DNA of 64,000 nt from positions 2,598,165 through 2,662,164 of the forward strand of contig CAJFCJ010000005.1 in assembly GCA_904063045.1 (NCBI GenBank), given 5' to 3'. Below, piece by piece: positions 1 through 64,000 of this stretch. The translations under genes were made by a program, and so were the position numbers. Positions within the stretch are counted from its first letter, which is position 1, and each line of letters starts with the position of its first letter. The notes below the pieces were generated by a model. That model had not been told where the DNA came from, ran no database searches, and worked only from the letters and a program-made list of their open reading frames with translations. The stretch is from Dimorphilus gyrociliatus. Its lineage: Eukaryota; Animalia; Annelida.

Positions 1-555
1 AAGAAACATAATAAGGAAAGAATTTTGCCACCAATAGTATGTCTAACCTGTAAAGCTCTGAATTTATGTCATGATTGTATCGACAAAGATCATACTAATA
101 GTCTTTGTAAAATTGTTTCGGAAGGAAAATTACTTGACCAATCGAAAGCTATAAGGCAAAAATTTAAGAATGAATTAGAAAACTATAGGAACACTGTAAA
201 GGTTGATGTGGCCAAAATTCAGAGCTCTCTCAGAGAAGTTGAATGTAAATGCCGAATAATAGTTGATAAGTCAATTGCTGATTGTAATATTTCAATTGAC
301 GATTATGAAGAGGCTATGACTAGAAATTTTAAATCTATTCAAGATATATTAAATGATGTTTTCATAGATGATGATCAACTTTTTGGACGGCTAGTTTCTG
401 ATTCTGTTAGAAAAGTTAACTTTGAACAGAATCCTAGTTTTGCAATTGATACTAAAGTATACGAAGAACTAATTAAATATACCGATAAGAATAATGGATT
501 GAATATACTAAAGAAAATATTGAATATCTTTAGAAAGAGTAATTATAACAATTGA
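1..555 (+). CDS. TRIM-like B-box + coiled-coil protein, 5'-partial (frame open from base 1)
   Basis: Frame reads KKHNKERILPPIVCLTCKALNLCHDCIDKDH (B-box C/H pattern), then a helical coiled-coil region. It aligns by eye with the B-box/CC of the 979..1845 gene (CEKHKEAVIFPNLVCVTCKVKVYCCSCIDNDH). Confidence 0.75.
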   Translation, partial: KKHNKERILPPIVCLTCKALNLCHDCIDKDHTNSLCKIVSEGKLLDQSKAIRQKFKNELENYRNTVKVDVAKIQSSLREVECKCRIIVDKSIADCNISIDDYEEAMTRNFKSIQDILNDVFIDDDQLFGRLVSDSVRKVNFEQNPSFAIDTKVYEELIKYTDKNNGLNILKKILNIFRKSNYNN

Positions 556-978
556 AAATGATGACGAAATTTAACGAAATATTCAAAAGCTTTCTACTTG
601 AATATTTTACAAATGACAAATAACGAACGATTTACTATTCTATCCTCTTTTCTAATATCTTCAATGATCTATAATAATGTTAATAAAACACCGTCATTTC
701 TTTTATAAAATTCTCTAACATTTGTTTACTTTAAAGCGTTTAGTTAAAAATATTTTTATAGGCTTATTTCGTTTTAAAATGTAACTTCTCCGAAGTAAAT
801 TGGTGTCTTTAGAACATTCCTTCATATTTTAGAATGTATAGACAGCTACTCAATAAGTTGTTTATACAATTTTTTATGGCTCTTGAATGAATAATACTCA
901 AAGTTTAATGAGAAAATGATACTACTCTTCAACTGATTTTTTATTGTGATTGAATGTTTTTAATCATTTGAACTCAAA

Positions 979-1845
979 ATGTCGAATAGAAAAGAAGAAC
1001 GGATGAAAAACACCGCGCAAATGCCGCCTAAACGCCTTTTGTTTACAGTTGATGAAAGGAAATTGGAGTGTAGAATTTGTCTTGACTCCTGGCTGAAAAG
1101 AGAACCGAAAGTATTGTCTTGCCAGCATACTTTTTGCCGTGAATGTTTGGAGAGCTTGGGTGGTCAGTTTTACCTGACTTGCCCTCTTTGTCGAGCTTCT
1201 TCTTATCTGCCGACGGCAAGTGTTGATAATTTACCTGATCATTTCCTCTCTAAATCATTAATTAAATTTCCGAGAGAGGAGAAAGCTCAGATTAAATGCG
1301 AAAAACATAAGGAAGCGGTAATTTTTCCCAATTTGGTATGTGTAACGTGTAAGGTAAAAGTTTATTGCTGCTCGTGTATTGACAATGATCACTCGAGTAC
1401 AAAATGTAAGATAAGATCGTTCGAAAACCTTAATATGGAAATGAAAGAGAAAAGAAAAAATTATCATTATAATTTCAAAGTCAATACTATGCTCCTTCGA
1501 GGAAATTTGAGAGAGACGAGAGAAGATGTTGCTAGAATTCATAGTTCTTGGTCTAAGCAGATTGATAAAATGTTTAAGAGTATCAGCGATAAAGTAGACG
1601 AATTTGAACAAGTTAAATTAACTTCAATTGATAATTTACTAAAGAAAATTGATAACGTTTTCTTTGATGAAGAAGAAATACAAAACGAGATTCAAGAGAC
1701 TACGAAAACTACTCTAAGAATAAAGAAACCTCAGGTTATGCTAAATTTAAATCTTGTCTCGCAAATCTTTTCCGGAAGTCCAAGTTTAAATGGAATGAGA
1801 ATCAACATTAGCCCACGAAAAGGAACTCAATCTTATCAATTATAA
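979..1845 (+). CDS. TRIM-family RING/B-box/coiled-coil E3 ligase, single exon, no C-terminal effector domain
   Basis: C3HC4 RING CRICLDSWLKREPKVLSCQHTFCRECLESLGGQFYLTCPLCR, then B-box, then coiled coil; stop at 1845. Confidence 0.85.
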   Translation: MSNRKEERMKNTAQMPPKRLLFTVDERKLECRICLDSWLKREPKVLSCQHTFCRECLESLGGQFYLTCPLCRASSYLPTASVDNLPDHFLSKSLIKFPREEKAQIKCEKHKEAVIFPNLVCVTCKVKVYCCSCIDNDHSSTKCKIRSFENLNMEMKEKRKNYHYNFKVNTMLLRGNLRETREDVARIHSSWSKQIDKMFKSISDKVDEFEQVKLTSIDNLLKKIDNVFFDEEEIQNEIQETTKTTLRIKKPQVMLNLNLVSQIFSGSPSLNGMRINISPRKGTQSYQL

Positions 1846-2170
1846 ACCTATATGTCTATGTGAACGTAACTAAAACTACTCAATATCTATAATATATGAA
1901 TATTCATTGAATTCTTTTATTGAATATGCATAATTAATTAATTAGTTCAGTTTTTTTAAAACTGTGTCCTCTGCATTGTATTCAACTCTTACCCTTTTCC
2001 CCCTTACTATTTACATTTAAAGAAAGATGTCCTATTAATGTATTTCGTTGGGAACTTTTAATATAATTAATAAGCATTCCGCTTTATTCATTTAGAACAT
2101 CTTACAACGTAAATATAAAAGCTATTTATAGCCACAATATTTAACAAATAACATCCATCGATATATTCAA

Positions 2171-3294
2171 TTATTGAATATTAGTTTCCAAAGAACTTGC
2201 TCCAGTGACATTTTCATCAGATACTCGAATCTTCTTACATCGATACCTTTGAATTTCTTTACGAAAACTTTTATTCATAACCACAAAAATAAAGAAATTT
2301 GTTCCAGAATTTAATGATGTTGATAAAACGGAAAAACGAAATAAGATGCTCATTCCTCTTAGGCATTCTCTACTATCATGCAACGAGAAACTCAATTCGA
2401 AATATGCCATTAACACTCTTATTGCTTGGATTGAATGAGTAATGAGAAAGCATACGTTTATTGTAATAAGAGATTTTGTCAAGCTTGAATGCCTTATTCG
2501 TAGCCTTTTATTTAAAGTCTAAAAGATGATGATAAATGAATATATACATATTGAGTATTTTTTAACTGATAACGTTAACGTTAACTTACCTTTACAATCG
2601 ATATTGTCATAAATGAAATTAGAATTGAAGGTAGAATTAATTGTAAAACCCATTCTTCAAATATTAAATATATTCGATAGCTTTTATATTTTTTGATTAA
2701 AAATGATTTCATAAGCCATTTATTTATTCTTGAATTAAATTCAAGGTGAAAATCCCATCCTCTCACTATACTTAGTAGAAATGATGTTATGATAATAAAC
2801 GATTGACTTATAATTGTTTTCGTTAAAGTAAATAGTTTACTACGAATTGGATGACAAACACCTAAATATCTTTCGAAAGTTATTAATACCGTTTGCCAAA
2901 TGGTGGATAAAGCTGCAATGTTATATAAAGGAATACCAATTCTAGCGTTGAAATATGTAAATGTTTTATTTGAATAGCCAATATAAATAAACAAGTGACT
3001 TATACCAAACATAGTACAATTTGATAGTAAAAACAAACAATCAGCTAACTCCAATCCAATTAATAAATAGATAGTATTAGATCTATTTATCCCAGATAGG
3101 AAAATTATAATTGATAATAGATTTAATATTATCCCAAATATGCAAATGAAACATATTATAGTTCCAAAGATTAACGTTGATATGAAAGTACAAATCTCAG
3201 AATCATCTGTTATGTTAAAAGACATAATTTCCAATGATGATTTTATATGGAATAAACTTCCTTTTATATATTGTGTATAATTGGCTTTTTTCAT
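2171..3294 (-). CDS. Class A peptide GPCR (FMRFamide-receptor-like), 2 exons
   Basis: The two ORFs join through a GT-AG intron at 2589..2519 (SIVK|TLNKRL). Seven hydrophobic segments, TM1 GIILN, TM2 LELAD, FERYLGVCHP (DRY variant), TM7 NSGTNFFIF. Start is ATG 3294 or 3225 (MSFNIT, with an N-glycosylation sequon). Confidence 0.85.
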
Positions 3295-3870
3295 TATTGC
3301 CACAGACGACACTAGCAGTATTTATATTGTCCATAGAAAAACTTATAATGAAATGAAGACTGAATGTGTGAAATATAATCTACAAAGAAAGATAAACTTT
3401 TCGCTCAAAAAGCCTACTTTCATCTAGTATTTGTTGATCATTTAACATTCTTTATAACTTCCATTGAAGATACTGTTTAACTCTCAGAATTTCCGTCTTT
3501 TTTTCTTTATTTTACTATGTCATTAGTATATTTTATACGAACTTCCCAAGTTTCAAGTTTTCTAACAGTTTACTACTGTCTTTCTTTTTATTTAGTAATT
3601 TCTACTTTATAAAAGTTTCTGACAATTTAGATGAATAATACTTAAAAGCCTAACCTCGTCGACAATAGGTTGAATATAAGTCTACCGATTCAAAGCTCAT
3701 GAATTATTAAAAAAAGAATTCCTTTTTTATTCATAAAGTGGTACTGGAAAACCTATAACGTGATATGAGAGTTAGTGACCTCTAAAAAGTGTACTATATC
3801 TGTTTCGTCGTTATTAGTATGGTCTTGAACAATCTAGAAAACTCTGTCATAACCCAGTAGTATTTTGGAT

Positions 3871-5777
3871 ATGAAAATCTTATCAAGATATTTCTATTAT
3901 TCTCTCTTTTTAGCTGTACAAGGACCACCGATAAACTGTGGAACTATCCCTTCCAAGTTTGGTCTGGCAGCTTCGAAATATTCTCATCAGGAAAATACCG
4001 ATGTTTACTTTATTAATCTGGAAGCAAAAACTTATAAGGTAAGAATTCTAATTTTTTGACAATTATTATCTCTATTGTGTATTCATTATTTAGACAATAA
4101 TCTCTATCGACAAGCGAATCTACCATATAAACTATAATCCAAATGATGAGCATATATATATTTATATTAGTAGTCAATTATACAAATTCCCTTTGGCTGA
4201 CGCTATAGATAATACCATAACTGGGAATTGGAATAATTATATTATACCGACAAGTACTTCGGAGTATATATACTACCTTGCCCAATTTATCGATATTTAT
4301 GGGAACGTGATATGGTCTGGTGAAGATAGTTCTAATTCCAAAATAGCTGTATCTAGCTTGGATGGTAACCATAAAAGCGTTGTTGTAACGGGTGAAAGAC
4401 CTCTGTCTTTAGCTGTTAATCCTTTTAATGGAAAATTGTATTATTATTTCGAGGATGGTGCAAACCCAACTCACGAACTTATCAGAAGAGATCAAAGTGG
4501 AAATAACCGAGAGCTGATAATGAATGGAGTTCACATTTCATTTAGTATGGATTACAGTACAGGAACCTTATGGGTAACAAACAACGAAAATAAAGTGTTT
4601 ACGATTGATTCTTCCGATAACCTTCAAGAGATTGGGGAAAATAGTAAAATAAGAGGTAAATTGGCTGGTATTGGCCAGGATAAAACAAAGATATATTTCA
4701 GCGATATCTTCGATCCAAATATATATTCAATTCTAAAGAATGATGTATCAGTATCTGAGAAAGTTGTTTCGTTATCAAAAAGTATTGGTACACTTACAAT
4801 ATATGATTCAGAAACCCAACCATTGCAAGGTTTGTCCTCTATAACATAATACGTTTTATGTTATCCTTTTTTGTATTCTTCAGCTTCTCCTCAACCACCT
4901 TGCTATAATCAAAATCCCGGAAAATGCTCCAATGGAATATGTGTTCCCACTTCTTCGTCTACGTCTACGTGTTTATGCGATATTGGAGAAACTTGTTCAT
5001 CAGCCACGAATGATCCACATATTTTAGTGCATGTTGAAGGAATCTCTCTTCCTCTTTGTTTTGATATCGAAGGAAAGGACGGAGATGTTATTAGTCTCTT
5101 CCAGCATCAATCTTCACGGTCGGAACTTCGAGCTCAGTTAAGAGGAGATCAATATTTTAAAACCTTTTATTTTACTACTGAAGGAAATCAACTCTTTTTT
5201 ACCACTACTAAAGTCATAATTAATGGAGAAGTGGTTAGTAAATGGCCAACAACCAGACCAAAACATATAAATCTTCCAAAGTTACAAATTAAAGTAAGTT
5301 ATACGTTTTAATAGTTTGACAACTTCCTCCCAAAATTAGAAATATTTTCATCTAATAATTTAGAGCTTGGGTACTACTAAATTTGACATTGAACATTCCA
5401 AATGGACAATTCGTATTGAATATGTTCAAAAGTTCCTTCCATATCTAAATATATATCTAATAAAGTTAAACGAAGATGGCAATATTTTTGAAGGAATGAT
5501 TGGTAAATATCCAAAAATCTTATTATGAATTTTCAACATTTTCAGTCTATTTTCAGGTTCAATATATTCTCAGAATTTTACTTTATCTCTCAACCCACAA
5601 ACGAATAGTAGATCAATTATCACTGCCAAACATAAAGTACTTCCCCTGGACTATAGGCATATACAAGCCGTAAAGAGTATTAAAAGCGACATTGAATGTT
5701 GGATGACATCATCTAAAGATGAAGGACTTTATGTACAACCTTCCATTGAATATTTGTTACCTTGTATGACCTGTTGA
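3871..5777 (+). CDS. Secreted protein: signal peptide, LDLR class B (YWTD-like) beta-propeller, EGF, ITIH C-terminal domain; 5 exons
   Basis: Exons 3871-4038, 4094-4829, 4884-5293, 5364-5502 and 5557-5777 join in frame through GT-AG introns. Signal MKILSRYFYYSLFLAVQG. Propeller repeats LAVNPFNGKLYYY, MDYSTGTLWVTN, QDKTKIYFSD. EGF CYNQNPGKCSNGICVPTSSSTSTCLCDIGETC. Then DPHILVHVEGISLPLCFDIEGKDGDVISL, resembling ITIH DPHFIIHV...LCFNI...G.IL.L, with later EGMIG and ECW. Confidence 0.75.
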
Positions 5778-6008
5778 AGACATACGTGATGAAATTCAAC
5801 TGGTTAGGAGACTTATGACCGAAATTTTCTATTATAATTCTTATTGAAAATAAATAAAGGAATCAATAAAAAAAAACATTCATTCAAGTTTTTAGTTGTA
5901 TGGAAATTTTATGAAAAGAATAAATATATCGCAATTCAATGACCCCTATGTGAGTGGAGAGCCGAAAACTGTGGTTGAATGTTAAAGAGGTCACACTATT
6001 ATTCAGAC

Positions 6009-6099
6009 GTCTCCGTGGCGCAATGGATAGCGCGTCGGACTTCTAGTAGGCTAGAACGAGGTTATTCGGAGGCTGTGGGTTCGAGTCCCACCGGAGATG
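6009..6099 (+). tRNA. tRNA-Arg(TCT) with an 18-nt intron (6046..6063)
   Basis: Acceptor stem GTCTCCG/CGGAGAT, D-arm GCGC-AATGGATA-GCGC, anticodon TCT at 6042-6044, intron after position 37, T-arm GGTTCGAGTCC. Confidence 0.95.
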
Positions 6100-6105
6100 T
6101 ATATA

Positions 6106-6128
6106 TTTTTTTTGATTCTTTTTTTTTT
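6106..6128 (+). terminator. RNA polymerase III oligo-T terminator
   Basis: T8 and T10 runs immediately 3' of the tRNA. Confidence 0.75.
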
Positions 6129-6792
6129 ACATACAATTTCATTTTTCTCTTGAACACTCTAAGAAAGATTTAAATTACAGCAAAACGGTTAAAACTTTTG
6201 GGATGATCTAGAATTCCATTCTAGTTTTTTAACTTTTGATAATTGGCAAAGAAATATTTATTCGTCTTCTTCCCTTCTTTCTAATCTATTATCTTTAAAA
6301 AAAATGGCGTCAACATTTCCGGCTTCCGATATTTAAAGAATAATTTGACCTATTATTTTCTTGACACATACTCACAATATATTTGAAAGGCAGTTTTCAT
6401 CAAAATAAAAGTAAAATAATGTATAGAATTTACCTATAAATCCTAATATACAGTATATAAATACTATAACTTTAAGAAGTCAGTATAATCATAAAGTTTG
6501 CGCTTTTGCTAAAAGTCATAGAAAAAAGAATAAAGACCAAATTCTAGGTCATGTCTCTTTAGTAAAATCTAAATAAAAACTTTTCTATTTTTTTATGTAA
6601 AAACAATCATTACTCAAAAATATCCGACAACCTTTCATCTTTTATGAAGGATAAAATGACAGATGGCACTAATAATACTTTAATAGTGTGGTGCACAAGT
6701 AATCTGGTATACCAGGGTGTTTATAAAAAAAAAACAAAAGTTAACTTAATTACCTTTCAAAGAGTTAATTTCGCGTGCTTTTTTCATAAACA

Positions 6793-8244
6793 ATGGACAA
6801 AAACCAAATAAACTGTCTTATCTGCTTTAACAAAGTTGAAAGTGAGTTATGTAATAACCTTTCTTGTCGATATGGACATTTTTTTCATATTGCTTGCCTG
6901 GAAAAATTTGCACGTTTTAAACAAAAACGAAATAATGAATTTATCTGCCCAACATGTAATAAAGAGGGCACAAAGGCAAAACAGAATGTTAATACATCGA
7001 TAACTGTTGAAGATACTGACGATTCTTGCGATGAAGGTATGGATACGGAAACCCTGAAGAATAACCTTCACGACGACAACTGTAATGCAACAAATTTTGA
7101 AGAGAAACTTTTGAAAGAGATAGAGAAAATACAGGAAGATAAAAAAATTGAATTAAAGAAATTAGACCACGAAAAGAAATATTTAACGGCTGAAATTAAT
7201 AAAAAAGAGGCAATACTCAAAGAAGAATTGGAGTCATTCTATAAGGATAAGGAAACTAAAATACGTAATTTAATTGACGAGACTAAAACCTTTCAAAATA
7301 TTCAAGAAGGTATGACAAGTGCACTCTTTCAGAGTGGTCTCAATGATATGAGAGAGAAATTAATCAGTTGTATTGATCATAATATAAAGAGAAAAGCTGT
7401 ATTTAATAGGTCACAATCAGTGTTTATGGGTGAAATATTCTATCCTCATTTAGACGAACCAGCTAAACAATTCTGTATTCAATTAGATAGAATACCCACA
7501 AAAGTTGTATTTAAGAATCCAGGCTTTTACGCTCTAGTTCATATCGATGAACCTCAAAGGAGTGAAATAATTAATATAGAAATGAATAAGGTTATGATGT
7601 CATCAGAAACTGATATTGGCGATTTATCTAGAACCTATGATGGCAGACTATCATTTATATCCTTATGGAATGAAATCCCTACAATTTTCTTCTTAGATAC
7701 CTGTGGCATTGTAAATGGTTCTAGAGAGGTTTCATACTTGAATAAGAACGCTCCATTACCTTTATACTTTTATCTTAAAGATAATATCTGCTACTTTTCA
7801 ACAAGAATCTTACATGTTTATAATAAGCAGCATAATACCTACCTATTCTCTTTTATTCTTAAAGAAGATGTTAAGATATTCGATTCAAGAATAATTGAAG
7901 ATGACATCTATATTGTTGATTCTCGTCAAAAAGTTGTTTATTTCGATACAATTGGTCAAAAGATGATTGAAATTCCTATTTACTTTAAAGAAGGACCATT
8001 TTCATTCCAAAAAGATATTATATCCGAATTAAAAAATGGTAGCTTTATATTATCCAGTGGAGATTTTCTATTCTTCATTGATCCTATGGCGAAAACTGCA
8101 GTAGGTTTTAAAATGGACATAATATTTCCAGACGGTCTATTATTAAACTACTGCATGACGGATGAAGAAGTTATCTTCTGTGTAGCCGATCACGATGATG
8201 AGAGTAGACTTAAACTCAAATACTTTTCTATAAAACCTAATTAA
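6793..8244 (+). CDS. RING + coiled coil + divergent beta-rich (propeller-like) C-terminal domain, single exon
   Basis: CLIC...CRYGHFFHIAC...CPTC RING-H2-like pattern, charged coiled coil, then a beta-strand-rich C-terminus. TRIM-NHL-like layout but without a B-box. Confidence 0.7.
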   Translation: MDKNQINCLICFNKVESELCNNLSCRYGHFFHIACLEKFARFKQKRNNEFICPTCNKEGTKAKQNVNTSITVEDTDDSCDEGMDTETLKNNLHDDNCNATNFEEKLLKEIEKIQEDKKIELKKLDHEKKYLTAEINKKEAILKEELESFYKDKETKIRNLIDETKTFQNIQEGMTSALFQSGLNDMREKLISCIDHNIKRKAVFNRSQSVFMGEIFYPHLDEPAKQFCIQLDRIPTKVVFKNPGFYALVHIDEPQRSEIINIEMNKVMMSSETDIGDLSRTYDGRLSFISLWNEIPTIFFLDTCGIVNGSREVSYLNKNAPLPLYFYLKDNICYFSTRILHVYNKQHNTYLFSFILKEDVKIFDSRIIEDDIYIVDSRQKVVYFDTIGQKMIEIPIYFKEGPFSFQKDIISELKNGSFILSSGDFLFFIDPMAKTAVGFKMDIIFPDGLLLNYCMTDEEVIFCVADHDDESRLKLKYFSIKPN

Positions 8245-8566
8245 GTCTAGGAGAGGGATGCAAAAAATAACACTTTTTTATATATATTTTTGGTTCTGTT
8301 AGTCAAAGAAAAACCCGTTTTTTTTCCAATTTTTCATACTGTTTCTAGTGTTTCCAGTTGAATTGATAGTATTTAGGTTATTGAATTGTGTGTAGACAAA
8401 GGAAGAGAAGAGAGAGAGAGATAGCCAAACAGAGAAGAAATGAGAGAAAGTATGCCCAAGTACAAAATTATACCCTAGGCCTAATTTTTCAAATGTTTAT
8501 TACCATTCTATAATAAATGGAATAATATAAAAAAAAGTCGTTTTGTAATTATCACAAGTTATTTAT

Positions 8567-9976
8567 TTATAATGGAAAATATTTAAAAGTTAATTTATTC
8601 ATATTTGATAAGTTTTGAATACAGAATATTATTTCATTTCGAATGAAACGATAACATCTAAGATAACCATTCCTAAACATATTCTTTTGCGGTAATGCAA
8701 TCAATTTCTTTTCATATGGATCAACAATGAAAATCATTTCTTTATTCGTTAATAAAAAGTGGCCTCCTTTTAGTTTGTTTATTAAATATTCCTTTAATAA
8801 AAGTTGTTGATTTATAAGGAACACTGATATTCTTTTACCAATAAAATTTTCAATTATATCTTGACTAAATACATTATAGTATCTAACGTCAAATTCAGAT
8901 TGCAGAACATAAATAATATTGTCCTTAACCTTTAGATCAGTAATAAATTCAACTGACATACCTTTCTTAAATGAATAGAAATAGTTAAAGTTAGTGTTAT
9001 GTATTAATATTTCATTTTTTGGAAAAAAGCAAAAGATATTTTCTCCAGTTTTACCCACTTTTTCACTTAATAGAATAGACTGGTTATGACCTACAATATG
9101 TAAAAATAGAGGACTTTTATCAAGTGTATCAATAATGTAATTATAAGAATCTGATTTGGATTGATCTTTCCTTCTTGATAGAAAACATATTTGTCCTTTT
9201 TCTGTTACAGTTAAATCACGTATATTAAAATCCATAGCTTTCAGCGGGTAATATAATACTTCTTTTGTATCAAGATGAATTATCTCATCCTTAGTCAGAC
9301 CATAGAATCCGTCGTTATTCGATACTATAATAGATGGATATTCATCCAACTCCGTTGAATATTCAAAACTACTTTCTATACTTGTAACAGATAAAGGACT
9401 ATTTCCGATTCTAGAAGATTTACTACCAAGATTTAAACCTATTCTCTCTTCGTTAAATCTATTCAGAACAACTGTACCAGTTTTCAATTCGTTAATAAAT
9501 TGGTGTGCTTCAAAGAAATTATCTTTAAATAAGATATTTGTAATATCACATTTAAGTTTGTTCTTCATATACGAAATTTTCTCTTTAATAGAATTAAAAG
9601 GTAAAATTCTTGCACAAGTTTTTAAGTCGTTAATTTCTTGATTTATTTCTCCAATTTTCAATTCTTTTTCATCATAAAATCTCTCAATATCGGATAAATA
9701 TGAATTTTCCTTGTTTTCAATCATCGACATAAGCTTATTAATATTTTGATGAAAATTATTCAATTCCTTACTCCTTTCTCCTCTTATTTTCGTTAATTCC
9801 ATAGACAATTCCATTTGAAAATCTTCTAAAATATAATCAACATTTTCCATTTTATCTTCTTGATTTTTTTCGTATTTATTGGCTTTATCTTGTATTTTTT
9901 CTTGACATATTAACGTTTCGTCATTTTTCACATTTTCCCTTCTAGAAAGATTAATCATATATTTAGATGTAAACAT
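8567..9976 (-). CDS. RING-less paralog of the 6793..8244 gene (coiled coil + propeller-like domain)
   Basis: Shared motifs by eye: ERFYDEKELKI vs ESFYKDKETKI; GHFLLTNKEMIFIVDP vs GSFILSSGDFLFFIDP; C-terminal FKYFPL vs LKYFSI. First ATG at 9976. Confidence 0.7.
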   Translation of the reverse strand: MFTSKYMINLSRRENVKNDETLICQEKIQDKANKYEKNQEDKMENVDYILEDFQMELSMELTKIRGERSKELNNFHQNINKLMSMIENKENSYLSDIERFYDEKELKIGEINQEINDLKTCARILPFNSIKEKISYMKNKLKCDITNILFKDNFFEAHQFINELKTGTVVLNRFNEERIGLNLGSKSSRIGNSPLSVTSIESSFEYSTELDEYPSIIVSNNDGFYGLTKDEIIHLDTKEVLYYPLKAMDFNIRDLTVTEKGQICFLSRRKDQSKSDSYNYIIDTLDKSPLFLHIVGHNQSILLSEKVGKTGENIFCFFPKNEILIHNTNFNYFYSFKKGMSVEFITDLKVKDNIIYVLQSEFDVRYYNVFSQDIIENFIGKRISVFLINQQLLLKEYLINKLKGGHFLLTNKEMIFIVDPYEKKLIALPQKNMFRNGYLRCYRFIRNEIIFCIQNLSNMNKLTFKYFPL

Positions 9977-10502
9977 TAGCTTGCAATTTAAATTCTTCAA
10001 TCAGTCCATAAGAATTAAAGGAAAATTATTTTTGACAGTAAGTATTCATTTCTAGTAAAATTATCCTTGAGAAATAAGCTTTTGAGAACCGCCCAAATAA
10101 AGAAAGACCTTTGAGCCGATCATCCTACAAAACAAATTGTATTTCTAAACTATGGCTGTTCTGTACTATTACTTTTCTTGAAGTTATCTTCTCTTCTTTT
10201 GTTTCTTTTTGTTGAGAAAATGAAGTATATTATTGATAATCGTAACTTTTATATTGTACAACATTTTCAAGCAGTATGAATATTGACTTTTTAACTAAAG
10301 TAATTAACAGTGAAAACTTGTTTTTGAATACAATAAAAAACGATATCACTTTTGTTTATTACTCAAAGATATGGATGGACACCGTAAATATTTAATACAG
10401 TGAAAATTGGAATAATTTTCAAGTCATTGGGAAAGAAATCCTAAAGTGCGAAACTTCAGTTTCATTCTATTTCGAAAGTTCGAAGGTTAGGAGGTAAAAG
10501 AG

Positions 10503-10784
10503 ATGGAAAACCGAATAAATGGAAAGTTGGTAAAGATTTGCAGTGTTTGTGGAGAACACATTAAACCAGGAATATTTTGCTTTATTCCTTGTGTTTTATT
10601 TCATATTCATTGCGGAGTTTGTTTGGAAGAATATCGGATTTTATATGATAAAAACAAAGACCCTGCTATGGCTTGTCGTCCTTGTAAAGCTGGAATCCGA
10701 GCTGAAAATGACAATCACGACCCTAACTCCATTTCTTTTCTTGTTAGTGCTTTTGAAAGATTGAACTCTAATGAAATCCAATAG
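10503..10784 (+). CDS. Small stand-alone RING-like zinc-finger protein (93 aa)
   Basis: CSVC...CVLFHIHCGVCLEEY...CRPC. Same C-x3-H-x2-[HC]-x2-CLE spacing as the RING in the 6793 gene. Confidence 0.6.
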   Translation: MENRINGKLVKICSVCGEHIKPGIFCFIPCVLFHIHCGVCLEEYRILYDKNKDPAMACRPCKAGIRAENDNHDPNSISFLVSAFERLNSNEIQ

Positions 10785-12289
10785 ACAGTGTATTAGTGTA
10801 GAATCAATTCAAGCGTTTCAGTGTAATATAATTTTTAAATATGTCTATATATAATTAAATATAGACGCTTTATGAATTGAGACGTTAGAATATAAATTAT
10901 ATTTTCTGAACAAAATCTAATGAATATAGATTGTTTATTTAAATGGTTAAAAATAAAAAACACTATTCAACAAAAACATTTCAAGAGCTATTTATAACTT
11001 TTAAAAGTAGAAAATTAAAGGTTCAACACTCAAAAACAGTCAACAAGATACTAAAAAAACAAGCAATGAGTAGTTTGTATTTTTTTCCTTTGCTAAACTG
11101 TCATTGAACTCTGTAAACAGCTACATTTAACGATGTTAAAAGATTCTAATTAATGTTTAATAAATTAACAAATAGTATAATAAGAAAATTTTTAGTTCTC
11201 TACTTTATTTTATAAAGTTATGTTAATTTCTATTGTAGACGATATCAAACAAACAACAAATGAACCAAAATTGTATTGATTGAGGAATTAACATTTGACA
11301 ATTAAATTCTTAGGTGAAGGTTTGAGACTGTTTAACTCTAATGTAAGTATTTGAATCTGAGGAATGTGTTGAATATTTCAATCAAATATCTGATTGATCA
11401 TATGTTTTCAGGTATTATGGGACCAAGGCACAAATTGAAATTGCAAGTTTACTTATACTCTTCATTGGGCTTAACAGAAAACGTCTACAAATGGTTTATT
11501 TTTAGGCAATACTATGGATAGATAAAGGATTTGAAAGAATGTAAAAAAATACTAAGAATCGCTACTTAAGCAAGTCTCAACTAAGGGTTAGGAACAGAAA
11601 GAAGACTGGGCATAGATTGGCAACTTCAATTTTGACAACGTTTTTTGCTATACCCCTCTCCGGTGATCTGATATTGTTTAGGATCATGAGAGAATAAATC
11701 TTCACACTCAATTAGCTTTTAGTAGCAAATTCCATAGTTTTATTTGAAAATTTGTCACTATGAAGTATAATTTTCTTCTTAAATTAATAAAGGAAAAGTA
11801 CTAATTACATCTAAAAGAAGACTTGGTACCGTAAGTATTGTATCTAGTTTTTAACCCTTTCCTGTTTGCTATGTTAATAAGGAAGAGAAATAAAATTTCA
11901 TATACATAAATGTGCAAATATTTTATAGTAACATTATATATAACATTTGAATAATTAATTATAAGAAAGAGTAACTATGAAATTTTTCGCCTTTTCAAAG
12001 TTTGATTGACTTTACCTCATAAGATATTACATATTTCATTTTCTATATTTTTTCTAGATAAGTGCTTTTCTTTTTCCTTATAAATTGTATTGTTATCTAA
12101 CATTGTACTGTCAATAATCGAAGTGAAAAATACTAATTTACATACTATTTAATGAAGGCAAATATTAATTATAAAAAAAGTATATATTGTTTGAACAAAC
12201 AATATGTTCAACAAATGTTTATTACCTTCTAACATATAAAGCCACTTTTTCAATTCCTCCTCATACTGAAAGATTTAAGGAGTTGAAAT

Positions 12290-13357
12290 ATGATGGGAAT
12301 GATTTTTAATTATACTTTCCTTATGTGTTGTATAGCTTTTACCTTTGGTAGCGATAACTGCTATGTGTCTCCTAAAGTTTTATATACTTCCACATCTACT
12401 GGACATAGTGACTGCTTTGTATATAATGGTTGCTGGAATAATGCGGAAAATCTTTGCTATATGAGTAAACACTATATTTCCGGCTTTAAAATGGCACATG
12501 GTATTCAAATTTCCCCTGGCAATACTATTAAAACGTTAACTAATCAAACTGCGCTTGAATGTGGTATACAATGTCTAAAAGATACTACTTGCCAGTGTTT
12601 TTCATATAATAAATCTAGTGAAACTTGTGCATTTAAGAGTAAAAGATGTAAACGTACTTCTGTCGATTTTACTAATATTCTTTATAATAAAATAGCTGAA
12701 AACGAAGTAACATGTTATCCTCTAAATTGTGGTGAGATTAGGGTATCACACAGTTCTGAACCAAGCTCCTGTAAACAGTATTGCAAAGATAACACTAATT
12801 GCGATTTCTACAATTATAAAGATGAAGCCTGTCATCTTTTCAACGAAGATTCTTGTGATATTACTGATCCTGATAAACTTAATAGCCCCTTGGAGTACCG
12901 TTGTATTCCTAATCCAATCTTCAGTGATGAAATGAAAAGAACTGGTCCTAAACTCCGGAAAATAATCGATACGGAAGACGCTACATGCATTAAAATGAAT
13001 ACTTCTACATCTTTCAATTTACGAATACCTTGGCCATCTTTATCACCAACTCTTAATTTAAATAATACAGCATTTAAAGTAAACATCACTGGAAAGAATT
13101 TAAAGCAATGTATTAGAATAAATGAAGGTATACATGGTTCAGGATCTGGTATTCTTGCCTTTGTACCTTTTACTGAACAGGTTGTACCTACTTTTGAAGG
13201 AAAATTTTACGGATGCGATCTGATATTTGGTGATGATAGTACTGTTTGTACTTACACCTGTTCTTTCAATGATAAAATTCTCCAAGCAGTTCATATCAAA
13301 GCGTTTGCAGTTGATGAAGATGACATGGAAATCTGTAGTTATAAAATCACCAATTAA
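12290..13357 (+). CDS. Secreted Cys-rich protein with two PAN/apple-like domains and a conserved C-terminal domain (paralog 1)
   Basis: Signal peptide; PAN-like CGIQCLKDTTCQCFSYNKSSETCAFK and CKQYCKDNTNCDFYNYKDEACHL; C-terminal FNLRIPWP...DDMEIC shared with paralogs. Confidence 0.8.
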   Translation: MMGMIFNYTFLMCCIAFTFGSDNCYVSPKVLYTSTSTGHSDCFVYNGCWNNAENLCYMSKHYISGFKMAHGIQISPGNTIKTLTNQTALECGIQCLKDTTCQCFSYNKSSETCAFKSKRCKRTSVDFTNILYNKIAENEVTCYPLNCGEIRVSHSSEPSSCKQYCKDNTNCDFYNYKDEACHLFNEDSCDITDPDKLNSPLEYRCIPNPIFSDEMKRTGPKLRKIIDTEDATCIKMNTSTSFNLRIPWPSLSPTLNLNNTAFKVNITGKNLKQCIRINEGIHGSGSGILAFVPFTEQVVPTFEGKFYGCDLIFGDDSTVCTYTCSFNDKILQAVHIKAFAVDEDDMEICSYKITN

Positions 13358-13983
13358 TCTTTTTCCATGTTAATAAAAATCTTTAATTAACTGTATTATT
13401 CATGTACTTTCTGATATTTTTTAAATATACTTAGTATTGATTAATAAATGAAACCTTTTAAAGGCGATTACATTATTTTTAATGTCTTTTCAACATTCTT
13501 TTATTCAATTGATATTAAGTAACAGTCTCAAGTCTTTGTAGTTTTTCTTCAATTCAATCTATATTTTGCTAATAAAACATTTTTCATTAGACATATTAGC
13601 ATCAATATCTTATGTAGAAACAGTTGAATGTTAGTTGAACACAAACATTTCCCGCAGGTATAATTCTGTGTAAGCAATCAATTGACACATGAAATATACA
13701 GTATTTTAAATATCAATATTCGGATAATGTAGGACTTATACTTTGATTGTAGAGGCTATTTTTTTAAAAATGTTGTTATAGAAATAATAATATACCGGAA
13801 ACATATATGAATATAGGTATTGAATGAAGTTTGCTCAATTTGGGTTAAATAACGCTTCATTCAAATAATTAATCAATATACTCTCTATCATACCACACGA
13901 GTATAAACAATAATAAAAGAATTCTCATTCTATCTTTATTTTAAAGACTGACAATCATAATTTATTCAATTTTAATAAGAAAA

Positions 13984-15063
13984 TCACGTTGACAGAACAT
14001 TATAGAAACAAATTTCCATATTATCGTCATCAGAGCCAAAGCCTCTTATGTAAGCTGCCTGACAATAGTCTTCTCCACATGTACACTTGTATATACACTC
14101 CGTATCATTATTGCCACTTTCGTATTCACAAGCGTTAAATGGACCACTAAAAGATGGACTTATTTGGCCATCTATACCAACATACGCCAGAACGCCCGAC
14201 ATTGTTAGACCATATTTGATATTCATACAATTTTTCATGTTTTTACCTTTAATAACAATTCGAAAATCGGGATTTCCATCTCCAAGATTTGGCCATGGAA
14301 TTCTCAAATTAAAATCTTTTTCAGTGGTTGAAGCAACGCAAGTATCAGCTAATTCTGAATCAGTTATATGGATTAGTTTCGATTGACTGTGATCATTTAA
14401 ATCTGAATATATAGGGCCAGGCAGAAAAGTAGTTGCTGATAACTCGCGAGCATTACCTGGATCAAGTATATCACAAACTGTATCTTTCATAAAGCAAGCA
14501 GAGTTGCTTGCGGTACTTCGTGGGGCCACAAAGATTTTGCAAGTAGATTGACTTTTACAAGAAATTGCACAGGTATTAACATTTTCCATAGTATTCGCTA
14601 TATCATTTTGCGCGCAATTTCCCGGATATTCCGTCCATTGTTTCACAGCCATTTTGGCATAGCTTCTTATATAATTAGAGGGTTCAACACTGGAGCTATA
14701 TTGATGACATATAGTGTCTCTTAGTTGACAAGTGGTAATGTCAAATTGATAAATAAAGGTTTCACAATTTTCATTGAAAAGACACCTTCTTCCACATTCT
14801 TGCAGACTGAGATTGTTATGTTGGCTGATCACCAGCCCCACTTCGCATATTCTTTTTACTGTCCGAAAGCCAGCAACGTAATCGTTACCTATATAACATC
14901 CTTCAGCATCCCAGCAGCCTCCATAAGCTAAGCACTGTACCTCAGGTGTTGTAGAACTACCATAAGTTATTCTTTTAGAAACTACACAGTTATTACTAGC
15001 ATTACCTGTCTTAAATAGCAACAAAGTAATTAACACAGATAAAATGTATAAGATTTTGTCCAT
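13984..15063 (-). CDS. Secreted PAN/apple-domain protein (paralog 2)
   Basis: ATG 15063 (MDKILYILSVL signal); CGRRCLFNENCETFIYQFDITTCQL; FNLRIPWP; DDDNMEICFY. Confidence 0.8.
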   Translation of the reverse strand: MDKILYILSVLITLLLFKTGNASNNCVVSKRITYGSSTTPEVQCLAYGGCWDAEGCYIGNDYVAGFRTVKRICEVGLVISQHNNLSLQECGRRCLFNENCETFIYQFDITTCQLRDTICHQYSSSVEPSNYIRSYAKMAVKQWTEYPGNCAQNDIANTMENVNTCAISCKSQSTCKIFVAPRSTASNSACFMKDTVCDILDPGNARELSATTFLPGPIYSDLNDHSQSKLIHITDSELADTCVASTTEKDFNLRIPWPNLGDGNPDFRIVIKGKNMKNCMNIKYGLTMSGVLAYVGIDGQISPSFSGPFNACEYESGNNDTECIYKCTCGEDYCQAAYIRGFGSDDDNMEICFYNVLST

Positions 15064-16078
15064 TTTCAAGTTGTAATACAAAATGAACTGAAGCAAAATA
15101 TGACGTGAAAGATATATCGTATTTTTTAAAACTCTAACACATTTATAGATTTTTCATATTAAAAAGAAATATCTTATTAATTTATTGAATGAAAAACTTA
15201 TTTTTCAATTTATTGAAGTAAAAACCCTATTGACCTGCCTTTTTATTTAAACTATGGGTGAAAAATAATAAGATAGAAATGATTCTTCTACATCGATTAT
15301 TACTTTTCTATATAAGTGTACAATACTTTCACCGATTTATTGAAAACTATTGAACATAGAATAGGAGAAAGCATGTATTTATAAAACTTTGTTAAAGTTC
15401 TTTCAACTCTTTCATAATCATATAGAATCAATATTATTATACAAATATCATAGATATAAATGTACCCAATCTAGAACCTTCGACTAAAATCAAAATTTTA
15501 CCCTAATTAATCAAATATATAGCAAAGTGCGAAATAAACTTTCGAGAAAGAAGAAGAGGACTCAGGATATACAATTGCTCGATAAGACGCCATCTTTTGC
15601 GTATTTCTTTAAAGATGATTGTTCAAGTATAAAGATATGTACTGCATAAATATTTGTATAACCTACTAATTCTCGTACACGTAATTAAATTAGTTGGTTG
15701 TATATTTCCAATATAAGTGTAGTATTGCTTAAATAATTTACCTGCCTTTAGTGATGTAATAGTCAAAAATCTCTTCAAATCTAAAGAAGGTAAATAAATT
15801 GTAATCATTTTGCTAAAATATTCATGACATTGAGCTGTTTTTGAAAGAAAATAGATAATTGATACATGTGTTTCTCTACGTATAAGAAGAGAAAAAGCAA
15901 GTCATTGCAAGGTTGAGAAAATAGATAAATCTTTGAGATAGTAGTTAAATAGTTGTATTTGCTCTTACCTTATTAACTACAATAATGTTTTAATATCAAA
16001 GAAAATACAAATATAGTCATTGTAAAGAGGAAAATACAAGATTTAAAGAAATATAGATGTGAAGATTCTTAGAGGAAA

Positions 16079-17146
16079 TTATAAGATATTATAATAACAT
16101 ATCTCCATATTATCATCATCTGATCCAAATCCTCTTATATATACTGCTTCACAATAGTCATATCCGCATGAACATGCATATTTACAGTTAGTTTCATCGT
16201 TGCCCGATTCCAATTTACAACCTGCAAATGAGCCTGTAAATATTATGTTTCTTTCCGGATGTATTGGTAGGTAAACTATTACTCCAGCAGATTGTAAAGC
16301 ATCCGTAGATCTAAGGCACTTTTTCATATTATTACCCTTTACTATAACTTTAAAATCAGCAACATATTGGCCGATTGTTGGCCAAGGAACTCTAAGATTA
16401 AAATTTGATGCATTGTTAACTTGCACGCAAGTATTTAATGCTTCGGCATCTCTAATTTTGACTAAATTTTGATTATTATTATCATAAATTCCAGGAAATG
16501 CAGGTCCAGGCAAGTAAAGTTTACTCTCGAAGCTTGATGGCGTATTGTCGATAGGACATATAGTTTTCTTTAAAACACAATTTTCGTTAGTGGCTTGGTC
16601 ACCATTTCGAACAACTGTAATAAAATCACAATCCGATTGGGTCTTGCAGTTTTCCGCACAGGCAGGTGTATTGACATTCGGGGTACCAATATCTGTGGTG
16701 ACTGTTGCTGTGTTAGGACAAAGGAAATTGTGAAAAGTCCAATCTTTCAACGCTTCTTTCATATACGTTTTCATTGTTGCTGAAGAGCCAGTTTGGCCAA
16801 CGTTAGGGTTGGACCTTCCCGAACATATTTTATTTTGACTATCATAGACAAAATATTCACACGTTGTCTTCCTTAAACATATTCTTGCACATTCTCTAGC
16901 AGTTATATCGCTTTCGCTAAGAACTAAAGTTCCAGTTGTATATTCTCCATTCAATCTAATAAATCCAGGAATGTGGTCATTCGCATAATAACATTTGAAC
17001 GTATCATTCCAACATCCACCATATCTTAGACAGTCAAATTCTTGTGCTAGTTTAGGACCAAATCTAACTTTCTCATCAACATCGCATCTGTCACTAGAAG
17101 CGCAGATGATTAGAGTTGATAAGAGTATTATAATCATTCTCACCAT
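16079..17146 (-). CDS. Secreted PAN/apple-domain protein (paralog 3)
   Basis: Signal peptide; CARICLRKTTCEYFVYDSQNKIC; FNLRVPWP; DDDNMEICYY. Confidence 0.8.
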   Translation of the reverse strand: MVRMIIILLSTLIICASSDRCDVDEKVRFGPKLAQEFDCLRYGGCWNDTFKCYYANDHIPGFIRLNGEYTTGTLVLSESDITARECARICLRKTTCEYFVYDSQNKICSGRSNPNVGQTGSSATMKTYMKEALKDWTFHNFLCPNTATVTTDIGTPNVNTPACAENCKTQSDCDFITVVRNGDQATNENCVLKKTICPIDNTPSSFESKLYLPGPAFPGIYDNNNQNLVKIRDAEALNTCVQVNNASNFNLRVPWPTIGQYVADFKVIVKGNNMKKCLRSTDALQSAGVIVYLPIHPERNIIFTGSFAGCKLESGNDETNCKYACSCGYDYCEAVYIRGFGSDDDNMEICYYNIL

Positions 17147-17913
17147 TTATAGATGTAAAATATGAACTATTTGAAGCAGACTTTACATATATGTCTATAT
17201 GGAAAATGAAAATCAATTAATTAAATATTACCAATACTGAGAAAATATTTGCAAGTCCTCAGACAAGGATTACCCACTATAAAGACTAAGAACTAGTATT
17301 TTTGTATTAATCTCTGTTAACTCTACATCTTTATGTTTATAGGAAATTCAATATCAAATATTAACCAACCTCCACAATTTAATTGATTATCAATGCTTTG
17401 CTTACAAAATGTAATAATTTCTTTTTACAATTAGAGTTAATTAATTATCAAAAAGTGCTAAAGTTAAGGATTAAGTTAACATTTAACCGTTAAACTTATC
17501 ACTTTAGCCGAATTGCTTGAAATATTCAACAGATGATATTTGATTAAATGGATCAAATTTTTATTTTTGGAAACATAGAACAACAATCAACTAAATTCAA
17601 TACGAAGAATACAAAATGACATTTTTCTATGACAGAACTTAATTATAAAGTATTTATCCAAAAGAAATGACTGAATAAAAACAAAAGAATCGAATGAATA
17701 GGAACATTTCCTTATGAACCTTTATCTAATTGTTTTTATCCTTTATATCGGTATATGATGTATTCGTTCCGTTTCCTTTGAAAAAGACAGTCCAAATATA
17801 TTTATTCCTTCCTAAGTTATTCTCTGCCGGATGAACTAATAATTGTATAGAACTATACATCTTTCGGTTCTGTTTGTTCTATTATACGATAAAATGCTAA
17901 TAAATCAGATATA

Positions 17914-18857
17914 TTACTTTAAGAAAAGTAAAATATTCTCATAGACAAGAAAGGTAATAGCATTTACAGGAATTGCCTAACCCTGTAAAAAAGCCATTCA
18001 ATCCTTTTTTGGAGTATATTAACTTTATTGTTGTTTTTAGGTTAAGTTTCCAACCGTCAGTTTGAATAACTGATTTTACAACGTCGGAAGGCATTGCAAC
18101 AATCCATGAAACAACGCCACCCAAAGCACCAGCAACAAGAATTGATGATGACCTGCCAAAGTTTAAATTTTCTAAGAGGCCTCTGCTAACATCGTATGTA
18201 AAAATATATAGGCCACACGCTGGAAGATCTCTTATCACAAGCATATTTAATCCTCTGTATAAAAGAAATATCCCCTCCTCTTTAATTAGAACTTTATCAA
18301 TTAAAGCATTCAAATTAAAGTACAATAATCGTAATTTAACCTTGACTCTTGTCAATCTGAGATTGTAATATAACTTTAATTGAATCGACAGGACACGCTA
18401 CACTCAACTGAGCTACCCCTTGATCTTGTATCATTGTTAATGTAGTCGTAGAGAAGTTCTGAACAATGAGATTGAACACCAAAGTAAATTGAATTTATAG
18501 CACCATAGGATAATAGAGGAAAAGAAAGGCCTCTAAAAGTTCCTTTTGTCTGTATTAATTTTAATTGAAAGCGTTATTTGTCTTACCCGACAAAATCAAT
18601 TTAAATTTTTTATTAACTTACTAATCCGCTATGTAGAACACTCTTGATCGCTTTCAAGTTTCCAGAATAGGGTTTACCGATGAATTGTTGAGTTTGTATT
18701 TGTACTTTTACTGTATCCAGAGGATGGCCAACTACTAAACTGGCAGAACCTAAGTTAAAAACATACACAATATACTTATAGTATTTTATACAATATTACT
18801 ATTAAATTATAATTAACCTCCAATTGCTCCTGCAATATATTCGTTTATACTGGCCAT
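17914..18857 (-). pseudogene. SLC25A45/47/48-like mitochondrial carrier with apparent frameshifting deletions
   Basis: Carrier signatures GHPLDTVK, CPVDSIK, MPSDVVK and a final AIPVNAITFLVYE are present. The frame breaks near 18420 and near 17975, each time with conserved residues missing. Confidence 0.6.
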
Positions 18858-21329
18858 TTGGTAAGATGAATCTGAAAAAGATTAAAGGTCAAAGGTCATA
18901 TCTTATTATTTTTCTATATTGGCGTCAGCAAAATTTCATCTAGAAAGAAATTAATAAATTTTCCTCGTTAACATTGTTTCTTTTTATATTAGAGTTAAAA
19001 TTGAGAAGAACATTTAAATTGTAAAATCTGTAGCTAGGCCTGGTTTGTATCTTCGGAATATGCTAATTATCATTTATTATTATTATTATTTAAGTTTATG
19101 CGTAGATTTGAAACCTTATGACTGAAAAATAACTGCAAACTATTCAATTCATCTACATTATGAAATGATAATTATCATGAAAATATACAGAGAATGAAAA
19201 TATGCAGAGAGAGATTGTTCGGAAATGATTAGAGAAGAGCTTATATAGACAATAGGAAAACAATGGAAGTCTACCATTCTGGTAGGCCTACTGGACAATT
19301 AGAAAACTGAAAGACGATAGAATTTTCTTGTTAAATATTTACATTTTTAATATTTTTAATTCTGTAATTTGTTGTTCTTAAAGACTTAAAAGAAAACATG
19401 GCGATTGGAAATCTAAATGCAACCGGTATTAATAAATTTAGGTCACAAATAAACTTAAAGTCTTTTTTTTCCCTAAATGAAAAAGTCAGCGAGATAGTGA
19501 ACCTTTATTATTGATGGAACCTAATTTTGGAAAGATAATCTCTTCTACATCATCTGTAATTAAAAACTATTATTTATTATTAATTCGAAAATTTCATATT
19601 AATGAATCTAAACTGGCAAATCATTAGAAAAATACCAATAAGATAACCTTGACAGAGTGTATATTAAATACTATAACAATACACTTTCGAAACAGTTAAT
19701 AGATGGCCTAGAATTCGGTCCTGTTAGATGGAGAGTGGGTATGGCTAAAACAACATTTAAACTAAGCAGTTAGCCAGGCATTGTTTAAGAAGAATGATAG
19801 TATTGTCTCTATTCACCAGAGCACACAGTTAGATCTTTTCAACTTACCTAGAACCAGAAAACCAGTTGCTTGGCTTTTTTTTAATATTATGAAAATGCAA
19901 TATAAAAGAGCTGGTCTGTATTATACAGTATAACCCTTTAGTTGTAACCGGCAAAGATCTCTATTCGTATCAGCAGGGTGGTGGAAAGTTGGACTTAACT
20001 TGGGAGTTACTATAGCAGTTACCCGTTCACTTTGCTCATTAACCTCATTCTCGTACGTCTGCCAGCAATTAATTGAAACCTAATCTACATTAGTTGTGGA
20101 TTGATATGAAAATTTGAAACGTAAGAGATCTCTAATCTCTTCTATGGCCGAAATGACTGACGAATGGAAGAAGCCGAATGTTGTCTTGGATAGAGATGAT
20201 GATGAAACTAACGCTTATTTATCAGATGATGCTATTCGTTAAAATCGGTTATTTATCAGAGTTGATCCTTTCGAGATAGATAGCATAAGAAGCTTTTGGT
20301 CATTTTATGTTATAAAGCCTACAATAACAAATGAACGATATCAAAGAGAAGGAAAGATGAAGATGATGAAAACTTTTCTTCACAGTTGCTTTAAAGCTAT
20401 AGTTACTTCCGTTCAGAATAATAACAATAACGAAATATCGACTCAATGAATATCTAGAAAGATCTCATCATCAAATGCTTCATACAATGAGAAATTTAAT
20501 ATAAGAGAGTCCTAACAGCGATACTTTCTCTTTATATTCTTACAATCTAAATAATAGTTTGTACATCAAAGAGAAAATGTTAATAACAATTGTATAAATC
20601 TGAAAATATTCAATACAGTATATCCTTTCACGGAAGAAACTTGGTTTGTTAGATATACGATTATTCCTAAAATTAGCTGAATTTGATTGTAGCTTACTTT
20701 AAGAACAGTATAGAACTAATGCATAAGTATACACTGTATTACACAAAAAAGTGAAAACTATTTACGTCTATACTTTTTATGGCCAAATTTTATTTTTGAA
20801 GTTTATATGATTTCTCCTCAGAACATAAAAGAAACATCTAACAAAAACAAAGTATTTTAAAGCATAAATATAATTAACTTCTGACTTATGACAGAAATAT
20901 GGCAAGCTCAAATTAGTAAAAACACATAAAGAAGGCAATTTAACTCCAAAATAAATATTCTTATTTTATAGCCCAATAGCAATTCAATTGCTGAGATCTT
21001 CGCTCCTGGTCCTAATTAATCAATTATTCATTTAAATTAGCATAATAGAACGCTTCTGTTTTTTTAAATTTCTCTAATACCTTATAAGTCTTTCAAGGTT
21101 GGCTTTCGATAACCGTTTCTTAGCTGAAAATTGAAAAAATTATAAGTTTTTTGAATTTTAAAATAATATAAATTAATAAATCAAATGGAAGCAAATTGTT
21201 AAAATTTAAAGAACTGATGATTTCTAATGAAGCTTAACTACAACCTGGAGATGAAAATACGTCATCAGCTATTTAAGTAATCAGCATAGTTAGTGATATT
21301 TTGCTAAAATTTCAACAAAAAACTTTAAA

Positions 21330-25007
<3,678 letters not shown>

Positions 25008-25509
25008 TAAAAATCGTCTGCTATCAAGTTATTATTATTTTATTTAATATGACTTTCGTAAATGAATATAATAACGAAAGTTCACATAATCACTCTCGAA
25101 ATAATTTTTATATCTATTGCTCGCGCACAGTTCGCTCTTTGATACTAACTGATTAAATACATATCGCGACAACTGATATTTAAAAATGGAGTCACTTCTC
25201 ACTGACTCATATTCCACCATTTTGAATATGAAGCTTCGTCTTGTGCCTGAAATGCACCCGGCATCACCGACAAGCAGACAAGGAGCTAACAGCAATTAAA
25301 TTAAAACACCAAGCGTACTAAAATTTTGGCCTATCTTAGCAATGAAATCAACTAGATTTAACCGATAGAATTAGCTTTTTCCACAAATAATCTATAATAG
25401 CCGAGTAATTTAGTTGGAAAAAAGAAATACGTCGAACTGTAAAAAGAAAATGCAGTCATTGCAGTATTTTCTCTAACTGTCTAAGGATATATAAAATATA
25501 TACTGGAAA
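25008..25509. promoter_or_regulatory. Probable bidirectional promoter, TMEM245 / cyclin Y
   Basis: Head-to-head start codons about 500 nt apart, with locally higher CpG content. Confidence 0.5.
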
Positions 25510-28500
25510 ATGGGTAATAAGAAGAGTTGTTGTTTTGTACCAACTGACGGAGCTATCGATCAGAAGAAAAAAGTGGAGGAAAAATATAAAACCAATCATA
25601 AAGAAGCTAGATATAACTTGGAACCTCCTCTAATACTGACAACCTCTGCTTCAAATGTTCAACATATCAGCGAAAGAGAACCTGAGGATTGTCAAGATCC
25701 GTCAAATGACCCTGTCACTAAAACTCTATTTGCTGTTAAAGGCGAAAGAGATCCTGCTGGGAAAAATCGTAAGTTCCATTGAAGATCTTAGATATATATC
25801 ATGTATTAGTGAAATATATAATATTCACATATAGTGTATACTATATATAGATATATATATAATGAGAGAAGGAGAGAAGAGAGGATAATAGTAATATGTT
25901 TATATCAGTAATTAGGACATTTTCACTCAATGAAAAATACGCTTGACTATTTAATTTTTCTATAGCAGCATTTAGTTAAAATATTACTGTCAATCGTATC
26001 TTGTAGAGCTCATTTCTTGACATCATAAAGTACGTAATTACGTAGATTTTTAAAAAAAATATATATTCCCTATTAATTCTGTTTTTTTTTACTTTCTATC
26101 CTTCCCTTTTACTTTGTATTCTTTCTTTCTTCTTTCTCTCTCCGTCCCTCTCGCTCCCTCTCCCTCTCTTGGTATAATACTTACTCTTATCTTATTTCTC
26201 CTCTTTTCTTTCCCTCTTCTAATTATAGCTAAACATACTTTTTAAGCAAGATGCTCTATGGGGCAGCTTAGACCTTCTTTATTTAAGTATAACTGAAATA
26301 TACTTCTATTAACCTTGCAACTCAAATTAACTTTGTAAAATTGAGTGACAACAAGAAAGACTAGATATTTAGAGTAGCAACCTCTTTCCAAGACATTTAT
26401 AGAACATCTCTCTATTTTTGATTTCTGCATAATATGTAATCAATGAAATGTATAGGAGTAAAGAAAATCATAGGATCAATGAAAAAATATTGAATTTAAC
26501 AACTTTCTTGTTTATTTATACTCGAAAAAAAACAGATAGGAAAAATTCTTGTCGGAGAAAGAGTCAGTATGATAATCACGTCGTTATCCATCCACACTCG
26601 GGAAAATTAAGGAAAAAGTATAGTTCCTGTTCAACAATATATATCGACGATTCCACAGTCACTCAGCCAAATTTGAAAAATACAATTAAAGCAGTCGCAT
26701 TAGCCGTTTATTTACATATAAAGAATCGATCTAACGAAGACGATCACGATTTAGACTTGGACGATGAAATTGTTGAAATTTTTAATGAAAAAGTTCACCC
26801 ATTAACGGTAATAGAGATTGAAATAACGTTAAAACTTTATTTATATATGTAGTCTTCAATAATTCTTTCCAGAGGGATTCCTTGCCTACAGACTACTGTC
26901 GGAAAGATCCTGAACATAAAACAATATATCGTTTTATAAGAACATTGTTCAACGCCGCCCAGTTGACTGCAGAATGCGCTATAGTTACATTGGTAAGTAA
27001 CACAGTGTAACTTACGTAATAATATATTGATAAAAATCGTAATAAAAGCAGTATAAATCAACAAATTTTCTATTTGATAGACTTATTTTAACTATGTATT
27101 ATAATTAAGTTATATATACAAAAGCAATTTGATTATTACATTTCTTAGTTAATATGAGAAATTATATAAAGTATATGATATATAAGCTTTTAATTACTAT
27201 TTATGGTAATATGTAAATGTTATTCGCTTTGTTCTTTAGCTAGATACTATTATATAATTATGCATACAGATATATTAAATGTATTATTATATATATATAT
27301 ATTGCTGTAGGTTATATAAGAAATTACAGTGTAGGCGTATATTAAATTCTATACGATTTTGCTGAAAATATCTTTTAAACAAATGACAATTATTTCCATT
27401 ATGTACGTTATACGTAATATTACTTCGTAAGTAATATTTGAAGTGAATTGATTAGAAAGGTTAGATAAGAGATGGGGCTAACCGTTTTTATTCTTTCTTC
27501 TTTTAAATTAACTACTGTGTATAAAAAGTTTCGTAATCAAAATTTTATCGATAAAACTTTGTGATAAAGAAATATATATCTATGTAGGATTTATCATTTT
27601 ATGATATAGTTTATTATCTTTTATTTGCTCTATACTGTATTGTTTTGTAAGTAATACTGATAATAACTACTTAAATAAATCATTAACTTCTTCCTGATTT
27701 TCATCTCTGTTCCACAGGTTTATTTGGAAAGGTTATTAGCTTATGCCGAATTGGAATTGGGTCCTCTAACGTGGAAGAGAGCACTTTTGGGTGCAATAAC
27801 TTTAGCCTCAAAAGTTTGGGATGATCAGGCGGTTTGGAACATTGATTATTGTCAGATACTAAAAGATGTTTCTGTGGAAGATATGAATGAACTGGAAAGA
27901 CAATTCCTGGAATTGTTACAATTTAATATTAATGTTCCCGCAAGCGTATATGCTAAATATTATTTTGAATTGCGTGCTCTGGCGGATGAACACGATCTAA
28001 GCTTTCCTTTAGAATTACTCAGCAAAGAACGAGCTATAAAATTAGAGGTTAGTTTAACTATGGTTAACATATGCCATCATGTAGTGTCCTCATACATATT
28101 CATATTAATAGAATAAGTGTTAAGGATATCCTCTTTACTTTTAGAAAAATGCACGAGAAATTGATTGATACTTTGCGTCAATGTTCATTTTAATTAGTCG
28201 TTAAAACTTATCCCAAAAAAAAACATTAAAAAGAAATCTTCTAGTCAATGTTTTTTAATTACTTTAATTTTAAGCCAAGTGATAGGAACAAAGATACTTT
28301 CTTTTAGCATTTATATAGGAAAAATTGATTGAATAAATGGTTGTTTTATCTAGCCGTTGATTAGAATAATATTTTTTCATTATTGCTTTATTTTAAATTA
28401 TGCCCAAGCTGTGGGAAATTTGTTAAATTTTGTTAATGGCTAAAAGAAAACATAGTGAATCAACGCAATTGTACGCAATAATCTATTAAAGAAATTGTCT

Positions 28501-29154
28501 AAAAAGTGCTAACTATAACCAATGGAGATTATAGAGAAAATTGTCAAATCATTTATCACACCATTACAAAACGGGAGAAATTTTACAACAAGACTTAGCG
28601 AAGATTGCCCAGTCAATTAAAAGATTTTTCAACAGTAAGAGGATCAAACGCTCTCTGACGTTAAGTAAAAACTTTCCAATGTTTTTAGAGGAAATTTACC
28701 GGGAGTAGGTCAAAGACTTTATTAGTAATCGCTAAATTTCAACTAATACCATCTACAATTCTAGAAAAACACAGGATATAAACATTATTTACGATACCCT
28801 ACCCTGTATTTTCTATTAGTATACAAGCATATTTTTAGTATATATAGTATTATACTATACATACTGTATATGCGTATAGAAAATGATACAAATTTGTCTA
28901 CTAATGGTGTGTAATATGTTATAATTAGACTATAGATTCTATTGTTATATTATTTTACATTTTATACAAGTATTATTTAAATAATTAACTTTGTTATAAT
29001 AACAATTGTATATTTATAATAATAATTATATGTTATATTTTTCCAACAGGCTATGTCGAATAATTGCGAAGATAAATTGAAAGGCGGCTTAAAAAGATCT
29101 GTCTCAGTAGATGGTGCGATGAATAAAATCCATACTCGCGCCATTCTTTCATAA
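25510..29154 (+). CDS. CCNY: Cyclin Y, 5 coding exons
   Basis: MGNKKSCC (myristoylation/palmitoylation N-terminus); [22 protein letters not shown]; [18 protein letters not shown]; [13 protein letters not shown]; last exon from 29050 ends RAILS*. Confidence 0.95.
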
Positions 29155-29294
29155 TGTATAGTTTTTTTTCTTTATTTTCTTTTTATCTTTTTCCCAACTC
29201 GTTCATTTGGATTTTTGATTATTTTTTAAATAATTACTGTTTTTCTCCATTTTTTTTCATCTACACTTACACATGCACATAGTCTCTCCCTCTT

Positions 29295-29297
<3 letters not shown>

Positions 29298-29325
<28 letters not shown>
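29298..29325. repeat. (CT)n microsatellite in the CCNY 3' region
   Basis: Perfect CT dinucleotide run. Confidence 0.9.
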
Positions 29326-29331
<6 letters not shown>

Positions 29332-30386
29332 GTGTGATATATAAAGTATATCAGAGATTATGTATATCACTCTTACTTCTCTTCTCTATCAATTTTTTTT
29401 TATCCTATGTATCTTTCTATTTCTCAGTCTCCCACCCCCTCCCTACTTTTTTTTTTATTCCTACTAAATTATCTTTTTCTATCTCTCCTATTCTTATTTT
29501 CCTTCTCCCCTTCCCTCCCTCTCTCCCTCATTTTCTCTTTTTTCTATCCTTACCCTTCTAATACCTGTTCCTATTTATTAGATACGAATTGTATTTAATT
29601 AGAAGTATTTATCCTTCTATTATTTATAGATGTTTTTAAAAAATATCATTCCAATTAATGGATAAAGAGAGGTGTTTTTTTTACCAAAATAATAATTATA
29701 TTTAAAAAAAAATTGTTTTTACGAGAATACAAATAGATTTTTAGTAATAAAGTGTTTCTGTTAATGATAATTATTATATTGTTTATACTAGACGACATAC
29801 TTTTAAGTTATCCTATCTATCATCTACAGAAGGTGATGAACCGGATTAGATGTAAAGTAAGTATTATTTTAGGAGAAACAGAGGTTGGATATCGCCGTGG
29901 TTACCACTGAGAAATTAATTAAAATGTTACGCAATTTCTGCAACAACCCTTATGACTAATTGATTTTTAGTATAGTTTAGTTAAACTGATAAAGAAAATG
30001 GGGGTTTTTACGTTCAATCGATAGGATGGAACAACTGAAAGATTTGATCGACAATAAAATCAATTTAATTCTCTGATTTCTAATCTGAATTTTATTGAAA
30101 ATAAACAAAAACAAGGAAACAAAATATACACAAATAAATAAATAATTTATAATGAAAAGCAATAAAATAGAACGTGAAACACTTTTAAAAAGAGAACAAA
30201 AATAAAGCTAATTAGCTAAGAATATCTTCTATCTTCCTATCTCGAACACTATCAAAGCATGTCTGAAGGATCTCTTTTTTTTCTCCATCCTATAAAATTT
30301 CAAGGTGAATAAATAACAACAAACTATTTACGTTTAGTTTAAAAGTGCTTACAAACACATATACAGAAATAGAATGTCTAATCATT

Positions 30387-33300
30387 CTATTCTCTATCAC
30401 TTACCATAAGATAGGGATTCACTTTCAATTCCATTGCAAATCTCTTAACCCAAATCATTTTCCCTTTTTCGATTAATTGTATATGTGTCTCGAAAGATTT
30501 TTGCCTAATTTTCATGTAATGAGCAAAGCCAACGCAAATTAGGAAGAATGATGTAATAATTATGGGAATAAGAATAGCTCCGTTATAGATAGTCTTTTGG
30601 AAAAACGGTTTGGGTACCAATTTTATATTCTCCCATTGAGTTGTCCATATTCTCATTGTTTTTCTATCAACAAATTTACATTTCCATTCGCCTTCGTGTT
30701 TTCTTTTCATACCTTTAATCTGAATATGAATATAAACAAAAGTCATATCAGTATAAATTAATAATGTATCGGGATTATAAGGTTAGTAAAGAAGCGTGAA
30801 TGCCAAAGAACGAAGAACTCTTTTCTTGTGTCAACACAATACATTCTATTCTTTCGTTTCGTATTTCTAACTTCCTAGTAAAATATACCCCATTCGTAGG
30901 CCTCATTTAGACCTGGCGATCTCTCTCTCTCATTCATTTCTAGGTTTTTATTCATTCACACCAGCGTTAAAAGAAAAAAAATATAAAAAAAGATGGAAGA
31001 TTATGAAAGAAAAAATGATTTGAGTACTCTTAACGATATCAACTTATCAAGTATTACAACTATACTAAAAAGAAGATTTGAGAAAGATATATTTTGCGTA
31101 TGATATTAAATTAAATTAATTTATTTCCTATTAATTGATTGATTTTGTAGACATTTGCTGATAATGTTATGTTTTTTCTCGAACCTGAAAATCTACCGAA
31201 AAGTTTCCTTTCAGAGGTAAGACAGAAAAAGATAAATACTTAATGATTTCAAATATTTAACTTCCTTAATTGATTTTACTTAAAGTCTAGACGTATTTAT
31301 AAAGATATAGAAAATGTTCACAGCCACCGGACACATATATACAGTTTGGCTAAAATGGTTTTTGATGATTTTACCTTTCGTAAAGAGAATAAATTAATTG
31401 TATTACATGGAGATATTTTAAATAACGACAATAGATTTAACATAATAAATATGCTTACTTGCCAACTTTCGTTCTTACCACAAAAGAGTTTGGTTAAGGA
31501 AGAAAATATAACTTCGGTATTAATATTCGATCATTTATATTTTAAAAAAAAGGCCTATATCTTTCCAATGAATGTTAATAATCTTATAACTTTTAAATAG
31601 AGTATGAGAATACTGCAGGCATTTAGAGATTGTCAACAGTTTGATAATAGGATACAATCAAAATGTGTGAAGCTATTTAACCTTTATTATAACGATGACA
31701 ATTTTTTTACTGGCGGTAAGTGAATCAAGTTAAAAATATTATTAAAATATGCTTAATGTTTGATGTATGTTTAATAAAATTAAAGCAAATATTCAAGAGT
31801 TCTTTTCGGATTGTGATACAATAACAAACAGAGATATAGGTGAATATAACTTTCACATTCTCTATCAATTATACTATGGAGGAAATTTGGAGTGTCTTGA
31901 AAAAATCAAGTATCCTAAGCTGCTTAGCGTATTGACGAAAGACAATGAAAGAATTATGCCTGAGGATCCTAATTACCGTGAATCTTATATTAATATTAAA
32001 AAAGACCTAAAAACACTATCATTCTCCGACAATGTTTGTTGTTTGTCAATGAATTAAGTTGTTTATTATTCATTTATTTATTTATTTATATTAGAATATA
32101 AAATATATGGAAAATTGTTTGGCAGCGGTTCTTCTTCTTGGTGAACTTCGAATTTCAAATAAAAATTCAAACTTGCAAGTTATTGGGCCTGTTGAGGACG
32201 GTAACAAAGAATTTTCTATAATCAGTTAACCGTACATTGTAACCTATGTTTGTAAACAGCTGCTAAATTACTTGATATGTCAAGTGAGTCCTTCATTGAA
32301 TTTATTTCGTATGAAATATTTGATAGGGAAGAGAAAGTCTTAAGATCGAGCTATAATGCTACAAGCTTTTGTTTAAAGTTGGCAAGGACCCTATACAAAC
32401 AACTATCCAAATGGGTAGTAAACAAGATCAATGATCATTTAAAGCAACACTTAAGGTTTGTCTTCTCCTTCTTTTCAATAGAAATGTTAATATATTTAAT
32501 TACTTTCGTCCTAGTTCTGTGAATCATTCTTTGGATAACTATAGAAAAGTTTCTATCATGGATTCACCTCCTCTTTTTCAAGATTGCCATTCGACGTCCC
32601 TTTGGAAATTTTTATCGAATGCCAGAGTAGAAAATATGAACTACATATATAATAAACATGTTTTCAAGGATCCACAAGATAGCTTTAAAGCAAAATTTCC
32701 TTGGACAGATATTGTATCGCATTATGAAAATGATACCTTTGATCTTTTATTCAATGTGAGAGAATGATTAAATTACCTTTATTTTATTTTATAAACCTCT
32801 GAAGTTTATTCCATTAGAAAAATAATGGACTATTAAAAAGACTTCGGGACATTTCCAATCCAGAATCTAGCAGCTCATCCGATTTTAAAACTGAATTGAG
32901 AAACGTTAAAAATAAACAGATAATATTACGAAATAACACGCAATTCGGAATTAAACATTTCTTAAATGATGAAGTAAGGATAAAACGTTTCTTTCCTCTT
33001 TTCCTTATCGTATCCTAGCTAGTAAAATTTTTGTTTTATTTTGTTTCAAGGCAAGTTACGATTGTAAAAACTTTATTGAACTAAATAAGGACTACGTTCT
33101 TCCTAACGAGGTATTTTCCGATTTTATTGGACTATGTAACACATCTGAAATAGGTAGAATGTGTGAAGTATTCAAAAAATCAAATACAAGCTTTCAAAAG
33201 TCAAAGGTTTTGTTATCTGCATCTGATCTAAGAACTCAAAAATTGGAGGTAAACTTAACAATACATTTAAATGTAATTTATTAATTGAAAGCTAAAATTG

Positions 33301-36300
33301 GATACTCGACTAGGATGCTTTAAAAGAAATCTTACCGGAATTCGAAGCGAGTGAAGTGTATTATCTATGGTAAAGTTTCTTATCTATTTAAACTTAGTTA
33401 ATCTATATATTTAATATGTATTTTTTAATATTTATAGCTGCGTTAATCATGCATCTACGAATGAAGAGAAAAGTCTAGAGGAAAAATTAAAAAGTTTTTC
33501 TATTGAACAATTAACAATGCTAAAGAAAAAAGGTTTTAGAACCGTCTTTTACGACACTGAATTACCTATGACGTAATTAAAATTTTACTTTAAAGTATTT
33601 AAAAACACTCTATCTATTCCTCTTTTTTTCTTCTTCTTCAATAAATCAACAAAATAGATTCAACTTTCTACCGCGAGACAAAGAGATAGAAGGTATACGA
33701 AAGTGTTTGGAGGAACATAAAGATTCTTATAAAGAAGTGGGAACAGCAATTTACCTTAAAACTATGGCTTTAAGGATATTGAGAACTCATAGGAACAGAA
33801 TTAAAAATGAAACATTAAGAGGAACTACCGGAATACCTAATCTACATGAAGAGATAGAGGAGAATGAAGAAATTTCTGATAATTATTCGTACGTTTCATT
33901 TTCATCCATTAATGAAGCTAAGCTAGTCTAAGTAAGTTTTATGCTGTTTTCTTACAAGAACAGATGGGATCGTCCCAAAATACTTCCAGCTGAAACACAC
34001 TCGTCTATTAGCACAAATAGTTGCTGTTTAAAATTCTGCCGAGTTCTGGTATACTTTTTAACATTCATTTTAGTTCTTGGACTTTCCATTCTAAGTCAAG
34101 GCAGCTTCATTATGCTTCTGGGAACGCAAAGAAAATATATGAATGACGTAAGTATTGCATAACTTTATAAAAACTAGAGAAGAAGAGAGTAATTAGAAAA
34201 TTTTATCAATTAGAAGTCTAAAGATGATCTAAGCAATACAATTTATGGACAGCTTGTAATTATAACATTACTTCCAGAAGTTTTACAATTACTTTTAGAA
34301 ACATTCCGATTCTTTATGAATAAAATTAAGCTACCGGATATAGTAACTATAGTGGTAATTAATTCATAATTTATAATAAATATTTATCAATTTTAATAAT
34401 ATAAAATCAATATATCTACTCAAAGGCAGTCATTCCAGAAGCAGCTTATGCGTTTGGAGTATCCATATTAGTTTTTAAAGTTTTACCAACTTGTGGATCA
34501 TTTCTTGCCTTCTTTATAATTCATGGAATAACAATAACACCGTCTATTATGAAACTACTGGAATATACTACTTTCTCTAAAAAGACTATAAAAACACATT
34601 GCATAAAATTTATAGTAGACATTTGCAATTTTGCATCACAAGTGATCGGTTTAATTGTTTTAACGATTGCTGTAGTGAGTTCATTCGCAGGGATAAAATC
34701 CAGCCAAGAATCACAATACGTAGCAGCTCTTGCGATTATAATAGTTTCATTAAAGTATTGGGAAAACTTTGTTGATTCTAAAATCTTAAACATAGATTTT
34801 AAACAATTCAAGACAAATATTCAAGATCACAAACCAATCCTAAATTTTATTTCACTTCCAATAAAAATTGGAATTATAGTTGGAATGGCGTAAGTTTTGA
34901 AATAGATACGTAAAGCTGAACGAATTGAAATATAATTAAACAATGTTCGTCTAGATACACGTTCAACAAGGATATTGATTGGAAAGGATCACTTTCGGAT
35001 AGAGAGAGTCAGAAAGATTCTTCAGCATCTTTCACCTCTGAAAGAGTTCTATTAATAACCAATTGCATCTCATCATTCTGCTTGTTTCATATTTGTCATA
35101 TCGCTTGCCAATTAAGAATGCAAATTTTTAGTTTGGCTACGCCTTTGATTGTTTTCTCTGGTCCTGTATTAGCTGGATTGATCGCTCTGCAATGCGAAGG
35201 TTTTATTGATCCAATTAAAACAAAGACAGTTGGCTTGGAATTTAGTTTTTATGCTGATTACAAGAATGGTAATAAGAGCAGTATTCTATTTTTTGGCATA
35301 TTCTGGCTCATAGGGATTGTAATAACAACTCGACATATTTGGACGGAACCACGTGACAAAGAATCAAAAATTGAAACACTCTTTACTAATACAAACTTCA
35401 CTACCTTCGCTCCTGTTTGCAATATTTTATTTAGCAGAAAGCAATACGCTGATGATTATCAAGTACACGAAGATTATCAGTTTGGTGCTTATCAACATCT
35501 CCCAGAAGTGAATGTGAACGAAAACATTCAAAATTCACCAGAAGTGATTGCTTGCGCAACTATGTGGCACGAAACTAAGGACGAGATGAAACAATTGATA
35601 AAATCTATTGTGATCTTGAGCAGAGACTGTTATAGGAAAAGAACGGTATCACAAAAAGCAAATTATCTTAAAAGTGAATACTTCAACTTTAGCGGTAAGA
35701 TATTTCCCGTTAGCTTTAACATCTCAAACTATCAAGCATATCTCATTTCTTTATTATAGCCCACATCTTCTTTGATGATTGCATGACGTTAAAAGAGGAC
35801 AAGAAAAGAAAAGGGAATTTCTTCGTTGTCAATGAATATGTACGAAGATTACAAGAAGTTATTAGCGAGACGCTTTCACTCTTCGAAACTAATAAAACTG
35901 ATGAAGTTATAAATCAGAGTCCTAGAAAATATCGTACGCCCTACGGAGGAAGATTGGTTTGGGTGTTACCAGGCAATATTGAACTAGTAGTACATTTGAA
36001 AGATAAGCATAAAATAAGGCATAAAAAGAGATGGTCTCAATGCATGTACATGTATTACTTAATAATGTTCAAGTTACTTGAAAATGGGAAGGCTCTACAA
36101 GATAGTTCTGACGCGTGGAAAAAAATTGTTTATACAGGATCGGAATATATTAAAAGTTTGAATCAAGCATCGCTAAAGAAGCTGGCCAACACCTATATTC
36201 TAGCCTTGGATGGTGATGTAACTTTCAAGCCAAAAGCTATAGAATATTTGGTCGAATGTATGAAACAAAATATACAAACAGGAGCAGTTTGCGGTCGAAT

Positions 36301-39300
36301 ACACCCTACTGGTAGAGGACCAATGGTATGGTATCAAGCGTTTGAATATGCTGTTGGCCATTGGTTTCAGAAAGCAGCTGAACATATTTTCGGTAGTGTA
36401 CTTTGTTCTCCTGGTTGTTTCTCTTTGTTTAGAGTAGCCGCCCTACTGGACAATAACGTTATGAAAACCTATTTAAGTATTGCAACTGAACCAGAACACT
36501 TTATTCAGTACGATATGGGAGAAGATCGGTGGCTATGTACTCTACTCATACAGCAAGGTCATCGAGTTGACTATATTGCCGCATCAGACGCCTTAACAGT
36601 TGCACCCGAGAGTTTTAGCGAATTCTTCAAACAAAGAAAACGTTGGATTCCGTCGACTTTAGCAAATATTGTAGATTTATTATCGAGCCATAGAAATGTT
36701 AAAAATCCTAATATCAGTAAATTCTTCATATGGTATCAGTTCTTTCTATTAGTTTCAACCATTCTTGGCCCATCAACTATTATCATCGCTATAGCGTCAG
36801 CTTTAGATACGATGTTCCAAGATTGGGATTTATGGATTTGCTTCCTTCTTTCCTTGGCCCCTTGTATAGTCTACATAGTAATTTGTTTGACTACAAAGTT
36901 GAAAACACAAATTAAAGTGGCCCAATTTCTATCTACAGTCTATTCATGCGTAATGTTAATTGTGCTAGTCTCGATTATAAAATCATTCGTAGATGATAAC
37001 ATTCTCAATCCATCGCTTCTGTTCATAGTTATTGTTGCTGCAGTATTTGTGTTTGGTGGTCTTCTACATCCTGAGGAAGCATCCTGTCTCATTTATGGCA
37101 TCCTTTACTTCCTATTTATTCCAGCTGGCTATCTCTTTCTAAATATTTTTTCCATATGCAATCTTCACGATATTAATTGGGGTACAAGAGAAACTCCAAA
37201 GGTAAAAACTAAAGCCGAATTAGAGAGAGAGAGGAAACTAGCTGAAGATAGAGAAAAGAACAAAAAAAGATCGTGGTATAGTGGTCTATTAGAGAGATTA
37301 ATTAGAGATATTTCAGCAATATTTGCTCCTATATTAAACAATAGAAAGAAATCGATTGAAGAAAGCAATCTTATCTTCATGTTGAAAATCTTGGGAAAAG
37401 ATATCAAGAAATTACGACAAGTAATAGTTAATATATCCAATAAACAGTTGGAGCATGAAAATGTTGAGGATACCGATGATGAAATGATGGAGAATATTGA
37501 CAATAGTTTAAAGAATTTGAAAGATGAGAAAGATGAGGAAGAAAAGAATCAAGAAAATAAAGTAGAAGAAATTACATGTGAACCAGAGGATATCGAAGAA
37601 CTAAGAATCCAATTTGAAAATTGGAATACTGCATCTTGGATTAACGATACTGAATTGAATAGCTTTCTAACCGATGAACTTGACAAGGATGAGATTACTT
37701 TTTGGAAACAACTCATTAAAAAACATCTACAACCATTCGAAAAGAACGAAAGAAAAGAAAAACAAAAGGGAGCAGCTCTGATAGAATTACGTAATTCAAT
37801 GTGCTTTATGTACTGGTTTAGCAATGCACTTTGGATATTATTGAACTATTTATTAATGAGCGATCAATCGTTATTTATAAGTATGTTTGGGTCTCGAGTA
37901 CACGGCTTAGGTGTAGTATTTATGGTACTATTTACAGTGCTTCTATTCTTTCAAACTATGGGATTGATCCTTCATCAATGGGAAACTTTCGTAAAAGTAA
38001 TTTCGAACATACAACTAAGTCGTAAAAAATTATCTCAAGGTGAAATGAGGCTAAATCAACTATACCATGAGTTTTATGGAAAAAGTCAAAATCAAACTAA
38101 CAATATGAAATATCCACCCCAATATGACAAATATCGAAATATTAATGAACAAAATAATAAGAGATTCCAAGGAAACAGACCGCAAAACATTTACCGCGAA
38201 GCGCCAGTTTAACAAGAATGAGAACAACAACACTTGTTTGTACAAACTATTTATATGTTAATCTATGAATACTCACTGACACTTTATTCATATTTCTGAA
38301 ACTTTTATCTTTTATATACAACCATTTATCTTGTACCTTTTTATACCAACGAATAGTCCAATTGCTGAACAGTATTATCAGACGGTCGGCGTTACAAGAA
38401 AATGTTCTTGGATTGTATAGAGTTTCCTCTATTGGAATTGGTCTTTGCCTATTAATAACTGATAATGCCCAAAAATCTATTATTCGATATAATCTTCTTC
38501 CGGTTGATTTACTTCTCCAATATTCAGCTTCGCATGTATAAACACCAGAATTGAATGGGTATAATTTCGTCAAAAATATTGAATCTCCCTCAAGAGACGT
38601 ATAGGCTGATAAACCCAACGAATGACCATTAAATGTCCAATAAATTTTTACCGATGGTATCTCATTTCGGAACATCTTTGTAGCTAAAATATTACAATTT
38701 AATAGATGTCTCTTTAAGACTATCTTTTCAATATTATTGAATGTCTGATTAATATTCTTCTGAATTTCATTCTCAAGTGCGTCGCTTAATTTTGGCATTA
38801 ATGCTTTTTCACAATCAACATTCTCATTGCAAGCTATTCCTGTAACGAAAGCCGACCCTGAACAGACAAAACCACCGAACATTGGAGGTGGATTTGAACA
38901 CCATCTTCTCTTTGACAATACACCACCAGGCGAACAAGTCGCATTACATTCGAGAAGAGTCCATTCTGTCCAACCACCGTTTATAGGACATAATAAGTTT
39001 GCCTTACACCACCGAACCTCATTCGATCTACCAATACATTCTTTCCCACCAGCTATTGGAGGTGGATTATTACAATATCTAATCCTACTTCGTCGCCCCT
39101 TTTAATTAATACAAACTGAAGATAAAACTAATAGAAAAACAATATTTATAAATTGTACAAACCCAACCACATGTGACGTCACAGTCCCTACTCCACATAC
39201 TCCATGAACCCCATTTACCATTGACTTTATTTAAATTGCATCTATCTATTTGATTTTTGATGTGTTTTAAGTTTTTTCCAATCATTAACTTATAACAATT

Positions 39301-40745
39301 CACCTTCTCCACATCCATAATTGGAAATGTTTGCTCAACTTTAAGTAATTGTTTTACAGTATCATTCCATAATAATTTTATTGTTTTCTTAAGTTTTGGC
39401 AAACAATATCTACCAAAACCTATACATTTTCTAATTCTAACACTTTGAATGGATTGCCAAGATATTATAGTTTTACAATTGTCGTTTATATTTTTAGGAC
39501 AAGCTGTCCACGCCGTCCAAACTGTCCATTCCTTTCGGCATCTGGGTAAGTTTTGTAGTTTACCCTCGACGTTTACCTCTTGCATACAACTTCTAAATTG
39601 AGCCATTAGTCTATCCGTAAACTATTATGTATTATTAAAATTAATAGAAATAATATGCAAGTAAAAGAAGGTTTAAAATATATTTACTGGATCAGAGCTA
39701 ATCCATCGTTCTTGCCTTAATCTTGTATCCTCTTTTAGAACTCCTTCACATGTATATTTATCCTTTGGTTCGTTTCTAATGCACATTCGCTTCCTATAAG
39801 CCATAACCTTTTTCGAATAGCATTCAGTTGGACAATGCCACTTTGAACCAGACTCAAATTTAAGCCACGCACCCCAATGTATATTTAATTGCGGTTCTCT
39901 TTTAGCCGTACGACTATTATTGCACAAGCAATTCGTTATCTAAGACGTTATTTAGAAAAATATTTAATAAAACATTTAATTGATATATTCACCTTTAAAA
40001 CTGACCTTTACCTTACCAATTTTACCAGGACATTTGAAGCGAGAATTTCTACTTTTCTTAGTCTTTTTACAAAATCTAATATATTTTGATTTATTAATTT
40101 TATAGCAAGATTCACGACATTCTGACAAACTTTTCCATTTCGTCCATTCACCTGTAAAATCACCATCCTCAGTACAATCAAATCCAGAGGTTTCGCAATC
40201 AATAAATTTTGTTTGACTTTCCCCATCTTTATCAAATCCGCAAGCAATTGGATGCTCCGCTCTACAATCGATTAATTCATCCATAAACACTTTACAACTA
40301 TTACATATTCTAGAGAAAGGCTGACGACCTAACTAAATTTTAGGTCAAAAAAAAAAACAAACAAAGATAAAGAGTTTTTAATTAAAAAAAATTAAAGAGT
40401 CCAACTTTTTCCCAACACTTTCTTCTACAAACACCGGAAGCTTCCCAATTTGACCATGTATTATTTCTTAAGATGTAATCATCTATTTATTCATTAAGAC
40501 ATCGGATTATAATTGCTTATCATTACTTTTGAAGAATGAATAATAAAAAATCTACCTTTTTCATTAAAGTCAACTGTTTCAATATTTTTTAATAATTTTT
40601 GATTTTCACTACTAATTAATTCAATGTTAATTGGTTTTTCATTATCCAATAAATTGAGGGTATTACTAAAATCTAGACGATTGCAATTAATTAATAATTC
40701 ATTAATTAATATATTTATTAAAAATTCATTAAATATATTAAACAT
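30387..40745 (-). CDS. Type I membrane protein: signal, multiple TSP1 repeats, two Ig domains, TM, short tail; last exon 30387..30719 lies beyond a 7.6-kb intron
   Basis: TSP1 motifs TWSNW, WTKWKS, WGAW, WTVWTAWT, WGSWSMWS, GGWTEWT and CNNPPPIAGGKECIG. Ig1 WTFNG...NSGVYTC. Ig2 FSC...WYKK is completed only by the distant exon (VS|IKGMKRKHEGEWKC), which is followed by a TM segment. Donor GTGAGT at 38276, acceptor TTCAG at 30720, phase 0/0. Confidence 0.75.
30993..38212 (+). CDS. Myosin-motor-domain chitin synthase, multi-exon, with a degenerate myosin head
   Basis: Myosin-like N-terminus (NDLSTLND...LKRRF, EYNFHILYQLYYG, FGIKHF), then TM segments and GT2 chitin synthase motifs ACATMWHE, LALDGD, CSPGCFSLFR, GEDRW, QRKRW and WGTRE. 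Confidence 0.92.
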
Positions 40746-41311
40746 ATCTCTATTTAAAATAAACAAAATAAACAAATATAATAATCGTCATTTATATATG
40801 TTAATTTTTATTGGTAGTTAATTCATACTTATAGGCCTACTATTTTTTTTAATTATTAAATGAAAAAGAGTTTAATTAGTAGGGGAGGCCTAATAAAAAA
40901 TATTTTAAGATATCGAGTATTTGAATGATCGCCTAGATATAATCTATTTTTATTAACTACTTATTATAAAGATAAGACAATTACTAATCAGAGTTCGTAT
41001 CTTGTCTTAGGAGTTTCTCGATTTGCTTTGTAGCGATAACATTTTCAAAATACAGTCTTTATATTCATTTTTGTTATCTGAGACTCAAAGAGCTGATACG
41101 TAATATCAGCTAAATCTAAAGATCATTTATATCAATCTGAAGCAATTTCTCCTGGGGATTCGTATAATTAAAAAAAGAATCATTTTAATTAAATGAAAGA
41201 GTAAAATTTCGTTTAAATAGACTTAAAAGCATTTTATTAATAGATCTTTTATCTTAACTTATTAAGTGTAAATATAGCAAACGCTTAGTAATCTTAACTC
41301 TACCGTAAAAG

Positions 41312-43491
41312 ATGCTTTTTGACGATATTCTTGGAGAAATTGGCGAATTTGGGCGTTATCAAATAGTTTCTTATGTTGTCCTTGGAATGTTAGCAATACC
41401 TGCTGGATGGCATAATTTAGGTATTACCTTCTATGGTAATAAATTACATCATCATTGGTGTAGAGTTAAAGAACTCGATGAATTTAATAATTCAATAAAA
41501 TGGAATGTTGCAATTCCAAGAGATGATAGCGACGATAAATTTGAATGGAATAAATGTAGAATGTTTAATTTGAATTATTCAAGTTATAGACGTGAAGATT
41601 TTCTAAACTGGAATAGATCTATTAGCGAAAATGCAGGGACAATTGAATGTAATAATGGCTGGGATTTTGTTACTGGCTTTAGAACCGTTATGCAAGATGT
41701 ATTTTTTTATTTTCTTTTCTTTTTATTATATCTGTTATTATTCTATTATTCATTGTTATCAAAACAGTAAAACTATTCAATATCTCCATTTTAATCTTCC
41801 TTTTTATTTCTATTTATCAGTTCAATTTGGTTTGTGGAAGGTCTGCTTTAGTTTCTTTAATTCAAAGTATTTATTTTACTGGTTTCCTTCTGGGTACTAT
41901 TGTTTGGGGTCAATTCTCCGATTCGTAAGATATAATAATACTGATAACAATATTTATTAAACTTTTTGCATTAACTACTCTCTTAGTCGTGGTCGGTTAA
42001 AAACTGTTTTGATAACTGTAGTAGTTCTTATTGTATCTTCTATTGCTGCCGCGTTTGTACCCTCAAATAATGTAGGATATGGTCTCTTTGTTACTTTGAG
42101 ATTCTTTGTTGGCTTTGGAGTGGGTGGTTCATATACTACTGCCTTTGTAATGGGTAAATAATTGAATAGAAAATAACCTTTACTATAATAATAAATCTTC
42201 TTAGCAATGGAGATTATAGGACCAAAATTTAGAGCTAAAGCTGGAATATTTGTTCAAGTGTGGTTTGCTCTTGGCTTCATGACTTTACCTTATATGGCTA
42301 AAGCCATGCCTAATTATAGAACATTGCAGTTAGTTACAGGCGCTATACCAGCTGTGTTTTTACTATGTCCTTTGTAAGTTAAAACTGACATAAGCCTATT
42401 AAGTAAAGAGAAACTAATTAATCCTATTTTTAAAGGGTAATAGACGAAAGTGCTAGGTGGTTAGTAGCTGAGAATCAAGATGAAAAGGCAGCTAAAATCC
42501 TTGAAAAGATTGCAAGATGGAATAATACAACATTACCCGCCAATTTGAATTTAGAGGAAAATCGTAAAAATATTGTATCGGATCGGAAATATACAGTTGC
42601 TGATCTAATAAAAACTCCAAACTTACGTAAAATTACCTTAAATATGTGGGTTAATTGGTTAGTAGTTAGTCTTGTTTATTATGGACTTTCGTTAGAAGCA
42701 GGAAACATGGGAAATTTAGATTTTTACCTATCGAATTTTATCTCTGGTGCCGTTGAAATTCCTGCATGTCTCTTCACTATTCTTATATTAGATAGAATAG
42801 GAAGAAAGATACCAGTTTTAGGTACAACCCTATTTGGAGGAGCTAGCTGTCTGATTGCAATAGCCTTTATGAAAAATACGAATTGTAATTTAGAATAGAG
42901 TGGATTGTTTTATTGTTTTAATATATTTCTAATTTTTAGCCGTAGCATTGACAGTTTGTTCTGTTATTGGTAAATTCTTTGTCAGCATGGCCTTTGCTGT
43001 TATTTACGTTTGGGCTGCAGAAGTATTCCCAACAGTTGTAAGAAATGTTGGTGTTGGTGGTTCATCAATGGCGGCTAGAGTAGGTTCTCTCGCTGCTCCT
43101 CAAATAGGACGTTTGGTAAAATTTAACAACTATAAATAATTAATAGTATTATCATCTTATTTATTTTCTATATAATTTCTTAGAAAGAAACGTGGAGACC
43201 TTTACCATTCGTTATTTTTGGAGGTACTTCTCTAATTTCGTGTGTTTGTTCGTTTTTCATACCGGAAACCCTTAACAAACACCTTCCAGAAACCATTGAA
43301 GATGGTGAACTATTTGGAACGTAAGTAGTCAACACTAGATTTATTGTAGATTAGAAAATGTACATTCAAAATCAAATTTTGGTTTAAAATACAGATCGAA
43401 AGCTAAAGTAAAGCCAATAGAAGATGAAGTTTACACTATTTCCAAGTCAGATTTAGGACAAGAAAACCTAGATGATAAAAAAAAGGAATAA
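41312..43491 (+). CDS. SLC22 organic cation transporter-like MFS protein, multi-exon
   Basis: MLFDDILGEIGEFGRYQ start, large Cys-containing first loop, DRIGRK, EVFPTVVRNVGVG, PETLNKHLPETIEDGE. Confidence 0.92.
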
Positions 43492-43952
43492 TCTTGACTT
43501 AATGCATATTAGATAAAACATAATTGTTCGATTCAAACATATGTTAAGTAGGCTAAATGATAAATGGTTGTCGCTAAAATATCAAATAATACATCAATAT
43601 ATTGTGTATACAGTTTTTAAACCTTCCCTACTGTTTAGCTTTATAAGTCCTACATAAAGAGAGACATCACTGTTTACGAATTGAATATACACAGTACTAC
43701 AATAAAGCATATATGTATATACTTAAATATATTTATATACTTGTATATAAATATATATATATATATGTTCATAGAGGCCTTTTTAATGTATGTACTTAAG
43801 TATAAGATGGTATATTTATAAGCTTTCTTTATCATAGACAAGCATGTGTTCATAGTAAGCACTATCAATGTATAAACTGACACAAACCGAAACAAAATCG
43901 TATATACAAAAAAACAAAATGAAAAAAAAAATAAACAAAATGCAATAATATT

Positions 43953-46798
43953 TTATTCGAGCGACTCGTAAGATTGAACCAATGTTCCCTCCTTTGTAAC
44001 TGTATAATAGGTTCCGTCAATACCTTGAAGTATGGTGCCTGGGGGATAACTTTCAGCTGCTTCTTGAGGATCTGTATAAACTTCTTGTTGTTGTTCTTCT
44101 GCTTTGATGTACATATTTCGTTGATCATCTACTCCAAATTCGGTGCTATATTCGTCTGCTGATCCTTCAGGAACAGGAACAGTGATAGGCTGGAAAACTG
44201 AGGTTGAGATGGGATTCACTAACTCTGTGGCGGTAACAGTTAAAGAGCCTCTTGTAAATTGAACTGGTTCTGATGCTGACTGGGCTTCCACCATAGAGTC
44301 TGAGTAGCTCTCCTCTGGTTCGGGATTTAATAAAATAGGCTCAGTTGCTTCATGAACTGTTTCAACAATAGTTGGTTCTTTTTTCTCAGAGCTATGCATT
44401 TCAATTATGCGAACAGTTTTTCCATCTCTTCCGACTATACGAATCCTGGATTTCTCTTTTCCCACTCTAGTGGGAAGCTTAATGCAATATCCTGATTTTC
44501 CTGATACAGGATCAACTCGAGGTTGAACTTCCGGCTGAATAGTTTCTGTAACAAATCTACCTGATGATGTTGAAGACATAACTCGAATTTTTCTTGAGTT
44601 TCCATTTTCCGATGATAATGATTTCATAATATCACCAGAATGTATATGAACTCGGGGTTTAACACGTATAATTTTCGTTGACTTTTTATCAGGTGATTCG
44701 TCAAAAGCCTCCTGAACATTTGCATTGCTGATGGAATCAATAGCTGCTTGGATTCTTGCTTGACGTTCACTTTCAATAGTGGCAACTTCTACTTCTTCGG
44801 CCACTCCTTCAGTGCTGCTCAGGGCAGGTACATTTCGTGAGGTGCTCAATTCTCCAGTTGCTTTCTTGTAAGTAATTTGCTGAGGGTTTGTTCGGGCAGA
44901 GACTTCTGTTTCACCAACTAGACTCTCTTCATCCTGCTGTGACTGCTGCTCTTCTACGGCTTGTTCTGAAGTTTGAGAGGATGGTATCGTTGCATATTCA
45001 TGAGATGATAATGTTGAAAGAAGATTTAAACCAGCCAAAGAGTCGTCTTGAGGTGGTGTTCGGGCAGGAGGTGGGTAAGTTCTGATCATGGGTCCGCTGG
45101 GGGGTGGAGGGCTTTGAGGCCTATTGGCCATCATCAAAGTTGCAGAATGCATACGTTCGGGTGTAATTGCTAAGTCATTGAGAGGATAGAGACCGTTATG
45201 TAAAAATTTTCTGACCATATCCTGTGTCCAACTTTGTTTCCTCCAGACTTTTTGAAGTATCATAGCTAGTGCTCTCTGATTAAAGCTTTCGCCTGTATTT
45301 TCAGATTCCCATTTTCTGGCTTTTTCCGTCATCGTGGTTTCTAAATTATGAGACACCGAGTGATCCAGCGGCTGGAGGAGGTGGGCAACTCCGGGAGGCA
45401 TGGATATAAGAAATATACGCTCTTCTTTGGCTCTATTCATTAATTGCATCGATATGGTGCTAACTGGTTGGGACAAAAACAAAGCGACAGGCCTAACTGG
45501 AGGTATACGTTTGATAAAACTATCAAACCACCAAAGCATCATATCATCATTTACACGACCATCATACGAACACACAAAAGTAGCATCTGGATTAGTCTCC
45601 TTTGCAGAAGAGAGTTTCAAGCGTTCACCTTTAAAAATAACGAATGGAGGTAACATGATACCCTCCGCTGAACATGTCAATACCATAGTAAAATTTAAAT
45701 AAACATTCACTCTGACATCATTAGCCACATAAATTCTATCGGGTTTGGTTATCAACCTTTGCCTTTTCAAAGTATAATTTGCAATTTCAAAAAATCTTCT
45801 TAACAAACCCTTTTGTTTATTAATACTTGGGACTGGTGTTTTTTGGTTAGTTCGATGAAATTCAATTCCAGGATGTCTTCTCATAAAGCCTCCTAACCAA
45901 TTATGGCCCGGTATGGTATTCTGGTATGGACTCTTGTGGCCATAATTTAATCTGAGTATTTCACCAGCCCTTTCCCTAATATCTTGACAACGAACTAGGA
46001 AGCCAGCATGAGCCATATCACGTATATAATGTACCAGTTCTAACTCTTCTTCAGGTGAGAGTACTGTTTTAACCCCAGGTCTTGCGCCATGCATTACTCT
46101 ACCATTTACTCGATCTTTCAACGAAGAATATGGTACATTAAATCTTCGAGATGCAGCGCGAATTGTTATTTTATCAGCTCGAACCATATTTAAAGCTTCT
46201 TCCATGTCTTTTTGTCTCCATTGCAATCTATGAGCGAAAGGACGAGGTTTGGGCCTTTTTTTGAGTCTATGTCTTTTCCCGCCACGGCCAATACCTTCTA
46301 ACACACTGTGTATTCCATCATCATCCATATCGTCGTCGGGATCCGCTGAATAAGGATGATGTCTACTTTGCAAAGAACTATAGGTATCGTTCTTCATTTT
46401 ATGTCTAATCTCACTTTTAACTTCCTCTTCAGCCCCAATTACAACCTATTTTTAAAAAACAAAGTTTAGTTATAACGAAATGATGGGCCTTCATTTTAAT
46501 AATAACAAAGCATAAAGCAAAATGGCGGCAATCGCGTGATATTGATTGTAAAAGATTGAACCTGATGTGTCTCTACAATTGAATCGTCCATCATCTCTTG
46601 CTGATCATCATCTTCATTCGAGTCTACTATTTGTTCAGTAACTTCTATTCCTTGAACATCGCTCAAATTGTTTGCAGCTTCGTCTTCGTTTTCGTCATCC
46701 CTATATTCATCTTCAGTCGGCTCATCTTTCACCGACTTATTTTTTCTCGGCGACTTTGCCGATGTGAATCGTCTCTTCCTCTGTCCCCTTTTCGGCAT
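43953..46798 (-). CDS. Domesticated pogo/Tigger-family gene: psq-type HTH + CENP-B HTH + degenerate DDE_1 + acidic disordered tail; 2 exons
   Basis: Exon 1 46798..46562 (MPKRGQRKRR, NLS-like) splices in frame through intron 46561..46446. HTH motifs WRQKDMEEALNMVR...IRAASRRFNVPYSSLKDR and LSPEEELELVHYI; DDE remnant LLQPLDHSV. No terminal inverted repeats seen. Confidence 0.8.
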
Positions 46799-47516
46799 TC
46801 GGAATACAGAGCGAAAATATAAATTAATATATGAAATTTCGCTCGACCAAAATGGCTGAAAACTAATGTACTCTCGTTTTCTCTCGCGTACCCTCGTTGT
46901 ATACAACTGATAGAGGTTGTTGGTTGCCCAGCAAGCTATTGATCGGGAAATTCTGAACGGGACCACTGAACCACACTAATCTCTGTTTCTTTCTGATAGG
47001 CCGACGAAAAAACCTCTAATATTTACAATGAAATTGTATAAAGATAGTCTGCTATTTATGCACAACCTACTGCGTAAAAGGCAAAGTATATATAACAATG
47101 TATTATGGGATTTATCCTAAACGCATACAACTTTTACTGACCAATAAAATCAATTTTAAAAGAGACAGATCTACGAAATAAACAAACAAAAAATATATGT
47201 AAGCTGATTGGTCAATTCAAATAAAAAGATTAACTGATGAATGTCATGAACTTCCACACCACCCAACCCAAGAGATTAGATAAAGCACTTGATATAAGTA
47301 GTTCTTATTTGAAACATGTTAACCTAATTATTTATTACTAGATAAACAAAGAACAATTAACAATAATTCGGTGTAGCACTCAAGATAATGCCAAAGGATA
47401 GAGGCAGTGTACAAATTATGTAACATAGTATTATGAGTTAATACCACAATTATATTATGCAGGTTTAGTCTTTTCAACTAAAGACAAAGAAAAAAACACT
47501 AATTGCTCTCACAATC

Positions 47517-49946
47517 TTATGAGAATTGATTTCTCAGTAATAAAACATCTTCTTTAACAGAACTAACTTGTCTAGTAAAATTAGTTAAAGCAGTTGCTTG
47601 CTCTTCACTTTTAAATACCCAATCCATCCTTTCCGTTTCTAAGCTGTTCACTTTTCTCCTTAATTCATCATTTTCATTTGATAATTTCGTAAATTTTTCA
47701 TCTGCTTTCCCTAATTCAATTTGTAGTTGATCAACAGTTCGTTGTAAATCGGAATGAGCTGAAATTACTTGATTAAGTTGGACTGCTAACTCTTTCCTCT
47801 CTGTATTAGAATTATCCATGGAAACCTTCCAACCAATTTCGGCAAGTCTATTCTTTTCGGTCAGTTTATTTAGGTTGTCTGTCACCTTCTTTAATTCTTT
47901 AACAGCGTCATCACGACATTGAATAGCCACTTGAAAATCTCTTTCCTTTCTCTGACAAGTTTCCTCAAGAACCGATAATTCCGATTTGAGACGATTTTCC
48001 TCTGATTTTGACAAATCAAGATCCCTTTCAGCTATTGTTAATGTATCTTTAAGTTCTTGAACTGAATCACGCAATTGGTAGACTTCCGTTCTCGTAAAAC
48101 CTTGAAAAGAAAGAAAAAATGTATTATACGAAGCAACTTACAAAATAAAGAATATAAAGCAATTTTACTGCTATTTTCCATTTCCTTTTGTAAGCTTTCT
48201 ACACGCGATTCTAATCGGCCTTTTTCATACGATAGTCTTTGCTTTTGCTCAGTTAAATCTTTTAAGGTCTTCTCTAATTTCTCCTGCGCTCTTGAATGCT
48301 GAAAAGAATTGCTAATTCTTTCTCGAAGTTGTTTAATTTCTATTAAAAGATTGTCTCTTTGTTTTTCAACTCTTTTCAACTCTTCAACAAGTTCATCTAT
48401 TTGACTATCGGCGTTCTGTCTTTCCCTAACAACATGATCCAACGTTTCGCCAACTTCATTTAATGCACTATCTTTATCTTTGATTATCATTTCCTGTTCA
48501 TTTCTCATAATATCAATTTCCATATTTCTTTCATTCAATATAGATTCGTATTCTTTAATTTTCTTTAATAGTTCATTTTTTGCTCTAACTTCAATTGTAA
48601 GTTGCTTTTTCAATGCTTCATGATTATTTGAATGTTGACTGTATTTTCTGTTTGAAAAAATCAATACATTTATAATGTTAAAACTATATTTATTTATACA
48701 AATACCTTGCTTTTTCCGCATTTTCTTCGCATTCAGCAATCAGTTTAGCATTATGGGCGGCAGCGTCCTTTAGAGCTTTCTCAAGATGAGAATCTCGAGA
48801 TGAGGACTCAGCGCTGGCTTTTTGAACTTTCTCCAATTGCTCATTCACATTTAAATATTCATCTTTCAGTTTCTCAAGATCTATAATTAATTTCTCTCTC
48901 TCTTCTTGAATTTGCTCGTATCGTTGTGAAATATTATCTCTCTCAGCTCTAGTAGTTTCTAATGTTGTCTCTAATATAATTCTCTTTTGTTTTTCTGTTG
49001 ATGTCTCATATTGAGCTCTAAGAATTTCTTGTTTCAAAGTAGAACAATTAACAGATAATCTTGTTAAATTCTCCTTTTCAGTAGAAGAAAGATATTCAAC
49101 TTCCTGAAATCTTTTCTGAGAACTTTCGTGAGCTTCTTCGAGGCTTTTCCGAACGCTAATTTCCCTATTTAATTCAGCTTTTATTTCAACAAGCCTTCTA
49201 TCGAGTTTAATATTCTTCTCTTCATATTCAGAAGATGATAATTTATACTTGTTTGCTTCATTTTCTGCTTTTTTCAAACTTCTCCTTAGTAATATGATCT
49301 CCCTTTGTAAATTAGAAACTTCCTTCTCATATGCCTCAGTTGCAAGAGATAATTTCTCTACTTTCTTCTTCTTTAAAACCTTCTTGTCGACTCTAATTAT
49401 TTAAATAAAGCGCAAATTAACTGATTTTATGCGGCGAATTTAACGTCAATTTATTAATTCCTTCTCTATTTAGCAAACACTACTAGTATTCAAATAGAAT
49501 AAAACGTGCCGAAATAGAAAAATACTGATTTTTCTTTATACTAGATTTACAGTTTAACAACAGTTTACAAAGCCTTTTATTTACCTAGGCTGTTCAAAAG
49601 AAGATTTAAACGTTTTAACAGAGTTTCCCAATTTACCAGCGTTTTCGGTAAAGAATAGATCCTTTTGGTTACCATTAAGAGACAAAGATGCCACTGAAGC
49701 CGCCATATCTTGAGTATCTCTCTCAGCAACCGTAATTAGTTTATGTATTCTATCTAAGGCCTTTTCTTCAGGATCCTCGAAAATCTGTAACAAGTGTTGA
49801 CATGAAATACTTTGTTTAACAAGTAACAAGAAATTAAGTCGATTGCAAAAGAAATAACAATTATCCAATACAACAATAAAAGCAAAATTACGAACTTTAT
49901 GAGTATATAAATCTTGATTTGGGTCCAATTGAAATGATGGGTACAT
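47517..49946 (-). CDS. CCDC150: Long coiled-coil protein, CCDC150-like, multi-exon (both ends uncertain)
   Basis: Segments LNREISVRKSLEE...VNCSTLKQEILRAQ, LTEQKQRLSYEKGRLE, IQCRDDAVKE and VISAHSDLQRTVDQLQIELG match remembered CCDC150 segments in the same order. Confidence 0.6.
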
Positions 49947-50808
49947 AATTGAAAATCATATATTTAAATATTCTTTATTTGGTTGTTTAGAGAGCGGAGA
50001 GTGTTTTACTGAAGTACCAGTTTCGTTTCCAAGCATCGAACTTCGGATAAATATTATGCTAAAAGAATATAAACATAACACAAAGTTTATAGTTTAAAAG
50101 TTTAGTTCTATAGTAAACCTGTTAAGTATAATGAGAGGCAGCAAATATATCTTGACTTTATTTACGAGGCCAGGCTTGAAACGAGAATTGCCCTAATCTA
50201 ACGAAATGCAGTTTCAATAGACATTTAAGAGATATTAAGGTCTAATAAATCTTGTTGAGTGTATTAAAAATCTTCAACTCAATTTGTATTTTGACATTAA
50301 TCGTTAATATAATTGCTTTATTTCAATATCTCCTGTTATACACATATATATCGTGTATATTTCTAAATTTGTCTGAAGAAATGATATTAAAATTAATATT
50401 AATATACTAATATAATTATTAAATAAATAAATTAATTAAAACCTTCGTTAAACTTTCCGTTGTTCTGTTTAAAATATTTAAAGAACTTTTGTTTTTAGAT
50501 AACATTAGACAGAGATTTTTTGGCGGGAAAAAATTAATATGTTTTTAGTAAAATATACAATTTATATTGTATTTTTTTTCCATTGTTTAAAAAATTATCT
50601 TCCAATATTCACTTACTTGCCGTATATATTGATATAGATAGTAACAATTAATTTTAACTAACAGATGGCGCTGTATATACTACATCTACCGTTCTGTGAA
50701 CGAATATTTACTATATAAAATATCATTTTTATTGAGATTACCAAGTTTTAAAATTATTTTTCACTAAAAAAATAATAGCAATTTTCTGGATAATTAATCT
50801 TCTCCATA

Positions 50809-52266
50809 ATGTAAGACTGATTTATGTTGTAGTTAATGGTTTTTTAAAATTCTCAAATATCTATCCCAATATTCGTTCACATTTTTATATTCGTTTACAG
50901 GGCAGACTATTGGAAATCAAATCCCAAGCATTTTTGTGAATTTTGTAATTGTTGGTTTGCTGAAAACAAATCGGTAAGATTTTGAAATACATATCTGCGT
51001 ATCCTTCTGCTAAACCAGTCATTCTTTAGAGCGTTGAACACCATGAGCAAGGCAAACGTCACAAGGAAAACGTTCAAAAAAGATTACGAGAGGTTTGTTC
51101 ATTTTTTACTACCATATTAGAAATTTACAAATTTCTTCTAAACAGTTGGGAGAGTTGGGTAAACAACAAGACAAGGATAAGCAGTTTATGAGTAATTCAC
51201 TAATGGCAATGGAGCAGGTAGGTATTCTCATCCTCTATCTGAAATGTAACCGCTAATTTTCATATCTTATTATTATCATTTTTCAGGCTGCAATGAGGGC
51301 TCTACAAAAAGATATCACTAAAAATCCTAATATGGCTGGTGCCTATGGAGTTAGATTTAAAGACTCGACATGCAATTACGTCCCTATACCAGAAATGGCT
51401 ACAGAAGAGCCAGGCGCTTCGAAAAGACAAAAAGTAGAGGCAACTGAATCAATAACAATTCCACAAGTTCAAGAATTTATCCCAAAACCGAAAGCTGAGC
51501 CATCAGCATTAGTTAAAGACTTAACTAATGCAGCTTTGGCCGCAGAATCGTTAAGAGAAGGAGAATGGCAAGAATTGAAATCAAATGAAGGTTACACGTA
51601 CTACTGGCACACTGGTACAAATGCTGTACAATGGGAACCTCCTGAAGGTTTTATACCCACGGAAGAGTTACAAGAAATACCTCTGCCATCTGGTAGCTGT
51701 CCAATAGAGCCACCAATGCCACCAGAACAGATGGCACCTCCAATACCACCAGTAAAATTAGAGAAACCCGAAGCATCCGATCCACAACCGGACAATAGTC
51801 AATTTGATTACCTTGCAGTAAAATCTGAACCAACGTACAGTGCACAAGACATAAAACCTGAGCCATTAGAAAGTAATATTGTAAAAACAGAAGAAGAAGA
51901 AGAAGAATCTGATATACCTCCAGCTTTCTTGACACTTGCCCCCCAAAAATCTAATACGGATTTACCATATGGTACTTGGCAAACAGTTAGAGAAAGGTAA
52001 ATATTTATTTGATTATCATATCTTCAATTTTATTTATATTATTTTTTTTATCGTTTTCTAGCCAAGCTGCACCTATTGACTTAGGTCTCCCTGAAGTTGT
52101 ACAGAAAAAATCCAACCAAAAAATTATTAAATTGGAAGATTCAAAATTTACTATTCGTGAGAAGAAAGCCAATACGTTTAGTAAAGAATTTGAGGAATTT
52201 AAAAAACGAAAATTAGCTTCAAAAAAGAAACCCAACTTAAGGACTAGTAGAGAAAGAACTGATTGA
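50809..52266 (+). CDS. WBP4: WW domain-binding protein 4 (U1-type zinc finger + WW), multi-exon
   Basis: Start codon split AT|G by intron 50811..50900; MADYWKSNPKHFCEFCNCWFAENK...HEQGKRHKENV; WW GEWQELKSNEGYTYYWHTGTNAVQWEPP. Confidence 0.92.
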
Positions 52267-52987
52267 ATCTTTTTTTTTCTCAGATTTTTATTCAAATTAA
52301 ATAAACTAGATAGCCTAAGGAATTGAACGAAAGAAGAGAAATAACTAGTTTCCACGTTCGTTTAATAGAATTTATAAACCTGAAGGAAAAATCTGGTCTA
52401 ATTGACAGATATCTATTTAAATAAGGATATATTAGTTGTTTCTTATAAATAGAAAGTTCTTACAAGTATCAATGATTCTTTTATTCTTAATTGAATTATT
52501 TTGAAATGAACAATGCTTTATCTAATCTTAAATGAAAATGAGTCAACGAAATAGAAGACAAAGCTAATTTACTCAAGTTAAGTGTTTAAATGCTATACAA
52601 TCTAGCGATTACAGAATAACTAGACTAAAACAGTTGATTTTTATTCTTTATTCTTTACATTTAAGTCTTACAGTATTCCTTCCCTTCCTTAGTTTCTATT
52701 TACTAATATGTGTGCTCATACAAAGATTTGATAAGTATCAGAAATTTTTTTCATTTAATTCCTTTTACTATATTTCTATCCCATTTATTAGGATATTTTT
52801 ACCATCTTTTAAGAAATAAATAATAGGTGCTTGTCAGTTGTTGGTAAAGCGGAAAATAAAAGTTTCCTTTCACTTAACAAAAGACCTGCTAATAATCCTA
52901 AGTAATTGTAGGCCGTTAAAGTTTTGATGAGAGCGAAAACTGGTAAAAAATATCTGTCTGAATATTTTACACTTGTTTTCGGCAGAA

Positions 52988-53629
52988 ATGGATGGTGAAT
53001 TAGTGGAAGAAAATATCTCCATACCGGAGAAGAAATACGAATGTAAGCAATCGAAATTTCCATTAAATCTTACTTAAAAAACGTAATTACATGTTTCATA
53101 ATAGATCTAGACCACACAGCAGACGTTCAGTAAGTTAATATACATAACTATATTGAGCATGCTGTTTCACAAATAACTCTCCTTATAGGTTACATGCATG
53201 GGGAAAGGATTTAAAAGAGGCTTTCGAACAATGTGCCATGGCTATGTTTGGTTACATGACAACAATAGAGTCTGTCGAACTAAAAGAAGTTAGGGAAATT
53301 CATGCAGAGGGAGACGATATGGAGTCATTGCTTTTTCATTTTCTTGATGAATTTCTCTTTATTTTCTCATGCGAACCGTATTTTATCATTCGCGTATGTA
53401 AAAGAACCTCCAACCGTAATATAAGATACTGATAAGAAATATTTTAAAGGTCGTCGAAATAACTAAATTTGATACCGAAAACTTCAAAATCGATGCTGTT
53501 GGCTACGGTGAAGAGTTCGATCTGCAGAAACATCCTCAGGGCACCGAAGTAAAAGCCATTACCTACTCGGCTATGCAGATACACGAAGAGTTAGATAAAA
53601 GTGAGGTTTATGTCATTATAGATATTTAG
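52988..53629 (+). CDS. ZBTB8OS: Archease (tRNA ligase cofactor), 4 exons
   Basis: YEYLDHTADVQLHAWG, AFEQCAMAMFGYMT, HPQGTEVKAITYSAMQI, C-terminal VYVIIDI*. Confidence 0.95.
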
Positions 53630-53766
53630 ACATTATTTAGAAGAACCAAGATTTTTCTTTGTATTTTATTAATAAATAAGCAAATTCCTTAGGCACGCAT
53701 ACACTAGAATCTAAATGTTTGCGTTTAAATGAGTACAAAACAAACAAACTTTATTACGAAATCGAA

Positions 53767-55458
53767 TTAGGCTTCATTTTCTACTACGACTTCCTGGGTC
53801 TTCTCTTCCTTTTCGCCTTCACTCAATCTCTGTTTGGTTTTGCGAGAAATTTCCACAATTGGTTTGCATCCGTTTACATCTAAACCATCCAACTTGTCAA
53901 CTGCCTCCTCAGCCTTTGCAGCTTCGAAAAGAAGAAGAAAAGCAGAACGAGTTTGGGGTCTCCAAACAACGTGGACCGGGAGTACACCACGTCCTCTTAC
54001 TTGTTCCTTAAGCTCCGAAACGCGAACGTCACGGGAAATCTTTCCTAACCAAACAGCGTACATAGGTTGTCGATTCTTTTTCTTTGCATCGCTATTTTCT
54101 TTGTTTTCCTTATTCTCTTTGCCGTCTTTCATTTCCTTATCATCGGTTCTACGACGAGGGCGTTTTTGATACTTTCTTTTGGGAATATCTTTTTTCTCGT
54201 TGTCCTCACCCTGTTGGGCATTCGAATTTTCGTTTTCTTCAAGTCGTTGTCCTTTTTTTTTGAGAAATCGGCGTTTAAAAACTTTTCGATTTCTCTTCTT
54301 CATTTCACCGTTTCCTTGTTCACCTTCGTTTTCCTTGTTCTCGTAATTTCGTCTACGAATCGATTTCTTTTCTGGAGTAATGATTTCATCATCGGGATCA
54401 ACTTCTCCTTGATCAACCAACTTGACATCTTTACCATCAGCCTTTTCCTTTTCACGTAATTGTTTCAAAATTCCTGTTGCTCTATATTTCTCTACAGTCA
54501 AAATGCTCCAATCAATTTTCGGCGTTGGTCTCTCCTTGCGAGGTTTTACTTCGATAACTTGCGTTGGAGTGACAATCATATCGACACCAAAATCATGGGG
54601 TTGAACCAAAGATTCCGGAATGTCAATTACTTGACTCTCGTGAACGACAGTCACAATAAGCGTTTCCGGAGTAATTGCTCCAACCGTTCCCAACAGAGCA
54701 TATTCAAGATCAGCAAAACCTTCTCCCTTGCCAATACGAACACCAGTCGGAGAAACAGCAACAGAACCGACAACCAACAGATCAAGTTTCACGTTGGTAT
54801 CAAGGCCGATTTGAGTCTTATAATGTTTCAACCCCTGTGAAAGGACTCATATTACACCTCTACTCACATGAAAAAAAGTTGTACATGAACAAGCATTTTT
54901 TTTTAACTTACAATGGTGGAAGAACATGTTCTAAGGACTTTCTTGTTTGCATTTGCAGGTGGTTCAATTCGGTTAAACAGCCCACGTGCTAAACGCGGAG
55001 TTGGGACTAGCAGAGTCTTGTTGCATTCCAACGTTCTAAATCTTATTTGTTGTTGCGGTTTATCAGGGTTAACCTTGATAATGTTGGCCTTCGTGAATAC
55101 TTCTAATTCGGCTAACTTGTCGCATGCAGCGGCAGAAGTCTATGAAATTTAAAAAAATTCAATAAAAGGACGAATATGTCGATAAATTGAATATTAGATA
55201 TGTTAATATTCAAGGACATACGTACTTTAAAGTTAGGAATACGGTTCTTAACGGGAATAGGATTGGCAGCAATATCGTTGCTTTCAAAATGTTCCCAAAC
55301 TTTTTCTCTAATAGCTTGTTTCGAAACTTCTGAAATATAACTTATCAGTAGTTCATGTCATACATTACAATATATAAGTATTTAAGTTAAAATAACTTAC
55401 CAGCCCCCATTTTACTGGCGGCATCCAGTAGTACATTACCATCTTCTACAGAAGCCAT
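53767..55458 (-). CDS. MTHFSD: Methenyltetrahydrofolate synthetase domain-containing protein (5-FTHF cyclo-ligase domain + RRM)
   Basis: VSKQAIREKVW...RIPNFK, IKVNPDKPQQ, LLVPTPRL, DLLVVGSVAVSPTGVRIGKGEGFADLEY, charged linker, C-terminal RRM (VWLGKISRDVRVSEL...AFLLF). Confidence 0.93.
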
Positions 55459-55911
55459 AGTTCACTGTGAAGTGTGAAAATTAACTGATCAGTAATCACT
55501 CAAACGTCGACAATTGACACGTGACCAAAAGTTGTCACAAAAAAAAGACGACGACTCTAAAACCGCTTTGAAGTGAGTTCAACGGACCGCCCCTTTTCAA
55601 CGGTTTAATAAAACTCAACTCTAAAGCTTGCGGTTATTTTTTGTATACATCAAACCTTAACTGTAGAAATTTACCCTTAATTTAGAAGAAAAATTCCTGC
55701 AACACCTCACCTTTCACAACGGTTCTTAACAGCTAGCAGACGGAAAAACGTGTGAAGTTTCAACGTTATTTCCGTAAAAACTTGAAAACTTTACGTAGCG
55801 TTTTCTTGACGTTATATATTTGACGTCATTTTAAAAAAATAACTTTTATAGGCTTATAAAGCAAGTGATAAACCAATTGACGCTTACTTTCCGAAGCGCG
55901 TTGTAGTAATT
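55459..55911. promoter_or_regulatory. Bidirectional promoter MTHFSD / HMGCL with CRE and E-box motifs
   Basis: Divergent ATGs about 450 nt apart; palindromic TGACGTCA at 55821..55828; CACGTG at 55518..55523. Function of the motifs is inferred. Confidence 0.5.
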
Positions 55912-58548
55912 ATGATGAACAGTGCTGCCCGTGTTTTTTCTAATAAATTTCACAGCCTTCTCTTAAAATGTCTTCAGAGAAACTGTGCATCGGTTTGTCT
56001 TTATTATATTTACCTTTATGAATTTTTGTAAACATTTTATCTAATATAATTTTTTTCGGAAATATAATTAAAAATTTTGAGCGATAATAGCAAAACGTTA
56101 ATATTCAGGTCGCGGGATTTCCCTCTTTTGTGAAAGTTGTCGAAGTAGGACCAAGAGATGGCTTACAAAATGAGAAAGAAATTATTCCAACTGAAGTTAA
56201 AGTTGAATTCATAAACAAACTATCATCAAGTGGACTGTCAGTGATTGAATGTACAAGTTTTGTTTCACCTAAATGGGTACCCCAAATGGCTGATCACAAT
56301 GATGTTATGAAGAAAATATCTAGGAATAAGTCTGTTAAATATACTGTTCTTACACCAAATAAACAAGGATATATTTCAGCTGTTAGTATATAATTTTTTA
56401 TCAAAATTATATAATCAAAGAGAAAGATTAATTATAATTTATCTGAATTTCATTGTTCATCTTTTATTTGTTCTTCCTATCACAGAAAGCTGTAAATTCG
56501 GATGAAGTTGCTGTATTTGGAACGGCATCAGAATCCTTTAGTAGGTGAATATTCGAAAAACTAGAATGCAAGACCATACCGATAAATCATTGTCTATTAT
56601 TGAGGTCAATTAATTCTGTTTTATTGATACAGAAAGAATATTAATTGTTCAATAGACGAATCTTTGAAAAGGTTCACAGATGTTGTAGATTCGGCTAAAT
56701 CTGATAATATACCGGTGAGGGGATATGTGTCTTGCGTTGTTGGTTGTCCATACGAGGGTTTCATTGAACCAGTTAAAGTTGCTGAAGTTGCTGAAAAAAT
56801 GTTCCAGATGGGATGTTACGAAATATCTCTTGGTGACACTACTGGAATTGGTATTGAAACTTTAAATCGTAATTACATAATAGATGAATTGATAATTTTT
56901 AATTATTTAGGAACACCGCAAAGATTCAAAGACATGTTGAAAGCTGTTAGCCAAAGAGTACCTATTGAAAGACTAGCAGTTCATTGCCATGATACATACG
57001 GGCAAGCTATCGCTAATATTTTTGCTGCCCTGCAGGTAACAATATCAAATATATGCTGGCAATTAAATTTTCAATAGGGATAATAATTAATTTCAGATGG
57101 GTGTTAGCGTGGTTGATAGTTCAGTTTCCGGTTTAGGAGGATGCCCGTACGCAAAAGGTGCCAGCGGAAATGTATCGACTGAAGATGTTATCTATCTATT
57201 GAATGGCTTAGGCCTAAAACACGTGAGTCTATTATTCAACAGGAAAATTGAATAGAAGTTAGCTAAAACGCATATGCTACACCCCGTTCAATCGTATTCC
57301 ATTGTCATCGGATTAGTATTTCCCTAACTACAATGAATTTTTTATAAGGGCTAGCCGTGTAATTAAAAAAAAAACACACATATAGACACTTTTTTCATAC
57401 AGTCCTTATTATAACTACCACCACCGCCACTACCAATATCGTTTTTTTCTATCATTTTGCCTTTTTTTTTATAAGGATAATTATAAATAATTGTATTATA
57501 TAATGGTAAGAGAATCTTGTAAAGATGCTTATCAATTTTAATAATTATATATTGTAATACGTAGTCGGAGGTAAATGAATTGTCAGAGGAAAGATTAACA
57601 GGTTTGTAAGAATGTAGAATGAAAATGATATTTTGTAGCAAAAGTAAATTTTTGAATAGAATTTAAAGAAGCGTTTATGCTATTCGATAAAGATAAGGAC
57701 GGAGTTGTTTCTATGAAAGAGTTAGGTAGTGTTATGAGATTATTAGGCCAAAATCCAACAGAGGCCGAGCTTCAGGACATGATGAACGAAATTGACGCAG
57801 ACGGTTAAATTTTTTTTGTCTATTCTTTTATTTAGGTTGTTTATTAAATAGATTTAAAACTACTCAATAATAACATCTTCTACTTGTTTTTGACAAGTAG
57901 AAGAACAATCAACAACAGCAAAAAAAAACCCTAAGTTTTTAACCAAATTAATTAGTTCGTTATTTTTTTTAAATGTTAAATTAGGGAATGGAGCTATCGA
58001 TTTTGAAGAATTTCTTGAAATGCTCACAAAAAAAATGACAGAAAGTAGCGAAGAAGATGAAATAAAAGAAGCTTTTAAAGTATTTGATAAAAATTCTGAT
58101 GGTGTTATATCCTTTGACGAATTACGTCACGTACTTATAAATTTAGGCGAAAATATTAAAGACGATGACGTAGCCGAAATAATTAAGGCTGTCATTACGT
58201 CCGATGACGATATTAGTGAAGGTATTCGCTATGAAGATTTCAGGCGGATGGTCAAATCTGGCGGTTGTAGCACTTTTATTCAATTTACATTAAAAAAAGA
58301 CAAAAACAACATTGAATTTTTCTCTCTCTCAATAATATTAATAATAAAGATAGAAAAAAGAAGGAAAAATTCAATAATTTTTACCATTCTTCTTTTTCAG
58401 TTCTCATATTTATCTATTATTTTTTGTCTTTTCTCAGGGAATCGACATTAAACGAATTATTGAAGCTGGACAATTTATAAACAAACATTTGAATAGGCCT
58501 ACGCAATCGAAAGTTGCTCGTGCTATGATTTCTCAGTCTCATTTATGA
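55912..58548 (+). CDS. HMGCL: Hydroxymethylglutaryl-CoA lyase, multi-exon; last exon 58438..58548
   Basis: Transit-peptide-like [13 protein letters not shown]; [12 protein letters not shown]; [13 protein letters not shown]; EISLGDT; [10 protein letters not shown]; [14 protein letters not shown]. Terminal exon [29 protein letters not shown] follows intron 57223..58437 (phase 0). Confidence 0.93.
57504..58451 (+). CDS. Calmodulin-like EF-hand protein nested in the HMGCL last intron
   Basis: ATG-only first exon 57504-57506, then exons from 57565, 57661 and 57985. EF1 [14 protein letters not shown]2 [14 protein letters not shown]3 [12 protein letters not shown]; EF4 is degenerate. Contains [12 protein letters not shown]. 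The 3' end is uncertain. Confidence 0.85.
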
Positions 58549-58582
58549 CGATCTTTTTTCATTTAAATTTACATTATTAAAT

Positions 58583-58585
<3 letters not shown>

Positions 58586-58625
<40 letters not shown>

Positions 58626-58626
58626 G

Positions 58627-58650
<24 letters not shown>
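58586..58650. repeat. (TA)n microsatellite
   Basis: Long TA run with one interruption. Confidence 0.9.
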
Positions 58651-58657
<7 letters not shown>

Positions 58658-58720
58658 CATGTATAAATATATATATACATATATGTATAGTGATATATAT
58701 ATTAAGAGATCATTGAATGC

Positions 58721-60097
58721 ATGGTTTACGTCTTATGCATATACACATTTAGTTTGTTTACAAGTTTATTATCATTGGAATTAAGTGGAATTTATAATTT
58801 GTTTAATCAAGAAATTAACATTCAACATTTTGAAATAGATCAACAGTTACGATGTACTGAAAATTCAAATTGCTCATCCATATTTTTCTTTAATATTTCA
58901 TATAATAATTTTGGTCGTGTACCCCCATTAAAACCATTTGACAATATCATCATTTTATCTTTGGCTAATTGTAGTATTAAAAGAATTGATAGGAATGTAA
59001 CATTCCCAAATAAATTAAGAAAACTATATCTTGATCGTAATCCTCTATTGTCGTTATCTTATCAACCATTTTTAAAGCTTGGACTATTGCAAACAATGAC
59101 GTTGAGACAAGTTTTATCGATAACTGACAAGTTGGAATATAAACCAAGAAAAAGTTATCATAAAATATTGGATGATGTCACAAAGATTTGCTTCGAGTTG
59201 TATAGAAATTTCAAAAATTCCCCCGTTCAGTATAAATTACGGATTGATTTAAGAATGAATGGCTTAAATGGATTTTGGTCCTCAATCCATAATTTAATAG
59301 ATAGTACAAGAACGTCGAAATTCGGAATTGAATTAATGGTTGATGAAACTTTTAGGTATACAGCTAAACGCTGGAATAATACTGATAAGAGTATAAACTT
59401 CATCTCGGAACAATCAAGAAGATGTCCTTCTAATTCTAAAGTTCACTTGAAAATTAATTATTACGAACCAGTTGATGAGAACGCGGTTTTTAAATGTAAA
59501 GCTACTGGCTGCTTAGCTACAGATCCCGAAATTTGGACGCAAATTCAAGTTGAGAGTAATAAATACATAAACAGGATTGCTTGTAACTTTGATCGTAATA
59601 TATCAATGCTAAAGTCAGATAGTCTAGAAATCATAAGGACAGCATCGTCGTCAGCCTTAACGTGTAAGATACCGCTAAGCAGCATCGGCGAAAATGATTG
59701 TTTCGCCTGCCATCATAAACAACCGTTATCAACTACAATTTGTAGTACATATCTAAATAAAAAGAAATTCAGCAATGACATACTTTTTCTCACTGCAACT
59801 AGCTTTCTAATATTCCTGTCAATTCTTATTTTCACATTGTTTTTCTGCGATAAAAGAGGTAGACGAAAGATTCGACGACGTTTCTGGATGTGGAAACAAA
59901 AGGGTGAAAGCCACCGACGAACTACAGCAACAACAAAGCCACAATCAGATAATCAAGAATCATCGTCACAGAGTTCCGGAGACTCTTGTTCGGAATATAG
60001 ACAAACAATTTATCATAATATGTCAGTTTGTAAATTTAATGAGACAATATTTGAAAAGTATTGTAATTACGATAGAAAGCAAGCAGAAAAGTTTTAA
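58721..60097 (+). CDS. Single-exon LRR + Ig-like + TM receptor-like protein
   Basis: Signal peptide; LRRs IIILSLANCSIKRI and LRKLYLDRNPLLSL; Ig-like AVFKCKATG...W...LTC; TM ILFLTATSFLIFLSILIFTLFFC followed by a basic stop-transfer segment. Confidence 0.65.
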   Translation: MVYVLCIYTFSLFTSLLSLELSGIYNLFNQEINIQHFEIDQQLRCTENSNCSSIFFFNISYNNFGRVPPLKPFDNIIILSLANCSIKRIDRNVTFPNKLRKLYLDRNPLLSLSYQPFLKLGLLQTMTLRQVLSITDKLEYKPRKSYHKILDDVTKICFELYRNFKNSPVQYKLRIDLRMNGLNGFWSSIHNLIDSTRTSKFGIELMVDETFRYTAKRWNNTDKSINFISEQSRRCPSNSKVHLKINYYEPVDENAVFKCKATGCLATDPEIWTQIQVESNKYINRIACNFDRNISMLKSDSLEIIRTASSSALTCKIPLSSIGENDCFACHHKQPLSTTICSTYLNKKKFSNDILFLTATSFLIFLSILIFTLFFCDKRGRRKIRRRFWMWKQKGESHRRTTATTKPQSDNQESSSQSSGDSCSEYRQTIYHNMSVCKFNETIFEKYCNYDRKQAEKF

Positions 60098-60328
60098 TTT
60101 ATTGAAAGAATTATATACAGTAGTATAGATATATATATATATAGTAAATTCATATTGAATAAAATATAAACGGAAATATAGTCTAATTCTCTTCCTCTTT
60201 TACCGCCTAGTCACGTCTTTATGAAAAGAACGAAACTAGAAGGGAAAATAGGCATGAATCAGGGGAATTTTTGAAGCAACTTTTTATTTTATATGTAGAC
60301 AGGCTGTAAATAACCAACGGCTAACATC

Positions 60329-61997
60329 ATGATTTCCTTTTCTATGACTTTTTGCCTTATTTTTGTATTACTTTTAATTAATGGAATAATATCAAAATCA
60401 GTAAAGATATGTTTTAGTTCTTCAAAACCTCCGACGTTCTTGCAATGTCAAGGAAATACGATTATAAAATTAAATACAGCGATTTTGGCTCATAGTCCCA
60501 ATTATGAGAATGATGGACAAACTTGTCCAAGATCCACTACTGATTGTTTGTAAGTATACCATTTTCTGTAGTGTAAGAAAAGAGAAATATTCAATGTTCA
60601 GTATAGACAGTATATACAGTATATACTGTGCCTTATGTGAACATCGTCGATGTGTCATCGCTATGAGATTTAAAGGGTGACGAATAAAACAAATGATAAT
60701 TTATATAATCAGGGCTCAGATGAAACACCATTAGCACTGTATATTCTGTTGTCTATTTTTCGTTTTATTTCTTTTTGCAGTACTACAGCTGAGTACATTT
60801 ATACCCTTTGCCAATCAAGACAATCTTGTTCTATAGAGACAAATGCTCAAATGTCTGTTGCACTCCGTGATTGTAAACCTAAGATTACGTCTAGTAATTA
60901 TTTGTATATTGAATACGATTGTGAGGATGGTAAGGAATTAATGACATTAATTTCAACTGAAAATTTATTTAATTTAGCCGTTTTCTATAATGAATAATGT
61001 ATATTTACACTCTAACATAACAAATATACAAAAAGAAACAATAAATTTATACAGGTAATTCTAATGAGCAGGTTGGACTATGCTCAAATTCATTAAACCA
61101 ATTATCCAGCGGAGACTTAGTTGGTAACGATTGGCCAAATAATACAAAATCTGAGAAGCACTCTTGTTCCTGCAGTATATACCCGCCGTCTTCTTCAAAA
61201 GTAAATCTCTTCTCTGTTCATACTTCGTTAAAAGGTACTGTTGAATGCGAAGAAGAGTTAATAATTAAAAGAGATAATCAAGAAGTGATTAAAGCCTGCT
61301 CCGGAGCGGGCGGTGATCCCTATCAAATATTTAGCTCTTTCTTAATGAGAAATTCATCAGGAGTCATGACCGTTCAACTAACTAGAAAATTTCAAGCGAC
61401 TATCGATACTGGTCGTGTTTGGTTAGAGTTTTCCAGTAAATATTACACATATAAATACACAAACACGTCTATTGAATATTGTTTATAACCTATTTAATTG
61501 CATAATAAATATAACAATAAAATATACAGCTTCCGACAATGAACGGGCAACAATATTATGTGGATCCGCTCAATTTCCTACTACTGTGTCGGAACATACT
61601 ACTGAACCTATCACGCAGAGTAGCGCTGCAAGTACAGCATCAGAAAAAACAAGTCTTGGCACTCATCTGGAAACGGGAACAATTTTCTCGTCTACATCAG
61701 AAGGTCTAGTGACTTCTGTGACGCAAACTTTGATGTTTATAAATAGCTCAACTATTGTAGCTGAAAATGACGAGTTTCAATTAAAGAAGGAAAATAGTAG
61801 CTTATCCATAGGTAGGAAAAACATAACCAATTTGTTACGTTTTTTCTAATTAAGTAATACTAATTGATTATTTATCAACAGGTGGAATTCTTTCCGGTAT
61901 CCTTACAATATTGGGGTTTTGCCTAATCTTGACCATAATGGCTTTTCTAGCATATTTAAATGGTAGAAATGTACTCAAATATAATGAGATGAAGTAA
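60329..61997 (+). CDS. Type I membrane protein: SUEL/rhamnose-binding lectin domain, CUB-like domain, S/T-rich stalk, TM; about 5 exons
   Basis: Signal peptide; CQGNTIIKL...CPRSTTDC|...CQSRQSCSI...SNYLYIEYDC (SUEL-like). Next exon CSCSI...CEEEL...C...GRVWLEF is CUB-like. Then a T/S-rich exon and a TM exon from 61882, stop 61997. Confidence 0.65.
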
Positions 61998-62163
61998 TTT
62001 AATTAGCAATAACTAATAATAGTAAAAAAAACGTTTTAATTAAATTAATATTTCAAGTGAAATATATGCTTTTAAGTTTATTCGAAAGTCAAAAATCCAA
62101 TAATATTGGTATTAATCCTATTTCAAAGATACTTATTAAACTAGATAATGGAATAAAATACAA

Positions 62164-64000
62164 TTAATCACCTTTAGCTTGGTTTGAAGTACCTATCTCG
62201 GAAGCTTTCTTCATAGTGGTTTTTACCAAAATGAACATTATTATCGGTATCGGGCTATAAAAAAGAGAGATTGGTATTATTATCAACGTAAGCAGTATTT
62301 AATTGTATGTATTTGTACTTGAAATGCTCTTGTTTTTTGATAAGTTAATAAACGTCTTGAGACTTTAGAATTAAGTATTTGTTCACAGTTGAATATGCAT
62401 TGCATGGCTTTGTTCTCGGGTATATTTTCTAGTACATACCTATCAAAAATGATCTTACTTTTGACAAGTTAATATTATTAATTATCGATAGTTACTCTTC
62501 CCTATAAACTGGCAGCCAAAAAACAAGTCTACCGCCTATATGTAGGTATTTTGCTGCAAAGAGCAGTAAATCTGATAAAATATCTGTCATCACGTATACC
62601 ATCTTCGTTTGATCGTTTGATCTATAGAAAATATGATTAATTAGCTCAATTACATAAAAAAAATTTAAAGATAATTTTTATGTACAATTTCGTCTCATTA
62701 TTCCCACTTTTCACAGTTGGTTCTCTTATACCATATGGAGCTGAGTGTATATAAGGTATGTATATAAATATAATTAAGTGGTGGATGATAGTCCACTTCA
62801 GAATGAAAATAATACAAACGATCTGTTACTATAGCATCAAACATTGTATCTTTAATATTCCACATAGCTTGTTTTGAAGTGTCCGCGATAAGTACGTCAA
62901 AATAACGATTATCTAATCCGTATTGTTTTAAATTACCCCTAACAGTTTCGTCTCTATCTCTCCATTTTTGACCTTTTCTACTGGATTTACCTTTAAAAAG
63001 TATTAACGTTTGAAAATTACAATTATTGATAAAATTTTAATTACCTCTGCCGGAAAGTAATTTTTTATCGATATCACAACCAGACACGAAAGCACCATGT
63101 TTAGCGCAGGCAACTAATAAACTACCTGGGAAGATATAAATGATTTTTAGTTCAAAAGAAAACAAAAAGAATCAATGAAGATTCTATCAAGGAATTAAAA
63201 ACAAAGAGGAGGGGAAAAAAAACCTGTTCCGACAAATGGATCATATATAAAACCTCCAGACTTTGATTGTGAAATATTAGAGATAATAAAGGATAATTCT
63301 GCGTCCATACTAGTATTTCCTGATAAATTATTCAACAACCAATATAATAATATTGTTATTTTTATTGAAATTCGATGACTTACCTATAACTTTTCTTTTA
63401 CTTAAATGAAAATCTTTTATTGAATTTCTATCGCTATCGCATATCTAAATTTATTTATACAGTTTATCAATTAATAAACTATATACAGTATATAAATTAT
63501 ATCAAATAGACTTACAAATCTACCAAAATACATTCTATCCAAAATAGGTATCGACGTTTCACGTTTATCTTTGTAGCATTCGATTAAATGGAATACTTTT
63601 TCCGGATTTTTTAAATTAACTTTTCCATTTATTGGATAACTTTCTAAGAAATTCTAGGAAAGAGGAAGGGAGGGAAAAAATAAGAAATGTTCTTTTTTTT
63701 TAATATCCAAGCAAAGAAATATTCCATTAAAAATAAACTCACATCAATTTTTATGACTTTTTCTTGTAAATCAATATTGTGATTAGAGGAATGGAATTTT
63801 ACCGAAAATGACGTTTTCTCATTCTTAACATATGGTTCCTAAAATGTGGTAAAATATGACGGGAAAATAATTTTAATGCACTTAGTAGTTTATTTGCCTT
63901 ACTGTTATTTCTTTAGGTAAATTTTCTATTTCTGATTTAACTTCATCTATAGTTTTTCCACTGCCCCAATATTCGATTACGTTTCTAGGAAATAGTAATA
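62164..64000 (-). CDS. TRMT11: tRNA (guanine10-N2)-methyltransferase, 5'-partial (continues beyond the window)
   Basis: Spliced exons give GKVNLKNPE, IGNTSMDAELS, YDPFVGTGSLLVACA, GCDID, FDAIVTDPPYGIRE, GGRLVFWLP, SRRLLT. Confidence 0.92.

Follow-up and report, generated by a model that had tools for sequence, protein, structure and literature searches.

A Dimorphilus gyrociliatus gene joining an LDL-receptor-type propeller and EGF-like piece to a divergent ITIH-type C-terminal domain with a candidate self-cleavage site

Structure of the gene and its predicted product

The window (the whole stretch of 64,000 nucleotides that was analysed) contains, at 3871-5777 on the forward strand, a five-exon gene of Dimorphilus gyrociliatus with GT-AG introns, which was read from the sequence as running from an ATG at 3871 to a TGA stop codon at 5775-5777. 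Its 557-residue product is identical to P0020, an entry of a public representative library and of the ESM Atlas, and the joined exons entered the searches solely in the form of P0020, as returned by the representative search. The protein is laid out as a signal peptide, a six-blade YWTD (LDL-receptor class B) propeller, an EGF-like piece, the tetrapeptide N-D345-P346-H347 and a C-terminal domain of 213 residues, and the features of the locus are as follows.

Exon 1, 3871-4038, + strand: start codon, predicted signal peptide, Cys23 and first propeller strands (P0020 residues 1-56)
Exon 2, 4094-4829, + strand: most of the six-blade YWTD propeller (residues 57-302)
Exon 3, 4884-5293, + strand: EGF-like six-Cys piece (C308-C339), N344-D345-P346-H347 and the first approximately 95 residues of the ITI_HC_C-like domain
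Asp345-Pro346-His347 codons GAT CCA CAT, 5012-5020, + strand: candidate self-cleavage site, predicted cut D345/P346
Exon 4, 5364-5502, + strand: middle of the C-terminal domain, with its 3' end inside a Gly codon of E-G-M-I-G (G-L-L-G in the family)
Exon 5, 5557-5777, + strand: end of the domain, invariant C532 (ECW), extra C554 and C557 and the stop codon TGA at 5775-5777 (P0020 C-terminus)
Two overlapping AATAAA hexamers, 5849-5858, + strand: likely polyadenylation signal, judged from the sequence

Exon 1 is followed by its donor GT at 4039, and the predicted signal peptide that it encodes, MKILSRYFYYSLFLAVQG, was assigned by eye alone. Exon 2 contains several YWTD-like motifs (e.g. IYISS, VIWSG, LYYYF, LWVTN and IYFSD), while exon 3 includes the invariant C360 and D362 of the C-terminal domain. 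The first-pass annotation had placed a DPH triplet at 5012-5020 and quoted the peptide NDPHILVHVEGISLPLCFDIEGKDGDVISLFQ, and both read exactly so in the sequence; the candidate D345/P346 cut site falls within the peptide ...SSATNDPHILVHVEGISLPLCFDIEGK. The two later motifs that it had pointed out were also present, ECW within exon 5 and EGMIG across intron 4 (5503-5556), a phase 1 intron by which the motif is interrupted. Transcript support is thin and comes from contigs of one run of unknown type: in one contig of run X1, 10 loose letters after 5504, TCAATATATT, fit the intron 4 junction in that they correspond to the start of exon 5 past its GT, and this same contig retains intron 3. A pseudogene or an annotation artefact was rejected, because the gene has an uninterrupted reading frame and canonical splice sites and has lost none of the invariant residues.

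The propeller-EGF part and the C-terminal domain

The propeller is real and the EGF probably so, and the description of the cargo as an LDLR-type YWTD propeller and EGF lacking VIT and vWA domains was upheld by the phmmer relatives and the Atlas structure. A phmmer search with the propeller returned 339 matches at E ≤ 1e-3 among 1.84e9 representatives, with 3e-18 for the best non-self match, and six of seven sampled matches contained Ldl_recept_b (up to 286 bits), the seventh being a YNCE-like propeller. In the ESM Atlas model, residues 26-343 of P0020 superposed on the propeller and EGF clusters of VLDLR and LRP8 with TM scores of 0.78-0.79, and the best 10 Atlas feature neighbours of these residues were all Ldl_recept_b. 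The propeller fold was taken from this model instead of the full-length AF2 model, the N-terminal half of which had low confidence because a mixed alignment of propeller relatives and family members, which was dropped, misplaced pieces of the propeller. Six EGF-like cysteines follow at positions 308, 316, 321, 331, 333 and 339, with a short C5-C6 spacing (5 residues), and the structural alignment with receptor propeller and EGF units extends to residue 343. The Pfam EGF model (PF00008) remained sub-threshold on exon 3 (E 0.056; 14.2 bits against a cut-off of 21.5).

No paralog of the propeller-EGF cargo was found in the D. gyrociliatus genome and no ortholog among the 1.84e9 representatives, where the next match is the one at 3e-18, and none of the best 149 propeller relatives contained a GDPH domain. 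The architecture had been put forward as unfamiliar from the literature; in its general form, the idea had already been published (PMC10880436, PMC11670116).

As judged from profile comparisons, the resemblance of the C-terminal domain to that of ITIH is far beyond chance. A family profile was built from 18 genome paralogs, excluding both the window gene and the canonical ITIH, and when it was compared with 1,814 six-frame segments of the window, exon 3 ranked top (E 4.5e-16), followed by exon 5 (profile positions 153-215) and exon 4 (114-154), both collinear. On P0020 the profile covered residues 344-550 with its positions 2-214 of 219, scoring 79.8 bits. The canonical vWA and ITI_HC_C gene of the worm, which is certified by Pfam and carries a vWA domain (VWA_3, 39.5 bits), was recognised by the family HMM at 34.6 bits, and hhalign of the family against the C-terminal domain of this canonical ITIH gave a probability of 95.8% (E 7.5e-9, 192 columns). 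Exon 3 alone matched the canonical ITIH by BLASTP at E 6e-8.

The Pfam searches that the first-pass annotation had suggested turned out differently, with neither ITI_HC_C nor Ldl_recept_b matching the protein or the exon pieces. For ITI_HC_C (PF06668, gathering cut-off 27 bits), there was no match on the exon pieces at E ≤ 10 or on P0020 at E ≤ 0.01, and a six-frame scan of the genome picked up nothing but the canonical ITIH, at 49.4 bits, and a single weakly scoring paralog, at 16 bits, missing 3871-5777. Ldl_recept_b (PF00058) gave no match on exon 2 at E ≤ 10, nor on P0020 at E ≤ 0.01, and the VWD model (PF00094) gave none on P0020 or the exon pieces. Among ten open frames of paralogs, three nevertheless had ITI_HC_C as their best, though sub-threshold, Pfam match (E 0.009-0.08), and one of these three scored equal to its annotated protein P0004 (E 0.019). 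Pfam is blind here and its silence does not count as negative evidence; this branch of the ITI_HC_C/VWD superfamily lies wholly outside the reach of the present Pfam models. Sequence searches of the PDB, by phmmer with exon 3 and by profile with the family alignment, likewise yielded no meaningful match.

Structure prediction, also suggested at the outset, did return a fold like that of the ITIH C-terminal domain. The AF2 model was confident over residues 345-557, and the nearest predicted structures to residues 344-557 were an ITIH5 cluster (TM 0.83 over 209 residues) and an ITIH3-like one (TM 0.75), both sides of the comparison being models, with the VWD domains of SUSD2, MUC2 and FCGBP, likewise predicted structures from the Atlas, behind ITIH at TM 0.49-0.61. 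The three best neighbours by language-model features were ITI_HC_C clusters (0.93-0.94), and the model of a paralog agreed with this picture. Among experimental structures, the only matches were solved domains of VWF, MUC5AC, MUC2, MUC5B, FCGBP and RGMB, which aligned with the AF2 C-domain at Z 9.2-12.2 (rmsd 2.5-3.9 Å, 125-154 residues), the next unrelated row having a Z of 4.0. In the AF2 model, P346 aligns to the first residue after the cut in FCGBP D10 (4081) and RGMB (169). The C-terminal 213 residues are a divergent ITI_HC_C-type (VWD-fold) beta-sandwich; they had been read as homologous to the ITIH domain and alike in fold, which the paralog profile and the predicted structures bore out, and both the alignments and the superposition placed the D-P-H where ITIH, VWD and RGM domains cut themselves.

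Seven residues (D345, P346, H347, C360, D362, G482 and C532) were the same in all 34 aligned rows of family and ITIH sequences, the canonical ITIH included, and the identity of these rows to the window protein is only 16-23%. Asp345 is preceded by Asn344 in the window gene, a position that is Gly in 28 of the 34 rows and Ser in the canonical ITIH of the worm; human ITIH1 and ITIH2 also have no Gly at this position and are still processed. Two near-invariant residues of the family have been lost from the window domain (D389 to G and H394 to K), which furthermore has the greatest branch length in the family tree (3.07 substitutions per site), and on these grounds the window copy could be relaxed or non-cutting. 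P0020 has 11 cysteines, an odd count, three of which (C23, C554 and C557) are absent from other family members. Cys339 lies six residues before Asp345, the family-invariant Cys pair is situated entirely inside the C-domain, and many family members (P0001, P0002, P0005) have no Cys near the GDPH.

The family in the D. gyrociliatus genome

The C-domain module gave at least 153 matches in the D. gyrociliatus genome, with several kinds of N-terminal part, and the family amounts to about one in a hundred loci of this very compact animal genome. The module had been proposed to be portable, and elsewhere in the same genome it is indeed fused to N-terminal parts of at least four further types. The neighbouring genes L016 and L024 have the same intron position and phase as intron 4 of the window gene, and for the origin of the C-domain the phase 1 intron in common with the C5 neighbours is a better clue than the tree, which is not decisive and in which the window row is weakly placed on a very long branch. 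One neighbour reads EPH in place of DPH, and some family copies are pseudogenes with stops. The family has an extra motif of its own, DDYYMH, which is absent from the canonical ITIH and from the window copy. Pfam gave no match on the Cys-rich repeats of approximately 150 residues found in the neighbours, and a C-type lectin identity for these repeats was for this reason not adopted. Word-based protein searches returned only D. gyrociliatus proteins and Logan/JGI contigs with the family profile, none of them Pfam-annotated, one close relative with the canonical ITIH exon, and one match with the longer first row (aimed at proteins of 300-900 residues), and by none of the three is the reach of the family beyond Dinophilidae measurable.

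Self-cleavage, its possible outcomes and comparison with known systems

The reading that we favour, with a probability of roughly 55%, is that of a secreted YWTD propeller and EGF joined to a self-cutting ITI_HC_C-type domain, the anhydride of which is mostly hydrolysed. Taking sequence, model and analogy together, self-cleavage of the window protein is likely, while ITIH-style glycan ligation is, by analogy, possible. During secretion, the side chain of Asp345 would attack its own peptide carbonyl, aided by His347 and a strained hairpin, and the Asp345-Pro346 bond would break via a cyclic anhydride. The propeller-EGF part would thereby be left with a new C-terminal Asp, the C-domain having acted as a built-in, single-use cutting module. 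Hydrolysis would be the default fate of the anhydride, and the ITIH-like alternative, in which a glycan hydroxyl captures it, the less likely branch. In ITIH3, ITIH5 and ITIH6, GDPH has been described as lying between strands 1 and 2 of a VWD-like sandwich that is not annotated as such, and in FCGBP D10 the GDPH cut is blocked by mutation of D to A or N and of H to N (PMC10880436). The product of the cut is a reactive Asp anhydride; in ITIH3 it becomes esterified to chondroitin sulfate, and in FCGBP it is simply hydrolysed (PMC8267560).

Cleavage need not separate the fragments, and a VWD- or RGM-style outcome, in which they stay one particle through a shared beta-sheet and/or a disulfide and the cut only matures and stabilises the domain, is rather unlikely but has several points in its favour. 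Solved VWD and RGM domains are the sole experimental structures matching the C-domain (Z 9-12), all FCGBP fragments are held by one disulfide (PMC8267560), and the cut raises the stability and protease resistance of FCGBP D10 (PMC10880436). The window protein also has a Cys at D-6, an odd number of cysteines and two extra ones at the C-terminus. However, Cys339 is most readily assigned to the EGF-like piece as its sixth Cys, residues 26-343 aligning with the propeller and EGF of the LDLR family, the lack of a Cys near the GDPH in many members indicates that a tether is not a family feature, and in its fold the domain resembles ITIH more closely than VWD. Because of the Cys six residues before the Asp and the odd Cys count, a product that is cut but tethered would, by analogy, appear as open as ITIH-style release. 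Under tethering, the C-domain would be a permanent functional part, e.g. in oligomerisation or binding, and not a propeptide.

It is unlikely that no cleavage takes place, with the D-P-H retained to let the hairpin fold and the domain serving solely as a binding or scaffold module, or with a fast-evolving copy in decay. Asn344 counts against the cut, because a residue other than Gly disfavours a cis bond, and the Gly-Asp bond of FCGBP is cis (PMC10880436); the two lost near-invariant residues, the longest tree branch, and the pseudogene copies and EPH neighbour in the family point in the same direction. On the other hand, all seven invariant columns are intact in a gene whose five exons are in frame with canonical GT-AG sites, and the D and H are exactly the residues of the chemistry, whose retention in every aligned row at such low identity is hard to explain by the fold alone.

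Quite unlikely is the full ITIH-like reaction read by the first-pass annotation, in which the C-domain is released as a propeptide and a sugar hydroxyl, from chondroitin or from a mucus or cuticle glycan, captures the Asp345 anhydride, leaving the propeller-EGF part ester-linked to the glycan. The C-domain is nearer to ITIH C-domains than to mucin-type VWD in both fold and language-model features, it comes last in the protein, as in ITIH, with no C8/TIL after it, and its invariant Cys pair is confined to it. The chondroitin sulfate ester of ITIH3 is formed by the same chemistry (PMC8267560), and the same logic has been proposed for the MAFp3/p4 wreath domain of sponges, which has no tethering Cys (PMC11670116). 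Against this stands that D. gyrociliatus has no known acceptor, transfer factor or adduct, and that FCGBP, with eleven cleaved GDPH sites, shows hydrolysis only and no adducts (PMC8267560), so that cleavage does not imply ligation. Cys339 at D-6 is moreover close to the position of the FCGBP tethering Cys at D-5 (C472-C611; PMC8267560), and with 11 cysteines, three of them extra (C23, C554 and C557), the fragments may stay disulfide-linked.

Overall, the first-pass interpretation is partly supported. It is very unlikely that the family of more than 150 loci forms a modular system for covalent decoration, in which single-use ITIH-type domains ester-link varied cargos to glycans of mucus, cuticle or egg cocoon via the Asp anhydride. 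The cargos of such a system would be the YWTD propeller-EGF of this gene, the Cys-rich lectin-like repeats of its neighbours and, at other loci, beta-sandwich domains that are small and hypervariable. To our knowledge, the ITIH heavy chains are the only proteins with a firmly established covalent ester to a glycan through a self-cut Asp, and a decoration system would, if true, make protein-to-glycan ligation a general and evolvable mechanism of extracellular tagging. At this locus, exon shuffling has combined an ITIH-type C-domain, with all the residues of the chemistry, and an LDL-receptor-type propeller, and it would matter, if true, that the chemistry serves unrelated cargos. The family offers tractable natural cargo swaps for learning how the outcome is set among hydrolysis, tethering and transfer to glycan, and it also bears on roles in mucus, cuticle and immunity and on the use of the domain as a ligation tag.

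Among known systems, the ITIH C-terminal domain has the same beta-sandwich fold and the same C-terminal place in a secreted protein. Both domains open with D-P-H, after which come L-C-F-[DN]-I, a G-L-L-G-like motif and, close to the end, C-W. The window C-domain differs in being sub-threshold in Pfam and in having Asn, not Gly or Ser, before the Asp, and the 343 residues that precede it are a YWTD propeller and EGF instead of VIT and vWA; the family of which the gene is a member moreover numbers more than 150 loci, and cleavage and glycan transfer are putative here. The VWD-like nature of the ITIH C-domain has been published (PMC10880436), and the window domain shows the features of the VWD fold, i.e. 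a beta-sandwich with DPH between strands 1 and 2, matching the FCGBP and RGMB cut. The same Asp-anhydride chemistry would be expected as in the self-cleaving GDPH domains of the VWD type (MUC2, MUC5AC, FCGBP, SUSD2 and BMPER) and the RGM C-domain. In contrast to VWD, there is no Pfam VWD match and no following C8/TIL/E modules, the fold is less close than that of ITIH, and the defined disulfide that joins VWD and RGM fragments (C472-C611 in FCGBP) has no assignable equivalent pair in P0020. Residues 26-343 have the YWTD propeller-EGF fold in common with the unit of LDLR, VLDLR, LRP8 and LRP1/2/5/6, although P0020 has none of the LDL-A repeats, the preceding EGF pair or the membrane anchor of that family. 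Finally, the sponge Aggregation Factor has a cargo other than that of ITIH on a domain of this kind, and glycan binding has been proposed (PMC11670116). It belongs to another phylum and carries another cargo, and its MAFp3/p4 wreath domain has been reported as demosponge-specific by HMM; the likeness, drawn here by description, is that the authors proposed a cut enabling the cargo to bind glycan, and that the Aggregation Factor genes, like the window family, are clustered, secreted and fast-evolving (PMC11670116).

Gene model, transcript and propeller–EGF cargo

The window lies at C5:2598165-2662164 of the 77.9 Mb assembly, and its DNA is AT-rich (about 30% GC). The window gene, as read from the sequence, comprises 557 codons in five exons separated by canonical GT-AG introns of 54-70 bp.

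Features of the window gene (window positions, read from the sequence)
3871-4038, plus strand: exon 1
4094-4829, plus strand: exon 2
4884-5293, plus strand: exon 3
5364-5502, plus strand: exon 4
5557-5777, plus strand: exon 5
5775-5777, plus strand: stop codon TGA
about 5849, plus strand: AATAAA

A phmmer search of a public representative library with exon 2 retrieved a 557-aa protein, P0020, identical over the query region; the exon model agrees with it at every residue, and the ESM Atlas contains the same protein, exact to each letter. P0020 was used for all full-length analyses. The only public sequencing run found to contain the stretch (X1) has no type on record and is available as contigs only. 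One of these (record 6, window 5238-5504) carries 10 loose letters after 5504, TCAATATATT, which are the opening bases of exon 5 past its GT and thus fit the removal of intron 4. Intron 3 is kept in the contig that crosses the intron-4 junction into exon 5, which fits partly spliced RNA. The flanking open frames, one seven-helix-receptor-like on the minus strand (2581-3312) and one of 483 aa and RING/B-box type downstream on the plus strand (6793-8244), are unrelated.

The N-terminal half had been described as a YWTD-like propeller followed by an EGF, and this description was upheld by sequence relatives and by structural superposition. With exon 2 as query, phmmer found 339 relatives at E<=1e-3 in a set of 1.84 billion representatives; of seven that were sampled, six carry Ldl_recept_b repeats, scoring up to 286 bits. 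Residues 26-343 of the Atlas model superpose on the propeller and EGF of VLDLR and LRP8 clusters with a TM of 0.78-0.79, and all ten of the best language-model neighbours of this segment belong to Ldl_recept_b families. Pfam recognised no domain above threshold in P0020, with EGF sub-threshold (E 0.056) and no match to Ldl_recept_b. No propeller paralog was found in the D. gyrociliatus genome at E<=1, and no propeller ortholog among the 1.84 billion representatives, where solely P0020 fell below 1e-30 and the next hit stood at 3e-18. The C-terminal module is absent from all 149 best propeller relatives.

The C-terminal domain and its relation to ITIH

The first-pass annotation had placed an ITIH-like module behind this cargo. 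The codons GAT CCA CAT (DPH) are indeed found at 5012-5020, the quoted peptide is present as given, and the EGMIG and ECW motifs both occur in the gene, EGMIG straddling intron 4. The assignment to ITIH was corroborated by family profile, hhalign, BLASTP and fold; Pfam ITI_HC_C matched neither the exon pieces nor P0020. In a six-frame scan of the genome, PF06668 detected, besides one weak paralog, only the canonical ITIH gene (C9:527658, 49.4 bits). The canonical gene encodes a vWA domain (VWA_3, 39.5 bits) ahead of ITI_HC_C (49 bits), with the motif text ESDPHF...VCFDV...CWF.

A translated search of the genome, with the half of exon 3 that carries DPH as query, found 73 matches. Most form the C-terminus of a single open reading frame of roughly 300 aa, with the pattern GDPHF.Q.V.D...ICYDVTG..GD ... 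DDYYMH ... LD ... GLLG.IG ... CWL...YP, then a stop. A profile built from 18 paralog domains, with the window protein and the canonical gene left out, found at least 153 genome matches at E<=1e-3 (150 scored of 262 first-look candidates; 78-Mb genome), roughly 1% of D. gyrociliatus loci. In about 75 of them a single open frame spans the complete domain; many of the matches are arranged in tandem, and stop codons interrupt several.

Example family loci (family profile)
C6:1318402-1353107
C14:355213-391164
C11:1194790-1216893
C5:2525951-2535890

The genome paper counts nine expanded families in all and is silent on both ITIH and VWD (PMC7854359). Full-length members without introns also occur on short contigs of public samples (L029, JGI sample 3300008040, 1,250 bp; Logan proteins P0005-P0018 and P0171); each combines a signal peptide and a variable N-terminal part with a GDPH domain. 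One of them, P0007, shares 76% identity with a D. gyrociliatus copy, and they are probably transcripts of this species or of a related dinophilid.

Among 1,814 six-frame window segments, the family profile scored exons 3 (E 4.5e-16), 5 and 4 highest, in that rank, and the three hits are collinear; residues 344-550 of P0020 correspond to profile positions 2-214 of 219 (79.8 bits). The same profile covers the canonical ITIH C-domain end to end (34.6 bits); hhalign aligned family and canonical domain over 192 columns (probability 95.8%, E 7.5e-9), and exon 3 matched the canonical protein by BLASTP at E 6e-8. Of ten paralog open frames, three had ITI_HC_C as their best Pfam match, below threshold (E 0.009-0.08; E 0.019 for P0004, the annotated product of one such frame).

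AF2 gave a confident model of a paralog domain (pLDDT 88.4), while the full-length P0020 model, built from family rows only, was confident over 345-557 and poor in the N-terminal half. Solved-structure matches of both models were exclusively VWD-type sandwiches (VWF D2, MUC5AC, MUC5B, MUC2, FCGBP D10, RGMB), at Z 9.2-12.2 and rmsd 2.5-3.9 A over 125-154 residues for P0020, compared with 4.0 for the next unrelated row. In these alignments P346 falls on B-chain residue 4081 in FCGBP D10 and on residue 169 in RGMB, the first residues past the natural GD|PH cut. The closest predicted structures to the P0020 C-domain are ITIH heavy chains (ITIH5, TM 0.83 over 209 residues; ITIH3-like, TM 0.75), followed by the VWD domains of SUSD2, MUC2 and FCGBP (TM 0.49-0.61); the paralog model reached TM 0.84 with ITIH2, and the top three language-model matches of the P0020 C-domain are ITI_HC_C clusters (0.93-0.94). 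The modelled fold agrees with Yeshaya et al., who placed the GDPH of ITIH3/5/6 in an unannotated VWD-like sandwich, between its strands 1 and 2 (PMC10880436). Predicted fold and profile together place the window protein in the ITI_HC_C branch, though Pfam misses it. Plant Root_cap clusters (PF06830; by features and by fold) and bacterial DUF1521, the NopE1-type GD|PH self-cutters (by features), are further Atlas neighbours of residues 340-557, which suggests that Asp-Pro self-cutting sandwiches form a single, very wide superfamily.

Portability, origin and conserved residues

That the module is portable, as first proposed, is borne out within the genome by its several different N-terminal partners. 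These are short variable parts in the small secreted proteins P0001, P0002 and P0004, Cys-rich repeats of about 150 aa per unit, matching no Pfam family, in genes 16-75 kb upstream of the window, repeated modules in a 1,726-aa open frame, vWA in canonical ITIH, and the YWTD propeller and EGF in the window gene. A phase-1 intron that splits the same Gly codon (G|GT) within the motif G-[LIM]-[IF]-G is common to the window gene and to three genes upstream of it on C5.

Shared phase-1 intron (read from the sequence)
window 5503-5556; L016:1915-1977; L024:8737-8797

Most family copies, about 75 among them being complete in one frame, have no intron inside the domain, so this sharing suggests that the window C-domain arose locally and that its front end would have been swapped. 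A tree placed the window domain, weakly, within the expanded family and apart from canonical ITIH; its branch, at 3.07 substitutions per site, is the longest.

The first-pass annotation had called the architecture unfamiliar. The general idea is already published, namely that a cryptic VWD-like self-cutter makes up the C-domain of ITIH and that such a domain may stand behind other cargos. What is new is the fusion of propeller–EGF with an ITI_HC_C-type domain, which has neither ortholog nor paralog, the establishment of ITI_HC_C-branch membership by fold and profile despite the silence of Pfam, and the large family size in a genome that is otherwise noted for being streamlined.

P0020 keeps all seven invariant columns of a 34-row alignment (D345, P346, H347, C360, D362, G482, C532). 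It departs from the family in three places: N344, where 28 rows have Gly; G389, where 31 have Asp; and K394, where 30 have His. The last two belong to the family motif D-D-Y-Y-M-H, whose two Asp, second Tyr and His are each present in 30-32 of 34 rows; P0020 has G-D-Q-Y-F-K instead (389-394; window 5144-5161), and canonical ITIH is without the motif. Since P0020 has 11 Cys, three of them without counterpart in other family members (C23, C554 and C557; window 3937-3939, 5763-5765 and 5772-5774), one Cys must be free, intermolecular, or part of a link from the N-terminus to the C-terminal tail. A neighbouring copy (L024:5744-6361, equal to G000:C5:2525744-2526361, plus strand) reads R-E-P-H where others have G-D-P-H; this naturally occurring replacement of the nucleophile Asp by Glu would be useful as a built-in cleavage control.

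The candidate cut and the fate of its anhydride

In the proposed mechanism, Asp345 would attack its own carbonyl and the Asp-Pro bond would be broken via a cyclic anhydride, leaving the propeller–EGF part with Asp345 as its C-terminus. In FCGBP D10 the cut requires the motif Asp and His (PMC10880436). The architecture, homology, fold and conserved chemistry residues of P0020 are established; a cut at Asp345-Pro346 is likely, with a probability of roughly 55-60%.

Known systems differ in what follows. In ITIH3 the ester is transferred onto chondroitin sulfate (PMC8267560); ligation of the P0020 cargo to a glycan seems unlikely. In FCGBP the anhydride is hydrolysed at all eleven sites, with zero adducts found, and one disulfide holds the fragments (PMC8267560); the cut can also stabilise the domain (PMC10880436). 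Ruperti et al. argued that the C-domain is released in ITIH and in the sponge wreath domain because the tethering Cys is absent, and proposed that the sponge cargo binds glycan (PMC11670116). Cys339 of P0020 precedes Asp345 by six residues, and the tethering Cys of FCGBP is similarly placed, at D-5; Cys339 is most simply, however, the sixth EGF Cys. Set beside these published fates, the Cys pattern of P0020 would make simple release or tethering more probable than glycan ligation.

Follow-up and report, generated by a model that had tools for sequence, protein, structure and literature searches.

Nested genes are well known in animals, and the two proteins encoded at the locus described here can be set beside familiar ones: UNC5 (order Ig-Ig-TSP1-TSP1-TM-ZU5-death domain) and the lophotrochozoan (mollusc) chitin synthases with an N-terminal myosin motor domain. 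Nearly 10% of Drosophila genes take part in nested structures (PMC3814207, PMC5174743). Other examples are 2mit, an opposite-strand gene within a timeless2 intron (PMC3786989), and the vertebrate LRRTM genes in alpha-catenin introns (PMC3933685); the typical published case is a short, young duplicate in an already long intron (PMC5174743). The annelid Dimorphilus gyrociliatus has a median intron of 66 bp (PMC7854359). In a stretch of 64,000 nucleotides from this species (the window), which the public proteins DgyrCDS3701 and DgyrCDS3702 match at 100%, we find with high confidence a 7.2-kb chitin synthase gene whose coding region lies antisense and whole within one 7.6-kb intron of a membrane-protein gene. 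The two are, we are equally confident, a host/nested gene pair in which the host is spliced across its guest, an arrangement that is ordinary in kind but large for the compact genome of D. gyrociliatus.

The RNA evidence comes from a single public run (X1) of unrecorded library type, presumably from whole animals, whose unstranded assembled contigs carry no information on strand, transcript ends or isoform proportions; the run is cDNA-like, its contigs skipping five short GT..AG introns across both genes. The minus-strand open frame of the host (...FRNMNKVS) stops at 38277 and is followed by a GTGAGT donor, where one X1 contig has a 255-letter loose end. The 30-letter consensus of this end is identical to window positions 30690-30719, a match that occurs once in the window (0 expected from shuffles), and the 255 letters reach to about 30465. 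The acceptor (...TTCATATTCAG) ends at 30720 on the minus strand, and the exon from 30719, which continues the frame of the donor in phase 0, reads ATT AAA GGT ATG (IKGMKRKHEGEWKC). Ordinary GT-AG splicing joins 30719 to the host exon that ends at 38277: the contig leaves the genome behind 38277 and continues at 30719, with exactly the phase-0 join that the first-pass annotation had predicted from a GTGAGT donor and a TTCAG acceptor at 30720. All seven host introns are GT..AG, and the 2,520-nt spliced model contains one stop only, at its end.

The coding region of the chitin synthase lies entirely inside this intron and fills 96% of it. That a whole chitin synthase gene is nested antisense in a host intron of about 7.6 kb had been claimed before, and the junction contig and the coding coordinates agree with it; the spare lengths given at that time, 273 nt between host acceptor and chitin synthase ATG and 64 nt between chitin synthase stop and host donor, are reproduced. 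The intron had been called about 100 times the typical length; at 7,557 nt, compared with 64-115 nt for the other host introns and the median of 66 bp, it is about 114 times as long, and it owes this length to the complete gene that it houses on the other strand and that is transcribed separately. Host and chitin synthase have separate spliced contigs in X1, with introns on opposite strands (GT..AG vs CT..AC in the plus-strand reading), so that the two genes are separate transcription units and both are expressed, their RNAs being present in the same run.

The host is, in all likelihood, the longer, true form of DgyrCDS3702, a minus-strand gene of 8 exons from about 40745 to 30212 that encodes about 839 residues (Table 1). 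Its exons were compared with those of a close relative (76-83% protein identity), represented by independent DNA contigs in the Logan assemblies of runs SRR23372228 and SRR23372229. Exon 1 encodes a weakly hydrophobic N-terminus (MFNIFNEFLINILINELLINC), probably a signal peptide, and its frame is conserved in the relative (MLMNALLILINSNFIYC..NLDF..DNEKPI; tblastx), and joining it to exon 2 in phase 1 leaves the frame open; exon 1 is predicted from this conservation. The 5' boundary of exon 2 was placed by the AG at 40484-40483 and by conservation, and the X1 joint at its other end skips 73 nt (GT..AG on the minus strand). The frame of exon 3 is conserved without interruption in the relative; DgyrCDS3702 uses a different frame there. 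An X1 loose end behind 39621 reads TGGATCAGAGC, which corresponds to 39688-39698 in exon 4, and the joint 39097/39162 may instead be placed one position to the right, for an intron at 39162..39099. Exon 6 (76% identical in the relative at the protein level) comprises the end of one TSP1 repeat, one full TSP1 repeat, a first Ig-like domain (..VYTCEA..) and the first two thirds of a second (FSC..IRWYKK..NMNKVS), which exon 7 (IKGMKRKHEGEWKC) completes before a stalk, the transmembrane helix and the first part of the cytoplasmic tail. Exon 7 is 83% identical in the relative, but the identity stops at PYLM/GTAAG (30405) and resumes in 30289-30212, and the end previously given to this exon, that of the ORF 30387..30746, probably does not hold. 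Most likely, judging by conservation, the transmembrane exon ends at the conserved ATG/GTAAGT donor and joins a last exon of 25 codons, whose frame and stop position are also conserved in the relative (DKEKKEILITCFESVRDKKIEDILC*); a minus-strand AATAAA lies at 30096.

Table 1. Features of the host gene and of the nested chitin synthase gene (positions in the window; X1, RNA run).
Feature	Position	Strand	Description and evidence
Host exon 1 (predicted)	40556..40745	-	ATG to donor AAAG/GTAGAT; frame kept in relative (tblastx)
Host exon 2	40406..40482	-	Start of first TSP1-like repeat (TWSNWEASGVCRRKCWEK); X1 joint 40332/40406
Host exon 3	40006..40332	-	Rest of TSP1-like repeat 1 and TSP1-like repeat 2; X1 joints 40332/40406 and 39939/40006
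Host exon 4	39688..39939	-	Trp/Cys-rich TSP1-like repeat (WGAWLKFESGSKWHCPTEC); X1 joint 39939/40006
Host exon 5	39163..39621	-	TSP1-like repeat (WTVWTAWTACP), spacer, start of next repeat (WGSWSMWSRDCDVTCGW); X1 joint 39097/39162
Host exon 6	38277..39098	-	274 codons, ends at GTGAGT donor; X1 colinear over 38277-38777 and 38784-39010
Host intron 6	30720..38276	-	7,557 nt, GTGAGT...TTCAG, phase 0; X1 junction and splice-site letters
Host exon 7	30405..30719	-	105 codons, ends at ATG/GTAAGT donor; X1 junction to exon 6
Host intron 7 (predicted)	30290..30404	-	115 nt, GTAAGT..TATAG; poorly conserved between two conserved blocks
Host exon 8 (predicted), coding part	30212..30289	-	DGEKKEILQTCFDSVRDRKIEDILS and stop; frame and stop position conserved in relative
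Nested chitin synthase, coding region	30993..38212	+	ATG 30993, stop 38210-38212; Pfam Chitin_synth_2
Colinear RNA past the chitin synthase stop	38213..38306		Crosses the 64-nt gap and 30 nt of host exon 6; X1 contig

The protein encoded by the spliced host gene is probably a single-pass membrane protein with a probable signal peptide, TSP1-like repeats (about five), two Ig-like domains, a transmembrane helix and a cytoplasmic tail of about 60 residues. Pfam TSP_1 (PF00090) matches exon 6 in two stretches with 26.6 bits (cut-off 21.6); the other TSP1-like repeats are split by introns and visible just as WxxW..C..C patterns. The Ig assignment of the host domains is plausible, though formal tests back it weakly: the first domain resembles Ig domains of DCC and contactin (E 0.0014 for a DCC Ig domain) and scores 18-19 bits with Pfam Ig_3, below the cut-off of 30 (E 0.002-0.004), while the second shows the pattern Cys (FSC), Trp (IRW) and HEGEWKC spanning the junction. 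The first-pass annotation had the exon break off in the middle of an Ig domain; this is plausible, the pattern of that second domain being completed across the junction. An AlphaFold2 model of exon 6, built from an alignment of two rows, was unusable (mean pLDDT 34). The model contains one strong hydrophobic helix (AILIPIIITSFFLICVGFAHY, residues 755-777, Kyte-Doolittle maximum 2.62), which is followed by the basic MKIRQK. A search of the D. gyrociliatus genome for paralogues of the Ig and transmembrane exons found none, so there is no ancestral copy with a short intron for comparison.

The public annotation misses the nesting and contains no long intron here; DgyrCDS3702, at 509 aa, has neither the second Ig-like domain nor the membrane helix and tail. 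It would fit a reading as two genes, in which the TSP1/Ig gene ends at the stop at 38247 and encodes a secreted protein, and the ORF 30387-30746 belongs to a separate, small membrane-protein gene, with the chitin synthase between them; colinear RNA crossing 38276/38277, in a contig that runs to 38306, would fit it too. We consider this very improbable, because it is contradicted by the transcript contig, in which 38277 and 30719 meet precisely at GT..AG borders, the small ORF has no conserved start, conservation in the relative setting in right at the acceptor, and the Ig pattern is complete only across the junction; DgyrCDS3702, moreover, has frame errors elsewhere and an internal splice that is not seen in X1.

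The coding region of the nested gene encodes a chitin synthase (GT2): Pfam Chitin_synth_2 (PF03142) scores 113.9 bits (cut-off 27), and the ALDGD, GEDRW and QRKRW motifs are readable in an ORF of 809 aa. DgyrCDS3701 starts at 34112 and is identical to it (100%) from there on. The upstream exons have a faint similarity to the myosin head (E 0.008-0.02 exon by exon, far below the Pfam cut-off) and are present in the same transcript contig as the catalytic core, and the N-terminal part is read as a divergent myosin-like front end. The last exon spans 35759-38212, plus the 3' UTR. The chitin synthase contig of X1 (6,199 nt) is colinear with the genome over 35300-35693 and 35759-38306, with a GT..AG joint between; its RNA past the stop is either the 3' UTR of the chitin synthase or unspliced host RNA. 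The contig ends 30 letters beyond the 38277 junction, which we read as a fork in the assembly graph, on the assumption of 31-letter words. A search for plus-strand AATAAA or ATTAAA after the chitin synthase stop found none before 38628, and the UTR may overlap host exon 6.

This colinear RNA passes over the donor at 38277, and on reading through the donor an in-frame stop is met just 9 codons into the intron (ending at 38247). Two forms of the host might therefore exist, the membrane form and an intron-retained or terminated form that uses this stop and would be secreted with an incomplete second Ig-like domain, the antisense chitin synthase perhaps setting their ratio. The splicing of D. gyrociliatus shows adaptation to introns that are short, with retention varying with intron size (PMC7854359), and nested genes of other animals can cause intron retention and cryptic polyadenylation (PMC3192792). 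We nevertheless regard two forms as rather unlikely: the RNA crossing the donor may be just the 3' UTR of the chitin synthase, the read-through tail (VSIHRLTYK*) is not conserved (the relative reads VSIISNNLSTNMK), and the word depth of the junction contig (about 7-8, by rough subtraction of bin depths) is close to that of the exon 6 contig (8.06). The similar word depths, which are poor measures of such proportions, suggest that the splice is the main fate of the host RNA.

Because the gaps are just 64 nt and 273 nt, transcripts and promoter of the chitin synthase probably overlap host exon sequence, and transcriptional interference or antisense pairing between the two genes is possible; the geometry by itself implies neither mutual exclusion nor tight co-regulation. 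A more far-reaching proposal, which we think quite improbable, is that the pair forms a conserved sense-antisense unit, in which the 3' end of the chitin synthase would lie over host coding exon 6 and its promoter would abut the host transmembrane exon, and chitin synthase transcription would decide between a membrane-anchored host protein (made by the 7.6-kb splice) and a secreted, truncated one. If so, a matrix or adhesion receptor and chitin deposition would be coupled within the same cells.

The nesting extends beyond D. gyrociliatus. In the DNA contigs of the close relative the chitin synthase has the same neighbours on both flanks: one locus (L004) shows host exon 6, then 105 nt, then the chitin synthase on the opposite strand, and another (L005) the 5' exons of the chitin synthase, then the transmembrane exon. 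The donor (AAACCATTG/GTAAGT) and the acceptor (a polypyrimidine tract, then AAAAG/ATTAAAGG) are also conserved. A 22-letter overlap at a TA repeat is the sole link between the two contigs; joined there, they would enclose an intron of about 7.9 kb. Comparison of the two genomes shows the nested arrangement to be older than the split between these species. It also bears on whether the junction might be an artefact, either a chimeric contig of the assembly graph or a chitin synthase misplaced by the genome assembly between the halves of the host gene. The junction is found in one contig of one run, and a loose end at 37554 in the same output had to be rejected as spurious, its contig deriving from another piece of the genome with which only 19 letters are in common. 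An artefact is hardly conceivable, however, for a join that coincides exactly with a consensus donor and acceptor, preserves the frame and makes a domain whole, when independent contigs of another species place the same neighbours on either side of the chitin synthase and the X1 chitin synthase contig is colinear into host exon 6.

Beyond the relative, a HMMER search for host orthologues against representatives returned mainly multi-TSP1 proteins that match the TSP1 part alone, and word searches with the transmembrane exon and DgyrCDS3702 recovered, apart from the gene itself and the relative, a single TSP1 protein, so that no host orthologue came up in other annelids. Two chitin synthase loci of Capitella show neither host-like exons nor a myosin head within 10 kb, which is uninformative because they are not orthologues. 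Un-nested chitin synthase genes of the myosin type are present in both species, one in the relative (L015, a clear myosin-head chitin synthase) and one in D. gyrociliatus (assembly contig 14). In a quick tree, from which the length filter of the search had kept out most full-length myosin-type chitin synthases, the nested pair stands next to L015 (SH-aLRT 98). Since the myosin-type group, to which the nested chitin synthase belongs, has at least one un-nested member in both species, the nested gene most likely began as a copy that ended up within an existing intron in the middle of the Ig domain.

Two public models are corrected by these results: the 509-residue fragment DgyrCDS3702 grows into a membrane protein of about 839 residues, and upstream exons totalling about 3 kb are added to DgyrCDS3701. 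The locus also illustrates a rule of use to gene predictors in so compact a genome: an intron that reaches about 100 times the normal size marks a guest gene, and the host model is then cut short. As a conserved pair with almost no spacer, the locus suits tests of transcriptional interference in nested pairs other than those of flies and mammals; the pair alone changes nothing in existing knowledge.

Compared with known systems, the host, like UNC5, would combine extracellular TSP1 repeats and Ig-like domains on a single-pass membrane protein, but in the opposite order, the TSP1 repeats leading and the Ig domains lying beside the membrane; its tail of about 60 residues has neither ZU5 nor death domain, and an orthologue was detected only in the close relative. 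The nested gene shares with the lophotrochozoan myosin-motor chitin synthases a catalytic core that follows myosin-like exons; however, its myosin-like part is far below the Pfam cut-off and is omitted altogether from the public model. As in other animal nested pairs, the coding region of a complete gene on the opposite strand lies in a single intron, with the host spliced across it; the pair is likewise shared between species, and the family of the guest also has un-nested members. The locus differs from the typical case (PMC5174743) in that the guest is 7.2 kb long with many exons, the host intron appears to be long only because of the guest that fills it, and the gaps on either side are so short that UTRs or promoter of the guest probably overlap host exons.

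The minus-strand frame of the host gene, which encodes a TSP1/Ig membrane protein, stops at 38277 (...WYKKVQDKWLYIKDKSFRNMNKVS) and is followed by GTGAGT; read through this donor, it meets, 9 codons on, a stop codon whose last base is 38247. On the same strand an acceptor (...TTCATATTCAG) lies at 30720, and the next base begins ATT AAA GGT ATG... (IKGMKRKHEGEWKC) in phase 0, which is also the phase of the donor. Host exon 6 was found in one public run only, X1 (2017, Logan contigs, library type unrecorded), whose contigs were placed on window 35300-41299. X1 behaves as cDNA: its contigs skip host-gene introns of 64-73 nt (CT..AC ends on the plus strand) and one intron of 65 nt (GT..AG ends) in the chitin synthase (CS) gene. 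One contig carries, before 38277, an unaligned loose end of 255 letters whose consensus, GCCTTCGTGTTTTCTTTTCATACCTTTAAT, matches the window once, at 30690-30719 on the plus strand (chance expectation 0), and the host splice from 38277 to 30719 predicted in the first-pass annotation is thus matched to the base. Another host intron is defined by a second loose end, which lies behind 39621 and equals 39688-39698. A loose end at 37554 was rejected as a splice and attributed to an alignment artefact, the transcript deriving from another contig of the assembly (G000:C12:1487911-1487940) and having only 19 letters (AAAATAAAGTAGAAGAAAT) in common with the CS exon.

Between host donor and acceptor, the CS gene runs on the plus strand from an ATG at 30993 to a stop at 38210-38212 and matches Chitin_synth_2 with 113.9 bits. 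The spare distances claimed for it, 273 nt at its 5' end and 64 nt at its 3' end, are correct. The observation that CS is nested antisense in a host intron is confirmed, and its core interpretation is supported; the median intron in the published Dimorphilus gyrociliatus genome is 66 bp (PMC7854359).

A protein-representative search recovered a 297-aa ORF, 76% identical to host exon 6, from the Logan assemblies of SRR23372228 and SRR23372229, which represent a close relative; the ORFs of these contigs run on into introns, which marks the contigs as genomic. At one locus (L004) exon 6 terminates in AAACCATTG/GTAAGT, and a 760-aa CS ORF follows on the opposite strand after 105 nt. A second locus from the same sample (L005) shows the transmembrane exon, preceded by a polypyrimidine tract and AAAAG/ATTAAAGG, with CS 5' exons on the other strand upstream of it. 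L004 ends, and L005 begins, with the same 22 letters at a TA repeat, and the relative's host intron would measure about 7.9 kb if the two loci abut. The host's upstream neighbour gene is equally placed in the relative (L003). CS is therefore flanked by host exon 6 and the transmembrane exon in the relative's DNA too, and the nesting is older than the split of the two species. Searches beyond the relative detected no host orthologue, and in Capitella two CS loci, which are different members of the family, have no host-like sequence near them.

Upstream of the host, window 41100-41770 (+) holds a strongly covered gene (X1 contig depth ~260) that starts at 41312, is transporter-like by eye (MLFDDILGEIGEFGRYQIV..) and forms a head-to-head pair with the host, with ~570 nt between the two start codons. 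The gene beyond this neighbour (window 45611-43810) has 82% DNA identity with L003:5-1798 and is far more conserved between the two species than the host gene (70%) or CS (~71%).

The X1 CS contig is colinear to 38306, 30 letters beyond the 38277 junction, and some RNA is therefore unspliced across 38276/38277; we take its end there for a fork of the assembly graph, on the assumption of 31-letter words. No AATAAA or ATTAAA was found on the plus strand from the CS stop to 38628. The CS 3' UTR probably extends into host exon 6; an equally good account, allowed by X1 contigs being unstranded, is that the RNA across 38276/38277 is unspliced host RNA and not CS 3' UTR. The exon 6 contig has a depth of 8.06, and subtraction of bin depths puts the junction contig at ~7-8; these depths, though a poor measure, suggest that the long splice is the chief fate of host exon 6 RNA.

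The end of the ORF at 30387, claimed as the end of the host exon, was not upheld by the comparison with the relative. The relative's ORF P0152 (83% identical) aligns with host exon 7 through PYLM and is divergent beyond; aligned as DNA, the two species share ATG/GTAAG at this point, with a weakly conserved stretch behind it, and conservation resumes after an AG in a block reading DGEKKEILQTCFDSVRDRKIEDILS in D. gyrociliatus and DKEKKEILITCFESVRDKKIEDILC in the relative, with the stop at the identical position. Because of this succession of conserved donor, weak stretch and conserved block with a common stop, we infer that a 115-nt intron 7 precedes a final coding exon, 30289-30212. The host model was built from X1 joints and conservation in the relative (see table); its introns are GT..AG in 7/7 cases, six of 64-115 nt and one of 7,557 nt, and it comprises 2,520 nt with a sole, terminal stop.

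Exons of the host gene in window coordinates, with the basis of their boundaries
Feature	Position	Strand	Basis
Host exon 1	40745-40556	-	inferred
Host exon 2	40482-40406	-	3' end: X1 joint; 5' end inferred
Host exon 3	40332-40006	-	X1 joints
Host exon 4	39939-39688	-	X1 joint and loose end
Host exon 5	39621-39163	-	X1 loose end and joint
Host exon 6	39098-38277	-	X1 joint and junction contig
Host exon 7	30719-30405	-	5' end: X1 junction; 3' end inferred
Host exon 8	30289-30212	-	inferred

In host exon 6, Pfam TSP_1 passes its cut-off (26.6 vs 21.6 bits) and Ig_3 is weak (E 0.004); structure prediction for this exon gave a pLDDT of 34. Ig-like domain 1 resembles Ig domains of DCC (E 0.0014) and contactin-2, and the other TSP1-like repeats, split by introns, are visible as WxxW..C..C patterns only. 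Hydropathy of the joined model places one strong hydrophobic helix, AILIPIIITSFFLICVGFAHY, in exon 7, followed by MKIRQK. The same exon (30405-30719, -) matches the stretch around human SIDT1's first membrane helix (..VGFVHYLRFQRKSID; phmmer E ~0.002), which probably reflects composition only. Between the host 3' end and a cyclin-like gene (27724-28116, +) lie ~2 kb of AT-rich low-complexity DNA (28200-30200) with GA/TC-type simple repeats reading as (RE)n and no convincing ORF, a gap unusually large for this genome.

The window, positions 2598165-2662164 of contig 5 in the 77.9-Mb assembly, yields proteins with 100% identity to the public D. gyrociliatus models DgyrCDS3701 (CS) and DgyrCDS3702 (host). 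DgyrCDS3702 (CAD5114652.1, 509 aa) begins within host exon 3, part of which it reads in the wrong frame, and reaches its C-terminus (...AEYWRSKDQFQ) through an internal splice absent from X1; neither Ig-like domain 2 nor the membrane helix nor the tail is therefore part of it. With its start at 34112, DgyrCDS3701 (1,277 aa) omits ~3 kb of upstream CS exons with faint myosin-head similarity (30993-34112, +). The X1 CS contig (6,199 nt, of which 3,257 nt lie upstream of 35300) appears to cover these exons, and its length fits a transcript start near 30993.

A further CS of the relative (L015:3882-10396) is un-nested and carries a clear Pfam myosin head; its orthologue in D. gyrociliatus, one of four CS loci in that genome, lies on contig 14 (G000:C14:693207-695318; 68% identity). 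In a quick tree with limited sampling the nested pair adjoins L015 (SH-aLRT 98) on a long stem. Because the nested genes of the two species share just 56% identity over the same exon and the branch is long, the nested copy evolves faster than the un-nested one. The landing of a gene copy in an intron is the usual route to nesting (PMC5174743), and the quick tree would agree with such an origin for the nested CS.

The host/CS nesting belongs to an already known kind of arrangement. Opposite-strand nesting is the most frequent type of gene overlap in animals, and nearly 10% of Drosophila genes belong to a nested arrangement (PMC3814207, PMC5174743); the LRRTM genes, which lie in introns of alpha-catenin genes, are known conserved nested pairs (PMC3933685), and transcriptional interference between nested genes has already been studied (PMC3192792, PMC8467205). 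Compared with known nested genes, the pair described here is distinctive in its large guest (7.2 kb, many exons), in its snug fit to the intron, and in having been kept in a relative and having caused errors in the annotation.

What the first reader, a model, noticed from the sequence alone, without database searches (positions are those of the whole stretch)
57223..58548. Calmodulin-like gene nested on the same strand in the HMGCL last intron, possibly sharing the terminal exon in another reading frame
HMGCL needs the exon at 58438 (GIDIKRII...SKVARA) to finish its fold, so its 1.2-kb last intron contains a complete 4-exon calmodulin-like gene in the same orientation. The CaM-like frame has no stop after FRRMVKSG. 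It either reads through AT-rich sequence or splices from G|GT at 58263/58264 to the same AG at 58437. Both routes end GNRH* at 58451, inside the HMGCL exon, in a different frame from HMGCL. HMGCL splicing must skip three internal exons with good splice sites, and chimeric HMGCL-CaM isoforms are conceivable. Same-strand nesting with a dual-frame exon is rare.
Basis: seen in the sequence. Interest (0 to 1): 0.75.

Follow-up and report, generated by a model that had tools for sequence, protein, structure and literature searches.

The report
Calmodulin-like gene nested in HMGCL intron
In the tiny marine worm Dimorphilus gyrociliatus, a calmodulin-like gene lies on the same strand inside the last intron of the HMG-CoA lyase gene and has no stop codon of its own until 12 bases into the host's final exon. 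This is a tidy example of a known layout (nested genes) and not a new mechanism, and no RNA data could be read to show how its transcript ends.

Summary
The single-copy HMG-CoA lyase gene has seven coding exons. Its last two (57097-57222 and 58438-58548) match human HMGCL without a gap, at the same position and phase as the human exon 8|9 boundary. The 1215-base intron between them holds a four-exon calmodulin-like gene on the same strand. That gene keeps three canonical calmodulin intron positions and three intact EF-hand loops.

Its reading frame has no stop after ...FRRMVKSG. The first in-frame stop is TAA at 58449-58451, inside the HMGCL exon and shifted by one base from the HMGCL frame. 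The only close relative in the databases (83% identical) also lacks a stop there and diverges completely after KSGGC. So this is not an assembly error, and the tail is not conserved coding sequence.

A donor model learnt from this genome ranks all nine real donors of the locus high, and ranks this site like a random GT. I favour an unspliced terminal exon that runs into the host's last exon and uses its poly(A) site.

Same-strand nesting is common in this genome, so interest is modest.

The parts
55912..55992 (+). HMGCL coding exon 1 (start codon and presequence-like N-terminus)
   Evidence: Read from the sequence. Exon lengths sum to 993 nt, phase 0.
56109..57035 (+). HMGCL coding exons 2-5 (56109-56381, 56486-56544, 56633-56850, 56911-57035), separated by introns of 104, 88 and 60 nt
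   Evidence: Pfam HMGL-like hits. tblastn of a bacterial HMG-CoA lyase and a sea-cucumber HMGCL gives colinear matches exon by exon.
57097..57222 (+). HMGCL coding exon 6. Contains [14 protein letters not shown] and ends ...LNGLGLKH|GTGAGT in phase 0.
   Evidence: Matches human HMGCL PDB chain residues 224-263 at E 6e-17. The 42-residue exon spans 224-265.
57223..58437 (+). HMGCL last intron (1215 nt), the host of the nested gene. It lies at the same position and phase as human HMGCL intron 8.
   Evidence: the flanking exons abut at chain residues 265|266. A human exon ends at c.876, which is codon 292 (PMC9136170).
57223..57502 (+). Presumed promoter and 5'UTR of the nested gene (inferred). 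GC is 0.30, against 0.17-0.30 in the other introns. There is no ATG between 57336 and 57502.
   Evidence: No CAGE or ATAC data could be read, so this is inference only.
57503..57505 (+). Calmodulin-like start codon, followed directly by an intron (ATG|GTAAGA), as in canonical calmodulin genes
   Evidence: Donor score is at the 100th percentile of all GT sites.
57565..57601 (+). Calmodulin-like exon 2 ([12 protein letters not shown] plus 1 nt)
   Evidence: Its 3' boundary has the same position and phase as vertebrate CALM exon 2|3, just before EFKEAF (own knowledge of the CALM gene structure).
57660..57803 (+). Calmodulin-like exon 3 (144 nt): EF-hand 1 and the start of EF-hand 2
   Evidence: Pfam EF-hand_1 and EF-hand_7 hits. 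78% identical to a calmodulin over 49 aa.
57985..58263 (+). Calmodulin-like exon 4, conserved part: rest of EF-hand 2, EF-hand 3 and a degenerate EF-hand 4, ending ...FRRMVKSG
   Evidence: Pfam EF-hand hits at 4e-15. 82% identical to relative P0001 up to KSGGC.
58264..58437 (+). 174-nt stretch (3n, GC 0.21) with no in-frame stop. It is either a translated, unconserved tail of the calmodulin-like gene or a weak-donor intron. It also holds the polypyrimidine tract and acceptor of the HMGCL last intron.
58438..58548 (+). HMGCL last coding exon (GIDIKRII...[13 protein letters not shown]). It also carries the calmodulin-like stop codon (TAA 58449-58451) in a frame shifted by one base.
   Evidence: Matches human HMGCL chain residues 266-295. 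Stop position.
58576..58581 (+). ATTAAA, 28 nt after the HMGCL stop: the likely shared poly(A) signal (inferred)
   Evidence: The next gene's ATG is at 58721.

Best explanation
This is a real, independently started calmodulin-like gene. It lies on the same strand inside the ancestral last intron of the single-copy HMG-CoA lyase gene of Dimorphilus gyrociliatus.

Shown:
- HMGCL must join 57222 to 58438 to encode its C-terminal helix and its -SHL end.
- The nested gene keeps three canonical calmodulin intron positions and three intact Ca-binding loops.
- It has no stop codon until TAA at 58449-58451, inside the host's last exon.

Inferred:
- The nested gene has its own promoter in 57223-57502 but no terminator. 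Its last exon runs unspliced from 57985 through the 174-nt stretch into the host's last exon.
- Translation stops four codons into that exon, in a frame shifted by one base, and the transcript ends at the host's poly(A) site.
- In host transcripts, the three short internal introns (59, 58 and 181 nt) are removed as units. That pairs every internal acceptor with its own nearby donor.
- This leaves 58437 as the only free acceptor for the HMGCL donor at 57223.
- The absence of a good donor after KSG and of an internal terminator is what lets the host gene work.
For: Host gene:
- The penultimate exon matches human HMGCL chain residues 224-265 and the last exon matches 266-295, with no gap.
- A bacterial lyase and a sea-cucumber HMGCL match colinearly, exon by exon.
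- A human exon ends at c.876, the same position and phase.
- HMGCL is single copy in the assembly.

Nested gene:
- EF-hand Pfam hits.
- The nearest paralogue in the genome is only 54% identical, and the locus is unique.
- The ATG|GT mini-exon and the 144-nt exon 3 match the calmodulin gene structure.
- Relative P0001 is 82-83% identical up to KSGGC, is open there too, and is then unalignable.

No stop.

Unspliced route:
- The candidate donor at 58264 is at the 33rd percentile of all GT sites. The nine real donors, none of them used for training, are at the 82nd-100th percentile.
- The stretch is 3n and open.

Background:
- The genome paper reports that splicing in this species is adapted to short introns, and that trans-splicing and operons are absent (PMC7854359).
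Against: - No RNA, CAGE or annotation evidence could be read for this locus. No protein from this gene appeared in the word search (85-270 aa) or among the 50% representatives.
- The donor model carries only about 0.8 bit beyond GT. About 6% of the introns it was trained on score as low as the 58264 site.
- The 174-nt stretch has intron-like GC (0.21) and is not conserved.
- Translating it adds a strongly hydrophobic 19-residue segment (Kyte-Doolittle hydropathy (KD) 2.33) to a soluble-type protein, which looks costly.
- The acceptor at 58437 is strong and only 174 nt downstream.
- An own promoter is inferred, not shown.
Confidence: 0.55

Rival explanations
1. The calmodulin-like transcript removes 58264-58437 (G|GT...AG|G) and joins the host's terminal exon. 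This gives a 158-aa protein ending KSGGNRH*, an INK4a/ARF-like sharing of one exon in two frames.
For: - A GT lies at exactly the point where similarity to calmodulin and to relative P0001 ends.
- The acceptor at 58437 is strong (94th percentile of all AG sites).
- The stretch has intron-like GC of 0.21.
- Splicing would avoid a hydrophobic, unconserved tail.
Against: - The donor GCG|GTTGTA scores like a random GT: 33rd percentile of all GT sites and 6th percentile of the trained introns.
- A good donor here would compete with the HMGCL donor for the only acceptor HMGCL can use.
- Under splicing, the 3n length and the absence of stops (1-2.5% by chance, times 1/3) would be pure coincidence.
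Confidence: 0.27
2. One gene, two ends. The EF-hand exons are alternative 3' exons of HMGCL. Exon 6 would be joined in frame to 57565, giving a lyase without its C-terminal helix fused to a calmodulin-like domain, with no independent promoter.
For: - 57222 ends in phase 0 and 57565 starts in phase 0, so the fusion is in frame.
- No stand-alone protein of this gene was found in the 85-270 aa range. A fusion of about 450-510 aa would have been invisible to all my searches.
Against: - The ATG|GTAAGA mini-exon with A at -3 and G at +4 sits exactly where calmodulin genes have it.
- The acceptor at 57564 is very weak (6th percentile of all AG sites).
- The fusion would lack residues equivalent to human 293-325 and the -SHL end.
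- No HMGL-plus-EF-hand protein appeared among the 150 best representatives.
Confidence: 0.08
3. The calmodulin-like gene is a decaying or silent copy. Its lost stop codon would be a symptom, and the open tail would be chance.
For: - No annotation or transcript-derived protein was found.
- EF-hand 4 is degenerate, with a 3-residue insertion.
- The tail is unconserved.
Against: - All four exons are intact, with strong donors.
- Three EF loops keep all ligand positions.
- The gene is 82% identical at protein level to a relative, while the sequence immediately after it is unalignable. That contrast indicates constraint on the coding part.
- The same degenerate EF-hand 4 is conserved in the relative.
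Confidence: 0.07

Closest known systems
Same-strand nested (host/nested) gene pairs
   Same: A complete protein-coding gene with its own start lies inside one intron of an unrelated host gene on the same strand, and the host splices over it. Such pairs are common in mammals, where same and opposite orientations are about equally frequent (PMC11694760). According to earlier scan notes they are also common in this genome.
   Different: The nested gene here is not fully contained. Its stop codon, and presumably its 3'UTR and poly(A) site, lie in the host's last exon. Most described nested genes bring their own terminator, which can cause premature polyadenylation of the host (PMC3192792 and PMC13309782, titles and abstracts only).
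CDKN2A (p16INK4a / ARF): one downstream exon read in two frames from two promoters (own knowledge)
   Same: Two unrelated proteins would come from transcripts with different first exons, ending in a common exon translated in different frames.
   Different: The overlap here is only four codons plus a stop, so the second frame encodes nothing of substance. Whether the exon is reached by splicing at all is doubtful.
Human F8B, a transcript that starts in F8 intron 22 and continues into F8 exons 23-26 (own knowledge)
   Same: An internal promoter in a host intron gives a same-strand transcript that is 3'-coterminal with the host.
   Different: F8B reads the shared exons in the host's own frame and encodes part of the host protein. 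Here the nested product is an unrelated EF-hand protein.
Calmodulin and calmodulin-like proteins
   Same: Four EF-hand units, 46-54% identity to calmodulins, and the gene structure ATG | 37 nt | 144 nt | rest. The introns after the ATG, before EFKEAF and inside DADG|NG are at the vertebrate CALM positions (own knowledge).
   Different: - Not calmodulin proper, which is over 90% conserved among animals.
- EF-hand 4 has a 3-residue insertion and lacks the canonical loop.
- The later calmodulin introns are lost.
- There is no stop at the canonical end.

Membership tests
HMG-CoA lyase (HMGL-like, PF00682) | HMGL-like TIM-barrel domain | tested here: met
   Pfam hits on exons. 51-76% identity per exon to a bacterial lyase.
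HMG-CoA lyase (HMGL-like, PF00682) | Full colinearity with a solved HMGCL, including the C-terminal segment after the barrel | tested here: met
   Exon 6 matches chain residues 224-265 and the last exon matches 266-295 of 2CW6/3MP3. All exons are colinear.
HMG-CoA lyase (HMGL-like, PF00682) | GLGGCPYA loop with the catalytic cysteine (human Cys266, own knowledge) | tested here: met
   [15 protein letters not shown] aligns to [15 protein letters not shown].
HMG-CoA lyase (HMGL-like, PF00682) | C-terminal peroxisomal signal (human -CKL, own knowledge) | tested here: inconclusive
   The protein ends in -SHL. This fits the [SAC][KRH][LM] rule from memory, but localisation was not tested.
Calmodulin / calmodulin-like EF-hand proteins | Two EF-hand pairs | tested here: met
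   EF-hand_1 and EF-hand_7 hits on exons 3 and 4. Alignment to calmodulins.
Calmodulin / calmodulin-like EF-hand proteins | Four canonical 12-residue Ca-binding loops, as in calmodulin proper | tested here: not met
   The loops [24 protein letters not shown] and [12 protein letters not shown] are canonical. The fourth ([13 protein letters not shown]) has a 3-residue insertion and no canonical pattern. The gene is therefore calmodulin-like, not calmodulin.
Same-strand nested gene | Host exons flank the nested gene and are joined across it | tested here: inconclusive
   Homology requires the 57222|58438 junction.
Same-strand nested gene | The nested gene has its own promoter | not testable with these tools
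   There are only indirect signs: the canonical ATG mini-exon and a 167-nt stretch upstream with no ATG. CAGE data exist under PRJEB37657.
Same-strand nested gene | The nested gene lies wholly within one intron | tested here: not met
   The conserved coding part does, but the first in-frame stop is at 58449-58451, in the host exon.
Dual-frame shared exon (INK4a/ARF type) | One exon is spliced into two transcripts and translated in two frames | tested here: inconclusive
   The two frames overlap for 12 nt plus the stop. The donor needed for splicing is weak. Translation was not testable.

The most novel reading that the evidence does not exclude
The nested calmodulin-like gene has handed over its stop codon, 3'UTR and terminator to the host gene as a maintained arrangement in dinophilid worms. 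In this reading, the translated stretch, which is built from the host's polypyrimidine tract, gives the D. gyrociliatus protein a C-terminal tail anchor. That would make a membrane-tethered calmodulin-like Ca sensor whose expression is coupled in cis to a ketogenesis and leucine-catabolism enzyme.
Probability: 0.08. Interest if true: 0.6.

Novelty: new member of a known kind. Interest (0 to 1): 0.33.

Why it matters
If RNA data confirm it, this locus shows how a very compact genome can hold a gene inside a gene on the same strand without conflict. The nested gene would bring a promoter and short, self-contained introns but no terminator and no final donor site. Host transcription would then not be cut short, and the host's last acceptor would stay free.

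It would also add a calmodulin-like gene that appears to be missing from the protein collections I could search, within the limits of those searches. It is a warning for annotators as well: a plain ORF call here gives a 216-aa protein with a hydrophobic tail that may be only a by-product of a polypyrimidine tract.

It does not open a new mechanism.

Tried and rejected
- **Alignment trick.** I searched with an alignment of a 303-aa bacterial lyase plus the worm's exons given by reference. The aim was to reach the worm's own 330-aa (or a fused 450-510-aa) HMGCL protein past the length filter. The list was swamped by bacterial lyases, so the search was wasted.
- **Other protein searches.** The word search with the 137-aa HMGCL open frame found no protein of this worm or a near relative at 75-240 aa. 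The big representative search with exon 4 found only P0001 as a close relative.
- **Exact look-up.** The 143-aa genomic ORF 58020-58448 is not in the collection.
- **First intron mining.** The first attempt (open frames of at least 45 codons) did not converge on a motif and recovered none of the known introns. It was replaced by a stricter set (at least 70 codons, at most 150 nt).
- **Relative's tail.** I considered that the relative's tail (…KHGNTF*) also ends in its HMGCL exon, because both tails end G-N-x-x-stop. Back-translation is too ambiguous without the DNA, so I dropped it as evidence.
- **Haliotis ...ASGC... end.** I considered it as support for a conserved Cys. That protein is closer to the worm's ordinary calmodulin-like gene L002 (62%) than to this one (47%), so I dropped it.
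- **Assembly indel.** An indel removing the stop is rejected, because the relative has the same open frame through KSGGC and there is no homopolymer there.
- **Trans-spliced operon.** Rejected: the genome paper reports that spliced leaders and operons are absent.
- **Retrocopy.** Rejected: the gene has three introns at calmodulin positions.
- **Joined models.** All searches were done exon by exon, by reference.

Full report
**Organism and setting**

The window is 28-41% GC and is G000:C5:2598165-2662164 of a 77.9-Mb assembly in 349 contigs. Earlier scan notes name the genome Dimorphilus gyrociliatus. This fits the published assembly of about 78 Mb in about 350 scaffolds (PMC7854359). It is an annelid contig, not a human one.

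**The host gene**

Reading the sequence and translating exon by exon gives seven coding exons:

| Exon | Coordinates |
|---|---|
| 1 | 55912-55992 |
| 2 | 56109-56381 |
| 3 | 56486-56544 |
| 4 | 56633-56850 |
| 5 | 56911-57035 |
| 6 | 57097-57222 |
| 7 | 58438-58548 |

- Together they make 993 nt, or 330 aa.
- Pfam finds HMGL-like on the exons.
- A bacterial HMG-CoA lyase and a sea-cucumber HMGCL match all exons colinearly.
- Against solved structures, exon 6 matches human HMGCL chain residues 224-263 (E 6e-17) and, being 42 residues long, reaches residue 265. The exon at 58438 matches residues 266-295. The two exons therefore abut with no residue missing or extra.
- The pathogenic human variant c.876+1G>C (PMC9136170) shows that a human exon ends at coding base 876, which is codon 292. 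With the 27-residue offset of the crystallised chain, this is chain residue 265. The 1215-nt intron 57223-58437 is thus the ancestral last HMGCL intron, in the same position and phase 0.
- HMGCL is single copy in the assembly.
- The last exon ends in -SHL. From memory this fits the peroxisomal signal rule; human HMGCL ends in -CKL.

It rests on homology and not on RNA.

**The nested gene**

On the same strand inside that intron lie:

- ATG 57503-57505, followed directly by GTAAGA
- exon 2, 57565-57601
- exon 3, 57660-57803 (144 nt)
- exon 4, from 57985

Exons 3 and 4 hit the EF-hand families and are 46-78% identical to calmodulins. Three intron positions match the vertebrate CALM genes (own knowledge): the intron after the ATG, the one before EFKEAF, and the phase-1 intron inside DADG|NG. 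The gene is therefore a DNA-level paralogue and not a retrocopy.

Loops 1-3 keep all Ca-ligand positions. Loop 4 has a 3-residue insertion and is degenerate.

The nearest paralogue in the genome is only 54% identical, and the locus is unique.

**The missing stop**

After ...FRRMVKSG (58263) the frame runs on for 62 more codons to TAA at 58449-58451. That stop lies 12 nt inside the HMGCL exon, in a frame shifted by one base.

- The 174-nt stretch 58264-58437 is a multiple of three.
- Its GC is 0.21. The introns here have 0.17-0.30 and the exons 0.33-0.45.
- It has no in-frame stop, while the other frames have 7 and 2.
- This happens in 1.1% of dinucleotide shuffles and in 2.5% of comparably AT-rich stretches of the window.

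**The one close relative**

The word search and the search of 1.84 billion representatives found a single close relative, P0001. It is a 104-aa ORF called on an 18.5-kb Logan contig.

- It is 82-83% identical from MTESSE... to ...KSGGC.
- It then continues with an unrelated 26-residue tail before a stop.

So the lack of a stop at the calmodulin end is real and shared. It is not an indel error. The coding part is constrained and what follows is not. Whether the nesting is conserved therefore stays open.

**Spliced or unspliced?**

I took 200 kb next to the window. I then mined introns that join two open frames of at least 70 codons and learnt donor and acceptor matrices by EM on 54 of them.

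- The donor matrix is weak, about 0.8 bit beyond GT.
- Even so, it places all nine homology-defined donors of this locus, none of which was in the training set, at the 82nd-100th percentile of all GT sites.
The alternative at 58267 is at the bottom.
- Only four GT dinucleotides exist in the stretch.

The splice route thus has no motif support, although about 6% of the trained introns score as low.

Arguments for splicing remain:

- The acceptor at 58437 is strong.
- The stretch looks like intron.
- If translated, it adds a 19-residue segment with a hydropathy of 2.33, six residues from the end.

That hydrophobicity appears in all three frames and is absent from the relative's tail. I therefore read it as a by-product of the polypyrimidine tract.

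**Most likely mechanism (inference)**

- The nested gene starts from its own promoter in 57223-57502, where the last 167 nt contain no ATG.
- It has no terminator. It runs into the host's last exon, stops at 58449-58451 and uses the host's poly(A) signal (ATTAAA at 58576).
- In host pre-mRNA, the three short internal introns are removed as units. The genome paper reports that splicing in this species is adapted to short introns.
- That leaves 58437 as the only unpaired acceptor for the donor at 57223.
- A strong donor after KSG, or an internal poly(A) site, would damage HMGCL. Their absence fits this picture.

**What could not be done**

- No RNA, CAGE or annotation evidence was reachable.
- The worm's own HMGCL protein (330 aa) lies outside the length range of every stop-free reference I could give. 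My attempt to reach it with an alignment failed.
- A fusion protein of 450-510 aa would also have been invisible.
Exons were searched separately, by reference.
- The statement that the gene is missing from public protein sets holds only for 85-270 aa and for cluster representatives.

**Comparison and verdict**

Same-strand nested genes are a known kind.

- In mammals the two orientations are about equally frequent (PMC11694760).
- Earlier notes of this scan mention same-strand nesting 43 times in this genome. One case is said to run into the host's last exons. Those notes are leads only and I did not check them.
- Trans-splicing and operons are reported absent in this species.

The special point here is that the nested gene's stop lies in the host exon. 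It is a sequence fact, but the overlap is four codons. I rate it a new member of a known kind, of modest interest.

Noticed in passing
L002:1333-1782 (G000:C6, about 1868.6-1869.0 kb): The worm's calmodulin-type gene, 83% identical to a calmodulin, is one uninterrupted exon for about 140 residues. It then departs from calmodulin at ...GQINYE|GYFKFLSL. This is the place of the conserved last calmodulin intron, so a short final exon (FVQMMTAK-like) should lie downstream.
   Followed up: partly
window:56851-56910: HMGCL intron 4 is 60 nt, a multiple of three and free of in-frame stops. A plain ORF call (56664-57077) therefore reads straight through it. This is a local example that short, open 3n introns occur by chance here.
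   Followed up: partly
window:58721-60097: An uninterrupted 458-aa ORF on the + strand starts only about 170 nt after the HMGCL stop. It has a hydrophobic N-terminus, a weak LRR_4 hit (E 0.0085, below cut-off) and a hydrophobic segment near residue 370 followed by basic residues. It is probably a single-exon membrane-protein gene.
   Followed up: no
window:58590-58700: A (TA)n-rich microsatellite fills most of the short spacer between the HMGCL 3' end and the next gene.
   Followed up: no
P0002 (JGI metagenome protein, 179 aa): This database 'protein' is a calmodulin ORF that reads past ...QVNYEEFVK into low-complexity sequence, that is, into an intron or UTR. ORF callers applied to eukaryotic DNA produce such false tails, which is relevant to how P0001's tail should be read.
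   Followed up: no
L091-L110 (G000:C5:2398165-2598164): The 200 kb upstream of the window contains 4163 N, which is withheld or masked sequence.
   Followed up: no
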